DNA from: a virus
Taxonomy: Duplodnaviria > Caudoviricetes
Virus record (IMG/VR): IMGVR_UViG_3300025118_000014
Coordinates: 1 to 59,283 of that record
Length of the DNA stretch: 59,283 nt
Strand: one strand, 5' to 3'
Shown: positions 1-59,283 of the stretch, piece by piece
Layout: the number at the start of each line of letters is the position of its first letter
How positions within the stretch are numbered: position 1 is the first letter of the stretch
Notes under the pieces: generated by a model
What the model was told of the DNA's origin: nothing
Database searches by the model: none
What the model saw: the letters and a program-made list of their open reading frames with translations, nothing else
Made by a program: the position numbers and the translations under genes

Positions 1-20
1 TCCCATCCGCTCACACCTCT

Positions 21-56
21 ATAGTAATCGTTTGACGGGGGATCGCCAGTACTTTC
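21..56 (-). promoter_or_regulatory. Leftward sigma70-type early promoter firing off the window edge
   Basis: Minus strand reads GAAAGTAC-TGGCGA-N16-TACTAT with GATC at the -35/spacer junction; layout nearly identical to the plus-strand element at 2241-2276. Confidence 0.5.
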
Positions 57-205
57 GACGCGATCGCGATCATTTCTTTTCTATTCGATGGACGTGTCTG
101 CGATCCCCAAAAAAAATAAAGAAAACACTAACATTCAGACGATCCGGCACCGATAATACTTGTGTAGCCGGGAACACTAACCAACTACCCGGCATTGGAG
201 CCAAT

Positions 206-676
206 ATGAGCAAGACACACAACACCGACAGCAAAACCGCGAAACTAGCCTATGATGTAATTTGGGAGATCGCACGGTTTCACGATCCGCGCCAAAACTG
301 GTCAGGCCAGGAGATGACAGCGCACGAGTCCGCTATCCGTAGAGAAGCACGAACACGCAATGGATGGACTTCTAAAGAGATTAATATTGTATCCAAGGTC
401 TGGATCATGGAGATCTTCGTTCAATACAGCGCCCGCACAAAACAGGATGTGTACAGTCTAGCGGTCTGGAGTCCGGCGTTTCAGCAACTCGCTTTCAGTT
501 GTTCACGGGTCGCACACGATATCGAGCGCGCGAAGGCGACCATTAAGCGCAATAAAGACAGCGATAACCCCTATGATCAACGACGCGTGAAGGAAGCTAA
601 GGAGTTGATCGCCCGTCACCGAAAGCTAGTGCGACGCGTAAAGGCTACAATCAAGGCGTGTTACATCGAACGATAG
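206..676 (+). CDS. Hypothetical early protein (156 aa, basic helical C-terminus)
   Basis: ORF 32..676 restarted at ATG 206, which follows GGAG at 197-200; no family recognised. Confidence 0.75.
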   Translation: MSKTHNTDSKTAKLAYDVIWEIARFHDPRQNWSGQEMTAHESAIRREARTRNGWTSKEINIVSKVWIMEIFVQYSARTKQDVYSLAVWSPAFQQLAFSCSRVAHDIERAKATIKRNKDSDNPYDQRRVKEAKELIARHRKLVRRVKATIKACYIER

Positions 677-760
677 ACCATAGCCGGATAGTTGCTCTTT
701 GGTTGCCCTATAGCGCGTCTATAGGTCAACAATGGACTAACTAACCAAACGAGGTAGAAC

Positions 761-1009
761 ATGAACAATCCAATTCAACCAACAACCGAACAGCGATCAA
801 CCCTCATGAAGTACGGGTTTACACCTAGTAACTTTGGTGACCATGTCGACTCAAACGGGCACCGTGCATATCGATCGGATCGTTGTGGTCGGGTGTTGTT
901 CATCCAGATCATACATTGTAACTATACCGGCCGTCCCACTCACAGCCAGACACAATACTTCGCTTCATGGGACGACATGATCGCAGTCTGTATCGTCGGT
1001 GTGAAATAG
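761..1009 (+). CDS. Hypothetical early protein (82 aa)
   Basis: ATG preceded by GAGGT; same operon orientation as neighbours. Confidence 0.75.
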   Translation: MNNPIQPTTEQRSTLMKYGFTPSNFGDHVDSNGHRAYRSDRCGRVLFIQIIHCNYTGRPTHSQTQYFASWDDMIAVCIVGVK

Positions 1010-1078
1010 CCTGTATTGATTTTCGGCGGCCCTGTAGCGCGTCTACAGGTCCGTAGTGAACCAATAGAGGTAAAGACC

Positions 1079-1207
1079 ATGATCACTAAACTATCAATAC
1101 ACTACAGAACAGCGCACGTCACGATCGACGGCGTCAACTACCGGATCGAGTTCCCTTCTATGTCTGAAGCATACGCCTACGCGGACGCGAACGGGGGTCA
1201 ACGATGA
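1079..1207 (+). CDS. Small hypothetical early protein (42 aa)
   Basis: ORF 1016..1207 restarted at ATG 1079 after GAGGT; ATGA overlap with the next gene. Confidence 0.65.
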   Translation: MITKLSIHYRTAHVTIDGVNYRIEFPSMSEAYAYADANGGQR

Positions 1208-1575
1208 GGATCTACATCACACCGAATCAGAAGATCACCGCACCTCTGTTAGAAGTGCTACCCGCCTATGAATTGGAGCGGGATAGCGAGCCTAGCGATC
1301 CCGAATCGTTGACGGGTGAGGGCTGGCGTTATGCGCAGTATGAACGAACCGGGTATCGGGTGCTTGTCAACGTCAATAGTTGGACGCGGCGCTATTCCAA
1401 AGGATGGAATTGCTATGTTTTCACGGTACAGGTTCGTGAGGTCGAGACCGTACCCAATGAGGCGTGCACGGGTGTGTGTGCCGACCTGGGAGCGCCCGCA
1501 CAAAACATGATCGTCCGTGAAGAATACCTGAAGTGTATCGATCACGCGCACGCGATCATGAACTGGAGGAATTAG
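1204..1575 (+). CDS. Hypothetical early protein (123 aa)
   Basis: ATGA start/stop coupling with the upstream gene. Confidence 0.7.
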   Translation: MRIYITPNQKITAPLLEVLPAYELERDSEPSDPESLTGEGWRYAQYERTGYRVLVNVNSWTRRYSKGWNCYVFTVQVREVETVPNEACTGVCADLGAPAQNMIVREEYLKCIDHAHAIMNWRN

Positions 1576-1706
1576 CGAAAAGTACAGTTTCCAAGGTGAT
1601 AAGTGTCCTAGCTCGATCCGAGTACTAGGACAAGGGTGTACCCATGAAATAGCGTGACAGGGCCAATAAGGCGCCCACACGCGGTGTACGGGTTTAGTGT
1701 AAGGCA

Positions 1707-1716
1707 AGGGTATAAC
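1707..1716 (+). promoter_or_regulatory. AGGGTATAAC late-type promoter motif, the only plus-strand copy seen
   Basis: Exact match to the motif found upstream of most minus-strand structural genes. Confidence 0.5.
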
Positions 1717-1860
1717 TGAAACACAGGGAGGAGAGTTGACACAAGAACTGGGCAAAAAGGGGGCCGTCGATCAGGATGGCCGCGATCGCGGATGTCAAAA
1801 GATCGTTAAGTGCTTGACGCGCGGGAATGGAGCGACTAGCGGCCCGACCCAAGGGGGCAT

Positions 1861-1877
1861 TGCAATTCTCGTGCCAA
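1861..1877 (-). promoter_or_regulatory. Sigma54 (-24/-12) promoter
   Basis: Minus strand TTGGCACG-AGAA-TTGCA matches the consensus YTGGCACGRNNNTTGCW exactly; lies in non-coding DNA. Confidence 0.65.
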
Positions 1878-2240
1878 GACTTTACATGAAGGGATCGTCA
1901 TGTCAAATCTGAGGGGAGATCCCACGATTTTACTTGACACGCTTAGAGCCCGCTCACGAGGCGCGTATTTTGAAGGGGTCCATAGCCGGATAGTTGGCCA
2001 GGACCGCTACAAAGGGCACCTGACGGGCTCCAAATGGGCGCACCGGCTGATAATGACGGTCCAACCGACGGAATGGGGCACCGTATCAGAAATGAGAGGG
2101 GGGGGTCAGAAATGAGTCACCCCCATTTCACGACTTTTGGGGTAAGCCTCTATAAATTGTGCATAAATCTCAAGTAAGATAAATCTCGATGGCTCACACA
2201 AAACAAACTTCAACACAAAATCTCACACAAAAAAGTTTGA

Positions 2241-2276
2241 GAAAGTTGTGGCGGAATGATCTCAAACGACTATTAT
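2241..2276 (+). promoter_or_regulatory. Rightward early-type promoter, convergent with the promoter at 2456-2483
   Basis: GAAAGTTG-TGGCGG-N16-TATTAT with GATC in the spacer; homologous to the element at 21-56. Confidence 0.5.
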
Positions 2277-2282
2277 ATTAGT

Positions 2283-2449
2283 ACCGGGCGACACACCGGA
2301 GGAACAAAGTGTAGGAAGGGTCATGGCTGGGGGAGATCCGTCTAAAGACCCTGTGCTCACGCCGCTGCGCTAGGGCTGGTTCTGGGTGAGAACAGACTAC
2401 CCCGACCACATGGGCCGACTGGGTGATTGACCAGGGTTCCCCTTCCCTT
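2283..2449. ncRNA. Putative structured small RNA or sense-antisense pair
   Basis: Bounded by convergent promoters and an 18-bp inverted repeat with one mismatch (2266-2283/2449-2466); terminal stem 2313-2320 with 2440-2447 plus internal hairpins; no convincing long ORF. Confidence 0.45.
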
Positions 2450-2455
2450 ACTAAT

Positions 2456-2483
2456 ATAATACTCGTCCTGGAACGGAAGTCCA
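2456..2483 (-). promoter_or_regulatory. Early sigma70-type promoter
   Basis: TGGACT-N16-TATTAT; flanked by the same CTTTCTTAGGAAAGATCCT context seen at 9540-9558. Confidence 0.55.
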
Positions 2484-2491
2484 GTACTTTC

Positions 2492-2665
2492 TTAGGAAAG
2501 ATCCTCCAGGGTGATCTCCATGAAGAATGCCTCCGCTTCCTCAAGGGTGTCGAACCGCTCAGCACACGGCTCCACAGTCGCGATGGACTGCACGATGAAG
2601 AAGTCCCACATCGTCTTGATGAGGGTTTTGCGGTCTGATGAGATGCGAATAGTTGTCGGTGTCAT
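2492..2665 (-). CDS. Small early protein, paralog of 9545..9739
   Basis: MTPTTIRISSDRKTLIKT...ERFDTLEEAEAFFMEITLEDLS aligns by eye with the 9545..9739 product; GGAG RBS. Confidence 0.8.
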   Translation of the reverse strand: MTPTTIRISSDRKTLIKTMWDFFIVQSIATVEPCAERFDTLEEAEAFFMEITLEDLS

Positions 2666-2698
2666 TGTCGATACTCCATGTTGTTTGGCTATGTACAC

Positions 2699-2727
2699 AA
2701 GGTAGGCGCTGACAGGATCCCCGTCAA
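2699..2727 (-). promoter_or_regulatory. Early promoter with GATC in the spacer
   Basis: TTGACG-N17(GGGATCC...)-TACCTT. Confidence 0.65.
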
Positions 2728-2736
2728 GAACTAAAT

Positions 2737-2770
2737 GAAAAAGGGGATCGCCCTCAGTAGACGATCCCCC
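2737..2770 (-). terminator. Intrinsic terminator after the TerS-like gene
   Basis: GGGGATCG/CGATCCCC stem followed by a U-tract on the minus strand. Confidence 0.65.
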
Positions 2771-2852
2771 AGTTCTGGAAGTGAATCTCAATTCGATTTT
2801 GCTTTTGAAACGAATTCCTGTAGAATTGACCCCACCGGACCCCCACCCCCTA

Positions 2853-3767
2853 TTAGCCTAGCTCGTCCATCAAACGCTTGCGCTCGGCTTCAACTTCGAT
2901 GTCGTGCTGCTTGGCCTGCTCACGCTGGTCCCACAGGGCCTGGATAATCGTGTTGATGTCCTTCGTGTCCTTACGCAGGGCCACAAGTAGATCCGATTCC
3001 TGTTCCCGCGCGAACCTGACGCGAACCGACTCAACCCCACGGGCCTTTCCACCCTCGTCAAAGGAGAAGCCATACAGTTCCTGGGACATCACCATGAAGT
3101 TCTGGAGATCCTTCGGACTGATCTTCATGCTGCCGTCTTTCAACCCTTCTACACCACGGCCGATGACTGCACGGGTGATCTTCTTCTGCTCTTCCAGCAG
3201 CCTCTTACGCTCGTCTACCGTGTTCGTAGCCGCAACCTCGGTCTCAACGTCGTTGATGGCCTGTGCTACCGCCTGCACGACAGGAGACTCGTCCTCTACC
3301 GGAGCGATCCTCGGACGTGACACAGCCTCCAGGGCCGGATTTAATTTCTGGAAGGATGCGATTGGATCAAACCGCATGGCCCGTGAGACCGCGCGCAGCT
3401 CAACATGAGTCATTTCTGATACACACCTACTACAATACGCTTTGAACGCTCTTCGGTCAGCTTGCGACTTTTCCCTGTTAATCCTAGTTTGCCAATCCTG
3501 AGCTTTAGCCAGTTTCCTAGCCCAGAAGTCGCTCTTGCTTACTGCCTCCGCACACTTACGGTATGATCGACTCTTCGACTTCATCATAGCATACAGCAAA
3601 AAAGCCTTGTATTCAAGCGGACTTTCGGTGTCTCGCTTCTCGAAATGCTGTGTGTCCGGAACGTACGACGCATCGTGGTTTTCGGATCTCGTGATCTCGT
3701 TTTTGTCCTTCCCCACATATTCATTGGGGATTCTCTGCTTAGTATCTGGAGTATTGTCGTCTTTCAT
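2853..3767 (-). CDS. Terminase small subunit-like HTH protein
   Basis: ES..YKAF..Y....RSYRK.A..VSKS......W..R HTH pattern typical of phage TerS-like proteins, followed by coiled coil; start moved to ATG 3767 (AGGA RBS); late-like motif AGGGGTATATT at ~3827-3837. Confidence 0.55.
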   Translation of the reverse strand: MKDDNTPDTKQRIPNEYVGKDKNEITRSENHDASYVPDTQHFEKRDTESPLEYKAFLLYAMMKSKSRSYRKCAEAVSKSDFWARKLAKAQDWQTRINREKSQADRRAFKAYCSRCVSEMTHVELRAVSRAMRFDPIASFQKLNPALEAVSRPRIAPVEDESPVVQAVAQAINDVETEVAATNTVDERKRLLEEQKKITRAVIGRGVEGLKDGSMKISPKDLQNFMVMSQELYGFSFDEGGKARGVESVRVRFAREQESDLLVALRKDTKDINTIIQALWDQREQAKQHDIEVEAERKRLMDELG

Positions 3768-3794
3768 AGCGGGCTTTCCTAAAATCAAAATCAG

Positions 3795-4518
3795 AAACTG
3801 CGAGTATCACTGTATCCTGTACCTATAATATACCCCTGAGAGTCCCTTAAACGCACCACCACGCAGTGTTTTAGAGTCCATTGAGTATCGAATCGCACTA
3901 GCCCCACGGACAGCACCACGGGGCCTATTAGGAGCTTTGCTTCTAGCGTGTCCCGCACGAGCGGCAGAACCTAAAGTAAATCCCTAACTTGGAATCGAAT
4001 TCCGAAACATCTTTCTCTTTTAGTCACTAGGTGCGATTAGTCAAGAAAATAAATGTTCCGTGCTCGCACTAAAAACGAAAAAAACAGTTTTCCTTGAGGC
4101 CAACTTCTCCTTGTTGCTATTGAGGCATCGAATGCAATAGGGGGAATTGAGCCGAAAGGGAAACCCCGTATAAGATTATATACCTTTAGGTATATACCTT
4201 ATACTCCTATGTTCTTCCGCTAGTGGTTCCCAGGTTGAACCTGGGGTATGCGCAAAGTAATATCGATGGAGCGTTTTGGGGGTCAAAAAATAAGTGGACG
4301 ATAATGCACTTTCTTCCGTTTATTTCTGTCTTTACGAATTACAATGAGGATGCAGTTTCTAACTGGACTTTCGCCTGAAATGGCCCCTTTTCGCCTATTT
4401 CACAATGAGGATGTGCTTTGAAACTGCCATATCGCGTTATTGGTGCGAGCCCTCGCAGTTGATGAAAGTCCAGGTTCTATCGTCACGCACTCTAACGATA
4501 CAAAGCCGAATATGAGCC
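3795..4518. ncRNA. Large structured non-coding region (ncRNA or replication origin)
   Basis: About 730 nt with no ORF in the track; many stems (4087-4164, 4169-4203, 4229-4245, 4352-4359/4420-4427, 4363-4372/4464-4473) and an imperfect direct repeat at 4341/4402. Confidence 0.4.
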
Positions 4519-5094
4519 TCAAGATTTCAACGGCTCTGGGTCACCTTGATCAACATTCATGCACATTGGATCATCCCAGTGCGCCATGATAGCCTCCCTC
4601 TCTGAGCCATAGCCGGATAGTACTTCGAACAACAAGCTCTCGCCGTTATAGTGCTTTCTAACGTTTGGGTTCTTGTGCGTTCCTGCCTTCGCGGTAGCCT
4701 TGTGGTTAGTCACCCTGTACTGCAAACAGTCGGTCTTCCCTATGTAGTAGCGTTCTCCCATCCAGAACCTGTATAGAAGGACATCGTGGGATAGTTTCTT
4801 CCTGCTCTCTGCTCTCCTTTCCCTAGCCTTTTTGCGCAGTTCTTCCTTGTTCTTCTCGTAGTATTCCTGACCGTACAAAATGTCCTTCTCACGGTTTCGG
4901 TTCTTTGATTTGTGGTCGAGCCTAGCCCCTCTTTCCTCTTTGGTCTCGTTCTTTATTCTATCGCTGGCGTACTTGCGAGCGCATGCCTTGCATCCGTTCT
5001 TTGTGTAGTACTTGCCCCTCTTTTTGCAGAACGACCCCGAGAACTCCGACAGTACTTTTGTTTCGCCACACTTAACGCACTTCTTTTCTTCCAT
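4519..5094 (-). CDS. Zinc-finger GIY-YIG endonuclease (homing endonuclease-like)
   Basis: N-terminal CxxC...CxxC (KKCVKCGETK...CKAC), basic linker, C-terminal LLY-x8-YIGKT...R...H GIY-YIG core; own GGGTATAAC motif at 5124-5132. Confidence 0.75.
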   Translation of the reverse strand: MEEKKCVKCGETKVLSEFSGSFCKKRGKYYTKNGCKACARKYASDRIKNETKEERGARLDHKSKNRNREKDILYGQEYYEKNKEELRKKARERRAESRKKLSHDVLLYRFWMGERYYIGKTDCLQYRVTNHKATAKAGTHKNPNVRKHYNGESLLFEVLSGYGSEREAIMAHWDDPMCMNVDQGDPEPLKS

Positions 5095-5166
5095 TGTAAA
5101 GTCTCCTATATGATTACAATAGAGTTATACCCTTGTGCTGCCAGACCTACAACGTCGGAGGTCTAT

Positions 5167-6771
5167 CTATTTCCTAAGTTTATTTAGGATTCCCCTCATC
5201 TGCTCCATTGAAACTGACCTTCCGACGATGTCACCATACGCTTCCTGGTACGCTTTCTTGCGCGATTGGAATTGCTTATTGAATACGGCCCCGTTGTCTA
5301 CCATGTCAATCATAAGCGGGGTTTCAGCGCCAGCGTTACGCGATAGGCGACCGATTCTCTGGGCAGCCAGACCGCCGAAACGCCCTGCGCTTGCGAGGAT
5401 CAGCAGGTCTAGGTTCGCTATGTCCGTTCCTTCATTCATGATGTTGGCGGAAACTACAACTTGAGCAGAGCCAAACCTCATCGAGTTAAGAATGCGCTCT
5501 CTATCTTTCTTCTTTGTCTTGCCAGTCAACGCGAACGCCTTAATTCCCACGAGAGTCAGCATATCAACGAGGCTCTCACACGATTCGTTTCGACTAATTA
5601 GAACACACACCTTTCTACCAGCAGCAGCGCCACGCACTGCCAAGTCAGCGATGTCTGCAAGCCTACGCTCGTCAGCCATTAGGTCAGTTTCTAGGCGGCT
5701 AAAGTTCAAACCGGCAGGCTTTCTACTGCACATGCTTGTGAGTCTACACTTACACTTGCGGCACCTTGTCATGCCCTCCTCGATATGCGGCCAGGATAGC
5801 TTGTTACGGTAGGTTCCGCAGTTAGTACACCTCACGTTGTGAAACGAGTGTCGGTCGCTGTCTATGCCGTATTGCGTCCTTACTGGCAACACGTTGGGCC
5901 TACGCAAGTATCCCTGTTCAACCAAGTCAATGCTCGTAACCCGGTAAAAGATCTCCCCGATGGTTGAATTTACAACGAACGACATGCCGTCTGCTCGCTC
6001 AGGTGTAGCAGTGAATCCGATTCTGTACCTTGCAGGCACCTTATTGATGACCTTCAACCAAGTCTCCGATGCAGCGTGATGGCACTCGTCTACAAGGCAG
6101 GCACCAGCGGACAGCATTACGTTCTTGTACTTGGCAGTGTCCCTGGACAGCGTTTGAATGGTAGCCACGCATATCTCTCCAGGGGCCAGGGGGCTTAGGT
6201 CTTTCTTGCCCTTGCCTCCCAGCACCCTGATTTTCGCCTTGCCCTTGGATAGCCACACAAAGCACTCCACCCACTGTGTCAGGAGGTCCATGGAATGGGT
6301 CAATACCAAGGTCGACTGCCCTGAATTGAGCGAGAACGCAACTCCAGTTGTCGTTTTACCTGCACCACATCCCGCTACCATGATCCCACGCTTGCGCTTG
6401 AACATCAGGTCGATTGCGTCTAGCTGGTAGTCCCGGACCTTTGCCCCTAATTCGTCGAACGCCATACCATCCGATCTGTTCTGCTGCGTGTTCTGCACCC
6501 ACTCGATCTGTACGTAGTTCTTCTTTGCTATCCGCAGCACTGTAGAGAACTCCCCTGACGGTACAGTAAACGTACTCGCAGCGTCGGTGTACAACTTGTA
6601 GAACTGCTTAACGCCCTTAGCAGGCCGACGTCCTTTCGACTTGGCTGCATGGTATCTAGGGTCTGACTTGGTCAGTGCGGCTCGGAGATCTCCGATGAAC
6701 TTTGATGTCCTGGAACTCTTCTCCTTCCTGAATCTAATGGCCGAACCGACGTACGCTTTAATGGTGTGCAT
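5167..6771 (-). CDS. SF2 DEAD/DEAH-like helicase (ResIII/UvsW-like) with a Zn-finger insertion
   Basis: Q motif RDYQ, Walker A GCGAGKT, DECHH, TATP, QRIGR; CTNC...CRKC insert; start moved to ATG 6771 (GGAG RBS). Confidence 0.9.
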   Translation of the reverse strand: MHTIKAYVGSAIRFRKEKSSRTSKFIGDLRAALTKSDPRYHAAKSKGRRPAKGVKQFYKLYTDAASTFTVPSGEFSTVLRIAKKNYVQIEWVQNTQQNRSDGMAFDELGAKVRDYQLDAIDLMFKRKRGIMVAGCGAGKTTTGVAFSLNSGQSTLVLTHSMDLLTQWVECFVWLSKGKAKIRVLGGKGKKDLSPLAPGEICVATIQTLSRDTAKYKNVMLSAGACLVDECHHAASETWLKVINKVPARYRIGFTATPERADGMSFVVNSTIGEIFYRVTSIDLVEQGYLRRPNVLPVRTQYGIDSDRHSFHNVRCTNCGTYRNKLSWPHIEEGMTRCRKCKCRLTSMCSRKPAGLNFSRLETDLMADERRLADIADLAVRGAAAGRKVCVLISRNESCESLVDMLTLVGIKAFALTGKTKKKDRERILNSMRFGSAQVVVSANIMNEGTDIANLDLLILASAGRFGGLAAQRIGRLSRNAGAETPLMIDMVDNGAVFNKQFQSRKKAYQEAYGDIVGRSVSMEQMRGILNKLRK

Positions 6772-6815
6772 GGCGTCTCCTATGTACATTATACCCCCCT
6801 ATTTGACCAACGATC

Positions 6816-8723
6816 TCATGAGACACCGATACCGTTTTCGGCCATGTTCTCGAACCTTGTCGTGCTCATGTGGTAGTCTTCCGAATGTATGGGGTTATTG
6901 CCTGTACCCCCAACGTAGACCACTTGGTTTTCAACTGTTGCGTGCGTTGCGACACAAGATAACGCGTCCTGGATGGCGTCTACTAGGAAGCGTGGAGGCA
7001 CCCCAGTCTTCGTGTACCAGCTAGGCTTCTCAACCCAGACTCCCTTCTCGATCCAGTGATAGTGGCAGTTGCTTATACTGGAGTATCTATCTTCCATATA
7101 GCTCTCCAACTCCATTTCAATCACTCCGTTACGGTACACCTTTGTGTTGCTGACTCGCACCTCGTGGATCCTATTGTGCCTGCTGATCCTGTCGGTCAGT
7201 TTCTTCATGGCCGCACCCCTGGTCTCTTCGCTGTGTCCCAGGTGGAGTGGGTCAACCTTGGCGAACACTCGTGTGCCCCATCTGCGATCCCACTCTGGCT
7301 CTACGTTCTCATTATGTGCGGCCTTCGGGTCTGACACGGCCGAATTAAGCACGGACAGATTGCCTCCCTTGGTTAGGTTAAGGAAGTACGGCCCGTCTGG
7401 CCTGATGAACTTCGTTTGCTCTCCCAGTCCCTTAGTGGCTGCATCCAGGATCACACTCCCAGGTCTCAGGTCCATGCTGGACAGCTTGTTGTACCGGTAG
7501 TGTTCGTAGGCTACGTCTTCAGCCAAGTCATCCAGGCCCCATACCATGTACTTCAACCCCTTGTCGGTCTTGTTTCTAATGGCTGCCAGCTTGCTGTACA
7601 CGTCCTTGTACGTCAGGGTCCTGGACGTGGTTGCTCCCTTCCGCGCCTGATCCCTAGCGCCCATAGTTCCTAGCGGCTTGAACATGCGGAACAGCATGTA
7701 GTCCTCGTCCTCATGCTTATCCTGCAGCATGTTTGTGGACCTAAGCTCCATGCCTGTTAGCTGGCACCGCATTACCCAGGTCTCGCACATGTCGGCAGAG
7801 TTTCTCTTACGTCTCCTTGAAGCCCAGTACCGGTGTGACTTGCCCTTCTTCTTGCGGGACTCGAACTTCGATCCGTATGCCGTTCCCCTCTTCTTCTCGT
7901 ACTCGCCCTTCATTGGCGCAAGCCGGAACACAAGGCCCTCCATGTTCACGAGTGCACCCTTTTCCAGGCACTGCCTTCTGACGTGAACCCGGATCCCTCT
8001 TTCAATCTCAACTGCAGACCTTGGGGTGTACACATGGAACACTGGGGTCAGCTTGGTGATCTCACCTATGGCTGCAAACAGGGCGAGCGCATCCCGTCGA
8101 TTTATTACAAAGCCGAATGCTGTAGCGGGATCCTTCGTTGCGCCTATCCTGGTGTGATGGAAGATCTTGTCTTCAGGGAAATCCCCTCTTCCCTTGTTCC
8201 AGCAACGCCTTACAAGGCCGGTGGCTTCCAGCACTCTGATTGTCGCTTCCCTGCGCTGGGTGAAACTGATGTCGTTCATGGTCCTATCGAGCACTCCCTT
8301 GACGTACGACTTGGAGAAGTTGAAGCACAACGTGCCGCTCTGGCCTGGAACCGAATAGTATTGTCCGTCACAGGCCAGATACTTCAGCAAGACCTTGGAC
8401 GCTTCGATTGCTGACTCCAACGGGAATCTGCGACACTTGATCGACCGCAGCGCGACGTCCAGCACGCCAACCAGCTTGGAAGCCTGCGCTGACACCTGCT
8501 CATCCACAAGGGACGACAGTGTGATCGGCTGCCTACGCAGTGACCTGTTGATGCAGGTTGTGAGCGCTGACTGCTGCCAGAAGTGTGGGTCTCCATGATC
8601 CCGCCTGATCTTGATCACGTCGGAGTTTGACATTGAGTTAATCTCGGCACACAACGGACCACGTCTCAGCTTTTTACGGCCATCGAAGTCCTCTTCGTTG
8701 ATGTCCTCGATCTTGATCCTCAC
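6816..8723 (-). CDS. Large basic hypothetical protein (~635 aa)
   Basis: Long ORF; GTG 8723 has a GGAG RBS and an upstream TGGACT-N17-TACATT promoter (8748-8776); no family recognised. Confidence 0.75.
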   Translation of the reverse strand: MRIKIEDINEEDFDGRKKLRRGPLCAEINSMSNSDVIKIRRDHGDPHFWQQSALTTCINRSLRRQPITLSSLVDEQVSAQASKLVGVLDVALRSIKCRRFPLESAIEASKVLLKYLACDGQYYSVPGQSGTLCFNFSKSYVKGVLDRTMNDISFTQRREATIRVLEATGLVRRCWNKGRGDFPEDKIFHHTRIGATKDPATAFGFVINRRDALALFAAIGEITKLTPVFHVYTPRSAVEIERGIRVHVRRQCLEKGALVNMEGLVFRLAPMKGEYEKKRGTAYGSKFESRKKKGKSHRYWASRRRKRNSADMCETWVMRCQLTGMELRSTNMLQDKHEDEDYMLFRMFKPLGTMGARDQARKGATTSRTLTYKDVYSKLAAIRNKTDKGLKYMVWGLDDLAEDVAYEHYRYNKLSSMDLRPGSVILDAATKGLGEQTKFIRPDGPYFLNLTKGGNLSVLNSAVSDPKAAHNENVEPEWDRRWGTRVFAKVDPLHLGHSEETRGAAMKKLTDRISRHNRIHEVRVSNTKVYRNGVIEMELESYMEDRYSSISNCHYHWIEKGVWVEKPSWYTKTGVPPRFLVDAIQDALSCVATHATVENQVVYVGGTGNNPIHSEDYHMSTTRFENMAENGIGVS

Positions 8724-8793
8724 GTCGTCTCCATTGTTGTTGTCTCTAATGTATATCCCTGGACAGACAAAGTCCACAAGTTTGTGTATAAGA

Positions 8794-9090
8794 TTATGCT
8801 CCCATCCACTGTGCTGCTGCCACGATCTCCTCCGGAGTTCCACGAGCAACGTCGAGGTTGCCGTTGCTGCACCAGTACAGGAACTCATAGTCTTCCTTGC
8901 CGCCTGAGCGGGCAAGTCGCCTAGCCCTGTCTTCTGGCGGATTCTGCTCCACCCGGATGTAGAGATCCCCCTTCTTCAAGGTGCGAACGATGCAGTAGTC
9001 CTTTCCTGTCTGCAGGTAGTAGGAACCCCACAGGGCTTCCTCCACGCACTCAGCGATTAGCTGCATTGTATTTGATTTGTCTAGGTTCAT
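8794..9090 (-). CDS. Hypothetical early protein
   Basis: ATG 9090 overlaps the stop of the upstream gene (ATGA); GGAG RBS. Confidence 0.7.
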   Translation of the reverse strand: MNLDKSNTMQLIAECVEEALWGSYYLQTGKDYCIVRTLKKGDLYIRVEQNPPEDRARRLARSGGKEDYEFLYWCSNGNLDVARGTPEEIVAAAQWMGA

Positions 9091-9485
9091 CCCATCTCCC
9101 CTGCGATGTTGCGCAAGATAGTGCGTTCTTCTTTGGCCTGGAACGCTCGGATGATCGCTGGCTTGCATGTGCCTGTGTCAATCAAGATGGTCGCCTGATC
9201 CTGCGCGATTGACCGGATGTTCTCGCGAATCTTGCCCTCGAACGCTCCGTCGTTGAACGTCAGCGGCGCATGACAGTGCAGGTTGCCGTCGAACTTCTCA
9301 ACGATCATGCTGTCGTCTGCCACGTCACAGCGGAACACTTTGGCGAGTACGATCTTTCCGCTCATGCGAGGGCTGCATCGGTACACCTTGACCATGACGA
9401 TGTCGGCCTCTGGTGGACAGACCGTCCGGAATGGATTGGATGGGTCCGTGCTATAAAAGGTGTGCATTTCGCGTGTGAGTGTCAT
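9087..9485 (-). CDS. Hypothetical early protein
   Basis: AAAGGAG RBS and dedicated promoter at 9508-9536. Confidence 0.8.
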   Translation of the reverse strand: MTLTREMHTFYSTDPSNPFRTVCPPEADIVMVKVYRCSPRMSGKIVLAKVFRCDVADDSMIVEKFDGNLHCHAPLTFNDGAFEGKIRENIRSIAQDQATILIDTGTCKPAIIRAFQAKEERTILRNIAGEMG

Positions 9486-9544
9486 GGTGTTCTCCTTTGT
9501 TGTATCTATTGTGATCGTTGGATCGCCGCGTGTCCAGAACTTTC

Positions 9545-9739
9545 TTAGGAAAGATCCTGCGATGTGATCTTCATGAAGAACGCTTCAGCCTCAGCGAGAG
9601 TTTCGAACCGCTCAACGCACTGCCCAGCAAACGCTGTGGACTGGACAATGAAGTAGTTCTCCGGGTCATAGTAAGAAATACGCTGCGCCTTGATGATGGT
9701 CTTACGGTCTGCTGATTTTCGGATAATTGTCGGTGTCAT
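9545..9739 (-). CDS. Small early protein, paralog of 2492..2665
   Basis: AAGGAG RBS, own promoter, clear paralogy. Confidence 0.8.
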   Translation of the reverse strand: MTPTIIRKSADRKTIIKAQRISYYDPENYFIVQSTAFAGQCVERFETLAEAEAFFMKITSQDLS

Positions 9740-9799
9740 AGTGTTTCTCCTTGGTATGTATATATTATGATCGCCGGATCGTCTGGTGTCCAGAACTTT

Positions 9800-10345
9800 C
9801 TACCAAGTGTTGTTTAATTTCTCCAGCTTGATCTCCGCGTGATGCGCTGTCATACCCCACATGTCGGCACATCGCTCCACAAACAGTTCCCAGATTGGTT
9901 CCTCTACGGCCCTGGCTGCTACTTCGTGCGCCTTGTTCCAGTAATCGGTATCGTTCTGGTCGATCCCCTTGTAGACCTGTGAGCCCGTAAGCTCTCCAGT
10001 TGTGTACTGGCGAGCATGCTCTAGCTCGTGCGCGAGCGCTGTAACGAAGCTCCTCATCTTCAAGTTGGCCTTGATTGCAATCTGGATTTCGTTAGGGGCT
10101 AGGCCGAGGTCCTTGTCCATCTCTGTTTCCCACACTGAGCGACAGTACCCGTGCGTGCGCTTTCTAAAGCCCGTCATGTTGGCGCGGATGGTGATCTTCT
10201 CGCGTCGAAGGCCCAGGACCTCCACAGCCAAGTCGAGGGCTACCGACCACAGGTCCTGAACGATCTCGCTGCGCTTGTGAACCCTCTTGGATTCCCGCAC
10301 GAAGATTCGGTGGCTCTGGCATTTGTATCCGCTCTTGACTTCCAT
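9800..10345 (-). CDS. HExxH zincin-like metallopeptidase domain protein
   Basis: TALAHELEHARQY...YW...HE..A motif; start moved to ATG 10345 (AAAGGAG RBS). Confidence 0.75.
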   Translation of the reverse strand: MEVKSGYKCQSHRIFVRESKRVHKRSEIVQDLWSVALDLAVEVLGLRREKITIRANMTGFRKRTHGYCRSVWETEMDKDLGLAPNEIQIAIKANLKMRSFVTALAHELEHARQYTTGELTGSQVYKGIDQNDTDYWNKAHEVAARAVEEPIWELFVERCADMWGMTAHHAEIKLEKLNNTW

Positions 10346-10401
10346 GTTGTTCTCCTTTGTTACCAGTATCTTAGCCAGGGGATCCTGGCCTGTCCACAGG
10401 T

Positions 10402-10650
10402 TTATTGGGTTACCTTCAGGTCCACGAAGTACGGGCTGTAATCTCCGCCGCGACCTGGACGCATGATCCAGAATTCGTGCGGCCCGTGTTCCAGCCAACA
10501 GAGGCCACAGGGCAGCTTGTCTTCCGAGCCGTCGTGTCCACAGACCATGATCATCCCGTCTTCCTTAACCACTTCGATTACGAACCACCCCGTCAGGACC
10601 ATGTGTCTAACCATGTTTGTCTCAATGTTGAATAAGTCTACGTTGTCCAT
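10402..10650 (-). CDS. Hypothetical early protein
   Basis: Start moved to ATG 10650 (AAAGGAG RBS, own promoter). Confidence 0.75.
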   Translation of the reverse strand: MDNVDLFNIETNMVRHMVLTGWFVIEVVKEDGMIMVCGHDGSEDKLPCGLCWLEHGPHEFWIMRPGRGGDYSPYFVDLKVTQ

Positions 10651-10693
10651 AGTGTTCTCCTTTGTTACCAGCAAGGTAGTCGTGGGATCCCCC

Positions 10694-10954
10694 CTAGTCA
10701 AGAACTTCTTTCCACAACTCGACAGATTCAAGAGTCAGGGCTGTGATCTTGGCTGTGTACGTGCAGTACAACTCTGACATCAAGTCGTATTGTCCATTCA
10801 GCCTAGCGTGCTTCTCGTTGAACTCAGGGTCTTCGACGTCCAGGGCCATGATAGCTTCGAACACGTCGTTGTTAAGGTCGCTTACGATTGTGCGTGCCTC
10901 GTTGAGTGCTTCCCGCTTTCCCATATTCTCGTTGATTTTTTCGTAGTCTAGCAT
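10694..10954 (-). CDS. Hypothetical acidic helical early protein
   Basis: Start moved to ATG 10954 (AAAGGAG RBS, own promoter). Confidence 0.75.
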   Translation of the reverse strand: MLDYEKINENMGKREALNEARTIVSDLNNDVFEAIMALDVEDPEFNEKHARLNGQYDLMSELYCTYTAKITALTLESVELWKEVLD

Positions 10955-11017
10955 GTCGTTCTCCTTTGTTGTATACATTGTGATCGTCGGATCGCGCGGT
11001 GTCCAGAAGTTTCTGAA

Positions 11018-11365
11018 TTATTTCCAGCCCAATTCTTTCTTGAGAACCTTAACAAGCAGTTCCTTACGGGTCAGGCCCTGAAGATCGTCCCGGTATTGGA
11101 CAGCGCCGACCAGCATATCGAGGCTGGCGTCCACGTCTTTGTGGTGCTCAAGGTCTGATGCCCAGTAATCGACATCGTCGTGCAGCTTGCGGATTTCCCG
11201 CTTAAGCTCGTACTTAACTTCGTTCAACTTGCGGAATTCTTCCCAATCCGTACCCTCTGCTAACATGAGACGCTTGATTGACTCAAGTCGTTCTTCCTTT
11301 ACGGCCTTGAGGCTAGATAACTTCTTTAACATACGTTCTGCGTTCTTGATTGCTAAGTCTTCCAT
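11018..11365 (-). CDS. Hypothetical coiled-coil early protein
   Basis: Start moved to ATG 11365 (GAGGAG RBS, own promoter). Confidence 0.75.
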   Translation of the reverse strand: MEDLAIKNAERMLKKLSSLKAVKEERLESIKRLMLAEGTDWEEFRKLNEVKYELKREIRKLHDDVDYWASDLEHHKDVDASLDMLVGAVQYRDDLQGLTRKELLVKVLKKELGWK

Positions 11366-11428
11366 TGTGTTTCTCCTCTCTATGCCTATATAGTGATCGT
11401 CGGATCGTCCCGTGTCCACATAAAAATG

Positions 11429-11461
11429 AAAAAGGGGGATCCCATCGCTGAGATCCCCCTT
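11429..11461 (-). terminator. Intrinsic terminator separating late genes from the early array
   Basis: AGGGGGATC/GATCCCCCT stem plus U-tract; homologous to the terminator at 2737-2770. Confidence 0.7.
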
Positions 11462-11483
11462 GAAGTTCGGAATTGAACACAAC

Positions 11484-11852
11484 CTATTTTGGCGGAACAA
11501 CCTCTTCTTCTTCGATAACCTTTTCGGTCTGCACTCGCTTGGCGAACTCGCGTGTAGCCGAGTGACCAAGTACTGCCATGGCTCCACTGGAGATTCCATG
11601 TCCGATGATAGACACGTAGTCTGCAGTGACTTCAGGAGGATGCCCTGAGATGACGCTGATCATGCCGTGAGCGAACACGGATGCCATGACTGCCAACAGA
11701 GGAGCGTATGTCCTGATGAACTGCTCGATGAGGGGGTACTTAGCAGACGCCTTGCGCGCTGCTGTGATCAATAGGATGGCAGCGATTGCAACCATCGGAT
11801 CTTCAGTGGGCACGCCCATGAGACCGCTCTGCTGAATAATTAATTCTTCCAT
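11484..11852 (-). CDS. Holin-like membrane protein
   Basis: Two to three hydrophobic segments and a charged C-terminus. Confidence 0.55.
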   Translation of the reverse strand: MEELIIQQSGLMGVPTEDPMVAIAAILLITAARKASAKYPLIEQFIRTYAPLLAVMASVFAHGMISVISGHPPEVTADYVSIIGHGISSGAMAVLGHSATREFAKRVQTEKVIEEEEVVPPK

Positions 11853-12136
11853 TAGAAAACTCCAAGTATTTTGGCAGTGGATGCACCAATGAGTCCGCTG
11901 GAGCCCAGTACCGCTAGTATGGCTATGATTGCCCGTTTGTGGATGTCCAAGACAGACGAGTGCTTGTGAAGCTCGACGACTGCCTCTTGAACGTCCTCTT
12001 GCAGTGACTCAATCTTCTCGATGATGAGACGGTCAGAAGTTTCCACCCGCCCCTCAAGGGATTTAAGTCGTCCGGACATGGCCTCATATTGGCCACTTAA
12101 CTTTCCGATCTGCACAAGTGAATCGCTATTGTCCAT
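11852..12136 (-). CDS. Coiled-coil protein with a C-terminal TM helix (lysis accessory-like)
   Basis: Heptad pattern followed by AIIAILAVLGSSGLIG; start moved to ATG 12136. Confidence 0.65.
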   Translation of the reverse strand: MDNSDSLVQIGKLSGQYEAMSGRLKSLEGRVETSDRLIIEKIESLQEDVQEAVVELHKHSSVLDIHKRAIIAILAVLGSSGLIGASTAKILGVF

Positions 12137-12587
12137 CTTCGTCACCTTCGTCGGCAGCGGGGGCTGCTTCCTCAGTGGCTTCAGGTGGTGCTTCTTCTTC
12201 CTCGGACAACCATCCATGCTCTTCCATCTCGTCGTAGATGCGCTCTACTTGAGGGCGAAGCAGTTCCTTAACGATGACGTTGATTATTAAACCATCAACC
12301 ATCTCCAGGATGGAGCCAACGATCCCGAGTCCACGGAAGTCCATGAATTCGTCGATACGATCAACCAATTCGTCCAGCACTTCATCAAGTTCTTCATCAC
12401 GCGGGAGAACTTCGTCAGCAAGGTCGCGGATAGTTTCCTTGGCGAGTTTCTCGAACATTTTGAATTGGAAAATTTTGCGAAAACGCTCTGCTGTACGCTT
12501 GCGTCGTTCTTTGCGACGTTCTTTGCGGATTGCTTTCTTTTCGTCTTTTGAGAGATTCTTTCTTTCTTCTCTAGTCAGTAATGGCAT
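12126..12587 (-). CDS. Hypothetical protein, basic N-terminus and acidic C-terminus
   Basis: AGGAGG RBS; late motif at 12625-12632. Confidence 0.8.
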   Translation of the reverse strand: MPLLTREERKNLSKDEKKAIRKERRKERRKRTAERFRKIFQFKMFEKLAKETIRDLADEVLPRDEELDEVLDELVDRIDEFMDFRGLGIVGSILEMVDGLIINVIVKELLRPQVERIYDEMEEHGWLSEEEEAPPEATEEAAPAADEGDEDGQ

Positions 12588-12655
12588 GTCTGCCTCCTGG
12601 TAATATGGGTGAGGGCTACTCGTGTTATACCCTCAAAACCCTATCCCTGAAAGTC

Positions 12656-12931
12656 TCAAAACATCTCTATTTCTCTAGTGGAGTCAGGTACTGCCCTTTC
12701 GGTTGAAGTTTTATTCTTGGCCTTGCCCTCGTCTTTTCCGGCGTACTTGAACTTGGGCTCCCAGTACGGGAATCCCTTAGAGCGCTCCGTTTTGCCCTGC
12801 GAAGCGTTCTTAACCTTGAATCCCTCTATCTGTTCTTCAGACGCGCCGGATTGCTCTAGCATGGCTATGCAGTCCTCCTTGCTAATGTAGAAAAGATCAA
12901 ACATCCTCTGTATTGTCTCAATTCGGCTCAT
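12656..12931 (-). CDS. Hypothetical protein
   Basis: GGAGG RBS; TTGACT-N17-TACTCT promoter overlapping a terminator hairpin at ~12945-12990. Confidence 0.7.
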   Translation of the reverse strand: MSRIETIQRMFDLFYISKEDCIAMLEQSGASEEQIEGFKVKNASQGKTERSKGFPYWEPKFKYAGKDEGKAKNKTSTERAVPDSTREIEMF

Positions 12932-13011
12932 CAATCCTCCAAAGAAAAGGGCCCTGGACAGAGAGTATCCATCCAGGGCCGGTTAGTCAATGACTTTCTA
13001 CAAAGTTCCCG

Positions 13012-16000
13012 CTAATCCTCGGGGGTTGCGCTTACTAAGTCAGCGCTACTCATGTTGTAAGAGTACCATTTATAAACTGAGCCACTGGTATTAGTGTAAC
13101 CCTGATTATATAAAGAGTTCCAAGTTTCTGGATTTCCATAATGGATACCATCTCCACACCATAAAGAGTTAACGTATTTATGTGTATTAGCGTTATTGTG
13201 CACGTAACCACTAGCATTGTTATAAGTCGCTTTACGCCAAAGTCTGCTAGTCATTACATCCTCCATGAACTTCTTAGGATTGTTACAATGCCAAGCTATC
13301 TCTTCATCAGTTAATAAAGCTACTCCTTGAGGTAATGTTGACGCAGTACACGCTGCAACTTCTCCCATAAAATACTTTGCTGAGAACTGTTGCCCGACAT
13401 AAAAATAAACATCTATCTTGTCATTAAACCCGTAATTGCTATGAGTCCAAGTACCTTGAACTTCAGAAACTGCACCAGTTGCCATTACTCTATTGATAAT
13501 GAACCTGCTATAGTAATCATTCACATTTGAACTTGAAGAACCTGTTAAGCCTCCATCGTATTGGATGTTGATTCCATACCATTCGTCAGTATTAATGTTG
13601 TCAGTGCTTGTGAATTCTAAGTTATTAGATGTTGAGCCAAACTTGAAGTTCAATTTACCATTCTTTCTTGTTAGCATTACGCCACCTGCCGTATTGCCTT
13701 GAGTCCAAATAGCTCTCTCATTAGCTGTATTAGAATCCGTACACCTAAACCATACACTGACAGTCCAAGGTTGAGAATTACTCCAAGCCTCACCAGGGTT
13801 AACAGTTGTGCCGCCTGACTGGTTATACATGTAAAGAGGGTTACTCTGTGAACTACTTGGGTTAGCTCTCAAGTAATCGTTAGAACCATCAAACGACATA
13901 GCCTTAGTAAACGGAGTATCTGAGCCACCGATAGATATATCTGTGTCATCATTACTAACGTCATTCAAGACATCAATCGTAATAGTCCCTGTATCTGACC
14001 CGTAGTTGTTAGCCATAGTCACATTCAATACATGCTGAATGTCAATGCCGTCTGTGATAGTTTCTGCCGTTCCAATGATGGCAGTGCCATTGTCAGCGTA
14101 CCCGCTCGGCACACCTGTCACGTTATACGTGTGGGTGTCTCCCGCAGCTTTGTAAACTATATTTACAGAACTGCCTTCCATTACATTTTGTTGAATGTCT
14201 GTGAAGGTTGGCGCGTAGTTGGTGTCGACATCTGTTACCTGCTCATTCCATACAATAGAAGTAGAGCCGCCCCAGATCCCGTGACTGGGCGCCACAGTCC
14301 CGCTGCTAACAAAGTTCGTGTCTGGATAGTACCAAGTTGTATTAGTCAGGTCGTCGTCGTATGTCTTCGATGAACTAGAGCCAGAACCGCCCTCAACCAA
14401 GTCAATCGCGTTCGCTTCTGCCTCCGTCCTAAACAAAGGATACTCGAAGTTGCCATCAGGCGATTCGATGAAGAACCAAGTGGCCACGTTGGTGCCGCCT
14501 GCTACTGCATCCAAGTTGTACTTGCTTAAAACTGGGATTGTGGAAATGCTGGAAGCGTAAGCGTTAGCGCCAAAGAACATGTGAACAGCGGCCCCGCCAG
14601 TGGAGCTATTCAGAGTCATTATCAGTTCGTCTGCATCTTCGTCCCACATTTCTAGTGTATTGTCAGACAAGTGCCTCCACGATACCAGTATCTGGTTGCC
14701 ATGAGTTGGGTTCCATTGTCCTCCGTAGTTAACAGTATCGTAGTAACTGTTGCTGGAGTTCATGGTCCACCCGTTGGTTGTAGCGTGTTGGAGAATTTCG
14801 GTTGTATGCCATCTAAATCTGTTTTCCAGATCATTTACCGGGTTCGACTCTCCTATTGATGTGCCTGTATAATCTAGCGCATAATACCTATTGTGACCTG
14901 CGGAGGGCAGCGTGAAAGTAAATTTCTCATTAGGCAAAATTGACATATTAGACTTGATGATAGTCTGAGTTTCGATTCCGTCAGACCATTCTCCATTCTC
15001 GGAGTCGTCTAAATCTGCAACAACGGTCCACCGCTCAGTTCGTTCCTGCATGACAGGGAACTTCGCGTTAGGCTGGTTGGCTCCACCCATAAAGATGGTA
15101 ACTTCGTCGCCCACGAGGGCCACATTGCTCCTGCCGACTGTAACCTCTTCGCCGCCCGTTATGTCGAGCAGGTACAGGTAACCGTCGTTACCATACCTCA
15201 GGCACAGTACCGTGTTGTTGGTTATGTCGTACCCTGAAGCAAACCTGCTTGCAACGTCAACGCCTATAGAGGTCTCTCTAACTGTATTAGTCGAACTGCT
15301 GAATTTGAAGTTGGTGGACCATCTCGTGTCGAGCATGACATCGACTTCGTCGTAAGTCGTCTCTGCGCCGCTCCAGACACCCAGTATGTAAGTGCCGTTG
15401 TCGCTGTGAGTCCAGATGTACTCGTGGCCCTTTTCTAAGAAGTCACCGTTGTAGAACGGCTGGCTGCCCTTGTATGTGGCCGTAACAGTCGGATCCGTTA
15501 CTGCATCCTCAGCATCTACTCCATAAGCGATGTACCAGTTGTCCGCCTGCGCTGGCAGCGATGAGCCACCTCCGCCGCTAGTGTTGACTCCAACTTCTGA
15601 CTCCAAGAATGTCTTGTAGTTCATGAGCGACATCTCGAAGGCCGCATTCATCGTGTCATTCATGGAATTGACATCACTCCCCGCAACGACGCCATTGACG
15701 TACACGTTGGGGTAAGTCAAGTCGCTTAATTGGACTTTCTTGCTTCCCTTCTGGATCACGTCAACGAATGTTCCCCTGTTTATGGATTGCAGCTCGTTAA
15801 TGCCGTATACGTTGACTGTATCACCACCCACCCCGTCGCACAGGGCAACGGTCATCTTGATGGTGTCCACGACCACGTCCAACGTCTTGACGCTCGTTGA
15901 GTGATTGCTGAATGGTAGCTCAAAGTGACTGCCTGCACCAGTGTGCAAGACATTCTTCTCGGCTGTATCAATGTATCGACAGTCTCCGATTGTTACTCTG

Positions 16001-17544
16001 ACCTTGCTCAGGTCGCAATTTGTTTCCAAGGCATAGTCTTGACCCACAAACCCAACGTCGTCAATGTTGATTAACGAGATGGACCTGTCGTTGATGTTGG
16101 AGACATCGCTTGAGATCCGCAGGCCCACTCTGGACGTGTTGGCACCCAGACCCGAATTATACACCTGCGTATCCAGTATGTCTACCAGGTATGTGGCGCC
16201 AGGGTTTATGGTTCCGCCAGCAATGCTGATGGACGCGTGCGCGTCTCCATTGCTTCCGATGCCGTTGAGCGCGGACCGATTGTTGTCGTTTAGGTCCATG
16301 TCTCGGAAGCGTGTATTGGATACGTGCCAGCCCATGACGCCAGCGTTCCAGTTCCCCTCGATCACATTCAGGGAGATCACGTTGTTAATGCCGCCAATCA
16401 CTAGCATGCCATTGTTGGCGTTGAACTTAGATGAGTTGTTGTACACGGTGAAGTTCTCACAGCCACCTGTGGCGTTGTAGGGTCCACTTGCCAGATAGAT
16501 GCCTGACTCGATGTTATTGTAGCACTGGTTTCGAGCGATATACCCGTAACCTCCTGCGCCGCAATCCTGGATCCGCATTCCGCGAAGGTTGTTGTGCACA
16601 TCGCAGTCTGTGACCTTCACGACTGTCGTAGAGCGGATTCTCATCGCGCCCCCGTTAGATGTCTCTGTTCCTGCCCAGAATGCCTGCAGGTCCACCTGCG
16701 CGGAATCATATCCGAGCGTTCCACCGTCCTCAGCCAGGATGGTGCTTAGCCCCAGTCCAGACCATCCGTTCTGGAAGAATTCACAGTTTGTGATTTCAAC
16801 CTTGGCAGCGGATCGGATATACAGAGCGTATGAACCAGCGTTGACCCACTTGATGTTGTCGAAAGAGTATTCCTTCGTACACGAGGAGGATGACTGGTAT
16901 GCCAGCATTCCGTTTGTGTTGACATATGTTGGGTAACAGATGATCGTGTTCTTAGCGCCGAAGAAGTGCAGTGACCTGTCGGATGGAAGAACAAGGTGAG
17001 TGCTAAGGCGGAAGTCGCCCTTGACAAGGATCCGGTCTCCATCTTCAGCCACATCGATAGCATCCTGGATGCTTGAAAATGGGTTAAGTGCAGAGCCGAT
17101 TGGCGTTGCGCTTGTGGAGCTTTCAACAACGTGCAGGTCGTACTCGTTGAATCCAGAACCTTCTACATCTTCAGCGATGGAGCGGTTGAATTCAGTAGCC
17201 AGATATGCGACCACTTCAGCGATTGCTGTCGCGGCGTCTGTAGCCGTCGTTACTCGTGTCCCGTCTTCCTTGAAGAAGAACCAGATCGCCTTCCTCTTGA
17301 TAAGGATGCGGTCAGTGCCGTCAGCGCGCTGCTGATCGCTTCGTCGGATGATGATTCTTGGAGCGTCCACTGTTGAGCCATACTCGGATTCGTAGGCGTA
17401 ACAGATTGCCGGAGCCTTGGGGTTGATCCCGTGGTTCTCGGATGTGAAAATAACTTCATTCGACTCGGTCTTGGCAAAGATCTTGATGTTTCGATGATCG
17501 TCTCCATATGCCAAGTTCGTCGTTGCTATGTTTGGGAATGCCAT
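13012..17544 (-). CDS. Tailspike/adhesin with a right-handed beta-helix and a C-terminal LamG-like lectin domain
   Basis: GS..NPF.SIQDAID beta-helix start, Asn-ladder repeats, C-terminal FDGSNDY...WTVSVWF LamG pattern; 1510 aa. Confidence 0.8.
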   Translation of the reverse strand: MAFPNIATTNLAYGDDHRNIKIFAKTESNEVIFTSENHGINPKAPAICYAYESEYGSTVDAPRIIIRRSDQQRADGTDRILIKRKAIWFFFKEDGTRVTTATDAATAIAEVVAYLATEFNRSIAEDVEGSGFNEYDLHVVESSTSATPIGSALNPFSSIQDAIDVAEDGDRILVKGDFRLSTHLVLPSDRSLHFFGAKNTIICYPTYVNTNGMLAYQSSSSCTKEYSFDNIKWVNAGSYALYIRSAAKVEITNCEFFQNGWSGLGLSTILAEDGGTLGYDSAQVDLQAFWAGTETSNGGAMRIRSTTVVKVTDCDVHNNLRGMRIQDCGAGGYGYIARNQCYNNIESGIYLASGPYNATGGCENFTVYNNSSKFNANNGMLVIGGINNVISLNVIEGNWNAGVMGWHVSNTRFRDMDLNDNNRSALNGIGSNGDAHASISIAGGTINPGATYLVDILDTQVYNSGLGANTSRVGLRISSDVSNINDRSISLINIDDVGFVGQDYALETNCDLSKVRVTIGDCRYIDTAEKNVLHTGAGSHFELPFSNHSTSVKTLDVVVDTIKMTVALCDGVGGDTVNVYGINELQSINRGTFVDVIQKGSKKVQLSDLTYPNVYVNGVVAGSDVNSMNDTMNAAFEMSLMNYKTFLESEVGVNTSGGGGSSLPAQADNWYIAYGVDAEDAVTDPTVTATYKGSQPFYNGDFLEKGHEYIWTHSDNGTYILGVWSGAETTYDEVDVMLDTRWSTNFKFSSSTNTVRETSIGVDVASRFASGYDITNNTVLCLRYGNDGYLYLLDITGGEEVTVGRSNVALVGDEVTIFMGGANQPNAKFPVMQERTERWTVVADLDDSENGEWSDGIETQTIIKSNMSILPNEKFTFTLPSAGHNRYYALDYTGTSIGESNPVNDLENRFRWHTTEILQHATTNGWTMNSSNSYYDTVNYGGQWNPTHGNQILVSWRHLSDNTLEMWDEDADELIMTLNSSTGGAAVHMFFGANAYASSISTIPVLSKYNLDAVAGGTNVATWFFIESPDGNFEYPLFRTEAEANAIDLVEGGSGSSSSKTYDDDLTNTTWYYPDTNFVSSGTVAPSHGIWGGSTSIVWNEQVTDVDTNYAPTFTDIQQNVMEGSSVNIVYKAAGDTHTYNVTGVPSGYADNGTAIIGTAETITDGIDIQHVLNVTMANNYGSDTGTITIDVLNDVSNDDTDISIGGSDTPFTKAMSFDGSNDYLRANPSSSQSNPLYMYNQSGGTTVNPGEAWSNSQPWTVSVWFRCTDSNTANERAIWTQGNTAGGVMLTRKNGKLNFKFGSTSNNLEFTSTDNINTDEWYGINIQYDGGLTGSSSSNVNDYYSRFIINRVMATGAVSEVQGTWTHSNYGFNDKIDVYFYVGQQFSAKYFMGEVAACTASTLPQGVALLTDEEIAWHCNNPKKFMEDVMTSRLWRKATYNNASGYVHNNANTHKYVNSLWCGDGIHYGNPETWNSLYNQGYTNTSGSVYKWYSYNMSSADLVSATPED

Positions 17545-17546
17545 AA

Positions 17547-18185
17547 CTATCTCCAGATATAAAGGGTGTGACCGCGAGGCTTGATGATGCCCCCGGTGTT
17601 CTTAAGGACAATTTTAGGGGTAATGACGGTGGGGTTACCCGTTCCGTCGTCATGGAATGTGCTGGATACGAACACTGGGATCGTAGCGATTCCGACGTAG
17701 TCGATTCCGGCACCGTCAGACATAGACAGGAACTGCTCTTCGATGACGATGCTGCGGCCAGAGCCGGTAACAGCGTCAAGCTGGAGCATGGCGGACGATT
17801 CGTCAGAGTCGGGCTCGATGTCAATCTGGAAGCGGAACAACAACATGTCAGACTTCTCGAAGCCGTTGAGCGTGAATAGCCCGGTATTGAGGTCATATGG
17901 GTTGGTCATGCCTTCAGGGATGTATGTGGAGTTCTGCGAACCAACTCGACTCATCTTGAATGAGGTAGGGACGCCCTCTTCAACATCTTCGACGATGTCG
18001 GCATTTCCTACGTGCGTATTTCCATCAGCGTAGTATGTTGAGTTTCCGTAAGTAAAGCCGTTGGCATCGTGCGCTACGGTGTCGCCAGCCACGGACAAAA
18101 ACTCCATAACCTTGTTGGACAACTGTCTGTTATTGAGAGCAGCATACATCTGCTGTTTTTCTAATTGGGAAAATTCATAAGCCAT
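17547..18185 (-). CDS. Virion fibre/decoration protein, paralog of 18252..19223
   Basis: Shared N-terminal AALNN.QLS motif and shared D.L..RF...I.P C-terminal beta domain; late motif at 18232-18239. Confidence 0.7.
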   Translation of the reverse strand: MAYEFSQLEKQQMYAALNNRQLSNKVMEFLSVAGDTVAHDANGFTYGNSTYYADGNTHVGNADIVEDVEEGVPTSFKMSRVGSQNSTYIPEGMTNPYDLNTGLFTLNGFEKSDMLLFRFQIDIEPDSDESSAMLQLDAVTGSGRSIVIEEQFLSMSDGAGIDYVGIATIPVFVSSTFHDDGTGNPTVITPKIVLKNTGGIIKPRGHTLYIWR

Positions 18186-18251
18186 TGTATGGCCTCCTGT
18201 AGGGTTATAGGGGTAGATATATCTAACCCCGTTATACCCTTCAGGCGAGCG

Positions 18252-19223
18252 TTACCTTATAATGGTTGTGAGCAGAGACTTGGGCCTTATAATGACTGGG
18301 TTATCTGCCTTGATCGACGGAAGCGCAATAGCATGAACATCTTCTTCTGACGCAAAATATGCTGAGATCATCGGTCTATTCAGGTACACCTTGCCCACTG
18401 TACCGGCCCCGTAAAAAAGCGGAGTCGTAGTAAGTGGGAACTCAAAAGTAACATCCAACGTCTCAGGATTCCTTGTCGCGAACGTGAGCCCAGTCTCTAT
18501 TGTTGTATTGGCTATCTGCGGTATAACTTCGAAGTCGAACCTGCACATTAGGAGATCTCCCGTCCTGCATTTAGAAAAGTCCAAAGTGCCTATTGATCCA
18601 TCTTCCCAGTCATTGAATGAGAAGTCGTACAGCCCAGAAACGCCGTATGGCAAGTGTTGGCCCCCGAATACTCCAAGGCCGACATGTGGTAGGGGAGTTG
18701 GGGTTGTCCAGTAAGGTATGTCTGAAGACAGGTGGACCTCATAGTCGAGTTCCAGTTTCATCCAAGCGCCCGCGTCAACCATGTCCTGAGTGTACTCTAT
18801 GCCGCCTGCTCCTTCCCAAGCATACGAGGCATTCGAGACCCTAGAACCTGATGAGTGCTCTACAGCATCACTACCCAATGCGCCCCTGCTTACTCCTGTG
18901 AGTTGATTTCCGACCACGCCGCCGTACTCAACAATCTCAACTCCGCCAATTATCGCTCTGCCTCCTGATGGATTAAACCCCGCCGAAGAATCTAACGTCA
19001 CAGCGTCAACCGATGCGTTGATTGGCATGAATAGATCTGTAGAAACAGTCGTCTTTCCCTTGAATCCTGCTGTGAATTCATATCCGCCGTTGAGTCCAGT
19101 ATTTTCTGGGGCAGAATCCTCCCACTGCCTCGCAAGCATTTCTGATAACTGCTTGTTATTCAGTGCCGCAGCGATGCGCTGCTTCATGTTCTGGGTAAAT
19201 ACAAAGTTCTTCTTGCTGGGCAT
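18252..19223 (-). CDS. Virion fibre/decoration protein
   Basis: AALNNKQLS N-terminus, internal I.GVEIVEY.G...LTGVSRG..G module, beta-rich C-terminus. Confidence 0.7.
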   Translation of the reverse strand: MPSKKNFVFTQNMKQRIAAALNNKQLSEMLARQWEDSAPENTGLNGGYEFTAGFKGKTTVSTDLFMPINASVDAVTLDSSAGFNPSGGRAIIGGVEIVEYGGVVGNQLTGVSRGALGSDAVEHSSGSRVSNASYAWEGAGGIEYTQDMVDAGAWMKLELDYEVHLSSDIPYWTTPTPLPHVGLGVFGGQHLPYGVSGLYDFSFNDWEDGSIGTLDFSKCRTGDLLMCRFDFEVIPQIANTTIETGLTFATRNPETLDVTFEFPLTTTPLFYGAGTVGKVYLNRPMISAYFASEEDVHAIALPSIKADNPVIIRPKSLLTTIIR

Positions 19224-19327
19224 CCTGGCTCCTGATGGGGTGGGATAGAACCTCCCCCCTCCGTGGAGAGGGGAGGCCGGTCAACGTCACTACAGGGGGG
19301 TGTTGTCTTGACCTATGTTAATAAAGT

Positions 19328-20680
19328 TTAGAAAAAAAGCCTGATTTCAATCTCCTGACCATCCTTTCCTGATGGAGGGCTAACGGTTACAGAATCCTGG
19401 CTTATGGTTACAGAGTAATCGTATGAGACTCTGCCTGACTCAAGGACTTGGGCAAACTGACAGGTCTCTCCTGGGAACTCTATTGAATCCTCGCCGGAAA
19501 CTGTGTGCTCAGTGGATGAAATGTCAAAGACGTTCTCTGCGTCCATGAAAAATTGGTCCACCAGATCATCATCGTCTTCATGTGAATCAGTCATAACGCT
19601 AGACCTTGACCAAGCGTATGCTTGTGAGCCACTGGTGGAATACACCAAAAACCCATCACCACAGTCTGCCGCCAGCATAGAGTAAGTGCCAAATGCAGAG
19701 TCGTGATGATCCCAAGCACCTTCAGTCTTAACGTAAACGTCAAAGCCTCCAGTGCACTGGATGAATACTCCTAGTGAGTCTGGAGAGTGGCCATCGCCAT
19801 CGTAATCAGAAGCTGGTTCGCTGTCTACTGTTGGTACTAGCGAGAAACTGTATTCTGGTGCGACATCTCCAATTTGCACAGAATAATAAGCCAAGTCAAA
19901 ACCCGACCCATCACTCTCAACAGTGTGCAGTACGTTGTCGTTTTCGTCTAAGATGTACACCGTCATGGGTGTTACGCCTGCGTTTCCTGAATACATTTGG
20001 ATTCCGTACTCTCCGACAGGGAAAGACATGTCATACTCAAAGGTGTAGCCCGGAACATCGTATGGCCCGCCACCGTCAGTTGCCGTCATAATCCCGACCG
20101 CTGGCCCTTTCGGGGTTCCGTTCCCGTCGGTGTTATGCGCGTTTCCGTCACCCGTATGAATCAAAGTTCCAGCGTCCCTGCCCAGTCGAGCAGACTCGAT
20201 GTAGTAATTATCACCATAAGCAAGAGGCTCAGGCCCGAACGTGGCGAAGAAGGAGTCATCAGACATGTCTAGCATTACAACGGAAGTTGTATACAAAGCG
20301 CCGCCGAAAGTAATCCGGATTTTTGCCGCTGATCCAGCACTAGGGCTAGAGTTATCTTCCTCGCCTCCAGCAGGGTCACTAACGGCTGACCCTAGCGTGA
20401 AACTTCCGTTCAGGCTGACTCCGTTCGCTTGCGCTAAAACTTCACCAGTATCAGTTCTGGTCATCGTAAAGGAAGATTCTTCAATCCAGCTCCCCTCACC
20501 AAAGGTCCAAGTGTAGTCCGCATTGTCGTCAAGATTAAATACATCGGTTCCAGAGTTGCCGCCCTCAAGGGTATGGGCTGCGACCTGTGTTCCGTCACTG
20601 TCAAAAATACGAACCCATTGACCTTGCCAGCCATCCCCGTAGGTGTCGTTTTCTTGAATAGAAATTTCAATTTGTGGCAT
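19328..20680 (-). CDS. Acidic beta-rich virion/adhesin protein
   Basis: DTYGDGWQG motif, Asp/Gly/Ser-rich; GAGGAGG RBS. Confidence 0.7.
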   Translation of the reverse strand: MPQIEISIQENDTYGDGWQGQWVRIFDSDGTQVAAHTLEGGNSGTDVFNLDDNADYTWTFGEGSWIEESSFTMTRTDTGEVLAQANGVSLNGSFTLGSAVSDPAGGEEDNSSPSAGSAAKIRITFGGALYTTSVVMLDMSDDSFFATFGPEPLAYGDNYYIESARLGRDAGTLIHTGDGNAHNTDGNGTPKGPAVGIMTATDGGGPYDVPGYTFEYDMSFPVGEYGIQMYSGNAGVTPMTVYILDENDNVLHTVESDGSGFDLAYYSVQIGDVAPEYSFSLVPTVDSEPASDYDGDGHSPDSLGVFIQCTGGFDVYVKTEGAWDHHDSAFGTYSMLAADCGDGFLVYSTSGSQAYAWSRSSVMTDSHEDDDDLVDQFFMDAENVFDISSTEHTVSGEDSIEFPGETCQFAQVLESGRVSYDYSVTISQDSVTVSPPSGKDGQEIEIRLFF

Positions 20681-20700
20681 TTAAGCCTCCTCTATAGGGA

Positions 20701-20724
20701 AGGGAGGGGCGTGGGCCCCTCCCT
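20701..20724 (-). terminator. GC hairpin, probable terminator or processing stem
   Basis: AGGGAGGGGC-GTGG-GCCCCTCCCT perfect 10-bp stem. Confidence 0.55.
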
Positions 20725-20732
20725 GGTTTGGA

Positions 20733-22655
20733 TTAGCAGATAGACCAGCTTCCGTCACCATTGGAGATCAATGACAACATGGCGTAATCGAATGAGATTG
20801 AGAATCCAGCAGAGCCGTCGATGACTCCGCCAGCAACGGATACCGGGCTTGCTGTGAAGCCTGTTCCTAGAGCCTTGATCTCGACCTTTCTTCCGGCTAC
20901 TGCGCCAGCAGGAAGATTTACAGTGGAGCCAGTGCCCGCTGCAACATGGTAGCTGTTGGCTCCCATTGACATTGATTCGCCCGCCCCTACCGACTCGTAG
21001 GAGAAGACTACAGGCACAGTGGCAAAACTGCCGCCAGCCATAGCATCAAGATTAGCAGAATAAGCCTGTGTATCGACTCCGATGACATGCGAGTCCTTCC
21101 AGCCATCAAGGTCTGCGATGATTGCAGCTTCAATAGCCTCTGCTCTTGCGGTTTCGGCTGCAACAGCGTCAGAAGAAGCCTCACCAAGCGCCTCAATGTC
21201 TGACTGAATCGAAGCGACGTCAGCGTTGTGTGTTACCAGCAGGTTGTTCACTGCCGTTGTCACAACTCCGTCAGCGCTTTCAAACGCTTCAATGACTTCC
21301 GTAATTGAATCCACGAACTCTGGGTCAATGTTGCTAAGTACGTCGTCGACCCGAGCGTCGATAGCGGCCTCTGCGGCCTGTGCTCTAGCAGCCTCTGCGG
21401 CCAGCGCGGCGTCGTTATTTGCAACGTAGGCAGCAAGTGCGGCATCTGTTGCTGCATCAGCCTCTGATCTTGTGGTTGCTTCAGCAGCCAAGTCGTCAGC
21501 AACGTCGGTTATCGCGCCAGCCAGGACATCGTCCGCTTCGGTGCGCAGTGCCGCTTCGTTTTCGTCCGCAGCCTGTCTAGCTGCAGCCTCGTCAGAAACA
21601 GAGGTAGCCAGAGTGCCTTCGGCATCGGTTGCCCTGTTTGTTTCGGCTAAAATTGTGGATGCGTTTGCTGCTTCCGCAAGCTGCGCGCGTGTAGCTTCTG
21701 CGGCGATAGCGTCAGCATTGACACCGTCTGCAGCCTCATAAGCAGCCTCCATGTCGCCCATGTCGCTCGCCAATGATGCGTCTGCCGCTACTCTGGCTGC
21801 AGATTCCGCAGCGATTGCGTCTCCAAGGTCGGAGTCGGCGGACTCAAGGGATGTAACGGCGGATCCAAGATCCGCCACAACGCCATCTATGGCCAACTGA
21901 AGTGCATCGTCAGCATCTTCTGATTCCTGCGATAATTCCGCTAATTGCGTAGCTAATGCAGCGTCTCCTGCCTGACTGGCAGCGTCTAGTTCCGCGATCA
22001 GGCTGAAGTAGTCTGCCTGAATTGCGTCATCGGCTGCACTGAGTGCCGCTACTGCAGCGTTAAGCTCTGAAGTGTGAGTGCCCATGACGGTCGTAATGGC
22101 TTCCGAGAGGTCATCGTCAGCGTCCTGGAAGGCAGCGACGACTTCCGTCAGTGAGTCAAGCGCGCTGGGGTCGACATTGGAAATGATGTCGTTGATCATC
22201 GCCTCCAGTTCGTCGTCCTTTGCTGTGCGCGCTGATGCTTCTGCCTCAACTGATGCAGATCGTGCTGCTGACTCGGCTGCGATTGCGGCGGAAAGAACAT
22301 CGTCTGCAGCGTCTCTAGCTGCTGCCTCTGCAGCATCACCTTCAGCCATAGACTCAAGGATCGCTGCTTCTGCCGCAAGCGCCCTAGCCTCTTCGGCTGC
22401 AACTAGACCAAGTGCGGCTACGTTGAGCGCGTCTACATATAGCTTGTTTGTTAAGTGTCCATCACTAGATGGAGCTGCGCTTGAGGAGGCAATAAAGTCT
22501 CCCAGCGCCAATTCTGCTGTTACCTGAAGTCTGTGAAGCTCCATTAATCCTTCAAGGGATTGGTGGTGCTGTCCTACTGAATCTTCAGAAATTCTACCAT
22601 CAGCAAACTGGCCTGAAATTGCCAGTGCTGCGTCGTGTCCTAAATTAAATGACAT
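20733..22655 (-). CDS. Ala/Asp/Glu-rich coiled-coil fibre protein
   Basis: Repeated EAARA.AAE units; two copies of SN.DP...DS.TEV..AF..AD; C-terminal T..LP...G..IDG...W domain. Confidence 0.8.
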   Translation of the reverse strand: MSFNLGHDAALAISGQFADGRISEDSVGQHHQSLEGLMELHRLQVTAELALGDFIASSSAAPSSDGHLTNKLYVDALNVAALGLVAAEEARALAAEAAILESMAEGDAAEAAARDAADDVLSAAIAAESAARSASVEAEASARTAKDDELEAMINDIISNVDPSALDSLTEVVAAFQDADDDLSEAITTVMGTHTSELNAAVAALSAADDAIQADYFSLIAELDAASQAGDAALATQLAELSQESEDADDALQLAIDGVVADLGSAVTSLESADSDLGDAIAAESAARVAADASLASDMGDMEAAYEAADGVNADAIAAEATRAQLAEAANASTILAETNRATDAEGTLATSVSDEAAARQAADENEAALRTEADDVLAGAITDVADDLAAEATTRSEADAATDAALAAYVANNDAALAAEAARAQAAEAAIDARVDDVLSNIDPEFVDSITEVIEAFESADGVVTTAVNNLLVTHNADVASIQSDIEALGEASSDAVAAETARAEAIEAAIIADLDGWKDSHVIGVDTQAYSANLDAMAGGSFATVPVVFSYESVGAGESMSMGANSYHVAAGTGSTVNLPAGAVAGRKVEIKALGTGFTASPVSVAGGVIDGSAGFSISFDYAMLSLISNGDGSWSIC

Positions 22656-22699
22656 CTGTACCTCTTATATTATGTGGGTTGGGGGTGGGTGGTTCATTC

Positions 22700-23254
22700 T
22701 CAAAGTATAAACCATTCCAGATCGCATTGGATCAGGGTTATGGCAGACCTTGGGAAAGTCATAATATAGAAATCTTGCCCATCCAGCTTCTGTCCATTCG
22801 CAGGCATTACGCTTACCGGATTCTCCGCTGAACATGAAGAACTTGCCTTTATATTCAGCGTTCTTGCACCCCTTGACACAGGAAGAGAAACTACAGTCTG
22901 CGCGTGAGACTTTAGAATCACAATGTCGTCCTCTGGCTGTACAACATAAACAGTCGAATCCGTTGAGCGGACAAGAGTGTCCGAGCTTCCAGACACGTTT
23001 CCTACTGCTGTAATGTAATCCGCACATTGTTGGGCGCTCTCGAATGGGTTGTTCTGGGCATCTCGAAACACCTGATACGGGATTCTATAAAACTCGTATT
23101 CGGTGTTTCCGGGGGTTGACTTAATGTCGTTAACCACATTGACCTTGTTGCCCTCTGCAACACCTGACAAGCAAGCGTTGAAGTAAACCGGGTTGGATGA
23201 GCCCTCAAAGTTTATGCAGTTTCCCTCGTCGTTTCTAATAATTTTGATAGCCAC
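22700..23254 (-). CDS. Fibre-associated virion protein
   Basis: N-terminus resembles that of the 1510-aa protein; C-terminus resembles that of the 640-aa fibre; TTGACA-N18-TATAAG upstream. Confidence 0.7.
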   Translation of the reverse strand: MAIKIIRNDEGNCINFEGSSNPVYFNACLSGVAEGNKVNVVNDIKSTPGNTEYEFYRIPYQVFRDAQNNPFESAQQCADYITAVGNVSGSSDTLVRSTDSTVYVVQPEDDIVILKSHAQTVVSLPVSRGARTLNIKASSSCSAENPVSVMPANGQKLDGQDFYIMTFPRSAITLIQCDLEWFIL

Positions 23255-23331
23255 TCAACACCCCTGACCGCGTCGTATTAGTACTTATACCACGCCAGCC
23301 AGTACCCTGTCAAGCCCAAACTTTCAATTAT

Positions 23332-24039
23332 CTAAACCCTATTGATCTCGTGACATTCATCGATGGCCATCATAATCACTTCGCTTGTCGACGTTAAACC
23401 CCAGTGATCAGCCAAGCTCTGGATGGAGGATGTGAACCTCTCTTGTTCCTCTGGCTTGATGAAAAGCTGGATCACAACTGACTCTGGCTTGGATGGCGCT
23501 GATGGTGCAGCAGGCACGTCGTCCTTGAACTCGTCGTCCACACTTACGGCCTCGTCGAACTCATCTCCGAAGGCGTCCTGATCGTCCGAGAAGTAATCCT
23601 CGTTGACCTCTTCTCCGCCGAATGGGTCTTCCTCCACGATGCTGTCGAGAATGCTGGAGTCGAACCCAAGGTCCTCAAGATCGAAGTCTGGCAAGGTGTC
23701 CGTCAGGTCCTTCAGTTGGCCCGCCAGGACGTCCTCGTTCCAGGACGCTAATTCACCGCTCTTGTTGAGCGTGATCGCTAGACGCTTGCTCTCAATGTCG
23801 TCAGCCTCTATAATCCAGCAAGCAGCTTCCTTGATGCCCATTTCGCGCATCGTTTCGACACGTAAATTGCCGTGGATGATCTTGTTGGTCCCTGCTTGGA
23901 CGAGGATCGGAACGACCTGCCCGTGCGCGCGGAGACTGGATTGAACCGATCTGCGGTTAGCGATACTATCGTGATTCCGGGGATTAGTGTCGTCATGAAC
24001 AAGATCCGAAATGCTAATTGTTTTTTCGACATGTCTCAT
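23332..24039 (-). CDS. ParB/Srx N-terminal domain protein with an acidic linker
   Basis: NPR.H....V..SL..HGQV.PILV......IIHGN.R pattern. Confidence 0.85.
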   Translation of the reverse strand: MRHVEKTISISDLVHDDTNPRNHDSIANRRSVQSSLRAHGQVVPILVQAGTNKIIHGNLRVETMREMGIKEAACWIIEADDIESKRLAITLNKSGELASWNEDVLAGQLKDLTDTLPDFDLEDLGFDSSILDSIVEEDPFGGEEVNEDYFSDDQDAFGDEFDEAVSVDDEFKDDVPAAPSAPSKPESVVIQLFIKPEEQERFTSSIQSLADHWGLTSTSEVIMMAIDECHEINRV

Positions 24040-24332
24040 ACTCCACCTGCCAGCCAGTTGATCAGGCCGGTTGTGATACCTGCCACAAGGCCGATGAAGG
24101 GCGCCGCAACAATCAGACTACTGGGATCAATGATGTATGGCCCCTTGTCTACCGGTGGAGCCATAACGGCAAGCCAGAAGTATTTATCGCGCTCCTGGAT
24201 TGGCTGTACATCAACGATGGTCCATCCCTCTGCGTGCAATACTGCGATCTCAGCGTTCTTCTGAATGTTGTCTTCAAAGTCTGACGTGTTTACTTTCACG
24301 ATATGGAACCGTGTTGCTTTTTTCTCGATCAT
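24036..24332 (-). CDS. Small membrane protein
   Basis: C-terminal hydrophobic helix; AGGAGG RBS; TTGACG-N17-TATGGT promoter. Confidence 0.7.
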   Translation of the reverse strand: MIEKKATRFHIVKVNTSDFEDNIQKNAEIAVLHAEGWTIVDVQPIQERDKYFWLAVMAPPVDKGPYIIDPSSLIVAAPFIGLVAGITTGLINWLAGGV

Positions 24333-24385
24333 GCTTCCTCCTAGTGTTTAGGACCATAGCCGTTAGGCCATGGCCCGTCAAGTGT

Positions 24386-25201
24386 TTATTCAGGTCCGCT
24401 CGCAAGCCACTCTCGAACACCCTCGATGTTGAGTGACACGATGTGTACCGCTACGTTGGGCCCGTATATGCGGTTTTCCCAGGTCTGCGTTACGTAGTCC
24501 GCCCAATTCGGCCCTGGATTCAGGCACTCTCGCAGCGGTCCAATCTGATGGTATCCGTTACCGTTGATCCATGCGTTGCTCTCAAGGGTCAGGATCTTCC
24601 CTGTGGATTCATCGTGATCAAGTACGATATACGAATGTCCGCCCCGTTGAGTAAATGTCTGCACAAGCCATGGACCGTTGCCTACTGGCCCGCTCTTCGT
24701 GATTCCCCAGTCCATAGCTACCCGTGGACCAAAGCCAGGAACTCTATTGCGGCCGACCGCATCGCTAGAGCACATCCAGGATTTCCAATCATTACGTGAG
24801 AACTGCACGCCATCGAACGCGTGACCAATCAGCCACGAAGTGAAGAGCACGCAGTTGGACTTCTCTTGTCCGATGCGGCGCAACTTCATTCCAGGTGGAT
24901 TGCTTGGTGCCTGCGCTCCGCTGAGAACGTACTTCTGAGTGAGGCACTGCGGGAACAATCGATCTGCGATGTCCTGCATCTGCGCTGGCTTAGGTTGATG
25001 AACCTTCTCCAGTGCTGCCCACGTTCCTCGGCCGACGATACCGTCAGCCTGAAGTCCGCTGTCCTTCTGGAACTTGCGCACAACCTTGTCCGTTCCTGGA
25101 CCGAAGGCCCCATCTACGGATACCTTGTACCCTGCTGACTTTAGTGAATTCTGCAATTTGGTTACTTCAGCGCCTTCAGCGCCACGTCTTAGTGTCTTCA
25201 T
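24386..25201 (-). CDS. Endolysin with an N-terminal PG_binding_1 domain and a putative Cys-His-Glu (CHAP/NlpC-like) catalytic domain
   Basis: LRRG..G.EV..LQ..L...GY...DG.FG..T...V..FQ...GL.ADGIVG..TW..L; NC..F, GHS, LES motifs. Confidence 0.8.
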   Translation of the reverse strand: MKTLRRGAEGAEVTKLQNSLKSAGYKVSVDGAFGPGTDKVVRKFQKDSGLQADGIVGRGTWAALEKVHQPKPAQMQDIADRLFPQCLTQKYVLSGAQAPSNPPGMKLRRIGQEKSNCVLFTSWLIGHAFDGVQFSRNDWKSWMCSSDAVGRNRVPGFGPRVAMDWGITKSGPVGNGPWLVQTFTQRGGHSYIVLDHDESTGKILTLESNAWINGNGYHQIGPLRECLNPGPNWADYVTQTWENRIYGPNVAVHIVSLNIEGVREWLASGPE

Positions 25202-25218
25202 TAGATCCTCCTGTTTGG

Positions 25219-27294
25219 TTATATAGTTCTACCCCTGACAGACCTTGCTCTCCTCATCGCAAACTGAATTGGTTCGCCGTCTATCGCGTTCTGTATGTCC
25301 CTGCTTGATGTGCTGACCGGGAATGGCGGAAGTACAGACAGGATCCTGTTGGACATCCGTCCCAGAGCAGCCCTGCGATCCAGTATGACCACAACCCCAC
25401 TATCCCGCTTACTTCTAATCAATCGGCCCGCTGCTTGCTGCAGAAGGTTGCACGCCTTTGGTATTATTCTGGCCTCGAATTCAGACATCTTGCTTCTCTT
25501 GACCAGCGACTTCGTCACGACCTTCTCAACAGGATCGCTGGGTGGAGCGAATGGAATTCGGTCGATCACTACGCAGGACAAGCTCTCACCAGCCACGTCG
25601 ATGCCCTGAAAGAAGCTCCTGGAAGCCACGAGAACGCCCTCAGTGCAGTTCGCAAACCAGTCTTTCAACTCTGTCCGCCCAGCATCGCCCTGCACCTTTA
25701 CGGGCCACTTGGTTTCAGTCTCGATGGCCTCTTTGTATCTCTGCGCCATTCGCATGGATGATGACAGCACGAGCGTGCGTCCGCCCATCAGGTTTACTGT
25801 GTGGACCACGGCCCTTACTGCCCAGTCTGACCAGACGTTGTAGTCGTTCTTTGGATCAGGAGCGTTCGTCGGAATAACCGTGACGCCCATGCTGGACAGT
25901 TGGTACGGACTGGGAACTGCCAGCGTGTAAGCTAGGTCTCTTGGTGCCTCTTCCCCTTGCTTGTCGAATCCAAGGCACGATCTAAAGTAGTCGAAGGTCT
26001 TCTTCTGCGACATGGTTGCTGAAGTGAGTACGGCCACCGGGTACTTCTCCTGTAGAGTACTCACAATGTGGCTAACTTCTGCCGGACAGGCTTCCAGCGT
26101 TACGCGATCACCGGACACGGAACCGTACACAGCCCAATCTCCGTCAGCGTAATCCTTGAGCGTCTTGTGGTACCCACTTGCACACGCCATAGCCAGCATA
26201 GCTACATCCGTCATCCTCTTGTGGAACCGTCCAGCGACCTCTTTCTCTGCTGGATCGTGTATCTGCTTGGCTGCTGCGCCAACTGCTGCAACTGCCTCGA
26301 ATAGTGGGTGCATGTCCTCTCCCTTCACCCTTCCCCATCCTGGATGGAACGACTCGGTCTCCCCGTCGTCCAGCCTTGAAGACACGTCAGCGAACAGCAT
26401 GCTGAGTGGATCCTTGATTAGGGCTATCGACTCCTGGTTGCTGATGTAGTCCCTGGCCCTGGCGATCAGCCCCGTCAGGTGTGCCGACGATAGATTTAGC
26501 GACGTTGCGCTGCGCACGGAGTCCTCTAACTCGTGAGCCTCATCTATCGCCAGACACACTGCAGCAAAGCCAGGATGTTTGGCTAACATGTGATGATTCA
26601 TCACCACGACGTCCGCTTCATTGGCTGTCTTTACGGCAGCGGTAGACGGACACTCGTCCTTGAATTGGCAAAACGATCCCATGCAGGAACCGGGTTCGAC
26701 AGAGACTTTCGCCCAGTCGCCTTTCGGGTTGAAAGGCAGGTCTTCTTTGTCTCCAGAGCATCCTGGTTCTTTGAACCAACCTGTTAGACGGTTTACGCCG
26801 CGTGATTCAAACATGGCACCGAAGTTGCCGGAATCCACCTTCATTGGGCAGATGTAGTTGTTGCGACCCTTTAGGATCGCCCCAAATAGCGGGACACCCA
26901 ACACTCTGGATACAGCAGGGACGTCCTTCTGGACAAGCTGCTGCTGCAGGCTGATGTTGGATGTGGACACGACAACCTTTGGCGAGTCAGGATCTTCCTG
27001 CCAGCCTGGATTCCGTGCGCGATACTTAAGGAGTGCGATGCAGGAAGGGATTAGATAGCCTATTCCCTTACCAGTCCCAGTCGGCGCTTCCACCGCACCC
27101 CAATTCACTCCACCCTGATCGATGGAGTCTGCTATGGATTGGGCCATCGCCCACTGTCCACGTCTAACGTCTAGCCCCATGGCCTTCAGGGGTCCTCTCT
27201 CCCCGAAGATAAAGTCGACGCAGCCCCTTACGGTAGTTCCGTTTGAAGCTATATATCTAGCGATTGCGCCTGAATTTACTTGTGTTTCCGCCAT
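25219..27294 (-). CDS. dinG: DinG/XPD-family Fe-S DNA helicase
   Basis: EAPTGTGKG, VVSTSNISLQQQL, KGRNNYIC, Cys cluster CMGSFC..KDEC, DEAH, TSAT, QAAGRLIR. Confidence 0.92.
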   Translation of the reverse strand: MAETQVNSGAIARYIASNGTTVRGCVDFIFGERGPLKAMGLDVRRGQWAMAQSIADSIDQGGVNWGAVEAPTGTGKGIGYLIPSCIALLKYRARNPGWQEDPDSPKVVVSTSNISLQQQLVQKDVPAVSRVLGVPLFGAILKGRNNYICPMKVDSGNFGAMFESRGVNRLTGWFKEPGCSGDKEDLPFNPKGDWAKVSVEPGSCMGSFCQFKDECPSTAAVKTANEADVVVMNHHMLAKHPGFAAVCLAIDEAHELEDSVRSATSLNLSSAHLTGLIARARDYISNQESIALIKDPLSMLFADVSSRLDDGETESFHPGWGRVKGEDMHPLFEAVAAVGAAAKQIHDPAEKEVAGRFHKRMTDVAMLAMACASGYHKTLKDYADGDWAVYGSVSGDRVTLEACPAEVSHIVSTLQEKYPVAVLTSATMSQKKTFDYFRSCLGFDKQGEEAPRDLAYTLAVPSPYQLSSMGVTVIPTNAPDPKNDYNVWSDWAVRAVVHTVNLMGGRTLVLSSSMRMAQRYKEAIETETKWPVKVQGDAGRTELKDWFANCTEGVLVASRSFFQGIDVAGESLSCVVIDRIPFAPPSDPVEKVVTKSLVKRSKMSEFEARIIPKACNLLQQAAGRLIRSKRDSGVVVILDRRAALGRMSNRILSVLPPFPVSTSSRDIQNAIDGEPIQFAMRRARSVRGRTI

Positions 27295-27556
27295 AGTAAC
27301 TATTCCCCTCGTTTACATGCGTCCTACTGGTTAGGTAGTACCGCTTTTCTACTTCAATGATGACCGGGTCTGTCCCGATGTTTCTCAATACCTTATAGGC
27401 GTCTACGACCGCGTTGTCTACAACTTTATTCAAGTCTGGCAAAATTACTTGAGTGCCAGCGGGCAGGTAAAAGGGTCCGAGTACAGGGTGAACATAGTTC
27501 AAGTCTCGCACTAGCGTTCCGCGCCTCTTCTTGGATTTCCTTTTACCCCAGCCCAT
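27257..27556 (-). CDS. Hypothetical protein
   Basis: TAATG coupling with the sigma gene. Confidence 0.6.
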   Translation of the reverse strand: MGWGKRKSKKRRGTLVRDLNYVHPVLGPFYLPAGTQVILPDLNKVVDNAVVDAYKVLRNIGTDPVIIEVEKRYYLTSRTHVNEGNSYYGGNTSKFRRNR

Positions 27557-28044
27557 TACTTGTTCCCTTTCTCAAGTCGCTTGATGTGGCGCTTGATGCG
27601 TTGCTGCTTTGATTGTCCGCTTACGCCGAGTGCCTCGCGTGTCTCGCTGGATGAAAGTCCCAGGGCTTGGGCCATGAGGGCCTCCTGCACGATTAACGGT
27701 GCCCGTTCCATCAGAAGGCTCATCTCGGCCTTGGACTCAACAACCTCTTGACCCATGTACATCTCGTCAAGGATGTCCCAGTTCTCTACGTATTGAGTGT
27801 TCGATAGTGGTTTGATTGCAGCGCGCCTAGTGTACCGGTCCCGGATCTTCATGGTGCGATACCATGCCCAGGTGCTGAATGAGCCCTTGCTTGGGTCATA
27901 CTTCGCCCAGTGTGTCAGAACGTCCGCGATCACGTCGCCAGTGTAGTCTTCTAACTGGTTCTGTGGACCACGCCAATTCTTCGCACATAGCTTCTGCAGT
28001 GTGTTGTATTGGTCTATTGTCATCTCATGTTGTTTTGCCGCCAT
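27556..28044 (-). CDS. Phage-encoded sigma70-family RNA polymerase sigma factor
   Basis: Region 2 motif KYDPSKGSFSTWA; C-terminal region-4-like GLS..E....LGVS HTH; AAAGGAG RBS. Confidence 0.8.
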   Translation of the reverse strand: MAAKQHEMTIDQYNTLQKLCAKNWRGPQNQLEDYTGDVIADVLTHWAKYDPSKGSFSTWAWYRTMKIRDRYTRRAAIKPLSNTQYVENWDILDEMYMGQEVVESKAEMSLLMERAPLIVQEALMAQALGLSSSETREALGVSGQSKQQRIKRHIKRLEKGNK

Positions 28045-28118
28045 TTTAAGTGTCTCCTTTGTTGTTGTTTGTAAATTGAATTGACTATCTTGTTTCCCAA
28101 CGCTGTAACCCTATTCAA

Positions 28119-28304
28119 TTATTTCTGGTATCCATCCTTGTACCAGCCCTTCCCTTTCAATGAGAAGGATGTCCTGTTTACTTCCAGCCTTTTAGCTGTC
28201 CCGCCGCATTCCTTACATGGAACTTCGTCCTTTCTCTGTGTGTATGCTTGCAGTTTCTCCTGTGAGACCCCGCAACCGCTGCATTTGTATTCGTATATAG
28301 GCAT
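28119..28304 (-). CDS. FmdB-family CxxC_CxxC_SSSS zinc ribbon protein
   Basis: MPIYEYKC..CG...C..CGG...F.LKG.GWY..; start moved to ATG 28304. Confidence 0.9.
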   Translation of the reverse strand: MPIYEYKCSGCGVSQEKLQAYTQRKDEVPCKECGGTAKRLEVNRTSFSLKGKGWYKDGYQK

Positions 28305-28325
28305 AATAGTGTCCTCCACTAGGTG

Positions 28326-28354
28326 ATTATACACGCCCCTAAGGGCTATGTCAA
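28326..28354 (-). promoter_or_regulatory. Consensus sigma70 promoter
   Basis: TTGACA-N17-TATAAT with TG upstream of the -10 box. Confidence 0.8.
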
Positions 28355-28356
28355 GC

Positions 28357-30357
28357 CTAACTTGTTAGCTCGTCAGGCGTGTCTGCGTATTTAACTGACT
28401 CTGGATTGAACGCCAGCGTAGTACTTTGTCCAGCAAGGCCAAACTCAGATCGACACTTGTCTAGGTGTACCGTCGAGTGATTGTATGGAGTGTTGCGGTC
28501 AGGCTGACCACGCTCGATAACCATAACAATGCTGGCATCCTGACGAATGGCCGAAGCGCCTTTCAGGTCGTGCATCTGTACCCGACGTCTCTGGTTTACA
28601 GAGTTGTTGTTCGGGTGTGCGATGAGGCAGATCGTGATCCCCTCATTGTAAGCAAGCAAGGCCAGGGCACGGACAACGGTCTCGATTTCACGTCGCTCGT
28701 CTTCCGCTTCGCTGGAGATCAGGAACCCTAGATGGTCGATGAGGATCATTCTAGTTCCGTGTCTCCGAACGGAGTAACGAACGGTTTCGACAACGTCGCT
28801 GAACTTCATGTGTCCAGCATGGTCGAGAATGTATAGGGGCATCTCCCCAATCTCGGCCAGGGCATCGCGTCTCTGGTCCTTGCTTAAAGATGTAAAGTCT
28901 CCACCCACATGCTGACGAAGCAACTTCTGTACAGCGGAGATCGGCCTGTTCTCGAACGATGTGATTGCAGTCGGAATCCCTCGGATCGCCTGCTGGTACA
29001 TCGCCCATGTCATAAAGGTTGTTTTACCGGAGCCCGTGTCAGCAGTCACGATGGCCAGCCCTGGTCTCCATCCGCCCATCATGGCGTCTAGCTTGGCAGA
29101 ACCCGTCGTCATACCCTTCAGCTTGTCTGGCTCGCTAATGAGCAACTCAAGCTCGTCCGCGAACGCGTCTGCGGTCTTGAAGTCAGACTTGAGCATTGAC
29201 TTGGCTCTGTCGACTGCGCGTCTAACGTCAGCCTTGTCCAGACCCTTCTCTAGGCACGCTCCGATGTCGTTCTCTGGGAACAATGCGCGGGCACACCGGT
29301 ATCGGCCCAGCTTTTCAGCCAGGGCGTCTGCGCCAGTGTTTCCAGCCTCATCGTCATCCAGGGCCAGAGTGAATGAGCGGTATGGCTCAATTAGGTCCAG
29401 CCATTCTTCCTTAAACGTGGTTGCTCCAGCAGTAGACGACACGACGTTCGAGTCATATCCGTACTGTGAAGCCGCAATAACGTCAAGTTCTCCCTCAAGC
29501 ACAAGCACGCTGCTGTCAGTGTTCGCTGACAAGGTGTGAGCGCCGAACAGGACAAGCGGCCGACCTGTACATGGACGGTATTTCTTCTTTACTTCGCCAG
29601 TGTCCTTGCACTGCTTGCATCCTGCGCCAGCACAGTACTTGCACTTGCCAGGAACTGATCGGAATCGAAAGTTGACCGGACGCATGTGCTCGTTGAGCAT
29701 AGGGATCGAGATGAACTCCTCGTAGACCTTGCCGCCCCTCTGCATCGTATAGAAGCCGATCTTCCAGTTCTTGATTGTCTCGTCCGTGAACCCACGGCCA
29801 TCCTTGAGGTACTTTAGAGCGTTAGCGCCAGCGTCCGTGTAAAGGGCATCATGCCACACGTCAACGTAGCGTGGATCCCAGGGAAAGTCGCCCTGTGGTA
29901 GAGGCTTGGAGTCGTCTACAACTTCTGGCTCTGGAGCCTTCTCGACTGGCTTCTTCTTCTTTGGAGCGGTCTTCTGCAGGATTGCCTCGACCATCTTGGA
30001 TACAGGGATCATCTTCTCGCCAGTATTGTGGCTTGAGTAATTCTTCTCGGACTTCCATCCGTGACGTGCGCATGCTGTCTCGAAAGCCTTGCGGCCTTCT
30101 GCATTCAACTCACGAAACCTCTTGCCCATGAGCCGTTGACAGATAAGGTCTGCAGTGTCGAAGCGCTCGTTGCATGCGTGACACACGCCGCCAGCCTCAG
30201 AGGATGTGCCTATCGGTGCCCGCGAGTCAGCAGAACCGCGAGTCTTGGACCCACAAAATGGGCAGTCTCCGAACGTCCCTCGGCTTCGTCCGCGAGAAAT
30301 GCCGATAACGTGTAGTTCGGACATTTTCACTTCTTTTAATCTCTCAATGATGCTCAT
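28357..30357 (-). CDS. Twinkle/T7 gp4-like primase-helicase
   Basis: N-terminal CPFC...CHAC Zn domain, TOPRIM EGELD...LDDDEAG, Walker A ADTGSGKTT, IDHL, AHP, KGASAIRQDA. Confidence 0.92.
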   Translation of the reverse strand: MSIIERLKEVKMSELHVIGISRGRSRGTFGDCPFCGSKTRGSADSRAPIGTSSEAGGVCHACNERFDTADLICQRLMGKRFRELNAEGRKAFETACARHGWKSEKNYSSHNTGEKMIPVSKMVEAILQKTAPKKKKPVEKAPEPEVVDDSKPLPQGDFPWDPRYVDVWHDALYTDAGANALKYLKDGRGFTDETIKNWKIGFYTMQRGGKVYEEFISIPMLNEHMRPVNFRFRSVPGKCKYCAGAGCKQCKDTGEVKKKYRPCTGRPLVLFGAHTLSANTDSSVLVLEGELDVIAASQYGYDSNVVSSTAGATTFKEEWLDLIEPYRSFTLALDDDEAGNTGADALAEKLGRYRCARALFPENDIGACLEKGLDKADVRRAVDRAKSMLKSDFKTADAFADELELLISEPDKLKGMTTGSAKLDAMMGGWRPGLAIVTADTGSGKTTFMTWAMYQQAIRGIPTAITSFENRPISAVQKLLRQHVGGDFTSLSKDQRRDALAEIGEMPLYILDHAGHMKFSDVVETVRYSVRRHGTRMILIDHLGFLISSEAEDERREIETVVRALALLAYNEGITICLIAHPNNNSVNQRRRVQMHDLKGASAIRQDASIVMVIERGQPDRNTPYNHSTVHLDKCRSEFGLAGQSTTLAFNPESVKYADTPDELTS

Positions 30358-30408
30358 TAAATCCTCCAAGATTTGTTTGACTGTGCATAAGTATACGCTG
30401 ACCGTTTA

Positions 30409-30861
30409 TTAGTCAACAAGTTTTTTGTTTTTCCAGTATTTTAATTCTTCCTCAAGCACGGGCTGAAACTTCCCGTCAACATTCCAATACCCCAGCTTGC
30501 CGCCGATCCGTACCCACTCCACATCATTCCTGATATAGTAGGGAACAGTGCTGGCGTCTTCGGCCGCTGATATGGAGTCCTGGATGCGCCTGGATATGTT
30601 CTGCTTGCGGAACAGGTTCTCTAGGTTGGTGTAGCCACCACGCATGTGAATGGCCCAGTAGTCCTCACTGGTGTAGACGTACTTGAAGTACCCCTTGACC
30701 TGCTCGAATGTGCGCTCCTTCAGCACCTTGCTGATTAACTGGATCGCTTTTTGGCTCGGCTTTTCGCGGCGCGCTTTTTTGATGTAGTAGGCTTCAGCTT
30801 TGACCCAGAGGTCGTAGAGCTTTCTTGCTTCTGTATCTTTTTGGCTTGTTTCGTTCCCCAA
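30409..30861 (-). CDS. Replication-organiser C-terminal-like domain protein
   Basis: I...LKE.T.EQ.......W....Y..LENLFR pattern resembling phage replisome-organiser C-termini; TTG start with AGGAG RBS. Confidence 0.5.
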   Translation of the reverse strand: MGNETSQKDTEARKLYDLWVKAEAYYIKKARREKPSQKAIQLISKVLKERTFEQVKGYFKYVYTSEDYWAIHMRGGYTNLENLFRKQNISRRIQDSISAAEDASTVPYYIRNDVEWVRIGGKLGYWNVDGKFQPVLEEELKYWKNKKLVD

Positions 30862-31418
30862 AATGCTACTCCTGCGCTATCGGTTATATCGTCTTCGTTT
30901 CCTAGATTAGCTAGTATTTGGGGCAAGTCAACAACTTTCTCAGGGACAAGCAGAAGTGAAAGCTCCTTCGTTCCCAGCTTGTCACCCTCAGTGTGCCTCT
31001 TTGTGGACGCCTTGGTGCCAATAACGGACTTGCGCCACACGTTGGCCTTGACGAATTCTGGAGTATGGTTGTGTGCGTGAGCCTCAAGCGGGCCGCAGAT
31101 GCGTCCTGCGTTCCTGGCCACAATGATGCTGGTCTTCTTGTTGCGACCCACGTATGCGTCTTCTACTGCGAGCAGGTAGCCAGGGCCGCATACTCTATGC
31201 GCTTCCTTCGACAAGAAGACACCTATGACGCCCATGGATGGCATGATCCTCTCGTCGTAAACGAACTTGCCGTTGATGAGGTTACAGTAAGAGACCTTGA
31301 ACACCTTGACCTTGTTCCGGGTGCACCTCTTCCAGTGATACACTGCAAGGATCCCCCCATCAGGCTTCATCATTGTAACTGCTCCAGCGGTAGCCGGATC
31401 GCATCCCACGACATTCAT
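30735..31418 (-). CDS. RuvC-like Holliday junction resolvase
   Basis: VVGCDP, LAVED, W(R)K, D..DS.GVA catalytic pattern; start moved to ATG 31418. Confidence 0.8.
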   Translation of the reverse strand: MNVVGCDPATAGAVTMMKPDGGILAVYHWKRCTRNKVKVFKVSYCNLINGKFVYDERIMPSMGVIGVFLSKEAHRVCGPGYLLAVEDAYVGRNKKTSIIVARNAGRICGPLEAHAHNHTPEFVKANVWRKSVIGTKASTKRHTEGDKLGTKELSLLLVPEKVVDLPQILANLGNEDDITDSAGVAFWGTKQAKKIQKQESSTTSGSKLKPTTSKKRAAKSRAKKRSS

Positions 31419-31500
31419 ATTGTCCTCCTGACCTGTTATACCCCGAAGACAGAAAACCCCCACCATCATGGATGGCAGGGGCCTTGGCTTTAGCCTTTGT

Positions 31501-32088
31501 TTAGAAAGGTACGTCGTCTGATGAGAACGGTGCTGCTGGTGTTGCAGCGGCAGCAGGTGCAGCGTTGTTGTTGCTGTACTGTGCGGCACGCTCTTGCTTG
31601 CGGGCAACATAGCCATCGAACCAGTCGCCTAATTCGCGAACTGTGTCTTCCCACTCAGGTTGCTCGCCGCGTGATGGGTCGAAGAACACTGGGCTTGTTG
31701 AAGAGCCTTCAGAACCGTCTGACTTGGTGTACGTTTCAGTCTTCAATGTAGACTGCACGTATCCCTGTGACAGAGCCTTGTCCAGGTCATCATCGCTGTC
31801 GGTGTCGAAAGCGCTAGTGACGCCAAGGGCACGGAAGAACTTGGCAAGCATAGAGATGCTCCGCTCTGTGATCCAGAAGTCGCGAGTCGTAACTGCGCCT
31901 TCTTCGCCCGAACCGTCAAGGTCCTGTACACATACAAAGCCGATGGTGATGCACGGGGTTCCTTTCTTGGAACTGTTCCATCGGTAGAAACCGACAGGTG
32001 CTAGGACTCGCTTGCCCGCTGTAAGGTAGCGAGTGCGGTTAGTGTTTTCTGCTGGAGCGAACTCTTCTGACATTGGATTGATTTGCAT
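31501..32088 (-). CDS. Single-stranded DNA-binding protein (DUF669-like)
   Basis: SKKGTP.I.I.F OB-like core; C-terminal DDVPF tail. Confidence 0.8.
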   Translation of the reverse strand: MQINPMSEEFAPAENTNRTRYLTAGKRVLAPVGFYRWNSSKKGTPCITIGFVCVQDLDGSGEEGAVTTRDFWITERSISMLAKFFRALGVTSAFDTDSDDDLDKALSQGYVQSTLKTETYTKSDGSEGSSTSPVFFDPSRGEQPEWEDTVRELGDWFDGYVARKQERAAQYSNNNAAPAAAATPAAPFSSDDVPF

Positions 32089-32198
32089 AGTATTATTATC
32101 CTCCACCGGATTAAGGCCCCGGTAATTGCCTTTATTAATGAAACTGTTTTGTTGTGTCTAGGTTATAGCCCCCGTGAAGGGGGCTGTCAAGGGTTAAT

Positions 32199-32954
32199 TT
32201 AAGAATTGTTAAGAATAGTGAACCATTCGTGCATAGCGTCCTCACGGATGCCGCCCAACTCGCCTGCAGGCTTGCAGAGATACCGGCTATGTCCTTCAAA
32301 CATTGAGATGCGTCGAACGGGTTGACCCTTGCGTGCTGGGTCGACGTTGGTGCAATACGCTACAGCAGTGAAGAACTGTGGAACTGCGTTGACTGTGCTC
32401 TTGCCCTGAAGCTGGAGTCGGATGCGTAGTGGCTCACTCTCTTGTCCGCCCTCTTCATTGGTCAAGCATGTACATACCACGTTGTACGGAATGCTGCGGA
32501 GCCATCGCATGAACTTGCGCATACGCTCCCCAAGTAATCCCCACTCCTGAAGTTGCATCAACTCTCGCTGATCCGCTGGCTTCTTGGCTAGGATCTCATC
32601 CTTAAGCAAGGCTTGGATCTCTGTGAGTCCATCGAATGCGACCACTGTGACGCCCATGTCTTTCAACTGGGTGCCTGCGCACATCTTCATGGCTTGACGT
32701 AATTCGTCAGCGTTGCTCACGTAGTTACGCACGTTTCCTTCTGAATCCTCGAACTCCGGAAGGAGCACATTAGGGTTGGCCGCTTTGGCGCTAACCACAC
32801 CGTTGGCCTCTGTTAGGATTAAGAAAACCAGTTCCTTATCCTGACTGGGGTCAACAGCCTGAGCAGCCCGGTATGTCTTGCCCGCACCTGATGGTCCGTG
32901 CATTAGAATGAGCGACTTGGTGTTTTTGATTTCGCTTGCGCGTCTTAGTTTCAT
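32199..32954 (-). CDS. AAA_24/Sak4-like P-loop ATPase (ssDNA annealing)
   Basis: HGPSGAGKT, VAFDGLTE, QEWG; located between the nuclease and the SSB. Confidence 0.85.
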   Translation of the reverse strand: MKLRRASEIKNTKSLILMHGPSGAGKTYRAAQAVDPSQDKELVFLILTEANGVVSAKAANPNVLLPEFEDSEGNVRNYVSNADELRQAMKMCAGTQLKDMGVTVVAFDGLTEIQALLKDEILAKKPADQRELMQLQEWGLLGERMRKFMRWLRSIPYNVVCTCLTNEEGGQESEPLRIRLQLQGKSTVNAVPQFFTAVAYCTNVDPARKGQPVRRISMFEGHSRYLCKPAGELGGIREDAMHEWFTILNNS

Positions 32955-33016
32955 ATTACCTCCTGTTTGGTATTCTATTTATAGCCCTGGGGCTGATGTT
33001 TGTCTACAAAAAGTTT

Positions 33017-34333
33017 TTATTTCTTCCAGGACTGTACGCCCTTTCGCTTGTAGCCCTGGAAATTGTCGTGTGCGTCGGACGAGCATAGACCCTTATATGA
33101 ACAGTACCCTCCTCCGCCCATGCACACCGGCATACGGGGTGCAGCGATGTCGAGATCCTCCACGCATTCAGCCTCTGCCACCATGCGCCTGCGTCCCGCC
33201 AACTGTGCTGCGAACGCGTAGAACTCCGCCTGATTACGCTTTAACTCAACTTCAGACGTCCGATCCTGCTCTCGGATGAACAGTTCGCGGTCTACGGTAT
33301 ACATGAGCGTCTCGATGTAATCCTCGTACTCCTCAATGGGTAGGTCGAGTTCTCGAACCTTGTCCTCGTACACGAATGAAAGAATCTTGGCCTTGGCCTT
33401 GGACAGCTTGCCGTTCTTTAGAACCTTTGGCTCGTAGAGTTTGCCGCTGTACGCTAAGTCAATCTGTAGGTCGCCCTTAAAGGTGGGCTCCATGACTGGC
33501 TTGACCAGCTTGAGCGTTCCGTTCTCAAGGTTGTACTTGACTAAATTGCTGTATGATGGAATCTGTGGGTCGATCTCCATCTTGCTCAAGTAAGAGCGTG
33601 GCGATCCGGATGTCTTGTGTTCTCGAATCATGAGTGATCCGTTCTTCCTGTGCTGCATTAAAGCGTCCATCTTGCCGATGAAATACCAGGGCATGCCAAC
33701 GGTCGTCTTGATGGTCAGGGACTCGTCACGGGCCTCTCCAGGACGCGCAAAGCGGTATCTTCCGTCTTCTTCCACAAGGTGTACTGTAGACTTGAATTGA
33801 TCTCCCTTTACAGGGTGAACTACGGGCATGGCCAGTTGAAGCTCGACGCCCACTACCTTGTAGTTCTGATCGGGCTCCAGGCCCCATCTGCGCAGATAAC
33901 CGCTCAAGACAATTCGTAGAGTCGTAAGATCGTCAGCGTACTGCTTTGGGTCCAGCTTGCCTTCCCCGACGAACGCTTCCCAGTCCCGAATCGTGATGGC
34001 CAGGAGGTTCTTCCCTTCGCTACACAACTCGCAACCCTTGCCATCACAGTGTAGGCAGTTCCCGTCCATGTACTTCTCAACCGGGAATGTTGTATCCTCG
34101 TATGCGAACCACCTGTGTAGATCCTCCATGATAGCGTGAAAGGCAGAGCCGAACCGTAATGGGCGAGCATCACCGTCAAACTCAAGCCCGTGAGAGTGTG
34201 CGTACAGCCATTGGCGTGGACACATCAACTTCTTTACCTCACTCTGCGTGAAAGTAACGCAGTACCCTGACTCTGGTAGGCCAGCGATCTCCTGCACGTC
34301 GTATCTCGGAATGTGTATTCTTGGTTCTGTCAT
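33017..34333 (-). CDS. PD-(D/E)XK exonuclease (RecB/Cas4-like)
   Basis: CPR..., FGSAFH, GKMD...EHKT, Q...Y, C-terminal C...C.Y..LC. Confidence 0.85.
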   Translation of the reverse strand: MTEPRIHIPRYDVQEIAGLPESGYCVTFTQSEVKKLMCPRQWLYAHSHGLEFDGDARPLRFGSAFHAIMEDLHRWFAYEDTTFPVEKYMDGNCLHCDGKGCELCSEGKNLLAITIRDWEAFVGEGKLDPKQYADDLTTLRIVLSGYLRRWGLEPDQNYKVVGVELQLAMPVVHPVKGDQFKSTVHLVEEDGRYRFARPGEARDESLTIKTTVGMPWYFIGKMDALMQHRKNGSLMIREHKTSGSPRSYLSKMEIDPQIPSYSNLVKYNLENGTLKLVKPVMEPTFKGDLQIDLAYSGKLYEPKVLKNGKLSKAKAKILSFVYEDKVRELDLPIEEYEDYIETLMYTVDRELFIREQDRTSEVELKRNQAEFYAFAAQLAGRRRMVAEAECVEDLDIAAPRMPVCMGGGGYCSYKGLCSSDAHDNFQGYKRKGVQSWKK

Positions 34334-34404
34334 GTTATTTCCTCCTAGTTGGCTCCAACCTAGCCAGCAGGTTTCTCCCTGTCAATAACATTATACCACA
34401 AAAT

Positions 34405-34428
34405 AAAAAACCCGTCACAGTGGACGGG
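34405..34428 (-). terminator. Intrinsic terminator ending the tail operon
   Basis: CCCGTC-N6-GACGGG stem plus U6. Confidence 0.7.
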
Positions 34429-34452
34429 CTCAGGCGGACAGAATCTGTCCGA

Positions 34453-36417
34453 CTACATACCTGGGACCACCGGGAACACTTTCAGTCCTACGATGCACTT
34501 CCCGCGCTGGTATCTGATCGTCTCGATTACGGCCCTGGAATCCACGAATCCCACCTCTTCGTCCGTTAATTCTATAACGTCACCCAGATTAAGATGGAGC
34601 AGAACCCATGGAGCGAAGCAGTATTCCGCTGTATAGAATGGCCGCGACTTGTGGAACGCGTACCAGCTAAGTAGTGTCTCTGCGTCCAACTCATTGTTTA
34701 TGTACGGACTCTCAATCACTGGCATCTTCTTGGTTCCAAGCATAGTCTCGGATCTCTTACAGTAGATGCTCTCTTCTGGTCCGACCTTTGAAAATAGCGT
34801 GTGCGTTCCCTTTACGGCATCCAGCTTGTACCTGACAGAGAACTCGTTGAACGTATCCTCAAGGTCTGACTCCTGAATTGTGGAGACTCTGTCCATAAGA
34901 GGATATGTCCCAACTTCAAACTTGCCCCTTGAATCGGATCTCGCGTCGAACGCGCATAGCTTGTACTTCCCATCGGAGAAGTACGCCGAAATCATCGGGA
35001 ACGCTGGAAGCAAGGTCGTCTCGATCCACGTTAACGAACCAGACTGGTCTCCATCTCCAGAGCCGTTAATAATAATGCTTGGGAATACGCTGCCCAGAAG
35101 CGGCCTTATCGACTCGACGGATGAATAGTCCAGTATGCTCCCGCCTGCTGGCGAGTACCTTTCCATGACGTCCTTGATTACGTCTGGAACGCTATGCTTC
35201 TCTGTCATCGTTACGGACACGAACGCGCCGTTATTGCTCTTCCAGTCTATGCGCTTCAACTCGTCGTCGTTTGTGAACTCGACCTCGTCCTCACCCTTGG
35301 AGAACAGGTCCTCGTAGCCCGACGGCTCGTCAAACTTCAGTGACGTGTAAGAGTTCCCTCCATCGTCTATCTCGAACGATACGGTTGTTGGATTGTTGAG
35401 CTTAGCCAGCATCTCTCCCTTGGAGTCAAACACTCCACTGTCCTGGTCAATAGTCAGGCTGTGGCCAGAGCATACCACCCATTCGGACTTGTAGTACACA
35501 GCGACGTTGGATATGGTGCTTGTGTATGCTACATGCTCTTCAGCCTCAGTTCCAAACTGAGCCCGCTCTACCTTCTTCATCTCCTTTGCGCTGCTGCCAA
35601 AAGCAGTCGCTGACTCGTACTTCAGTATCTCGTCGTCTATTTTGATGAATGCGTTGCCCTTGCTCCATCCAGGAGAGAATGAGTTGTTGCCGCTAAATAG
35701 GTGACCTGGAATAACCTCTTTGTCTGCTGGCATCGTTGACCTGTTGACCTCAGAAATCACGCCTCTTTGAACTGTCCCTGCGTCAGCATTTGTCCTAATG
35801 CACGGTACGCTCGGCCACTCGTTGTATATTAGAGGAACCCGCTCGCCTATGGATTCCTTTGGAGCGCTCGGGAATCCTTCGCTTGTTACAACGTGGGTAG
35901 GGAACTCGCTATCCAGCATTGACCTGGGATCCTTTATTGAAAGAGTCACCGGCTCACCTGGGTTTCCGAATGACAGGCCCCCGGACATTTGCCCGCGAAC
36001 AACCACTATCCTGTCCTTGTAGTCCTGCCCATCCATCTGTATGCACACTTCACCGAAGCCCGCCAAGAACGCCCCTGAAGACACCATGGAGACCGGATCT
36101 ATCGAGTCTCTCCTGATAGATACAGACACTTCCCTTGACTCCGCTTCAGCCCTTCCCATCTCTATAAACCAGCCAATCTCAGGCTCTTCGACAAGCTCTG
36201 GAAGGTAGTTGATCTCATCGGAGCCGTCGATGACAGTAATAGGATCGGTTGCCATTCTGCGGACAGTGCCGTCTGAGAAATGTAGGTCAAACGTGACCCT
36301 GGCCCTGCGTAAAAACAGGTCCTTCTTGATTTCATTGTGCCAAGATGGCGCAGACGAGCCTATCGACCCCAGCACTGCTAGGTTGTTTAATAGGGTGGCC
36401 CCCTTTACTACAGACAT
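34453..36417 (-). CDS. Tail tip/baseplate hub protein
   Basis: Two genes after the TMP; C-terminal L.LGDVI.L motif typical of tail hub proteins. Confidence 0.7.
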   Translation of the reverse strand: MSVVKGATLLNNLAVLGSIGSSAPSWHNEIKKDLFLRRARVTFDLHFSDGTVRRMATDPITVIDGSDEINYLPELVEEPEIGWFIEMGRAEAESREVSVSIRRDSIDPVSMVSSGAFLAGFGEVCIQMDGQDYKDRIVVVRGQMSGGLSFGNPGEPVTLSIKDPRSMLDSEFPTHVVTSEGFPSAPKESIGERVPLIYNEWPSVPCIRTNADAGTVQRGVISEVNRSTMPADKEVIPGHLFSGNNSFSPGWSKGNAFIKIDDEILKYESATAFGSSAKEMKKVERAQFGTEAEEHVAYTSTISNVAVYYKSEWVVCSGHSLTIDQDSGVFDSKGEMLAKLNNPTTVSFEIDDGGNSYTSLKFDEPSGYEDLFSKGEDEVEFTNDDELKRIDWKSNNGAFVSVTMTEKHSVPDVIKDVMERYSPAGGSILDYSSVESIRPLLGSVFPSIIINGSGDGDQSGSLTWIETTLLPAFPMISAYFSDGKYKLCAFDARSDSRGKFEVGTYPLMDRVSTIQESDLEDTFNEFSVRYKLDAVKGTHTLFSKVGPEESIYCKRSETMLGTKKMPVIESPYINNELDAETLLSWYAFHKSRPFYTAEYCFAPWVLLHLNLGDVIELTDEEVGFVDSRAVIETIRYQRGKCIVGLKVFPVVPGM

Positions 36418-39400
36418 TTAGACTACCTCCTCGATTGTTATCCCAAGGTCTCCAGCAAGTCTCCACTTGCCGTTTGCATCCTGATACCATCCCTCTGATT
36501 CAAGGGACAATCCGGACTTGACAACACCGAGTATAGTCATTTCAGAAGTGTTCGCCATTAAAAAAGCGAGGGGTTTCTCAGAATACCCACACAGTCCGCG
36601 AACCATGGACCTGAATGACTCCCGCTTGCGGTCCACATCTCCCACGAATCTGCCCGCAACGGATCTCCTTACTGGACCCTTCAGGAATGACCACTCAATT
36701 CCAGAGTATGTGCTGATTTCTTCAACCTGGGGGTCGTCGTTCTCGGAGATGGACCAATCTAACGGCACGTTGCCTGGATTGAATACCGGGCCAGCCACGA
36801 GCGTCCCAATCTGGAAATACCCCAGGACTGCATTCTGTGCAGGAACCCTGACTCTGAAGAACTCGTAAGACTCCACATCCGAATAAACCGATGACATGGA
36901 AGACCCGAACACAACAACCCGATCCCCGGCAGAGACTGCACCAGGACTTGATACGCTTAGACTGTCGTCAGTAGGGTGACTCAATACCTCGTAAACCTCT
37001 CCTGCTGCGGACCCGTCCACCACAACCACCCACCTGCCCTTGTGCTCACCCTGGGTCATGCCATGGCCGGAGCTAAGTGTGATCCGGTTGCCGGACTTAG
37101 CGGACACCGTCATGTCGCCGGTTATGTCTGCCGACAAGTTGTGTGTTGCTGCTATTGATGAGAAGCCGCTAGATGATGAGTACTCCACGATGGCGGTTCT
37201 GAAGTTGGTGTTAAACAGCGCGATTCCGCCGTGAGTTGAAACGTGCCCGGATGCCTCGTGAGACATCGCTAGAGACTGCTCTGTCGTGCCAGTCGAGCGC
37301 CAAGCTATCCGTGGAGACCTCTCCAGGGCGTTCTCCTTCTGGAAGTGTGTCCTGGTATTAAGTTCGAAGATGTCGCCCTCGTACGCGCCAGCCCCCCTGA
37401 AGTCCACCGATATACCGCTATGGACGTACACAGGGTTTGCCGACGTTCTCTTGCCGAAGACTTCCATTTCGACGCCATTTAATGACGAAGAGCCCAGCAT
37501 TGACGGAAGGTTGTCGCCCTGCGCCGTGCCCCACGCTTCTGCTATGACGCCAAACTCTGAAAGCGCCAGCTTGACCTCTGACCCGAACTCGAATGAGTCC
37601 TCTGCATTATTCCCGCCAAGGGGTCCAATAACTCCGTCGATGGGAAGAGAACCGTATATTTCCTCACCGTCATCCCCTGCAGCCAGTACGCCGGAAGTCT
37701 CCCAGGAGGAATGCTCCCCGACGTCAGATAGGCACCTGTGCGAGATTCTGCAATTAAGGTCGCCATCAACCGACACTATGATTTGATAGTATTTGCTGTC
37801 GTCCACCGTTCCATGTGTGTACGAGTCTACGTATGCTGAAGTCCCTGTGTCCCACGTCTTGAATACAATTCCGTTGGTAGAATCAACGAACACCCGAAAC
37901 TTCCATCCGTCAGACGTTACCGCGTTTGTGCCTGCGGCTTCCGCGTAGTATGACACTGGCGTTTTGCTTGGCTTTACCGTGAAGCCTCCACAGAACCCAT
38001 TCTTGTATCCGAAGGCATTCCCGAGACCCTCGTGTGAGGTGAATTTGTATCTTCTTGTGTTTACGGTGCTGGGAAAAATTCTAAGGGATCCATACTGCTG
38101 AGCGTCAAGTGTCTCTGCCGCTATGCCAGATGGCGTCCACGCCTGACCTGCGCCTGCATTCGTTGAGTAGCTGGTCGGAGCCCCCATCGTTGATGACCAG
38201 TAAGCGATGGATAGGGGGTTGAGTGCAGACGAGTCCCTTGAGTCCAGCCCGTTGGTGATTGGGTGGGTTGTCCACCCGCCAAGAGAGAATTTGGATGCCA
38301 TTACGCAGTCAGAAGTGCTTGATGGATCTATGTGAGAGAAGTGGACATCAAGTCTTGCGCCAACTGACAGCATCCTCATGTGAGACATGGAGCAGAACTG
38401 CATTCCGGACTGAATCGCCCCACCGTCAGCGAGGGAGGTGTCTTCGTACTTGTCTCCAATGGTTGTGGCCCTGACGCTGAAGTCTGGGTTGTAGTCGATG
38501 AACCCCATCACGGAGGTTTCTTTTGTGGATTTCTTGGAGTAGAACACTGCCCCAAGGAGAAGACCGTTGTCGTGCCATGCGGCTGCTACGTTCTGTGGCT
38601 GCTGGTCTACAGACAGAGTTTCCGCTGCACCCAGACCCATTACCGGAACCAGGGCGCTACTACCTACTGACTTGGAAACAGCGAAGAAGTAGTCAGTGCC
38701 AGTAATGGTTACCTCGTAGCAATAGGCATAATAGAATGTTCCGGAGTTGTCGTCCATTCCGACCAAGTCGTGACACGCCTCGTCATTTAACCTTACTGAG
38801 GAGGAAACAACCGTTGGACCCGTGTCGACTCCGCCCGGAATCGCGCCAGTTCCCTCGATTCTACGGCTCCAGGACCCGCCGTTCGTCACACTTGTGCAGG
38901 ATATGACGGCCCCCGACTGGTCCAGCCATACGGCCTTGAGCGTCGATCCGGATGCCGCAAGCCTGAGCGACGTTACTCCAAGAGCGTCCTGACCCGACGT
39001 GATGTCAGACGCGATCTTCACAAATGAAGACTCACCCTTGGTCATCTTGTGTACATTCATCTCGTGAAGTAGCTCTGTTGAGAGGTCATGGTTCTCTCTC
39101 CAGTGATGCGAGGTTAGCACGAACAGGTCGCCAGTACCATTGGCGGCTATCCCGAACTCAATCACTTGGTCGTACGCATCGTCAACAGCGCCACCCACTG
39201 GGAACTCTAGCTGAATCGTGTCCACAAGGGACTCGTCAGAGTAGACAGCGGACCCCTGTGGCATCTTGTAGACCTTAACCCGCAAGTTCGTTACGTCAGT
39301 CGCGTCAGCAACGGCATAGTAAGCCTCTCCGAGCACTCTGGAGTAACACGCGTCAACCCTGTCGGCCTCTTTCTCGCCAAAGCAGGAGCGTGATCCCCAC

Positions 39401-40965
39401 GGGAACAGGGTGTGATCGGCGCCAGAGTAGTTGGAGTCTGAAGAGTTTTTCCAGGAGAACCTGGACTTTCCGACATCGCCAGCAAGTTCGATCCTCGCTG
39501 TTGCGTCCAGGGCCGAACTAGGGTTGCCTGACAAGCCAGCGATAAGCCCGCCTGTGCCTGAAATTAAAGGAGAAGAGCCGAGCCCTAGTCCCTTTTCCGA
39601 AGTAGCGGAGTCAACAACTGTTCCCTGGTCCGGGAATATGAACCTCTGACCAACGGTTCCGTCGTTACTGTCAACAGCGTCCGCCATGGCAAGACCGCCG
39701 AAGTCGACGGACTGGATCATCAGGTCGATCTTTGAACCGGCCATGTGATCGCTTACTCCGTGAAACTTGACGGCCCCATCAGCCTCGTAGTGAAGCCCGA
39801 TAAGCAGCGATGCGTTGTCGTCAGTTGTGTTTGTGGCCTCACCCTGGATGGAGGAGCTTAGAGCCCGCTCGCCGACCCAGATGTTTGACCCGAGAACTCC
39901 ATCACTATACACTTCCGCGCCATTGGACGGGAGTGCGACGGCTACCGTGTCTGGGTTTGAGGGGCTGCCTAGTTCCGTATTGGCCAACGCAAGGATGTGC
40001 TGCACGTCTATCGACGGATGACTTACTGCGTGGATCGCGGTCTTGTAGGGTACGCCGTTCGCCCAGGAGCAAATTGCGACAGAGTTCTTCACGACTCCAG
40101 GCGATACAACTTCACCGACTGAGTGGATGATTGAAGCGTCGTGAGGCACGAGCATGTACTCGGTGAACTTAACGTCGTCGGTCGAGTTCTGTGATGAGAA
40201 GCTAGGGAAGAACATGGTCTTATTGGGAGTGTAGTCGAATCCCAGGGCCAGAATCTGTTGACCTGACGCCGTTACGGATGCGGCGTTTCCACCTGATGCG
40301 CTACCCGTGTAGCGGTTGACGTCCCAGTTGGTGCCCCATTCGATAACACCGTGAACCGAAGTGAACCCGTCAGCCTCGCCCGAGGAAGAGCCGAAAGGGC
40401 TGTATCGCTCGATGGTGAGTTCTGTGGCTGAAGACAGGTGCTCTGCCGCATACATGAGATTAGGGATGGTCGAGCCTGACCCTTGCGTGGTCATGCCCCA
40501 ACCGGACTGGATTCCGTGCACGGTGCACTTGTTGACGTCTACGACACCGGACACAGCATGCGTAGTGGTCACTGCGCCAGAGGCTGATCCTGCAGCGTGA
40601 GTCACATTGATCACGTCACGCAGGATGAACCCGTCAGGGCTATAGGGATTCAGGCACTCGATGATTGTCATGTGCAGCATTGGACGCCTAGCGACAGCGA
40701 CACCAGACTCCACAACGATTGTTCTTGAACTTCCTGACTTGGACAGGTCTCCGGTCCCGAAGGGATCGTGCGTAACCTGGAACGCCATGCGGTCAGGGCG
40801 CTGAGTGGTCAAGTCCTCGTTAGCAGAGCTAATCATGACCAGATAGTCCGGTTTCAGATCGTGCGGAAGGACGATCACATGCTGCGTAGAGTATTCATTG
40901 TCTGTGGCAAGCTCACCGACTTCATATTCGACGTGCGTCACTCTAAAGGTATCCTGAATCGCCAT
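36418..40965 (-). CDS. Large tail-tip protein (distal tail-like C-terminus, beta-rich/propeller-like middle)
   Basis: Immediately follows the TMP; S..GGSWS BNR-like motif; N-terminal ~425 aa paralogous to 46494..48221. Confidence 0.75.
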   Translation of the reverse strand: MAIQDTFRVTHVEYEVGELATDNEYSTQHVIVLPHDLKPDYLVMISSANEDLTTQRPDRMAFQVTHDPFGTGDLSKSGSSRTIVVESGVAVARRPMLHMTIIECLNPYSPDGFILRDVINVTHAAGSASGAVTTTHAVSGVVDVNKCTVHGIQSGWGMTTQGSGSTIPNLMYAAEHLSSATELTIERYSPFGSSSGEADGFTSVHGVIEWGTNWDVNRYTGSASGGNAASVTASGQQILALGFDYTPNKTMFFPSFSSQNSTDDVKFTEYMLVPHDASIIHSVGEVVSPGVVKNSVAICSWANGVPYKTAIHAVSHPSIDVQHILALANTELGSPSNPDTVAVALPSNGAEVYSDGVLGSNIWVGERALSSSIQGEATNTTDDNASLLIGLHYEADGAVKFHGVSDHMAGSKIDLMIQSVDFGGLAMADAVDSNDGTVGQRFIFPDQGTVVDSATSEKGLGLGSSPLISGTGGLIAGLSGNPSSALDATARIELAGDVGKSRFSWKNSSDSNYSGADHTLFPWGSRSCFGEKEADRVDACYSRVLGEAYYAVADATDVTNLRVKVYKMPQGSAVYSDESLVDTIQLEFPVGGAVDDAYDQVIEFGIAANGTGDLFVLTSHHWRENHDLSTELLHEMNVHKMTKGESSFVKIASDITSGQDALGVTSLRLAASGSTLKAVWLDQSGAVISCTSVTNGGSWSRRIEGTGAIPGGVDTGPTVVSSSVRLNDEACHDLVGMDDNSGTFYYAYCYEVTITGTDYFFAVSKSVGSSALVPVMGLGAAETLSVDQQPQNVAAAWHDNGLLLGAVFYSKKSTKETSVMGFIDYNPDFSVRATTIGDKYEDTSLADGGAIQSGMQFCSMSHMRMLSVGARLDVHFSHIDPSSTSDCVMASKFSLGGWTTHPITNGLDSRDSSALNPLSIAYWSSTMGAPTSYSTNAGAGQAWTPSGIAAETLDAQQYGSLRIFPSTVNTRRYKFTSHEGLGNAFGYKNGFCGGFTVKPSKTPVSYYAEAAGTNAVTSDGWKFRVFVDSTNGIVFKTWDTGTSAYVDSYTHGTVDDSKYYQIIVSVDGDLNCRISHRCLSDVGEHSSWETSGVLAAGDDGEEIYGSLPIDGVIGPLGGNNAEDSFEFGSEVKLALSEFGVIAEAWGTAQGDNLPSMLGSSSLNGVEMEVFGKRTSANPVYVHSGISVDFRGAGAYEGDIFELNTRTHFQKENALERSPRIAWRSTGTTEQSLAMSHEASGHVSTHGGIALFNTNFRTAIVEYSSSSGFSSIAATHNLSADITGDMTVSAKSGNRITLSSGHGMTQGEHKGRWVVVVDGSAAGEVYEVLSHPTDDSLSVSSPGAVSAGDRVVVFGSSMSSVYSDVESYEFFRVRVPAQNAVLGYFQIGTLVAGPVFNPGNVPLDWSISENDDPQVEEISTYSGIEWSFLKGPVRRSVAGRFVGDVDRKRESFRSMVRGLCGYSEKPLAFLMANTSEMTILGVVKSGLSLESEGWYQDANGKWRLAGDLGITIEEVV

Positions 40966-41024
40966 TACTCTCGGCCTCCGTATTTACTGTGATGGTTATA
41001 CCCCTGTGGGACGTTTCTAACGAC

Positions 41025-44000
41025 TTAGCTTCTTCCCCAGGGATTGTTCCCAGGGGCGCGTATTCCGGCCCTCTTACCAGCCGTTTTTCTAACCATCCTC
41101 GACACCCCGGTGGCCCGCCCATCGGCGTTGGCTCCAACGACTGCGGAGTCTATCACCGAACCGTCCACAACAGACTGTACAATTACGGTTCCCATTCTTG
41201 AACTGTTACTGTAGTTCGAGGAGGGGGAGGTGGGTCCTCCACTTGAAGCCTGTCCTGGCCTATTCTCATGCGCAGGAACAACGCGCTCTCCCTTGTGCAG
41301 CGTTACGCCCTTCATGTTCCGGGGTACGTACGAAATTCCCGAATAGTAGTTTCCGTCCTTTCCCTTCTTCTTTCCGCCCTTGGGGTGCTCTGCCTTGAGT
41401 GCCCTGAGTGCAGCATCCCTTTCTTCCTTGGTGATTTTTCCGGCCCTGTACGCGTCTTTGATCTCTCTTTTCTTCTCCCTGTATTCCTTGCCTCTGCCGC
41501 CGAATATACCGGCCAGAGCATCAGCAATAGCCTTTGCAATGGCCTTCACGAATTCCCAGATAATCTTTGGAAGCTCCTTGATGATCGCCCAGACCAATCG
41601 AGGAAGCTCCTTGATGACCGCACCAACGATCTGCGGGATTCCTCTGGCCAGGGCCATCACAATGGCTGGGAAGTTCTTGATGAACGCATCCACGATTACA
41701 GGAATAGCCTCAACCAGCTTGTTGATTAGTATAGGCAACTGGTGAGCGATCTGTTCCATAATGTATGGGAGCGCCTGGATAACCGCGTCAATGTAGCCCA
41801 TGATCTGGTCGACCTTGTCCGTCACAACGCTCTTGGCAGCCTCTTCAGCAGACCCACCCTCTTCCATCAACGTCTGCGTTTCACCAGCCATAGCGAAGAT
41901 ACTTCCAACGCTTGCGAGGTTCATTATGTCCGTTGCGATCTTTCCGATCTCGTCTATGACCTCAGTGCCGAAGTTGACAGCTTGACCAAACGTCTGCATG
42001 AGTTCGCCAGACATCTTGCCAACTGATTTCAGCGGACCCATCACAAGAGACGAGATTCCCTTGGCGAGTCCAGCGATAGCTTTTCCGGCTAGGTCAACGG
42101 CACCCTTCAGGATGGTTGTTCCAAGGCCGAACTCTTTGACGTCTGCTGCGAACTTGGCTAACTGAGGGAACTGGCTGGCCATGGCGTTCCCAATGGACTT
42201 ACCCAAATTCAGGCCGCCGCCCTCCTTGAGTTCTTTGCGATTCAGACCACGCAGTTCCTTCTTAGCGGACTTGACTCCAGCCTTGTCTCCACTCTCCTTG
42301 GCCATTTTCAGCTTAAGCTCAAGTTGCTCCCTCAACTCCTTGGTTGTTTTTTTCTCGCTTTCCACTACTTCCAGCGCAGCAGCCCTGCGCCTCTCCAGTA
42401 GCTTTAGGATGCCCTCCAGAAGCTCTGTCTCGCTTCCATACCGCTCGACCAGCGCTGCTGTCTCATCGTCGAATCTTGCGTTTATGATAGCCTTGCGCTT
42501 TTCCTTGCCCTCTTCGAGAAGGTCGTTCTCCATGTCTCGATGCGATCTGGCAGCGCTCAAGCGCAATTCCCTCAACTTCTCAATGTCGGCAGCAGCCTTT
42601 TTAGCGGCAACTTCATCCCTTACGTCACGGTCGTCGCTAATTTTCTTGTTTGCTAACCCCCATGCCTCCAGAAGAGCCATTTTCTCCTCTGCGGTTTCAA
42701 GCTCCTTCATTCTTGCGGCGAATGTAAGGTTGCTTATCTTGGTCTCAAGCTCGAACCTTTCCTGGCTGTTCTTAGTGGAATCTTTCCTGGCCTGAAGAAT
42801 CTCAAGCTCCAACTCCTTCACCTTGCTGACCCTCTCGACAGCGACACCACCACCGCCACCACCCGAATCACCGCCAGCGCCCTCTGAGTCCTTAACAGAG
42901 TCCTCTGCGTCTCTCGCGGCCTCAGCCTTCAACTTTTCAAATTCCGAATGCGCACTAGCGCCAGACTGGTCTCTTCCTGCTATTCCCGCGCCCTGCAACT
43001 GAGCACTGTTCGCCTTGACGCCATCAAGCCCCACGGCATCCCCGGCAGCGCCGATGACGTTGTTGATCTCGTTAAGTGCTGCAGCGGAATCTCCTCCACC
43101 GAACACGAACTTAAACAAGGAGGTTCCGGCGATCTTCTTCCCGACTTTGGATACCTCTTGCGCGACTTCCTTGATCTTCCGTATAGTTCCGCCGAGCCAC
43201 TTGTTGATCAACTTCGAGAAGAACGCCGCTATGAGTGACATAACTCCGCCAACCTTGCCGCTGCCCCCGAAACGCTTGGCTATAAGTCCGGACAAATACG
43301 TGATAATCTTACCTATAGATTGTAGTGCCTTGCTCGCCAGTGCCAAGTTCCAATGTATGAACTTGGTGAACAGGTTTGCCACTACAGCAGACAATATCTT
43401 TATTAGACCGTTGATGAAGATTAAACTCCGCTGTATCGGGCCAGTTACTCTACTCCACGTTGTCCACACGTCTCCAATGAGCGCTATCGCCCCAGCAATA
43501 GCCAGACCGATCCCGATCAGGGCGTCAGCCCATATGTCTGCGGCGTCCTTAGCGTCAACCGCAGGGCCCGTCCATGCCGCAAACGCGGTCCTGAATGCTG
43601 CCTCAAGTACGCCGAACCGATCCATAAAGCTCTCGTAGAACTCGTCCAGGAATGTCCTTACAAAGTTTATGGCTCCACCAAGGCCAGAATTAGAGTCTTT
43701 GCCGACGATAAGCTCAAACAGACGAATCATTAGAGCGTTGAACTTTGAACCAATCTTGAGCATTGAGCCCGTTACAGAGTTCATCATGTCGCTCTGTATT
43801 TTGGCAGCCTTGCCTTGTGAGTCAGCGAACTCTTCAGCCCTCGTTTTCAATTCCGGGAATTTCTTTGCAAGACTGACTAGGTTGCCCTCGTACTGTGCCA
43901 GACCAAGTGCGGACGGAGCGAACCGTGCCCCGAATACATCAATGTAGTCTCCTGTTTCCGCGCCAGCCTTCTTCATTCTAAGGACTGCCTCTTCCATGTT

Positions 44001-44795
44001 CTCAACGCCCTTTCCGGGTGTTATGTCTTCAAAGGTCAGGCCAAGATCTTTAAGTGCGGCTTCTGCCTTGGGCGTTTCCTTAGCTAGGGCACTCAGGCCC
44101 ATTCTCATGCCTGTTCCCGCGATTGATCCCTCAATACCAATGTCGGCAAGTTTTGATAACGTGGTAAATACCTGCTCAACAGACTGGCCAAACTGGTTAG
44201 ATATGGGGCCAGCGTACACCATCGCTGCAGATAACGATTCAAAGTTCAACATGGATTTCGTCAGCGCTACTGCCATCAGGTCAGCCACTTCAGACGCCTG
44301 TGTGGCCTCCATATTGAACTGCCGAAGCATCTTGGACACGAACTCCGCAGACTGGCCCAGTCCAGCCCCTCCGACTGTAGCAACAGCAAGAACCGCTTCC
44401 GTTGCAGCAGCGATCTCGTGAGCTTTGAATCCAGCCTTTGACATGGCCTCAAAGGCATCCGTAACCTGTGACGCTGTGTATTCCGTGTCGGACGCTAGGT
44501 CCAGCGCCAAGGAAGACAGCATCTTCATGTCTTCGCCGGTTCCGCCGAGGAGGGCCTTTACTCTGACCATCTTGTGCTCGAATTCGGATCCGGCCTTTGC
44601 TATGGCCCCGAAGCCGACGGCTATGGCGCCGAGGCCCAGGCTCGCAGTCCCTGCCGCCGCGCCAAACCCCGCGATCACTCGCTTCATGTTGGCCATTTTC
44701 TTGGTGGCCGTATCAGCCTTCCTGTCGAACTGAGCCGTGTCCATCATCATCCGGACAACTAAGCCACTCGCTTTTCCAGCTTTACCAAATGCCAT
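41025..44795 (-). CDS. Tail tape measure protein (TP901 family)
   Basis: FE..M..VKA...T.YTA.QV..A...M.KAG...GI.GS.AGT TP901 core; long helical body; H.GE.V.P C-terminus. Confidence 0.92.
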   Translation of the reverse strand: MAFGKAGKASGLVVRMMMDTAQFDRKADTATKKMANMKRVIAGFGAAAGTASLGLGAIAVGFGAIAKAGSEFEHKMVRVKALLGGTGEDMKMLSSLALDLASDTEYTASQVTDAFEAMSKAGFKAHEIAAATEAVLAVATVGGAGLGQSAEFVSKMLRQFNMEATQASEVADLMAVALTKSMLNFESLSAAMVYAGPISNQFGQSVEQVFTTLSKLADIGIEGSIAGTGMRMGLSALAKETPKAEAALKDLGLTFEDITPGKGVENMEEAVLRMKKAGAETGDYIDVFGARFAPSALGLAQYEGNLVSLAKKFPELKTRAEEFADSQGKAAKIQSDMMNSVTGSMLKIGSKFNALMIRLFELIVGKDSNSGLGGAINFVRTFLDEFYESFMDRFGVLEAAFRTAFAAWTGPAVDAKDAADIWADALIGIGLAIAGAIALIGDVWTTWSRVTGPIQRSLIFINGLIKILSAVVANLFTKFIHWNLALASKALQSIGKIITYLSGLIAKRFGGSGKVGGVMSLIAAFFSKLINKWLGGTIRKIKEVAQEVSKVGKKIAGTSLFKFVFGGGDSAAALNEINNVIGAAGDAVGLDGVKANSAQLQGAGIAGRDQSGASAHSEFEKLKAEAARDAEDSVKDSEGAGGDSGGGGGGVAVERVSKVKELELEILQARKDSTKNSQERFELETKISNLTFAARMKELETAEEKMALLEAWGLANKKISDDRDVRDEVAAKKAAADIEKLRELRLSAARSHRDMENDLLEEGKEKRKAIINARFDDETAALVERYGSETELLEGILKLLERRRAAALEVVESEKKTTKELREQLELKLKMAKESGDKAGVKSAKKELRGLNRKELKEGGGLNLGKSIGNAMASQFPQLAKFAADVKEFGLGTTILKGAVDLAGKAIAGLAKGISSLVMGPLKSVGKMSGELMQTFGQAVNFGTEVIDEIGKIATDIMNLASVGSIFAMAGETQTLMEEGGSAEEAAKSVVTDKVDQIMGYIDAVIQALPYIMEQIAHQLPILINKLVEAIPVIVDAFIKNFPAIVMALARGIPQIVGAVIKELPRLVWAIIKELPKIIWEFVKAIAKAIADALAGIFGGRGKEYREKKREIKDAYRAGKITKEERDAALRALKAEHPKGGKKKGKDGNYYSGISYVPRNMKGVTLHKGERVVPAHENRPGQASSGGPTSPSSNYSNSSRMGTVIVQSVVDGSVIDSAVVGANADGRATGVSRMVRKTAGKRAGIRAPGNNPWGRS

Positions 44796-44834
44796 TCTAA
44801 ACTCCAGGGATTCAGACCAGTTATACCCCTAACG

Positions 44835-45107
44835 CTACATAACGGGTATACCCATTGACGCCAATCCAAGCAGCTTGTTCTTCTCTGCCGTGACCCTGTC
44901 CTCTTTAGAGGTAGCCTTCTTCTTGGCTGCCGACTTTGCAGGGCCGTCAGATGTGGCTGGCTTATATTCTGCGCCGAATGCTCCCATGAGGGGCTCTATC
45001 AGCGAGTTAAGGAATTCGACCTTGACCTTCACTATGCACATCGCGGACAGTTGGATCTGATCAAACGTCATATCCAACACGTCATCCAGCGACATACCGG
45101 AGCCCAT
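44835..45107 (-). CDS. Tail assembly chaperone gpT part, reached by -1 frameshift
   Basis: In the -1 frame relative to the upstream chaperone and open from the slippery site at 45227-45233. Confidence 0.7.
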   Translation of the reverse strand: MGSGMSLDDVLDMTFDQIQLSAMCIVKVKVEFLNSLIEPLMGAFGAEYKPATSDGPAKSAAKKKATSKEDRVTAEKNKLLGLASMGIPVM

Positions 45108-45172
45108 AAGGACCCCGATAGCAGAGTGTATGGCTTCCAGGCTACTCGCCCCCGACGAGGGGGAGTCACTGC

Positions 45173-45613
45173 CTACTTGCCCATTAGATTCCCGGCCTTC
45201 GTCAGCGTCTTGGCGAAGGCTACCGCTAAAGGGCCGAATGCCTTGATGAGTTCTTCGATGTCGAAGTTGTCAGAGGGTGAGCCTTCAAAGTTCTTGGCGA
45301 GTGCTGGATAGCACGCGTCGAATGTTTCGTCGATCAAGTCTAGCAGTCGGTCATCACTTAGTACGCCCATGGCTGCACGAAGCATTGATTCCATGCTAGT
45401 GAACGCCTCTTCGTCAACATCGATTTCTTGCAGTAAGTCCGCCGCCTTCTCGACCATGCGTAGCGCTTTGATTTGTCGCCGTGCTGACAACTTGCTTGGC
45501 AACTTGTACTTGTTTCCTTCCAGGTCGTGGATCGTCAGGTCTGACGGCACTAGGTCTTCAAGTAACTGGACGAAGTCCACTGCTTCTGATTCCTCAACGG
45601 TATTCTCTTCCAT
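45173..45613 (-). CDS. Tail assembly chaperone (gpG-like)
   Basis: Acidic helical protein between tail tube and TMP; start moved to ATG 45613. Confidence 0.8.
   Translation of the reverse strand: MEENTVEESEAVDFVQLLEDLVPSDLTIHDLEGNKYKLPSKLSARRQIKALRMVEKAADLLQEIDVDEEAFTSMESMLRAAMGVLSDDRLLDLIDETFDACYPALAKNFEGSPSDNFDIEELIKAFGPLAVAFAKTLTKAGNLMGK
45195..45233 (-). other. Programmed -1 ribosomal frameshift signal
   Basis: In-frame C CCT TTA heptamer (45233-45227), 6-nt spacer, 7-bp hairpin GCCTTCG/CGAAGGC. Confidence 0.75.
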
Positions 45614-45708
45614 AATACACTCCATTGTTATTGTGTACCCAGTTATACCCTTGGGAAACAAAAAGGGGCACCCGAAGGCACCCCTTTAAATGTGTTAATC
45701 TCTAAGGA

Positions 45709-46260
45709 CTAAGCGATTTGTCGGTGAATTTGCATCAACTGGCTTGTGTAAGCCAATGAGCCGCCAGCCCAGTCAACGCCAGCGCGAAGAGCCTTGAAGC
45801 TATACTCGAAAGAGTGCTCGTCTGCCGTGAAAGGAAGTGTAAGGCCACCGTTAGAAGAAGCCTTCCAGACGTTTACAAGCAGTGTGTCGCCAGTAACGGC
45901 CATCTGGTGCTCAACTTGAAGGGCAAGCTGAGTTACAAGTGGATCGCCACCAAACGCGAAGTGCTCTTCAGTGGAGGTCGTCGTGTGGACGCCAGCGCCG
46001 ATAGCTTTAGCGAAGTTGTCGAAGTTCCACTCGATTCCGGTAACGCTAAGTTGAACGCCCTGTGCTTGTGTGAAAACAAACACTGGAATCTTTGGGTTTC
46101 CTTGAGAGATGTCTCGCTTTTCAGCAGTAATTTCGATGTTGATACCGTCTTCAGTGATAGCGCCAACGTCAACGGTTGGGGTAGCACCAGCGGCACCTAA
46201 TCGGAAAATACCGGGACCGAAAGCGAAGTTATTTTCGGTATAAGTTGGAATGTTAGCCAT
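45709..46260 (-). CDS. Major tail tube protein
   Basis: FGPG.F......DVGA...G tube-protein pattern; terminator at ~45660-45687 downstream; position before the chaperones. Confidence 0.8.
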   Translation of the reverse strand: MANIPTYTENNFAFGPGIFRLGAAGATPTVDVGAITEDGINIEITAEKRDISQGNPKIPVFVFTQAQGVQLSVTGIEWNFDNFAKAIGAGVHTTTSTEEHFAFGGDPLVTQLALQVEHQMAVTGDTLLVNVWKASSNGGLTLPFTADEHSFEYSFKALRAGVDWAGGSLAYTSQLMQIHRQIA

Positions 46261-46285
46261 TTTAATCTCCAGATCTGTGAGAGTG

Positions 46286-46492
46286 TTATTGCTTGACCAG
46301 AGTCCATAGACCCATAGTCTTGTCGCAAGAATTACAAGTTAAGTTAATCTTCTCTTTCCTGTAACCGTCTGGAGTGTCTGCGCTGCGAGTGGATAATCCC
46401 TCTCCAGCATAGTCCAGAGCGCAACCGCACTCACAGCGTACGGCCATGTTGAGATTGCGCAGGTTTAAAGGTCGAGAATCAAAAGTGTTCAT
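46286..46492 (-). CDS. Small Zn-ribbon protein
   Basis: CECGC...C..C; may start at 46447 instead. Confidence 0.5.
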   Translation of the reverse strand: MNTFDSRPLNLRNLNMAVRCECGCALDYAGEGLSTRSADTPDGYRKEKINLTCNSCDKTMGLWTLVKQ

Positions 46493-46493
46493 A

Positions 46494-48221
46494 TTACAAA
46501 GTTCCTACATAGGTGAACAGTCCACGGATAAAATACCCGTCTACCTGTTGGTTATACCCGTCATGGGGCCGTTCTGTTTCACGTATCAGCCCTTTAGGTG
46601 AAAATCCATCCCGGTGTATCCTGGTATGTTGCAGTTTCGTCCTTACTAATTCGTACATTTGGGCAGCGTCAGAATAACCGTTCCTGGAGTACACGTAAAC
46701 TGCCACATTAACGGTTTGAACTCCGCCATGCCATCTGGCGTTACCGGAGATGGCCTCGACTATAATCCGAGGCATCTTGACTGATGATCCGTCGTCTCCG
46801 GGCTTCACTTGCTCGTGAGTTCCGACAATGCGTCCGTCTACGTGGTCGACCAATTCGTCAATCTCGAATAGCTCTCTAACGATCAGTGACTTCAGCCCAG
46901 GGATCCCCTGCTTTCCGGCCTCGTCAAGAGTGGGCATTGATTCCAGCACATCTTGCTTGGCGATGTTTGATAGGTCCGCCACCTGCACGTACAGGTGTGA
47001 GAGGTCGTCCGTAGTAGCAGCCGAGATTGACTTGTACTTGAACGACTCGCCTTCCAGCATGAAGTCGGCAATCATTGGCCCGTCGTTGTTGTTGTCTGTA
47101 GATCCAGAGTCTCCGGTGTAGTGGACAAGCGGGATTCTTGCGCCAGACGTCTTGTGGAAATTCAGGTCTATCCCTGCTGACGCCGAGTCGGCTTGTTCTG
47201 ACAGGGCCGAGACAATAGGCGCTGGCACTGCGAGGGTTTGCTCAACCCTTGGCATGCGTATGGTTCCGCGCTGAGGGGTAAAGTGCTGCACGCTCATGGC
47301 TGGATTGCTTGCCGTGTATGCCGAGATCTCGAATGAACCTGCGGCATTCACCGCGTTTGTGGCTGCAATATTTGTCTGGACGCCCTGCATGGTTGACGCT
47401 AGACCATTTCCTGGCCGCACTATGGGTATTTGACTGTGCAGTCTTCCGTTGCTTGCTTCGCTGTACCAGGACAAGTGCATCATTGTGTGATCGAAGTCTA
47501 GCGGCTTTGGATTGCCATCCCAGTCGATGATGGTGTGCTGCGTGTAGCTTAGTGGGTTCTCGAAGTCAGGAACAACATTAGTGTGGGTGAAATCCTGCCT
47601 GTAAACTTCCCACTCAGACCCCCACTCGATAACCTGAAGCGTTGTGGTCATGGCTGCATTCAGCACGAAGCCGAAGTTGGAGAACTTTTTAACCTCAAGG
47701 TCGGTGTTGCTTGTAAGGATCTCACGAGTAATGTTAGAACCCAGGGCGGAACCCCCTCCAGCACCTGCTCCCCACATTCCTCCGACTACCCAGCACTGCT
47801 TGAAGTCAGAGACCCCGGACACGGTCTCGGAGTACGTGACGATCCCTGTGGATGTTGTTGCTGGATGATTGATGACCTTGGTGTCGCAAAGCCTGAAGCC
47901 ATTAGGGTCCGACCCATCCAGGCACTCCGTGATTGTCATGTGCACGCGTGGCGCTCTGGATGTGTTGGACTGGTTCTCGATAACTAGAAAGTTGCCGCCA
48001 GACGATCCGAGATCACCAGAACCATATGGGTCTGCAATAACCCGGAAGCTCGCCCGGCTTGGCTGATAGCCTTCGTTATTATCGGGATCAGGCGCACAAT
48101 GGAATACCACAAAGTAATTGCTAGACAGCGTTTGATCAAGCGGGACAACATGAAACCTCCTCAACTCGTCAACAACGTGATGCAGCTTAATTTGTGTTAC
48201 TCTAAATAGGTTTCTGCTCAT
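46494..48221 (-). CDS. Tail terminator-like domain fused to a large N-terminal beta domain
   Basis: C-terminal ~140 aa L...VDGRI...P.I.......V.V.VYS...A......V...L of the gp17/DUF3168 type; N-terminus paralogous to the tail-tip protein. Confidence 0.7.
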   Translation of the reverse strand: MSRNLFRVTQIKLHHVVDELRRFHVVPLDQTLSSNYFVVFHCAPDPDNNEGYQPSRASFRVIADPYGSGDLGSSGGNFLVIENQSNTSRAPRVHMTITECLDGSDPNGFRLCDTKVINHPATTSTGIVTYSETVSGVSDFKQCWVVGGMWGAGAGGGSALGSNITREILTSNTDLEVKKFSNFGFVLNAAMTTTLQVIEWGSEWEVYRQDFTHTNVVPDFENPLSYTQHTIIDWDGNPKPLDFDHTMMHLSWYSEASNGRLHSQIPIVRPGNGLASTMQGVQTNIAATNAVNAAGSFEISAYTASNPAMSVQHFTPQRGTIRMPRVEQTLAVPAPIVSALSEQADSASAGIDLNFHKTSGARIPLVHYTGDSGSTDNNNDGPMIADFMLEGESFKYKSISAATTDDLSHLYVQVADLSNIAKQDVLESMPTLDEAGKQGIPGLKSLIVRELFEIDELVDHVDGRIVGTHEQVKPGDDGSSVKMPRIIVEAISGNARWHGGVQTVNVAVYVYSRNGYSDAAQMYELVRTKLQHTRIHRDGFSPKGLIRETERPHDGYNQQVDGYFIRGLFTYVGTL

Positions 48222-48260
48222 CAGTCGCTCCGATTAGATCAGGAGTGTTATACCCCTGGA

Positions 48261-48926
48261 TCATTTAAATGACCACCTGACATCCAACTTTCCGAACCTC
48301 CCTTTCGGCCCTCGCTCCCTGATTGTGTCAACCATGGCCTTCTTCATCTTTTTAACGGTCCCTGGCTCGTTCAATGTCTCGTTGATAACGTCTCGGCCCC
48401 GAAGAACCCTAGTTCCGTCTATCACATACTTGGCGTATGGGGCCACCGCCTCATCAAACTTGACCTCATACGTCGAACCGTGCTGGTTGCCCCTGCTCAC
48501 AACTCTTAAAGCGTCAAGCATCCTACCATCTTGATCGTGAATCTCGTAGGGCTTCATTCCGCCAATTCTTGTCGACCCCGCTCCATGCCTCTTAGCGTAA
48601 GGGTGATCCATTCTCTGCAGGTCGCTTTTCGAGTGCTTTGTGCTAGACATGTTCTCCCGAACTGCCTGATGCAGGACCTCCGCTGCTGCACGCATCGCCT
48701 GTCTGCCCGCCTGCTTCACCTTTCTAATGTCCCTTTTTGTTGATCTGAGCGTCAATCGGTACGAGTCCATGTCAAGAACCAGCTTGACGTCTCCCATTCC
48801 TTTATCGGACGGACTGCCCCCCGAAGTCAGGCCTCGAACCGCGCTCCTTCCGAACCTAGTAGCGAACTTCTTGCTCGCCTGACTTGTGATCAGCCTTCCT
48901 GCTGCAGCTATAAGTGGGATGGCCAT
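48261..48926 (-). CDS. HK97 gp10-like tail completion (neck) protein
   Basis: Basic; G.M..AL...APYAKYV.DGT motif. Confidence 0.75.
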   Translation of the reverse strand: MAIPLIAAAGRLITSQASKKFATRFGRSAVRGLTSGGSPSDKGMGDVKLVLDMDSYRLTLRSTKRDIRKVKQAGRQAMRAAAEVLHQAVRENMSSTKHSKSDLQRMDHPYAKRHGAGSTRIGGMKPYEIHDQDGRMLDALRVVSRGNQHGSTYEVKFDEAVAPYAKYVIDGTRVLRGRDVINETLNEPGTVKKMKKAMVDTIRERGPKGRFGKLDVRWSFK

Positions 48927-48961
48927 AAGGGGGTACTCCGAGTAACTGCTCGGTTATATCC

Positions 48962-50767
48962 CTATTCGAAGGAAGGCACCTCAAAAGAAATCCCTGGCAG
49001 AGGCAGGCCCTTCTCCCGCAGTCCCTTTGGAGTGCCGAGCAGGGGTCGTTCTGGAGCCAGCTTTGTCAGGACTTCGTGAAGCGCCTTTGTTGATTCGTGT
49101 GAACCGTGACCCTGCGAGATCCGGTCAAGGACATTCCCATAATAACGCTTAGCTTCTCTAAGGTGATATGATCCAAGTTCTCGGTGTGGCAGGTACGATC
49201 CCCCGGAGCACTTGACCCCGTTTTGGTAGCACTCGACGGCCTCATCAATGGAACCATCGTTCTCACACTGCAAGCCAAGCGCAACCCACGCCTGCACGCA
49301 GTCCTTGTCATGCTTCAACTCTTCCAGTAGCAGGGCCGTGTACTTGGCCAGCTTGGCGTCAATCTGTTCATCGTCCATGGCTTGGCCTGTATTGACCATG
49401 ATGAAAGGAGCATACTGGCACTTAGGGTGGATGCCCGCTCCACGGATGTTGTTCAAGGAATCTCCAAAACCCTCGTGGATCCTGCCATTCATCCGCATGG
49501 TTCCGTTTCCGTCCAGCCTAGTCATGCGCAGGGTCTCGGACTCGCTTGATTGACCGTCCCGCTGAATGTTCTCGAACTTGACCATCCATCCCCAACAGTT
49601 AGTAATGTCTGCCATTCTGCGAATGTCACGAGCCATTTGCTGCCAGTCTTCACATACCTCGTCAGGGTCGAAGAATAACGCCCAAGCGCATCCCTTGGAC
49701 TCAAGGTAATCGATTCCCGCGTTACGGGCTTCAGCCAAGTGCTTGTCTAGCGGCTTGTAGATCAACTCGGCCTTGTATAACTCAACAACCTTAAGCATCT
49801 CGTCGCTGATCTTATCTTTATCGCCCGTCCATACGACGGCTATATGATCAACGATACTGTAAAGCTCGTCAAAGAGCCTCACATAGTCCTCTGGGCTTTC
49901 TTTCTCGTATGCGAGAACGTGGAGCCCAATTCCGTTCTTAGACACCACCTTGCCCATCTGTAGGCCCTCGTCGTCCAATATATACGTGTGATTCACTCCC
50001 GGCTGCTCCTGTCTTGCGCGCATAAAGGCTCTGACCCGGTCGTCCTGGTTTACAAGGCCGTAAGAGCGTGTACGAACAGCGCATTCTTTAGCAAGCGCTT
50101 CGCCCTCGATTTCCGCGTTGCGGTACATCTTGATGCTTCCCTGCTGACCGCGATACTTGTTGTTGTCTCCCCACGGAGCGTCAACTCGATATAGGCTCGT
50201 GCTATCCCAGTGTGTGTACCAAGACATTCCGTAGCCCATTACGTTGGGGTTAGGGTGGGTCATCAGTCGCTCGATGTGTTCTCGCCCGATTCGGTCTTCG
50301 AGAACGTCGTCCTGATCCAGATACATGATCCAGTCAGGCTCGGTCTCTTTCGCCACTTCCATGGCGCCAGCCATCTCTAGCTCAGGGGAGAAGTCGCCCT
50401 GGTACAATTTGGCCTCTGCACGCTTAGCGATGTTGCCCTTGGTCTTCCCTGCGATAGAAGCAACCCACCCGGCAGTAGCCTTTCGGATCGCTTCAATCTC
50501 ACCCTTAGCGCAAACTTGGAACCAAGTCAGATCGTCCCTGGACCAGTTGGATTCATTCTCCTTCCAGTCGCTGGCCTCTGATGCCGACAGAGGATTGTCC
50601 ACCAAGAGGATCGCGATAGCGTCTGCTACCGTACATGATTTCTGGATGCTAGACTTTAGCGTGAAGATGTCGTGCGCAGACATCAGTCTGGCCTTGTACA
50701 GAACTGTGAGCGTCTGCTCTGCCTGCGTAGACTCCTGGTTCTTAGAATAAAGTGATAGCTTAGACAT
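48962..50767 (-). CDS. Tandem GT2-like glycosyltransferase with C-terminal TPRs
   Basis: DWIMYLDQDD and WALFFDPDE DxD motifs, AEARNAG, GRIHE; TPR AWVALG...EAVECYQ. Confidence 0.8.
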   Translation of the reverse strand: MSKLSLYSKNQESTQAEQTLTVLYKARLMSAHDIFTLKSSIQKSCTVADAIAILLVDNPLSASEASDWKENESNWSRDDLTWFQVCAKGEIEAIRKATAGWVASIAGKTKGNIAKRAEAKLYQGDFSPELEMAGAMEVAKETEPDWIMYLDQDDVLEDRIGREHIERLMTHPNPNVMGYGMSWYTHWDSTSLYRVDAPWGDNNKYRGQQGSIKMYRNAEIEGEALAKECAVRTRSYGLVNQDDRVRAFMRARQEQPGVNHTYILDDEGLQMGKVVSKNGIGLHVLAYEKESPEDYVRLFDELYSIVDHIAVVWTGDKDKISDEMLKVVELYKAELIYKPLDKHLAEARNAGIDYLESKGCAWALFFDPDEVCEDWQQMARDIRRMADITNCWGWMVKFENIQRDGQSSESETLRMTRLDGNGTMRMNGRIHEGFGDSLNNIRGAGIHPKCQYAPFIMVNTGQAMDDEQIDAKLAKYTALLLEELKHDKDCVQAWVALGLQCENDGSIDEAVECYQNGVKCSGGSYLPHRELGSYHLREAKRYYGNVLDRISQGHGSHESTKALHEVLTKLAPERPLLGTPKGLREKGLPLPGISFEVPSFE

Positions 50768-50823
50768 TAGTCCTCCTCATTTGTTCAATAGGGTTATACC
50801 CCTACAGAGGAAGGTTGTCAAGC

Positions 50824-51468
50824 CTATTCCTGGCTTTCAGGGTCTCCGTGATCTCTCTTGACGCATACGACTTCCCAGTGGTGGAATCGTCTTCCCCCAC
50901 GGTATATCTTGATCCCGGACACAAGCCACTCCTCGCCCGTATCGTCATCGACTATAAAGTCTCCAACCAATGGAGTGAAGTCTGTGGTGTGCTGGATGGC
51001 GATCATGCAGCTAGAGTCAGCGCGTACGCCCAGCTTGACGGTGTTGACCTCTTGTTCTCCACGGTAGCTGATTGCTCCACGAGTGTTGGCAACAACTGTC
51101 GAGTCCAAGCCTATAACCGCTGACCCGTCAGAACCGGACACTCTCAGGTCTATGGTTGCGCCAGAAATTCCAAGGTCACCCTGCACGCTCGTGATCTCTG
51201 CAAGCGTCTTGTCTCCAACGAACCAGCCATTTCTCTCAACCAGTATATCTTCAGTCAACGGACTGCCAGCAGCGTCTATCCCGCTAACATGCAGAACGCC
51301 TGAACCAGAAACACCTGAAGCCTTCCCCTTGATAAAGGAAGGCACTGAAGGCGTGTAGCTAACTGGCTGAATCAGTCCAGTCAAGACGATGTCTGACGAC
51401 GCAACGCTGGAGCCCTCCCTCTTGATTGTGAGATTGCTTGAGGCTAAGCTAAAGATCGACATGGGCAC
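50824..51468 (-). CDS. Head closure/stopper-like protein with an extra domain
   Basis: C-terminal GD.IVD...W.V..I....HHWEV.C pattern of gp16-like proteins. Confidence 0.6.
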   Translation of the reverse strand: MPMSIFSLASSNLTIKREGSSVASSDIVLTGLIQPVSYTPSVPSFIKGKASGVSGSGVLHVSGIDAAGSPLTEDILVERNGWFVGDKTLAEITSVQGDLGISGATIDLRVSGSDGSAVIGLDSTVVANTRGAISYRGEQEVNTVKLGVRADSSCMIAIQHTTDFTPLVGDFIVDDDTGEEWLVSGIKIYRGGRRFHHWEVVCVKRDHGDPESQE

Positions 51469-51512
51469 TCCACTTGGTTCGAAGTGGTTATACCCCTGCC
51501 AATACGTTTAGC

Positions 51513-52013
51513 TTAACGGCTGCGAGTCTTATTGAAGTGCTCAACCAGCGAATAACCAAACGGGTAGCACCTGTGTACCCTGCCACCATTGTACTCACAC
51601 TTCTTTAGGTGAGCCATGAAGATGGCGAAATCATATGGGCACTCGAAGATTACTTCGTTGGCCTGCTGCTCAGAGACCCAATGTCCGTTCGCGCTGCGCT
51701 TGCGGAACAAAGTTCCCCCAGCACGGATTGCTTCGTGCTCTCTGACGGTCCCTTCAAGTATAGTGACGAACTCGATTCCGCCGTCAATCTCACCACTTGC
51801 GCCAGACTTGTTCTTGTACGACAAGCCCTCGCCACTGACGTGGAAGACGGCCTTCTCGTAATCAACTCCAGCCTCGGCCCTGTTGTAGAACAGCACTAAG
51901 GTCAGAGATTTGCTACGCTGCTGCAGTATGATGTTCGGAACGAACGAGGAGTCCGTCATCTGGAACCCCATCTGAGTCGCCTTGTTTGTGATCCTAAATA
52001 GTTTGTCTGACAT
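51513..52013 (-). CDS. Hypothetical protein with its own GATC-containing sigma70 promoter
   Basis: GGAGG RBS; TTGACT-N17-TATAAC at 52037-52065. Confidence 0.75.
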   Translation of the reverse strand: MSDKLFRITNKATQMGFQMTDSSFVPNIILQQRSKSLTLVLFYNRAEAGVDYEKAVFHVSGEGLSYKNKSGASGEIDGGIEFVTILEGTVREHEAIRAGGTLFRKRSANGHWVSEQQANEVIFECPYDFAIFMAHLKKCEYNGGRVHRCYPFGYSLVEHFNKTRSR

Positions 52014-52070
52014 GTTTCCTCCGGTGTTGTGAGTACGTTATACACACTACGATCCGGACAGTCAACAACT

Positions 52071-52880
52071 TTAGGAGAAAATCATTAGTTCCCGAGTCAG
52101 GATCGCAGAACCCCTCGCATAGTCAGTGTCGGGCACATAGCCGGTAAGATTGGCTAGGTCGCGGTTCAACTTGCCGTTCTCTGGCCCCTCGACCACGACG
52201 AGTTCGAATGCGTCCAGGTTGTGCCTATTGCTCGAAAGCTGCACGATGGCCTTACACAGATCGTCGATGTACAAGGGATGGCTGTCAGGCTCTCCCAGGG
52301 AAACTCCCCCGTTACGGTGCAACTGGTTATGGTACGCGCGTGATCCTCTTCCTTGCCCAGGGCCGTATACTTCTGCTGGAGACACTACGATGATGTTTCC
52401 AAAGAAGTCCTGCTCCTGCACGTTTGCTAGGTACTCTGCCGCAAAGTTGTGTCCCACCGGATCTCTTCGGTTGTGAAGGTGTATCAGCTTGGACTGCTTG
52501 CCCAGGAAAACACTCTGCTCTCGCCTTGCCTGTACGATGTTGTCGAGTCCCTCAGACAGGCTCTTGAGCACGTCCACACGGTCCTCCGACTCAAGGTCGC
52601 CAGCGCAGTTGATGATAACGTCAGGGTTGAATGACAGCACTCTCGTCCGCACATTCTCGAAGTCCTGGATGTCGTTACCTTCTCCCGCAAGAACCCCAAC
52701 CTTTCCATGCTCTGGCGGTCCGAGTCTAAACGGGACAGAGTTCATCTGAAGCCTGTTTAGGTTGTAGGTCGCCTGTGCGGACCCACGGTCACACACTAGC
52801 ACCTCCATTCCCACGCTATACATCTCTTCTGTTAGACTGGAACCGATGAATCCCATGCCACCAAAAATTAAAACTTTCAT
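52071..52880 (-). CDS. NAD-dependent epimerase/dehydratase-like SDR, apparently degenerate
   Basis: KVLIFGGMGFIGS Rossmann motif, PDVIINCAG, VYGPG, LYIDDL; no YxxxK. Confidence 0.8.
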   Translation of the reverse strand: MKVLIFGGMGFIGSSLTEEMYSVGMEVLVCDRGSAQATYNLNRLQMNSVPFRLGPPEHGKVGVLAGEGNDIQDFENVRTRVLSFNPDVIINCAGDLESEDRVDVLKSLSEGLDNIVQARREQSVFLGKQSKLIHLHNRRDPVGHNFAAEYLANVQEQDFFGNIIVVSPAEVYGPGQGRGSRAYHNQLHRNGGVSLGEPDSHPLYIDDLCKAIVQLSSNRHNLDAFELVVVEGPENGKLNRDLANLTGYVPDTDYARGSAILTRELMIFS

Positions 52881-52881
52881 G

Positions 52882-53238
52882 TTATCCTCCATAAAGTTCA
52901 ATCATTATAGACACTATAGTCTCCCTGTCAAGTGGAATTCCTGTTGCACTGTGCGCAACAATGGCTTCAAGTAGCGCGTCCCACACTATCCCGAGCGGAA
53001 TACCGCTCTCCTGGGCACACATGATCGTGTTGAGCATGTTCTCGGACAGCGCTAAAGATAACTCCGCGACGTCTCCTGATTCAAGCGCATTTGAGCACTC
53101 TTCTGCGGACATCTTCATCTTGGCGGAGCATCCCCTTACTGTCGGGTAGTCCGGTATTGAAGGTCTGTCCGAAACGGAGTGCGTTCCAGCGATTACTGAA
53201 AGGCACTCTGCATCTTCCCACGGTGTCCACTTCTTCAC
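52882..53238 (-). CDS. MazG/PRA-PH-like all-alpha NTP pyrophosphatase, divergent
   Basis: EE....LESGD..E...AL........GIPL..VW pattern. Confidence 0.5.
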   Translation of the reverse strand: MKKWTPWEDAECLSVIAGTHSVSDRPSIPDYPTVRGCSAKMKMSAEECSNALESGDVAELSLALSENMLNTIMCAQESGIPLGIVWDALLEAIVAHSATGIPLDRETIVSIMIELYGG

Positions 53239-53254
53239 GGTTCCTCCTTGAGAG

Positions 53255-53324
53255 ACACAAAAGGGGCCGAAGCCCCTTGAGTATCCTGTACGCGGCTTAA
53301 TGTGCGCGCTGGATCACCTCTCAC
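53255..53324 (-). ncRNA. Putative late small RNA complementary to the 16S rRNA 3' end
   Basis: Lies between the GGGTATAAC promoter (53329-53337) and terminator AAGGGGC-TTCG-GCCCCTTTT (53259-53278); contains GAGGTGATCCAGC. Confidence 0.5.
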
Positions 53325-53336
53325 TGTAGTTATACC

Positions 53337-53747
53337 CTAAGAGATACGTTTAATGTACGACTTAATGTGCTTGATGACTGTTTTTCTTGGCTTGCCGTAC
53401 TTGTTGTCTCCAGCATTCTCTGCGTCAAGCATCTTGTTGGCGTATTCCAGGTCTGGCTCGTGCTCTCGCAGCCAGTTGTCTACCAAGCTGGCAGGAATGT
53501 CTAGCCCGTAGTAATCTCCTGAATCTTCGTTCTTGATCTCTTCAGGGTACACTGGACCGCTGTCCATTACCGCTGGCTCTTCTGGGGCCTCTTTCCAACG
53601 TCGGATCATAAGCGTTCGCTTTCCTCCGCTAGTCTTTGGCTCTGCGTATGCGTAACCATCGTCACCCTTGCGGACTCGGATGACCTCACCCGGCGAGTGG
53701 ATCTTCTTTGGGCACGGGCGCCCCTGTAGCTTCTTTCTCATTAACAT
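53337..53747 (-). CDS. Hypothetical head-module protein with a C-terminal E..G..RK.VI helical domain
   Basis: TAATG coupling to the adaptor gene; motif shared with 54323..54844. Confidence 0.7.
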   Translation of the reverse strand: MLMRKKLQGRPCPKKIHSPGEVIRVRKGDDGYAYAEPKTSGGKRTLMIRRWKEAPEEPAVMDSGPVYPEEIKNEDSGDYYGLDIPASLVDNWLREHEPDLEYANKMLDAENAGDNKYGKPRKTVIKHIKSYIKRIS

Positions 53748-54313
53748 TAGTATGTTCTCCCAGGAATAACGGCCATGTATCGAGACACGATACGGTACAC
53801 GATGGGTGGCCATCCTCCAAAATCGCCCTGATCACCACGCTCGAACTTCTTATAAGAGTACGCTCCGATTGTCTCGGACTGCTTATCGTCAGTCTTCTTC
53901 ATGATGTCCACGGCCAGTAATGTGATCGCTTGGTCGAGGTCTGCTGGAATAGCTGGGAACCCTGAAAGGTACTCAACTGTTACAGTCTGTCGCCCATAAG
54001 CGAATTCTGCAGCCCTGCCTGTAAGGCACAACCATCGGTCGGCCCTGGTGTAGTGGTCGTCCGATGCTAGGGCTGAATCTCCGTTTGTCACGGATGTGAT
54101 AGAGTTAGCCCAACGTCGAAGCCTGAGCGTATCTTGCCCTGACTCCTCAACGTCGTACTTCTCTGTATACGTGGCTTCGGATAGACTGTCTAAATCAAGT
54201 GCTTCAGCAATCTCTGCTTCTGCGGACAATGAGGCTGCCAAGATGATCCCGTCTTGCGACGTATCGCTCGCATTCAGCCCCAAGTAACTTTTAATGTCGT
54301 CTACCCTTGCCAT
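53747..54313 (-). CDS. Head-tail adaptor (gp15/gp6-like)
   Basis: V.DIKSYLG...D...V.V.Y..GF..IP.DL..A...SETIG.YSY pattern. Confidence 0.85.
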   Translation of the reverse strand: MARVDDIKSYLGLNASDTSQDGIILAASLSAEAEIAEALDLDSLSEATYTEKYDVEESGQDTLRLRRWANSITSVTNGDSALASDDHYTRADRWLCLTGRAAEFAYGRQTVTVEYLSGFPAIPADLDQAITLLAVDIMKKTDDKQSETIGAYSYKKFERGDQGDFGGWPPIVYRIVSRYMAVIPGRTY

Positions 54314-54322
54314 ACTGTACCC

Positions 54323-54844
54323 CTACTTGATCTGGTTCATACGCTTAGTGATTGCGGCAATTACGCTCTTGCGGTTGCCTTCTCTCTTCTCTTGTACCAC
54401 TAAATCGGCCAAATGCTTATCAAGCTCTCCGAGACCCAGCGCTGTTCTCATGCGAGAAGCGTTCTTTGAAGCCAAGTATGCAGCAGCGTCAAATTCTGGC
54501 TGCTCTTCTGCAACTTCCACAGTCTCTTCAACTACAGGAGCTTCAACAACTTCTGGCTTTTTCTGCCAGTATGTTTCGCGGCTTCGGATGTCTTCAGAGA
54601 TGTCAATCCAACCTAAACGCCATGCGCGCTCAGCGAGGTACTTTGTTCGTGGGTAGATGGCAACAACAACCTCTCCGTCGTACCGCAGCTTGCTGCTGTT
54701 CTGTACTTCAGAGTAATTCTGTACCTTGTACACTAAACTAGGATCTCGGTCACGACGAATCATGATCGCCTTGCACTGGATGTCTTTCATTGGGTGATCA
54801 GGGCTTTCAAGCTCTGGCTCGTACTTGTATTTGTAATTAATCAT
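54323..54844 (-). CDS. Hypothetical head-module protein with a C-terminal E..G.RKSVI helical domain
   Basis: Directly after the MCP; late motif at 54872-54879. Confidence 0.75.
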   Translation of the reverse strand: MINYKYKYEPELESPDHPMKDIQCKAIMIRRDRDPSLVYKVQNYSEVQNSSKLRYDGEVVVAIYPRTKYLAERAWRLGWIDISEDIRSRETYWQKKPEVVEAPVVEETVEVAEEQPEFDAAAYLASKNASRMRTALGLGELDKHLADLVVQEKREGNRKSVIAAITKRMNQIK

Positions 54845-54900
54845 ATCAACTCCGTCATTAGTTCTGTCTGGTTATACCCTCGTTAGCACACTAATGAATC

Positions 54901-54933
54901 AAAAAAGAACGGGCAGCCACCGTGACTACCCGC
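54901..54933 (-). terminator. Intrinsic terminator
   Basis: CGGGTAGTCAC-G-GTGGCTGCCCG stem followed by TTCTTTTTT. Confidence 0.65.
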
Positions 54934-55021
54934 TCAAGAGACAACAAAATGAGAATTGCAAGACTTGACACTTGCAACTGTATTATACCCCATAAGTGAG
55001 CCAACGCGATACGGCCAGATC

Positions 55022-55051
55022 AAAAAAAACCCCCTGTCCGGAGACAGAGGG
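55022..55051 (-). terminator. Intrinsic terminator after the major capsid gene
   Basis: CCCTCTGTC-TCCG-GACAGGGG stem plus U8. Confidence 0.75.
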
Positions 55052-55078
55052 AATCTTTAAGCGGTTGCTTCAGTGCAA

Positions 55079-56044
55079 TTATGCGCTGATGCCGAGAAGG
55101 ATGCAAAGACCCAAGTCGTTAGCCAGAACCAAGGCCAAGTCGCAGTACATTTCAACTTCGCTGAATTGGCTGGTGCTTTGAGCAACAGGCATAACAGTTA
55201 AAGGAGAAAGTTCTGCGATGTAGCAGTGACGCTTGTTCACAACGCAGAGAGCGGTAGTAGTACCACCGGTCATAGCGGAGATAGCACCGGCACCGTCCAT
55301 GTCGATGACGTCAGTCATGCCTGTGGAGGTTACGAGGGGGATACCATCGTATGAACGAACGCGGAAACCAGCTTTGATTTCGACCATGTCGTTGAAAGCC
55401 TGCTGAGCTTGAAGAGCAGCGTTGACCTTGCGGATACCAGCGAAGGAACCGAAGATAACGATGTCGTTGCGGTTGCCAGAGCCCTTGACTTTGTCAATGG
55501 CTTCGTCCAACTTGGAAAGAACCAAGTCGTCGCCAGCAGCAGCAGTTGAGTTAGCAACAGTCTGACCAGAAGCAACTTGTTTGAACAATCCGTCGATGCT
55601 GTTAGGGTCAACAGTAGAGTTACCTAAGAAGATAGCGTTCTCAAGAGCGTTTGCGTAGTCTTCAGCTTTGCCCTGCAATTCGATTGCAAGTGCGTCACCG
55701 TAAGAAGCAGCGCGAGCAGCAGCTTTACGAGTAACCTTGACTTTCGTCAAAAGGGTCTTGAAAGGGAAAGACTCTTGAGCGTAAGTTCCGCTTTCTTCTG
55801 TGGCTGAATCAGTGTCAGCAACCCATGCGCCACCGGAAGCACCAGCAGAACGCTTGTTGATGTAAACTGCATCGCCGCTTCCAGCTTTGCGATCCAGAAC
55901 GGCTTGTGCGCCCATTTCGCGAAGTGTAAGTTGCTCAACAACCTTGTTAATGTTCTTTTGAAGAAGCACGCTTCCGACGCTTCCGACGCTAAGTGCTCTT
56001 TCAACCATTTCTGACCGCTCAGGGTCTGTAGTTACGAATTCCAT
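55079..56044 (-). CDS. Major capsid protein (HK97 fold)
   Basis: Position after the protease/scaffold; A.WV.D...E, E.AIF.G...DG, Y.GIP motifs; strongly biased codons; own terminator. Confidence 0.9.
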   Translation of the reverse strand: MEFVTTDPERSEMVERALSVGSVGSVLLQKNINKVVEQLTLREMGAQAVLDRKAGSGDAVYINKRSAGASGGAWVADTDSATEESGTYAQESFPFKTLLTKVKVTRKAAARAASYGDALAIELQGKAEDYANALENAIFLGNSTVDPNSIDGLFKQVASGQTVANSTAAAGDDLVLSKLDEAIDKVKGSGNRNDIVIFGSFAGIRKVNAALQAQQAFNDMVEIKAGFRVRSYDGIPLVTSTGMTDVIDMDGAGAISAMTGGTTTALCVVNKRHCYIAELSPLTVMPVAQSTSQFSEVEMYCDLALVLANDLGLCILLGISA

Positions 56045-56065
56045 AAGAATCTCCTAAAAATCCCG

Positions 56066-57523
56066 TTATTTGCGGGCAGTAAAGTTATCTGTAATAAGAC
56101 CAGACTCGACACCTTCGCCCAATAAGCTGGACAATGCGTTCGTAAGGTCGTTGTAGTGTGCTTCAGTGAAGTTCACTTCAGCGGTTAAGTTTTGCTTCTC
56201 TTCTTTCTTGTCGTCTGCTTCACTGCGTCCAACGGTTGGAAGTTCTGCTTTCGGCAAAGGTTGTGCTTCAAGTTCTTCAACTTTGGCTTTCAACTCTTCA
56301 ACCTGTGAATTAATGTTAGGCTCGGAACGCTCGACTTCTTCGACTACAGGCTCTTCGGCAACAACAGGAGTCTCAAGAGCAGCAACGCGCTCGTTAAGGG
56401 TCTCGATGGTGTTACGGAGGTCCATGATAACGTCAAGGAGTTCGTTAGAACGATTGTCTTCGTCAGCAGGCTCTTCAGCAGGCTCTTCGGTGTCTTCGTC
56501 GGCTTCAGGAGTTTCGTCGATTTCTTCTGCTTCAGGCGCCTCTTCAATCTCGGCAGCAGGTTCTTCGTCTTCAACGATTTCCTCTTCTTCCTCGACTTCG
56601 TCAGCTTCGTCTGCTTCTTCAATCTCTTCAATCTCTTCTTCGGCTTCCTCGGAAACTTCTTCAGCAGCTTCTACAACTTCTTCTGTGCGCTCTTCAGCGA
56701 CAGCTTCGTTTGCAAGCTCGATAACATCAGACAACAGTTCTTCAACTGTTCCTTCTGTTTCTGTGTTTTCCATAGTAATCTCCAGTTCGGATCGGGTTTC
56801 AGTTGGTTGTACCCCCACCACTTCCACTTCTTTACAACGCGAAATTGCATTTCCTAAAGAACGAGCCAGATCTAAGCCGACTGAATCGGGGTTAGCTGGT
56901 CGCCTTGTGATAGCTAGGTGGTCGAGCACAACATTATCAATAATAATTCTTTCAACTTCCTCATCGTCGCCTGTAACCATGCGAGCATCCACGAACCATC
57001 CACCGATGGACATTCCGATTGGCTGCTTGGAATCAAGCCTGCGAGCAAGGGCTTTTGCCTTCGGCTCTGTATCGTACAATTTAGACCATACTCGAAGAAC
57101 ATAGCCCTGCTCATCAGAATCAGCGGCTTCCGCCACCGTGCCAACTCGCTCAACTGTACTCTTGTATGTCTCACCGATAACCTCGTCCCATTCCACAGCG
57201 CCCTGATCACCATTGTGACGGGGAGTAAGTGGAACGCCCGTGTCAAACTGTACAGCCATGGTCTCAAGCCCTCGCAGGCTCATTTCCGTACCGTACGAGT
57301 CGACACTGGTGCTTGAAGCGATTCCAACTACGGCACCAGCGTCTGCTGCGTCGTACTCTTTCTCTTCATCATCCTTCCATGAACCTTGGCTGATGCCAAA
57401 CTTTCTATTGAAAGGAATGCCTGGAAGCGATCTCTCGCCGTCCATTACTTCAAGGAGTTTGTATTCATTATCGGAGATGTGTTCTACATTAAACGTGAGG
57501 TTGTCATATTTGATCGTTTTCAC
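56066..57523 (-). CDS. Prohead protease fused to an acidic scaffold region
   Basis: GIAS...VD..G, H, GMSIGG, AI..RPANP HK97-protease motifs; long Glu-rich coiled-coil C-terminus. Confidence 0.88.
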   Translation of the reverse strand: MKTIKYDNLTFNVEHISDNEYKLLEVMDGERSLPGIPFNRKFGISQGSWKDDEEKEYDAADAGAVVGIASSTSVDSYGTEMSLRGLETMAVQFDTGVPLTPRHNGDQGAVEWDEVIGETYKSTVERVGTVAEAADSDEQGYVLRVWSKLYDTEPKAKALARRLDSKQPIGMSIGGWFVDARMVTGDDEEVERIIIDNVVLDHLAITRRPANPDSVGLDLARSLGNAISRCKEVEVVGVQPTETRSELEITMENTETEGTVEELLSDVIELANEAVAEERTEEVVEAAEEVSEEAEEEIEEIEEADEADEVEEEEEIVEDEEPAAEIEEAPEAEEIDETPEADEDTEEPAEEPADEDNRSNELLDVIMDLRNTIETLNERVAALETPVVAEEPVVEEVERSEPNINSQVEELKAKVEELEAQPLPKAELPTVGRSEADDKKEEKQNLTAEVNFTEAHYNDLTNALSSLLGEGVESGLITDNFTARK

Positions 57524-57572
57524 TGTTAATCTCCATACTTAAAGGGATTATACCCCTGTGGGCATAATTTCG

Positions 57573-59030
57573 TTAATTCGCTTCTGGTTGGCTATCGCTT
57601 TCTTCTTCCCCGTCGACTTCTGAGTCTGCGTACGCCTGTATGGGCGTTTCGCCCCTGGCTACATCCTCAAGACGAAGAATCATATTCCCTTCCCCAACAG
57701 TGAAAGTGTCACCGTCTTCGATTGGAAGCATCCCCAGAGCTTCGCGAGCCTCGTTGCGAGACATCATGCCCGCTCCAACTGCTCTGCCCAGCATGTCGAT
57801 TCTAGCTTCCTGGTCCTTCTGTGTGAGCTTGGCTTCTCTGTCGAACTTAAACTCAACATGGTCAGCGTGCTCATCTCCGATGTACTCTGCAACCAGGGCC
57901 GGAATAATGCGCTTGTTCAACATGCCCTCAATAAGCTCCAGTATTGGAGTAATCAGGTGTGATGAAGAAACGTCAAGTTGTGCCTGCGCTGTTGAGCGGT
58001 TGACGTCGGACACGGCACCCATCTCTACGGGCATAACGCCAAAGGCGCGCCAGATGGTTCGTGTGATTCGTTCGATTACTTCGCTCAACTCAAGTTCCTT
58101 GGCGGAAGTCTGCATTGAGATCCATTCAGCGTTACCTGCCTGAGGGCTTGGGAAGTGAAGCATTCGTAGCTTCTGGTCGTTTCCGGCCTCGCTCCTGAAG
58201 TCCTGCATGGCATCTTGTGCCGCTCTTCCAGAAACGCCGCTAAGGACCAGCAGTCCCGGAGGAACTTCGTTGGCGTCAGCGGTCTTCATGGCTCGCTCAC
58301 CGTACCGCAGAACGGCGACAATCTCGTTCAAGATAGTCTCGATGATGGGCATACCTTCGCTGTAGCTAGTGTTTGGAAAGAGGTTCATGTAAACTAATTC
58401 GTCCCGCTTGAACTCAATGGCTCCAGCAAGGCCAGCATGCTGTACGTACTTCTCAACCTGTCCGTATCTGTCGGTAACAACGCGGAAGTCGTCTCCCCTA
58501 CGTGCGCGCAGTTCTTGGAGACGCTTCTTTCGGTCCTTGACGGGCTCGATTGCGGCAGCATCGTAAACCAGGAGGTCAACGATGATCATGAAGATGAATT
58601 GCTGGAATGTTCTTCCGTCGCGGTCAGGATTCTTAAGGAAGCGCTGAATCTGGCGGCTCAGCTTGACCATCTTTTCGTAGTGTGCTTGGTCTCCGGTGTC
58701 GACCATGTCCGATACATTTACTGACCAGTCCCAGGTTGATACGCGACGAGCGATGGAGTCAACGCATGCTCTGACTTCAGGAACCTTAAAGTAGCAAGAC
58801 CAAAGCTGCTCTGTGGTAAGGCTTCGGTTAGGGGCGTTAGTCTCAAGATTTCCGACTCCCGACATTGAATTCAGGGATGAGTTAAGAAGCGTGCTGTGCG
58901 CAGGATGTACTGCCTGGGCCTTTCGCTCAGCCACTGGTGCGTGCGTGTCTGCAGCCAACCATCCGCCTAACTTGGCAGGAGGTGCAGTTCTCTTCGCTAC
59001 TGGCATCGGGCCTCTTTTGAAAAATTTCAT
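57573..59030 (-). CDS. Portal protein (HK97 family)
   Basis: V.ACVD.IA, L..P, G..PI, I..AFGV.P, G.MS.NEAR..LG..PI..GD. Confidence 0.92.
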   Translation of the reverse strand: MKFFKRGPMPVAKRTAPPAKLGGWLAADTHAPVAERKAQAVHPAHSTLLNSSLNSMSGVGNLETNAPNRSLTTEQLWSCYFKVPEVRACVDSIARRVSTWDWSVNVSDMVDTGDQAHYEKMVKLSRQIQRFLKNPDRDGRTFQQFIFMIIVDLLVYDAAAIEPVKDRKKRLQELRARRGDDFRVVTDRYGQVEKYVQHAGLAGAIEFKRDELVYMNLFPNTSYSEGMPIIETILNEIVAVLRYGERAMKTADANEVPPGLLVLSGVSGRAAQDAMQDFRSEAGNDQKLRMLHFPSPQAGNAEWISMQTSAKELELSEVIERITRTIWRAFGVMPVEMGAVSDVNRSTAQAQLDVSSSHLITPILELIEGMLNKRIIPALVAEYIGDEHADHVEFKFDREAKLTQKDQEARIDMLGRAVGAGMMSRNEAREALGMLPIEDGDTFTVGEGNMILRLEDVARGETPIQAYADSEVDGEEESDSQPEAN

Positions 59031-59283
59031 TTCGGATCTCCACTTGGTTTGATAACAAAGACGTTATACCCCAAATAACACTAAAGGACTAACAATTAGG
59101 TCTGGCCGTAGTGAAATGATGTTTTGTGCCGCACACACGTAAGGGCTCCAGGGCCGTAGAAAATGGGGGCTGACGGGTGGAAAACCTTGAGCGTCAGCGA
59201 ACACTCTTTTCCCGTGAGAGGTCGTTTAAAACGATAATTTTTTAGTTCGACTCGAAGACGTGAGAATTTGAAAAATTGAAAAG

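Follow-up and report, generated by a model that had tools for sequence, protein, structure and literature searches.

In the late operons of lambdoid phages, the promoter-proximal terminator of the pR′-tR′ unit yields a short ‘6S’ RNA unless Q antiterminates. Another structured phage RNA has been described for the lytic phage phiKZ, in which an intergenic RNA of ~100 nt with two stems, located between PHIKZ298 and PHIKZ297, was detected by Grad-seq and seen on Northern blots, according to the accessible sections of the respective study (PMC8545117). Furthermore, STAB-SD or 5′ SD-like stabilisers are represented by cry3A of Bacillus thuringiensis, the early RNA of phage SP82 and the ermC and ompA leaders. 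As described in the available excerpts of two publications (PMC7509114, PMC12970973), a bound 30S subunit protects the RNA in these cases.

Here, we analysed a viral contig of 59,283 bases (completeness estimate 82%), hereafter referred to as the window, in which an intergenic stretch contains a perfect 13-base complement of the 16S rRNA 3′ end. An initial annotation had regarded this stretch as a late small RNA that acts on the ribosome. We favour another reading, to which we assign a probability of about 60%: a promoter, a hairpin and a leaky terminator would form a conserved unit of transcriptional punctuation that produces a leader or a small RNA, and the 16S match would be a by-product of it.

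This predicted unit resembles the lambdoid pR′-tR′ arrangement in its succession of promoter, short structured leader, intrinsic terminator and structural genes, with the short RNA as the probable default product. Unlike in the lambdoid phages, the unit is embedded in the structural module of a phage in which most other genes are served by promoters of their own. A Q-type antiterminator was not found among the PHROG matches (50 of 55 ORFs and one 158-aa frame), in a gene set in which many ORFs are without any family. Like the phiKZ RNA, the predicted product is an intergenic two-stem small RNA of a phage, and the phiKZ RNA is likewise of unassigned function in the sections available (PMC8545117). 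The two RNAs have no sequence relation, and the phiKZ RNA was observed on blots, whereas the RNA described here is predicted. With the STAB-SD elements, the locus shares a strong complement of the 16S 3′ end near its inferred 5′ end, with no start codon at the distance needed for initiation. It differs from them in that the SD-like core is lost in relatives, that the site is separated from the gene by a terminator and that most of the SD-like sequence is paired in a hairpin. An ordinary Shine-Dalgarno (SD) site has the anti-SD complementarity in common with the locus, where it is predicted to be stronger than at the phage's own sites, but here neither a start codon at 4-14 nt nor a conserved ORF follows.

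Gene neighbourhood and related contigs

The minus strand carries nearly all genes of the window, and PHROG and Pfam scans of the ORFs revealed a siphovirus-like gene layout. The sequencing runs containing the contig are labelled marine, and no RNA run was listed among them. The phage is an uncultured marine siphovirus, and the region under study lies within its structural module, with the following features:

57573-59030: portal (PHROG/Pfam)
55079-56044: major head protein (PHROG/Pfam)
53747-54313: head-tail adaptor (PHROG/Pfam)
53337-53747, minus strand: upstream gene of 136 aa, without PHROG or Pfam family
53339-53337, minus strand: stop codon TAG of the 136-aa gene, sharing the first G of the GGGTATAAC motif
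53337-53329, minus strand: GGGTATAAC, putative −10-type phage promoter motif (recurrence in the window and conservation)
53239-53336: intergenic stretch under study, between the 136-aa and 118-aa ORFs
53320-53308, minus strand: perfect 13-base complement of the 16S 3′ end, RNA sense GAGGUGAUCCAGC
53279-53320, minus strand: predicted irregular hairpin of 42 nt (minimum-free-energy fold and conserved pairs)
53320-53318 with 53281-53279, minus strand: helix P1
53314-53311 with 53286-53283, minus strand: helix P2
53309-53304 with 53296 and 53294-53290, minus strand: helix P3
53278-53261 (stem-loop) and 53251-53278 (overall), minus strand: predicted intrinsic terminator with UUCG loop (terminator scan and relatives)
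53236-53249, minus strand: AAGGAGG, 4 nt and the GTG of the 118-aa ORF
52882-53238, minus strand: 118-aa ORF with GTG start at 53238
52071-52901, minus strand: epimerase-like ORF
41025-44795, farther along: tape-measure protein

The mechanical ORF list contains a 158-aa ORF that overlaps the adaptor gene by 67 bases (53747-53813). For the upstream gene, a length of 136 aa (53747-53337) with a one-base stop/start overlap is more likely than 158 aa, because the homologue in the diverged contig L002 (see below) starts at the matching internal ATG. The structural module also holds sugar-modifying genes, namely the above-mentioned ORF similar to NAD-dependent epimerases/dehydratases and a 601-aa ORF with a glycosyltransferase family 2 domain (48962-50767, minus strand). 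These genes may be involved in virion glycosylation or host-surface modification. Neither tRNA nor tmRNA genes were found in the window.

A protein search in 5.8 billion sequences revealed six homologues of the 136-aa protein with 80-88% identity. A blastn search of GenBank phages with 1.1 kb around the site gave no match, and neither did tblastn with the 136-aa protein, while tblastn with the capsid protein returned remote matches only (≤38% identity, Bacillus and Paenibacillus phages). Judged by these searches, the phage is without a close cultured relative. Scans for relatives with two single proteins and two alignments (A1 in viral and metagenome collections) yielded a short identical contig, a diverged contig (L002/L004/L007) and a fragment limited to the capsid (L008). 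When viral contigs were searched for the RNA element by DNA patterns, nothing beyond the same two contigs was found. Among the contigs from these scans, L002 is the only diverged one that covers the site, and the proteins encoded upstream and downstream share ~80% and 59% amino acid identity, respectively, with those of the window. Two further versions, X2 and X3, stem from DNA contigs of other sequencing runs, of which four were aligned. The stretch is identical to the window in X2, which belongs to the contigs of a second study. X3 consists of a single 151-nt contig that aligns gap-free to 53246-53396 and differs at 16 positions; 15 of these differences are listed, and the sixteenth is unplaced. 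An assembly or primer artefact was ruled out, as the contigs of the second study (X2) repeat the stretch without change and those of a third one (X3) contain it with substitutions.

The layout downstream of the terminator differs between the lineages. In L002, the terminator is followed by a second promoter motif (GGGGTATAAT), GGAGG and ATG. The next gene therefore has its own promoter in this contig, and the short unit stands alone. X3 shows the promoter-less layout of the window, at least to 53246.

Promoter motif, hairpin and terminator

The window contains the GGGTATAAC motif 15 times without a mismatch; 14 of these copies lie on the minus strand, which is the gene strand. If one mismatch is allowed, 31 matches are found compared to 6.5 expected, and none of 100 shuffles reached this number. 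The recurrence of the motif is far above chance. A GGAG-type SD sequence and a start codon follow within ~45 nt after 13 of the 15 exact copies, another copy has its start 58 bases away, and the copy at 53337 is the only one in which hairpins and a terminator come first. An SD sequence and a start codon were also found after three of five further motif copies in the L002 contig. No common −35 element was seen among the copies in the window, although a few of them carry TTGACA 17 bases upstream. We infer promoter activity at 53337 from the recurring motif. The initial annotation had placed this motif and, behind it, a UUCG-loop terminator on the minus strand, and both positions were borne out. 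Its description of the RNA as late did not find support: GGGTATAAC also precedes replication-type genes, and late expression is therefore not established.

A 162-aa ORF (27556-28044, minus strand) was found to contain a Sigma-70 region 2 domain (Pfam, 27.9 bits compared to a cut-off of 24) and is annotated as ‘RNA polymerase sigma factor’ in PHROG. A TTGACA-17-TATAAT promoter sequence near 28356-28326 is situated upstream of a small ORF and ~280 bases upstream of the sigma-like ORF. It may be speculated that the sigma-like protein reads the GGGTATAAC promoters, which are devoid of a −35 element.

The terminator stem abuts the 5′ hairpin and consists of seven pairs, five of which are G-C, with a 4-nt loop. 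It is followed by TTTTGTGT, and the U-tract is short and broken (UUUUGUGU), with four U and then GUGU. The L002 stem has an additional G-C pair and a GCAA loop, and no change is listed for X3. Hence, a GC-rich stem-loop with a U-run, as is typical of intrinsic terminators, is present and its stem is kept across the relatives. Together, the promoter motif and the terminator enclose a stretch without an ORF, as expected for a small-RNA gene with a putative promoter. The initial annotation had proposed a transcript of ~70-75 nt; a small transcript framed by these signals was supported in silico, but a length of 66-70 nt fits better.

Between the two signals, the helices P1-P3 constitute the minimum-free-energy fold (−12.6 kcal/mol for the hairpin alone, z −1.85). 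The L002 hairpin folds likewise on its own (z −1.67). With these z-scores, the 5′ hairpin alone is predicted to be modestly stable. In the alignment of the window with L002, each of the 13 pairs is a standard one in either sequence; one change is compensatory (C-G to U-A) and three are one-sided. This test consists of two rows, and its shuffle control was uninformative (250 of 500 shuffles). RNAalifold predicted the same helices for the two sequences. Within alignment columns 5-46, we counted 13 differences. The 16 unpaired columns account for eight of them and the 26 paired columns for five, and no pair was broken. The eight listed intergenic changes of X3 show a similar picture, as five affect unpaired bases, two lead to G-U pairs and one immediately follows the motif, again without a broken pair; overall, the structure comparison comprises two full sequences and one substitution list (X3) and contains a single compensatory pair. 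A search for targets of the P3 loop in the phage revealed no 9-base complement, and complements of 7-8 bases on the minus strand do not coincide with gene starts. Rfam gave no match for the whole window at gathering score and two chance-level rows for 53150-53450 at E-values up to 10.

A direct repeat (GCACATTAAG..GTACA, minus strand) connects ~53355-53371, the last codons of the 136-aa gene, with 53290-53306 in the P3 hairpin. Six of 1000 shuffles scored as well in the window, compared to 110 of 1000 in L002, in which the repeat was not seen. It may be the trace of a small duplication, or a product of chance.

A second promoter-hairpin-terminator unit without an ORF was observed 1.6 kb upstream of the first one (54895-54990, minus strand), between the terminator of the capsid gene (55051-55030) and the promoter of the next gene (54879). 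It consists of the following elements:

54990-54982, minus strand: putative promoter GGGTATAAT
54979-54954, minus strand: predicted hairpin of nine pairs
54935-54907, minus strand: predicted strong terminator

The fold of this second unit has a z-score of −4.95, and the unit is absent from L002. Its sequence similarity to the first unit is not significant, as 47 of 2000 shuffles scored as well. We consider it a cleaner small-RNA candidate than the unit at 53320-53251. In another part of the window, four copies of a repeat of ~55-60 bases (..GTTCTGGACAC..GATCC..CGATCACAAT..ACAAAGGAGAA..) were detected at 9486-9799 and 10499-11017 on the minus strand. Each copy just precedes a short ORF below the ORF cut-off of 60 aa, and the repeats look like an early promoter family with a shared leader.

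The strongest competitor of the punctuation reading is that the promoter motif at 53337 is inactive and that the hairpin and the terminator constitute a compound 3′ end of the head-gene mRNA, which would serve termination and 3′ protection without a separate small RNA. This would fit the position of the element directly behind a stop codon, the observation that elsewhere in the window terminators just precede the promoter of the next gene, and the same usual order of terminator and promoter downstream in L002. However, all nine motif bases are unchanged in X3, although six of the seven bases directly upstream (53340-53346) and the adjoining downstream base differ, and the motif is kept as GGGTATAAA in L002. 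Moreover, the window offers the 118-aa and epimerase-like genes no promoter besides this one. We therefore consider a pure 3′ end unlikely.

Complementarity to the 16S rRNA 3′ end

The 13-mer, which reads GAGGTGATCCAGC on the minus strand, begins eight bases after GGGTATAAC and would be separated from the predicted transcript 5′ end by 0-5 nt. The 5′ text given by the initial annotation, GAGAGGTGATCCAGCGCGCACATT, is indeed found on the minus strand from 53322. To the extent that the 13-mer was said to equal the conserved 16S terminus, our scan agrees. The 13-mer extended by one C was found in at least 120 stretches of bacterial and archaeal genome contigs, and of four of the matches listed that were given to Rfam, three (L015, L047 and L084) place it three bases from the 3′ end of the SSU rRNA, while the fourth (L022) contains no rRNA. 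Among the matches listed, 79 of 118 contexts show helix-45-like text upstream (...GGTGCG or ...CCTGCG), which bears out the claim that the match continues through TGCG after a one-base bulge. The remaining 39 contexts are unrelated places, indicating that such strings also arise by chance in much DNA.

In the window, the plus-strand 13-mer (53308-53320) is unique, and the next-best exact sub-matches comprise 10 and 9 bases and are located in genes. The expectation for an exact 13-mer is ~0.002 per window of this size (2 × 59283 / 4^13). Such a match is thus rare in one window, and hundreds are expected over a scan of very many windows. With up to two mismatches, the window contains three matches compared to 1.7 expected, and 24 of 100 shuffles reached three, so the 13-mer is not enriched. 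The site offers 10 pairs with the part of the 16S tail outside helix 45, as an SD sequence would, but no start codon downstream opens a conserved frame. More precisely, there is no ATG, GTG or TTG 4-14 nt past the GAGG core, and the next gene has its own AAGGAGG at 53249-53243, both as originally noted.

The match is complete in the window (13/13), is reduced to 12/13 in X3, where GAGG is changed to GAGA and the SD core is broken, and falls to 8/13 in L002. By its own refutation test, which asked whether relatives keep the 13-mer, the initial annotation's view that 16S pairing gives the RNA its meaning therefore fails. What is supported in silico is the framing of a small RNA by promoter and terminator, with motif, hairpin and terminator kept in the two diverged relatives available. 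At the level of sequence, our comparison shows that the promoter motif, the hairpin pairs and the terminator are conserved and that the 16S match is not. The fold suggests how the match came about. GAG belongs to P1, GUG to an internal loop and AUCC to P2, A is a bulge and GC opens P3, so that nine of the 13 matching bases (GAG, AUCC and GC) are stem bases. The internal-loop GUG is replaced by AUG in X3 and by UUCG in L002. The three lineages (window, X3 and L002) agree in eight of the 13 bases. Of the five variable positions, two belong to the internal loop and one is the bulge; the other two are in stems, where pairing is kept. Accordingly, the 16S match appears to be completed by bases that are free to vary.

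To estimate binding to the 30S subunit, a 68-nt RNA was cofolded with the last 45 nt of the 16S rRNA of the marine alphaproteobacterial locus L015. This predicted a 10-pair duplex with helix 45 intact and a net energy of −14.1 kcal/mol after opening of P1 and P2. The corresponding cofold for L002 gave −3.8 kcal/mol net. For a duplex with the free 13-nt 16S tail, the values were −15.7 kcal/mol for the window and −6.1 kcal/mol for L002, the latter being background. Seventeen real gene starts of the phage scored from −5.0 to −11.5 kcal/mol against the 17-base tail and are thus weaker than the 13-mer site. Among 22-mers sampled in the window (n = 19,754), 19% reached −7 and ~1% reached −12 kcal/mol, and three other places scored −15.8 to −16.3 kcal/mol, two of them in genes and one at a true ribosome binding site. 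According to this model, 30S binding would be thermodynamically possible in the window lineage. With helix 45 respected, the 13-mer site is strong, but it is neither exceptional nor unique in the window, and the predicted binding is not conserved in the element. Pairing of the last three 13-mer bases and of the TGCG extension would require helix 45 to open. This is unlikely in the mature 30S subunit. The proposed extension of the pairing into helix 45 is thus not upheld, as the helix would have to melt and the cofold pairs only 10 of the 13 bases.

These results bear on three further explanations. The site could be a cis-acting 30S landing site without a start codon, comparable to a STAB-SD stabiliser or a standby site, on the read-through mRNA, where a bound 30S subunit would shield the mRNA from 5′-end-dependent nucleases or pre-load the 118-aa gene 70 nt downstream. 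An SD-like 10-mer that would sit within 0-5 nt of the RNA's predicted 5′ end and is not followed by a start codon, the predicted net binding of −14.1 kcal/mol despite the hairpin and a downstream gene that lost, or never had, its own promoter in the window lineage are all consistent with such a role, and start-less SD sequences stabilise mRNAs according to the available excerpts of PMC7509114 and PMC12970973. Yet X3 shares the promoter-less layout and has GAGA instead of GAGG, the L002 version pairs at background level and a terminator separates the site from the 118-aa gene. We rate a landing site of this kind as rather improbable, slightly below the pure 3′ end. An equally low standing is given to the related idea that the 5′ end of the short RNA drifted or was selected in the window lineage from 8/13 over 12/13 to a perfect 16S complement and now captures 30S subunits, either in cis (STAB-SD-like) or in trans as a decoy. 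If this were true, the locus would be a recently born ribosome-binding RNA beside non-binding relatives.

The explanation put forward by the initial annotation, an abundant short RNA that titrates or remodels 30S subunits in trans via the anti-SD sequence and helix 45, could draw on the perfect 13-mer with TGCG after a one-base bulge and on the favourable predicted binding. It is contradicted by the lack of conservation of the 16S match, by the cofold with 10 of 13 bases paired and helix 45 closed and by the pairing of nine of the 13 bases within the RNA itself. A full-text literature search revealed, in the passages it returned, no paper describing a phage RNA as an anti-SD decoy. Altogether, a trans-acting decoy is very improbable. 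Least probable of all is a real ribosome binding site for a short or non-canonical ORF, a 29-codon GTG frame (53324-53235) or an ATT start (53301). Both frames are open in the window; the ATT is in frame with the 118-aa gene, and the 29-codon frame overlaps the next start in a terminal GTGA. In L002, however, the GTG frame is closed after four codons. In X3, it has six non-synonymous changes compared to one synonymous change, and the substitution at 53300 removes the ATT. In addition, the SD-like sequence comes after the GTG, the ATT follows the GAGG core by 15 nt, and L002 puts a promoter and an SD sequence directly before the conserved MKKW start. Both the GTG frame and the ATT extension were rejected on the L002 and X3 sequences, as was a remnant ribosome binding site of a deleted gene, since L002 is also without an ORF at this position.

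A candidate punctuation unit in the structural module

Returning to transcriptional punctuation, which we prefer, the promoter motif overlapping the upstream stop codon would start an RNA at about 53325-53320, as judged by the usual distance to a −10 element. This RNA would fold from nearly its first bases into the 42-nt P1-P2-P3 hairpin. Most transcripts would stop at the GC-rich tetraloop terminator, leading to a compact RNA with two hairpins and a length of about 66-70 nt. In the window and X3 lineages, the remaining transcripts would extend past the terminator and serve as mRNA for the 118-aa and epimerase-like genes. This read-through is proposed because no separate promoter was found between the terminator and the start of the 118-aa ORF in the window lineage, where these genes are without another one. 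In this way, the unit could set how much transcription passes from the head genes to the next genes, and provide both RNAs with nuclease-resistant ends. Like the promoter activity, the RNA ends, the partial termination and the regulatory role are inferred. We regard the unit as a candidate addition to an already known kind of phage small RNA or leader.

The locus also illustrates that a perfect 13-base 16S complement can arise where a hairpin stem happens to resemble a Shine-Dalgarno sequence. Consequently, conservation checks are needed before such sequences are called ribosome-binding RNAs. The three natural variants with 13, 12 and 8 of 13 matching bases would provide a ready series for 30S binding tests. 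If the short RNA is real, it would add a small structured RNA or leader-terminator unit to the uncultured marine phages without cultured relatives. Together with the second nearby unit and the sigma-like gene, it would give a sketch of how transcription may be divided among the structural genes of this phage.
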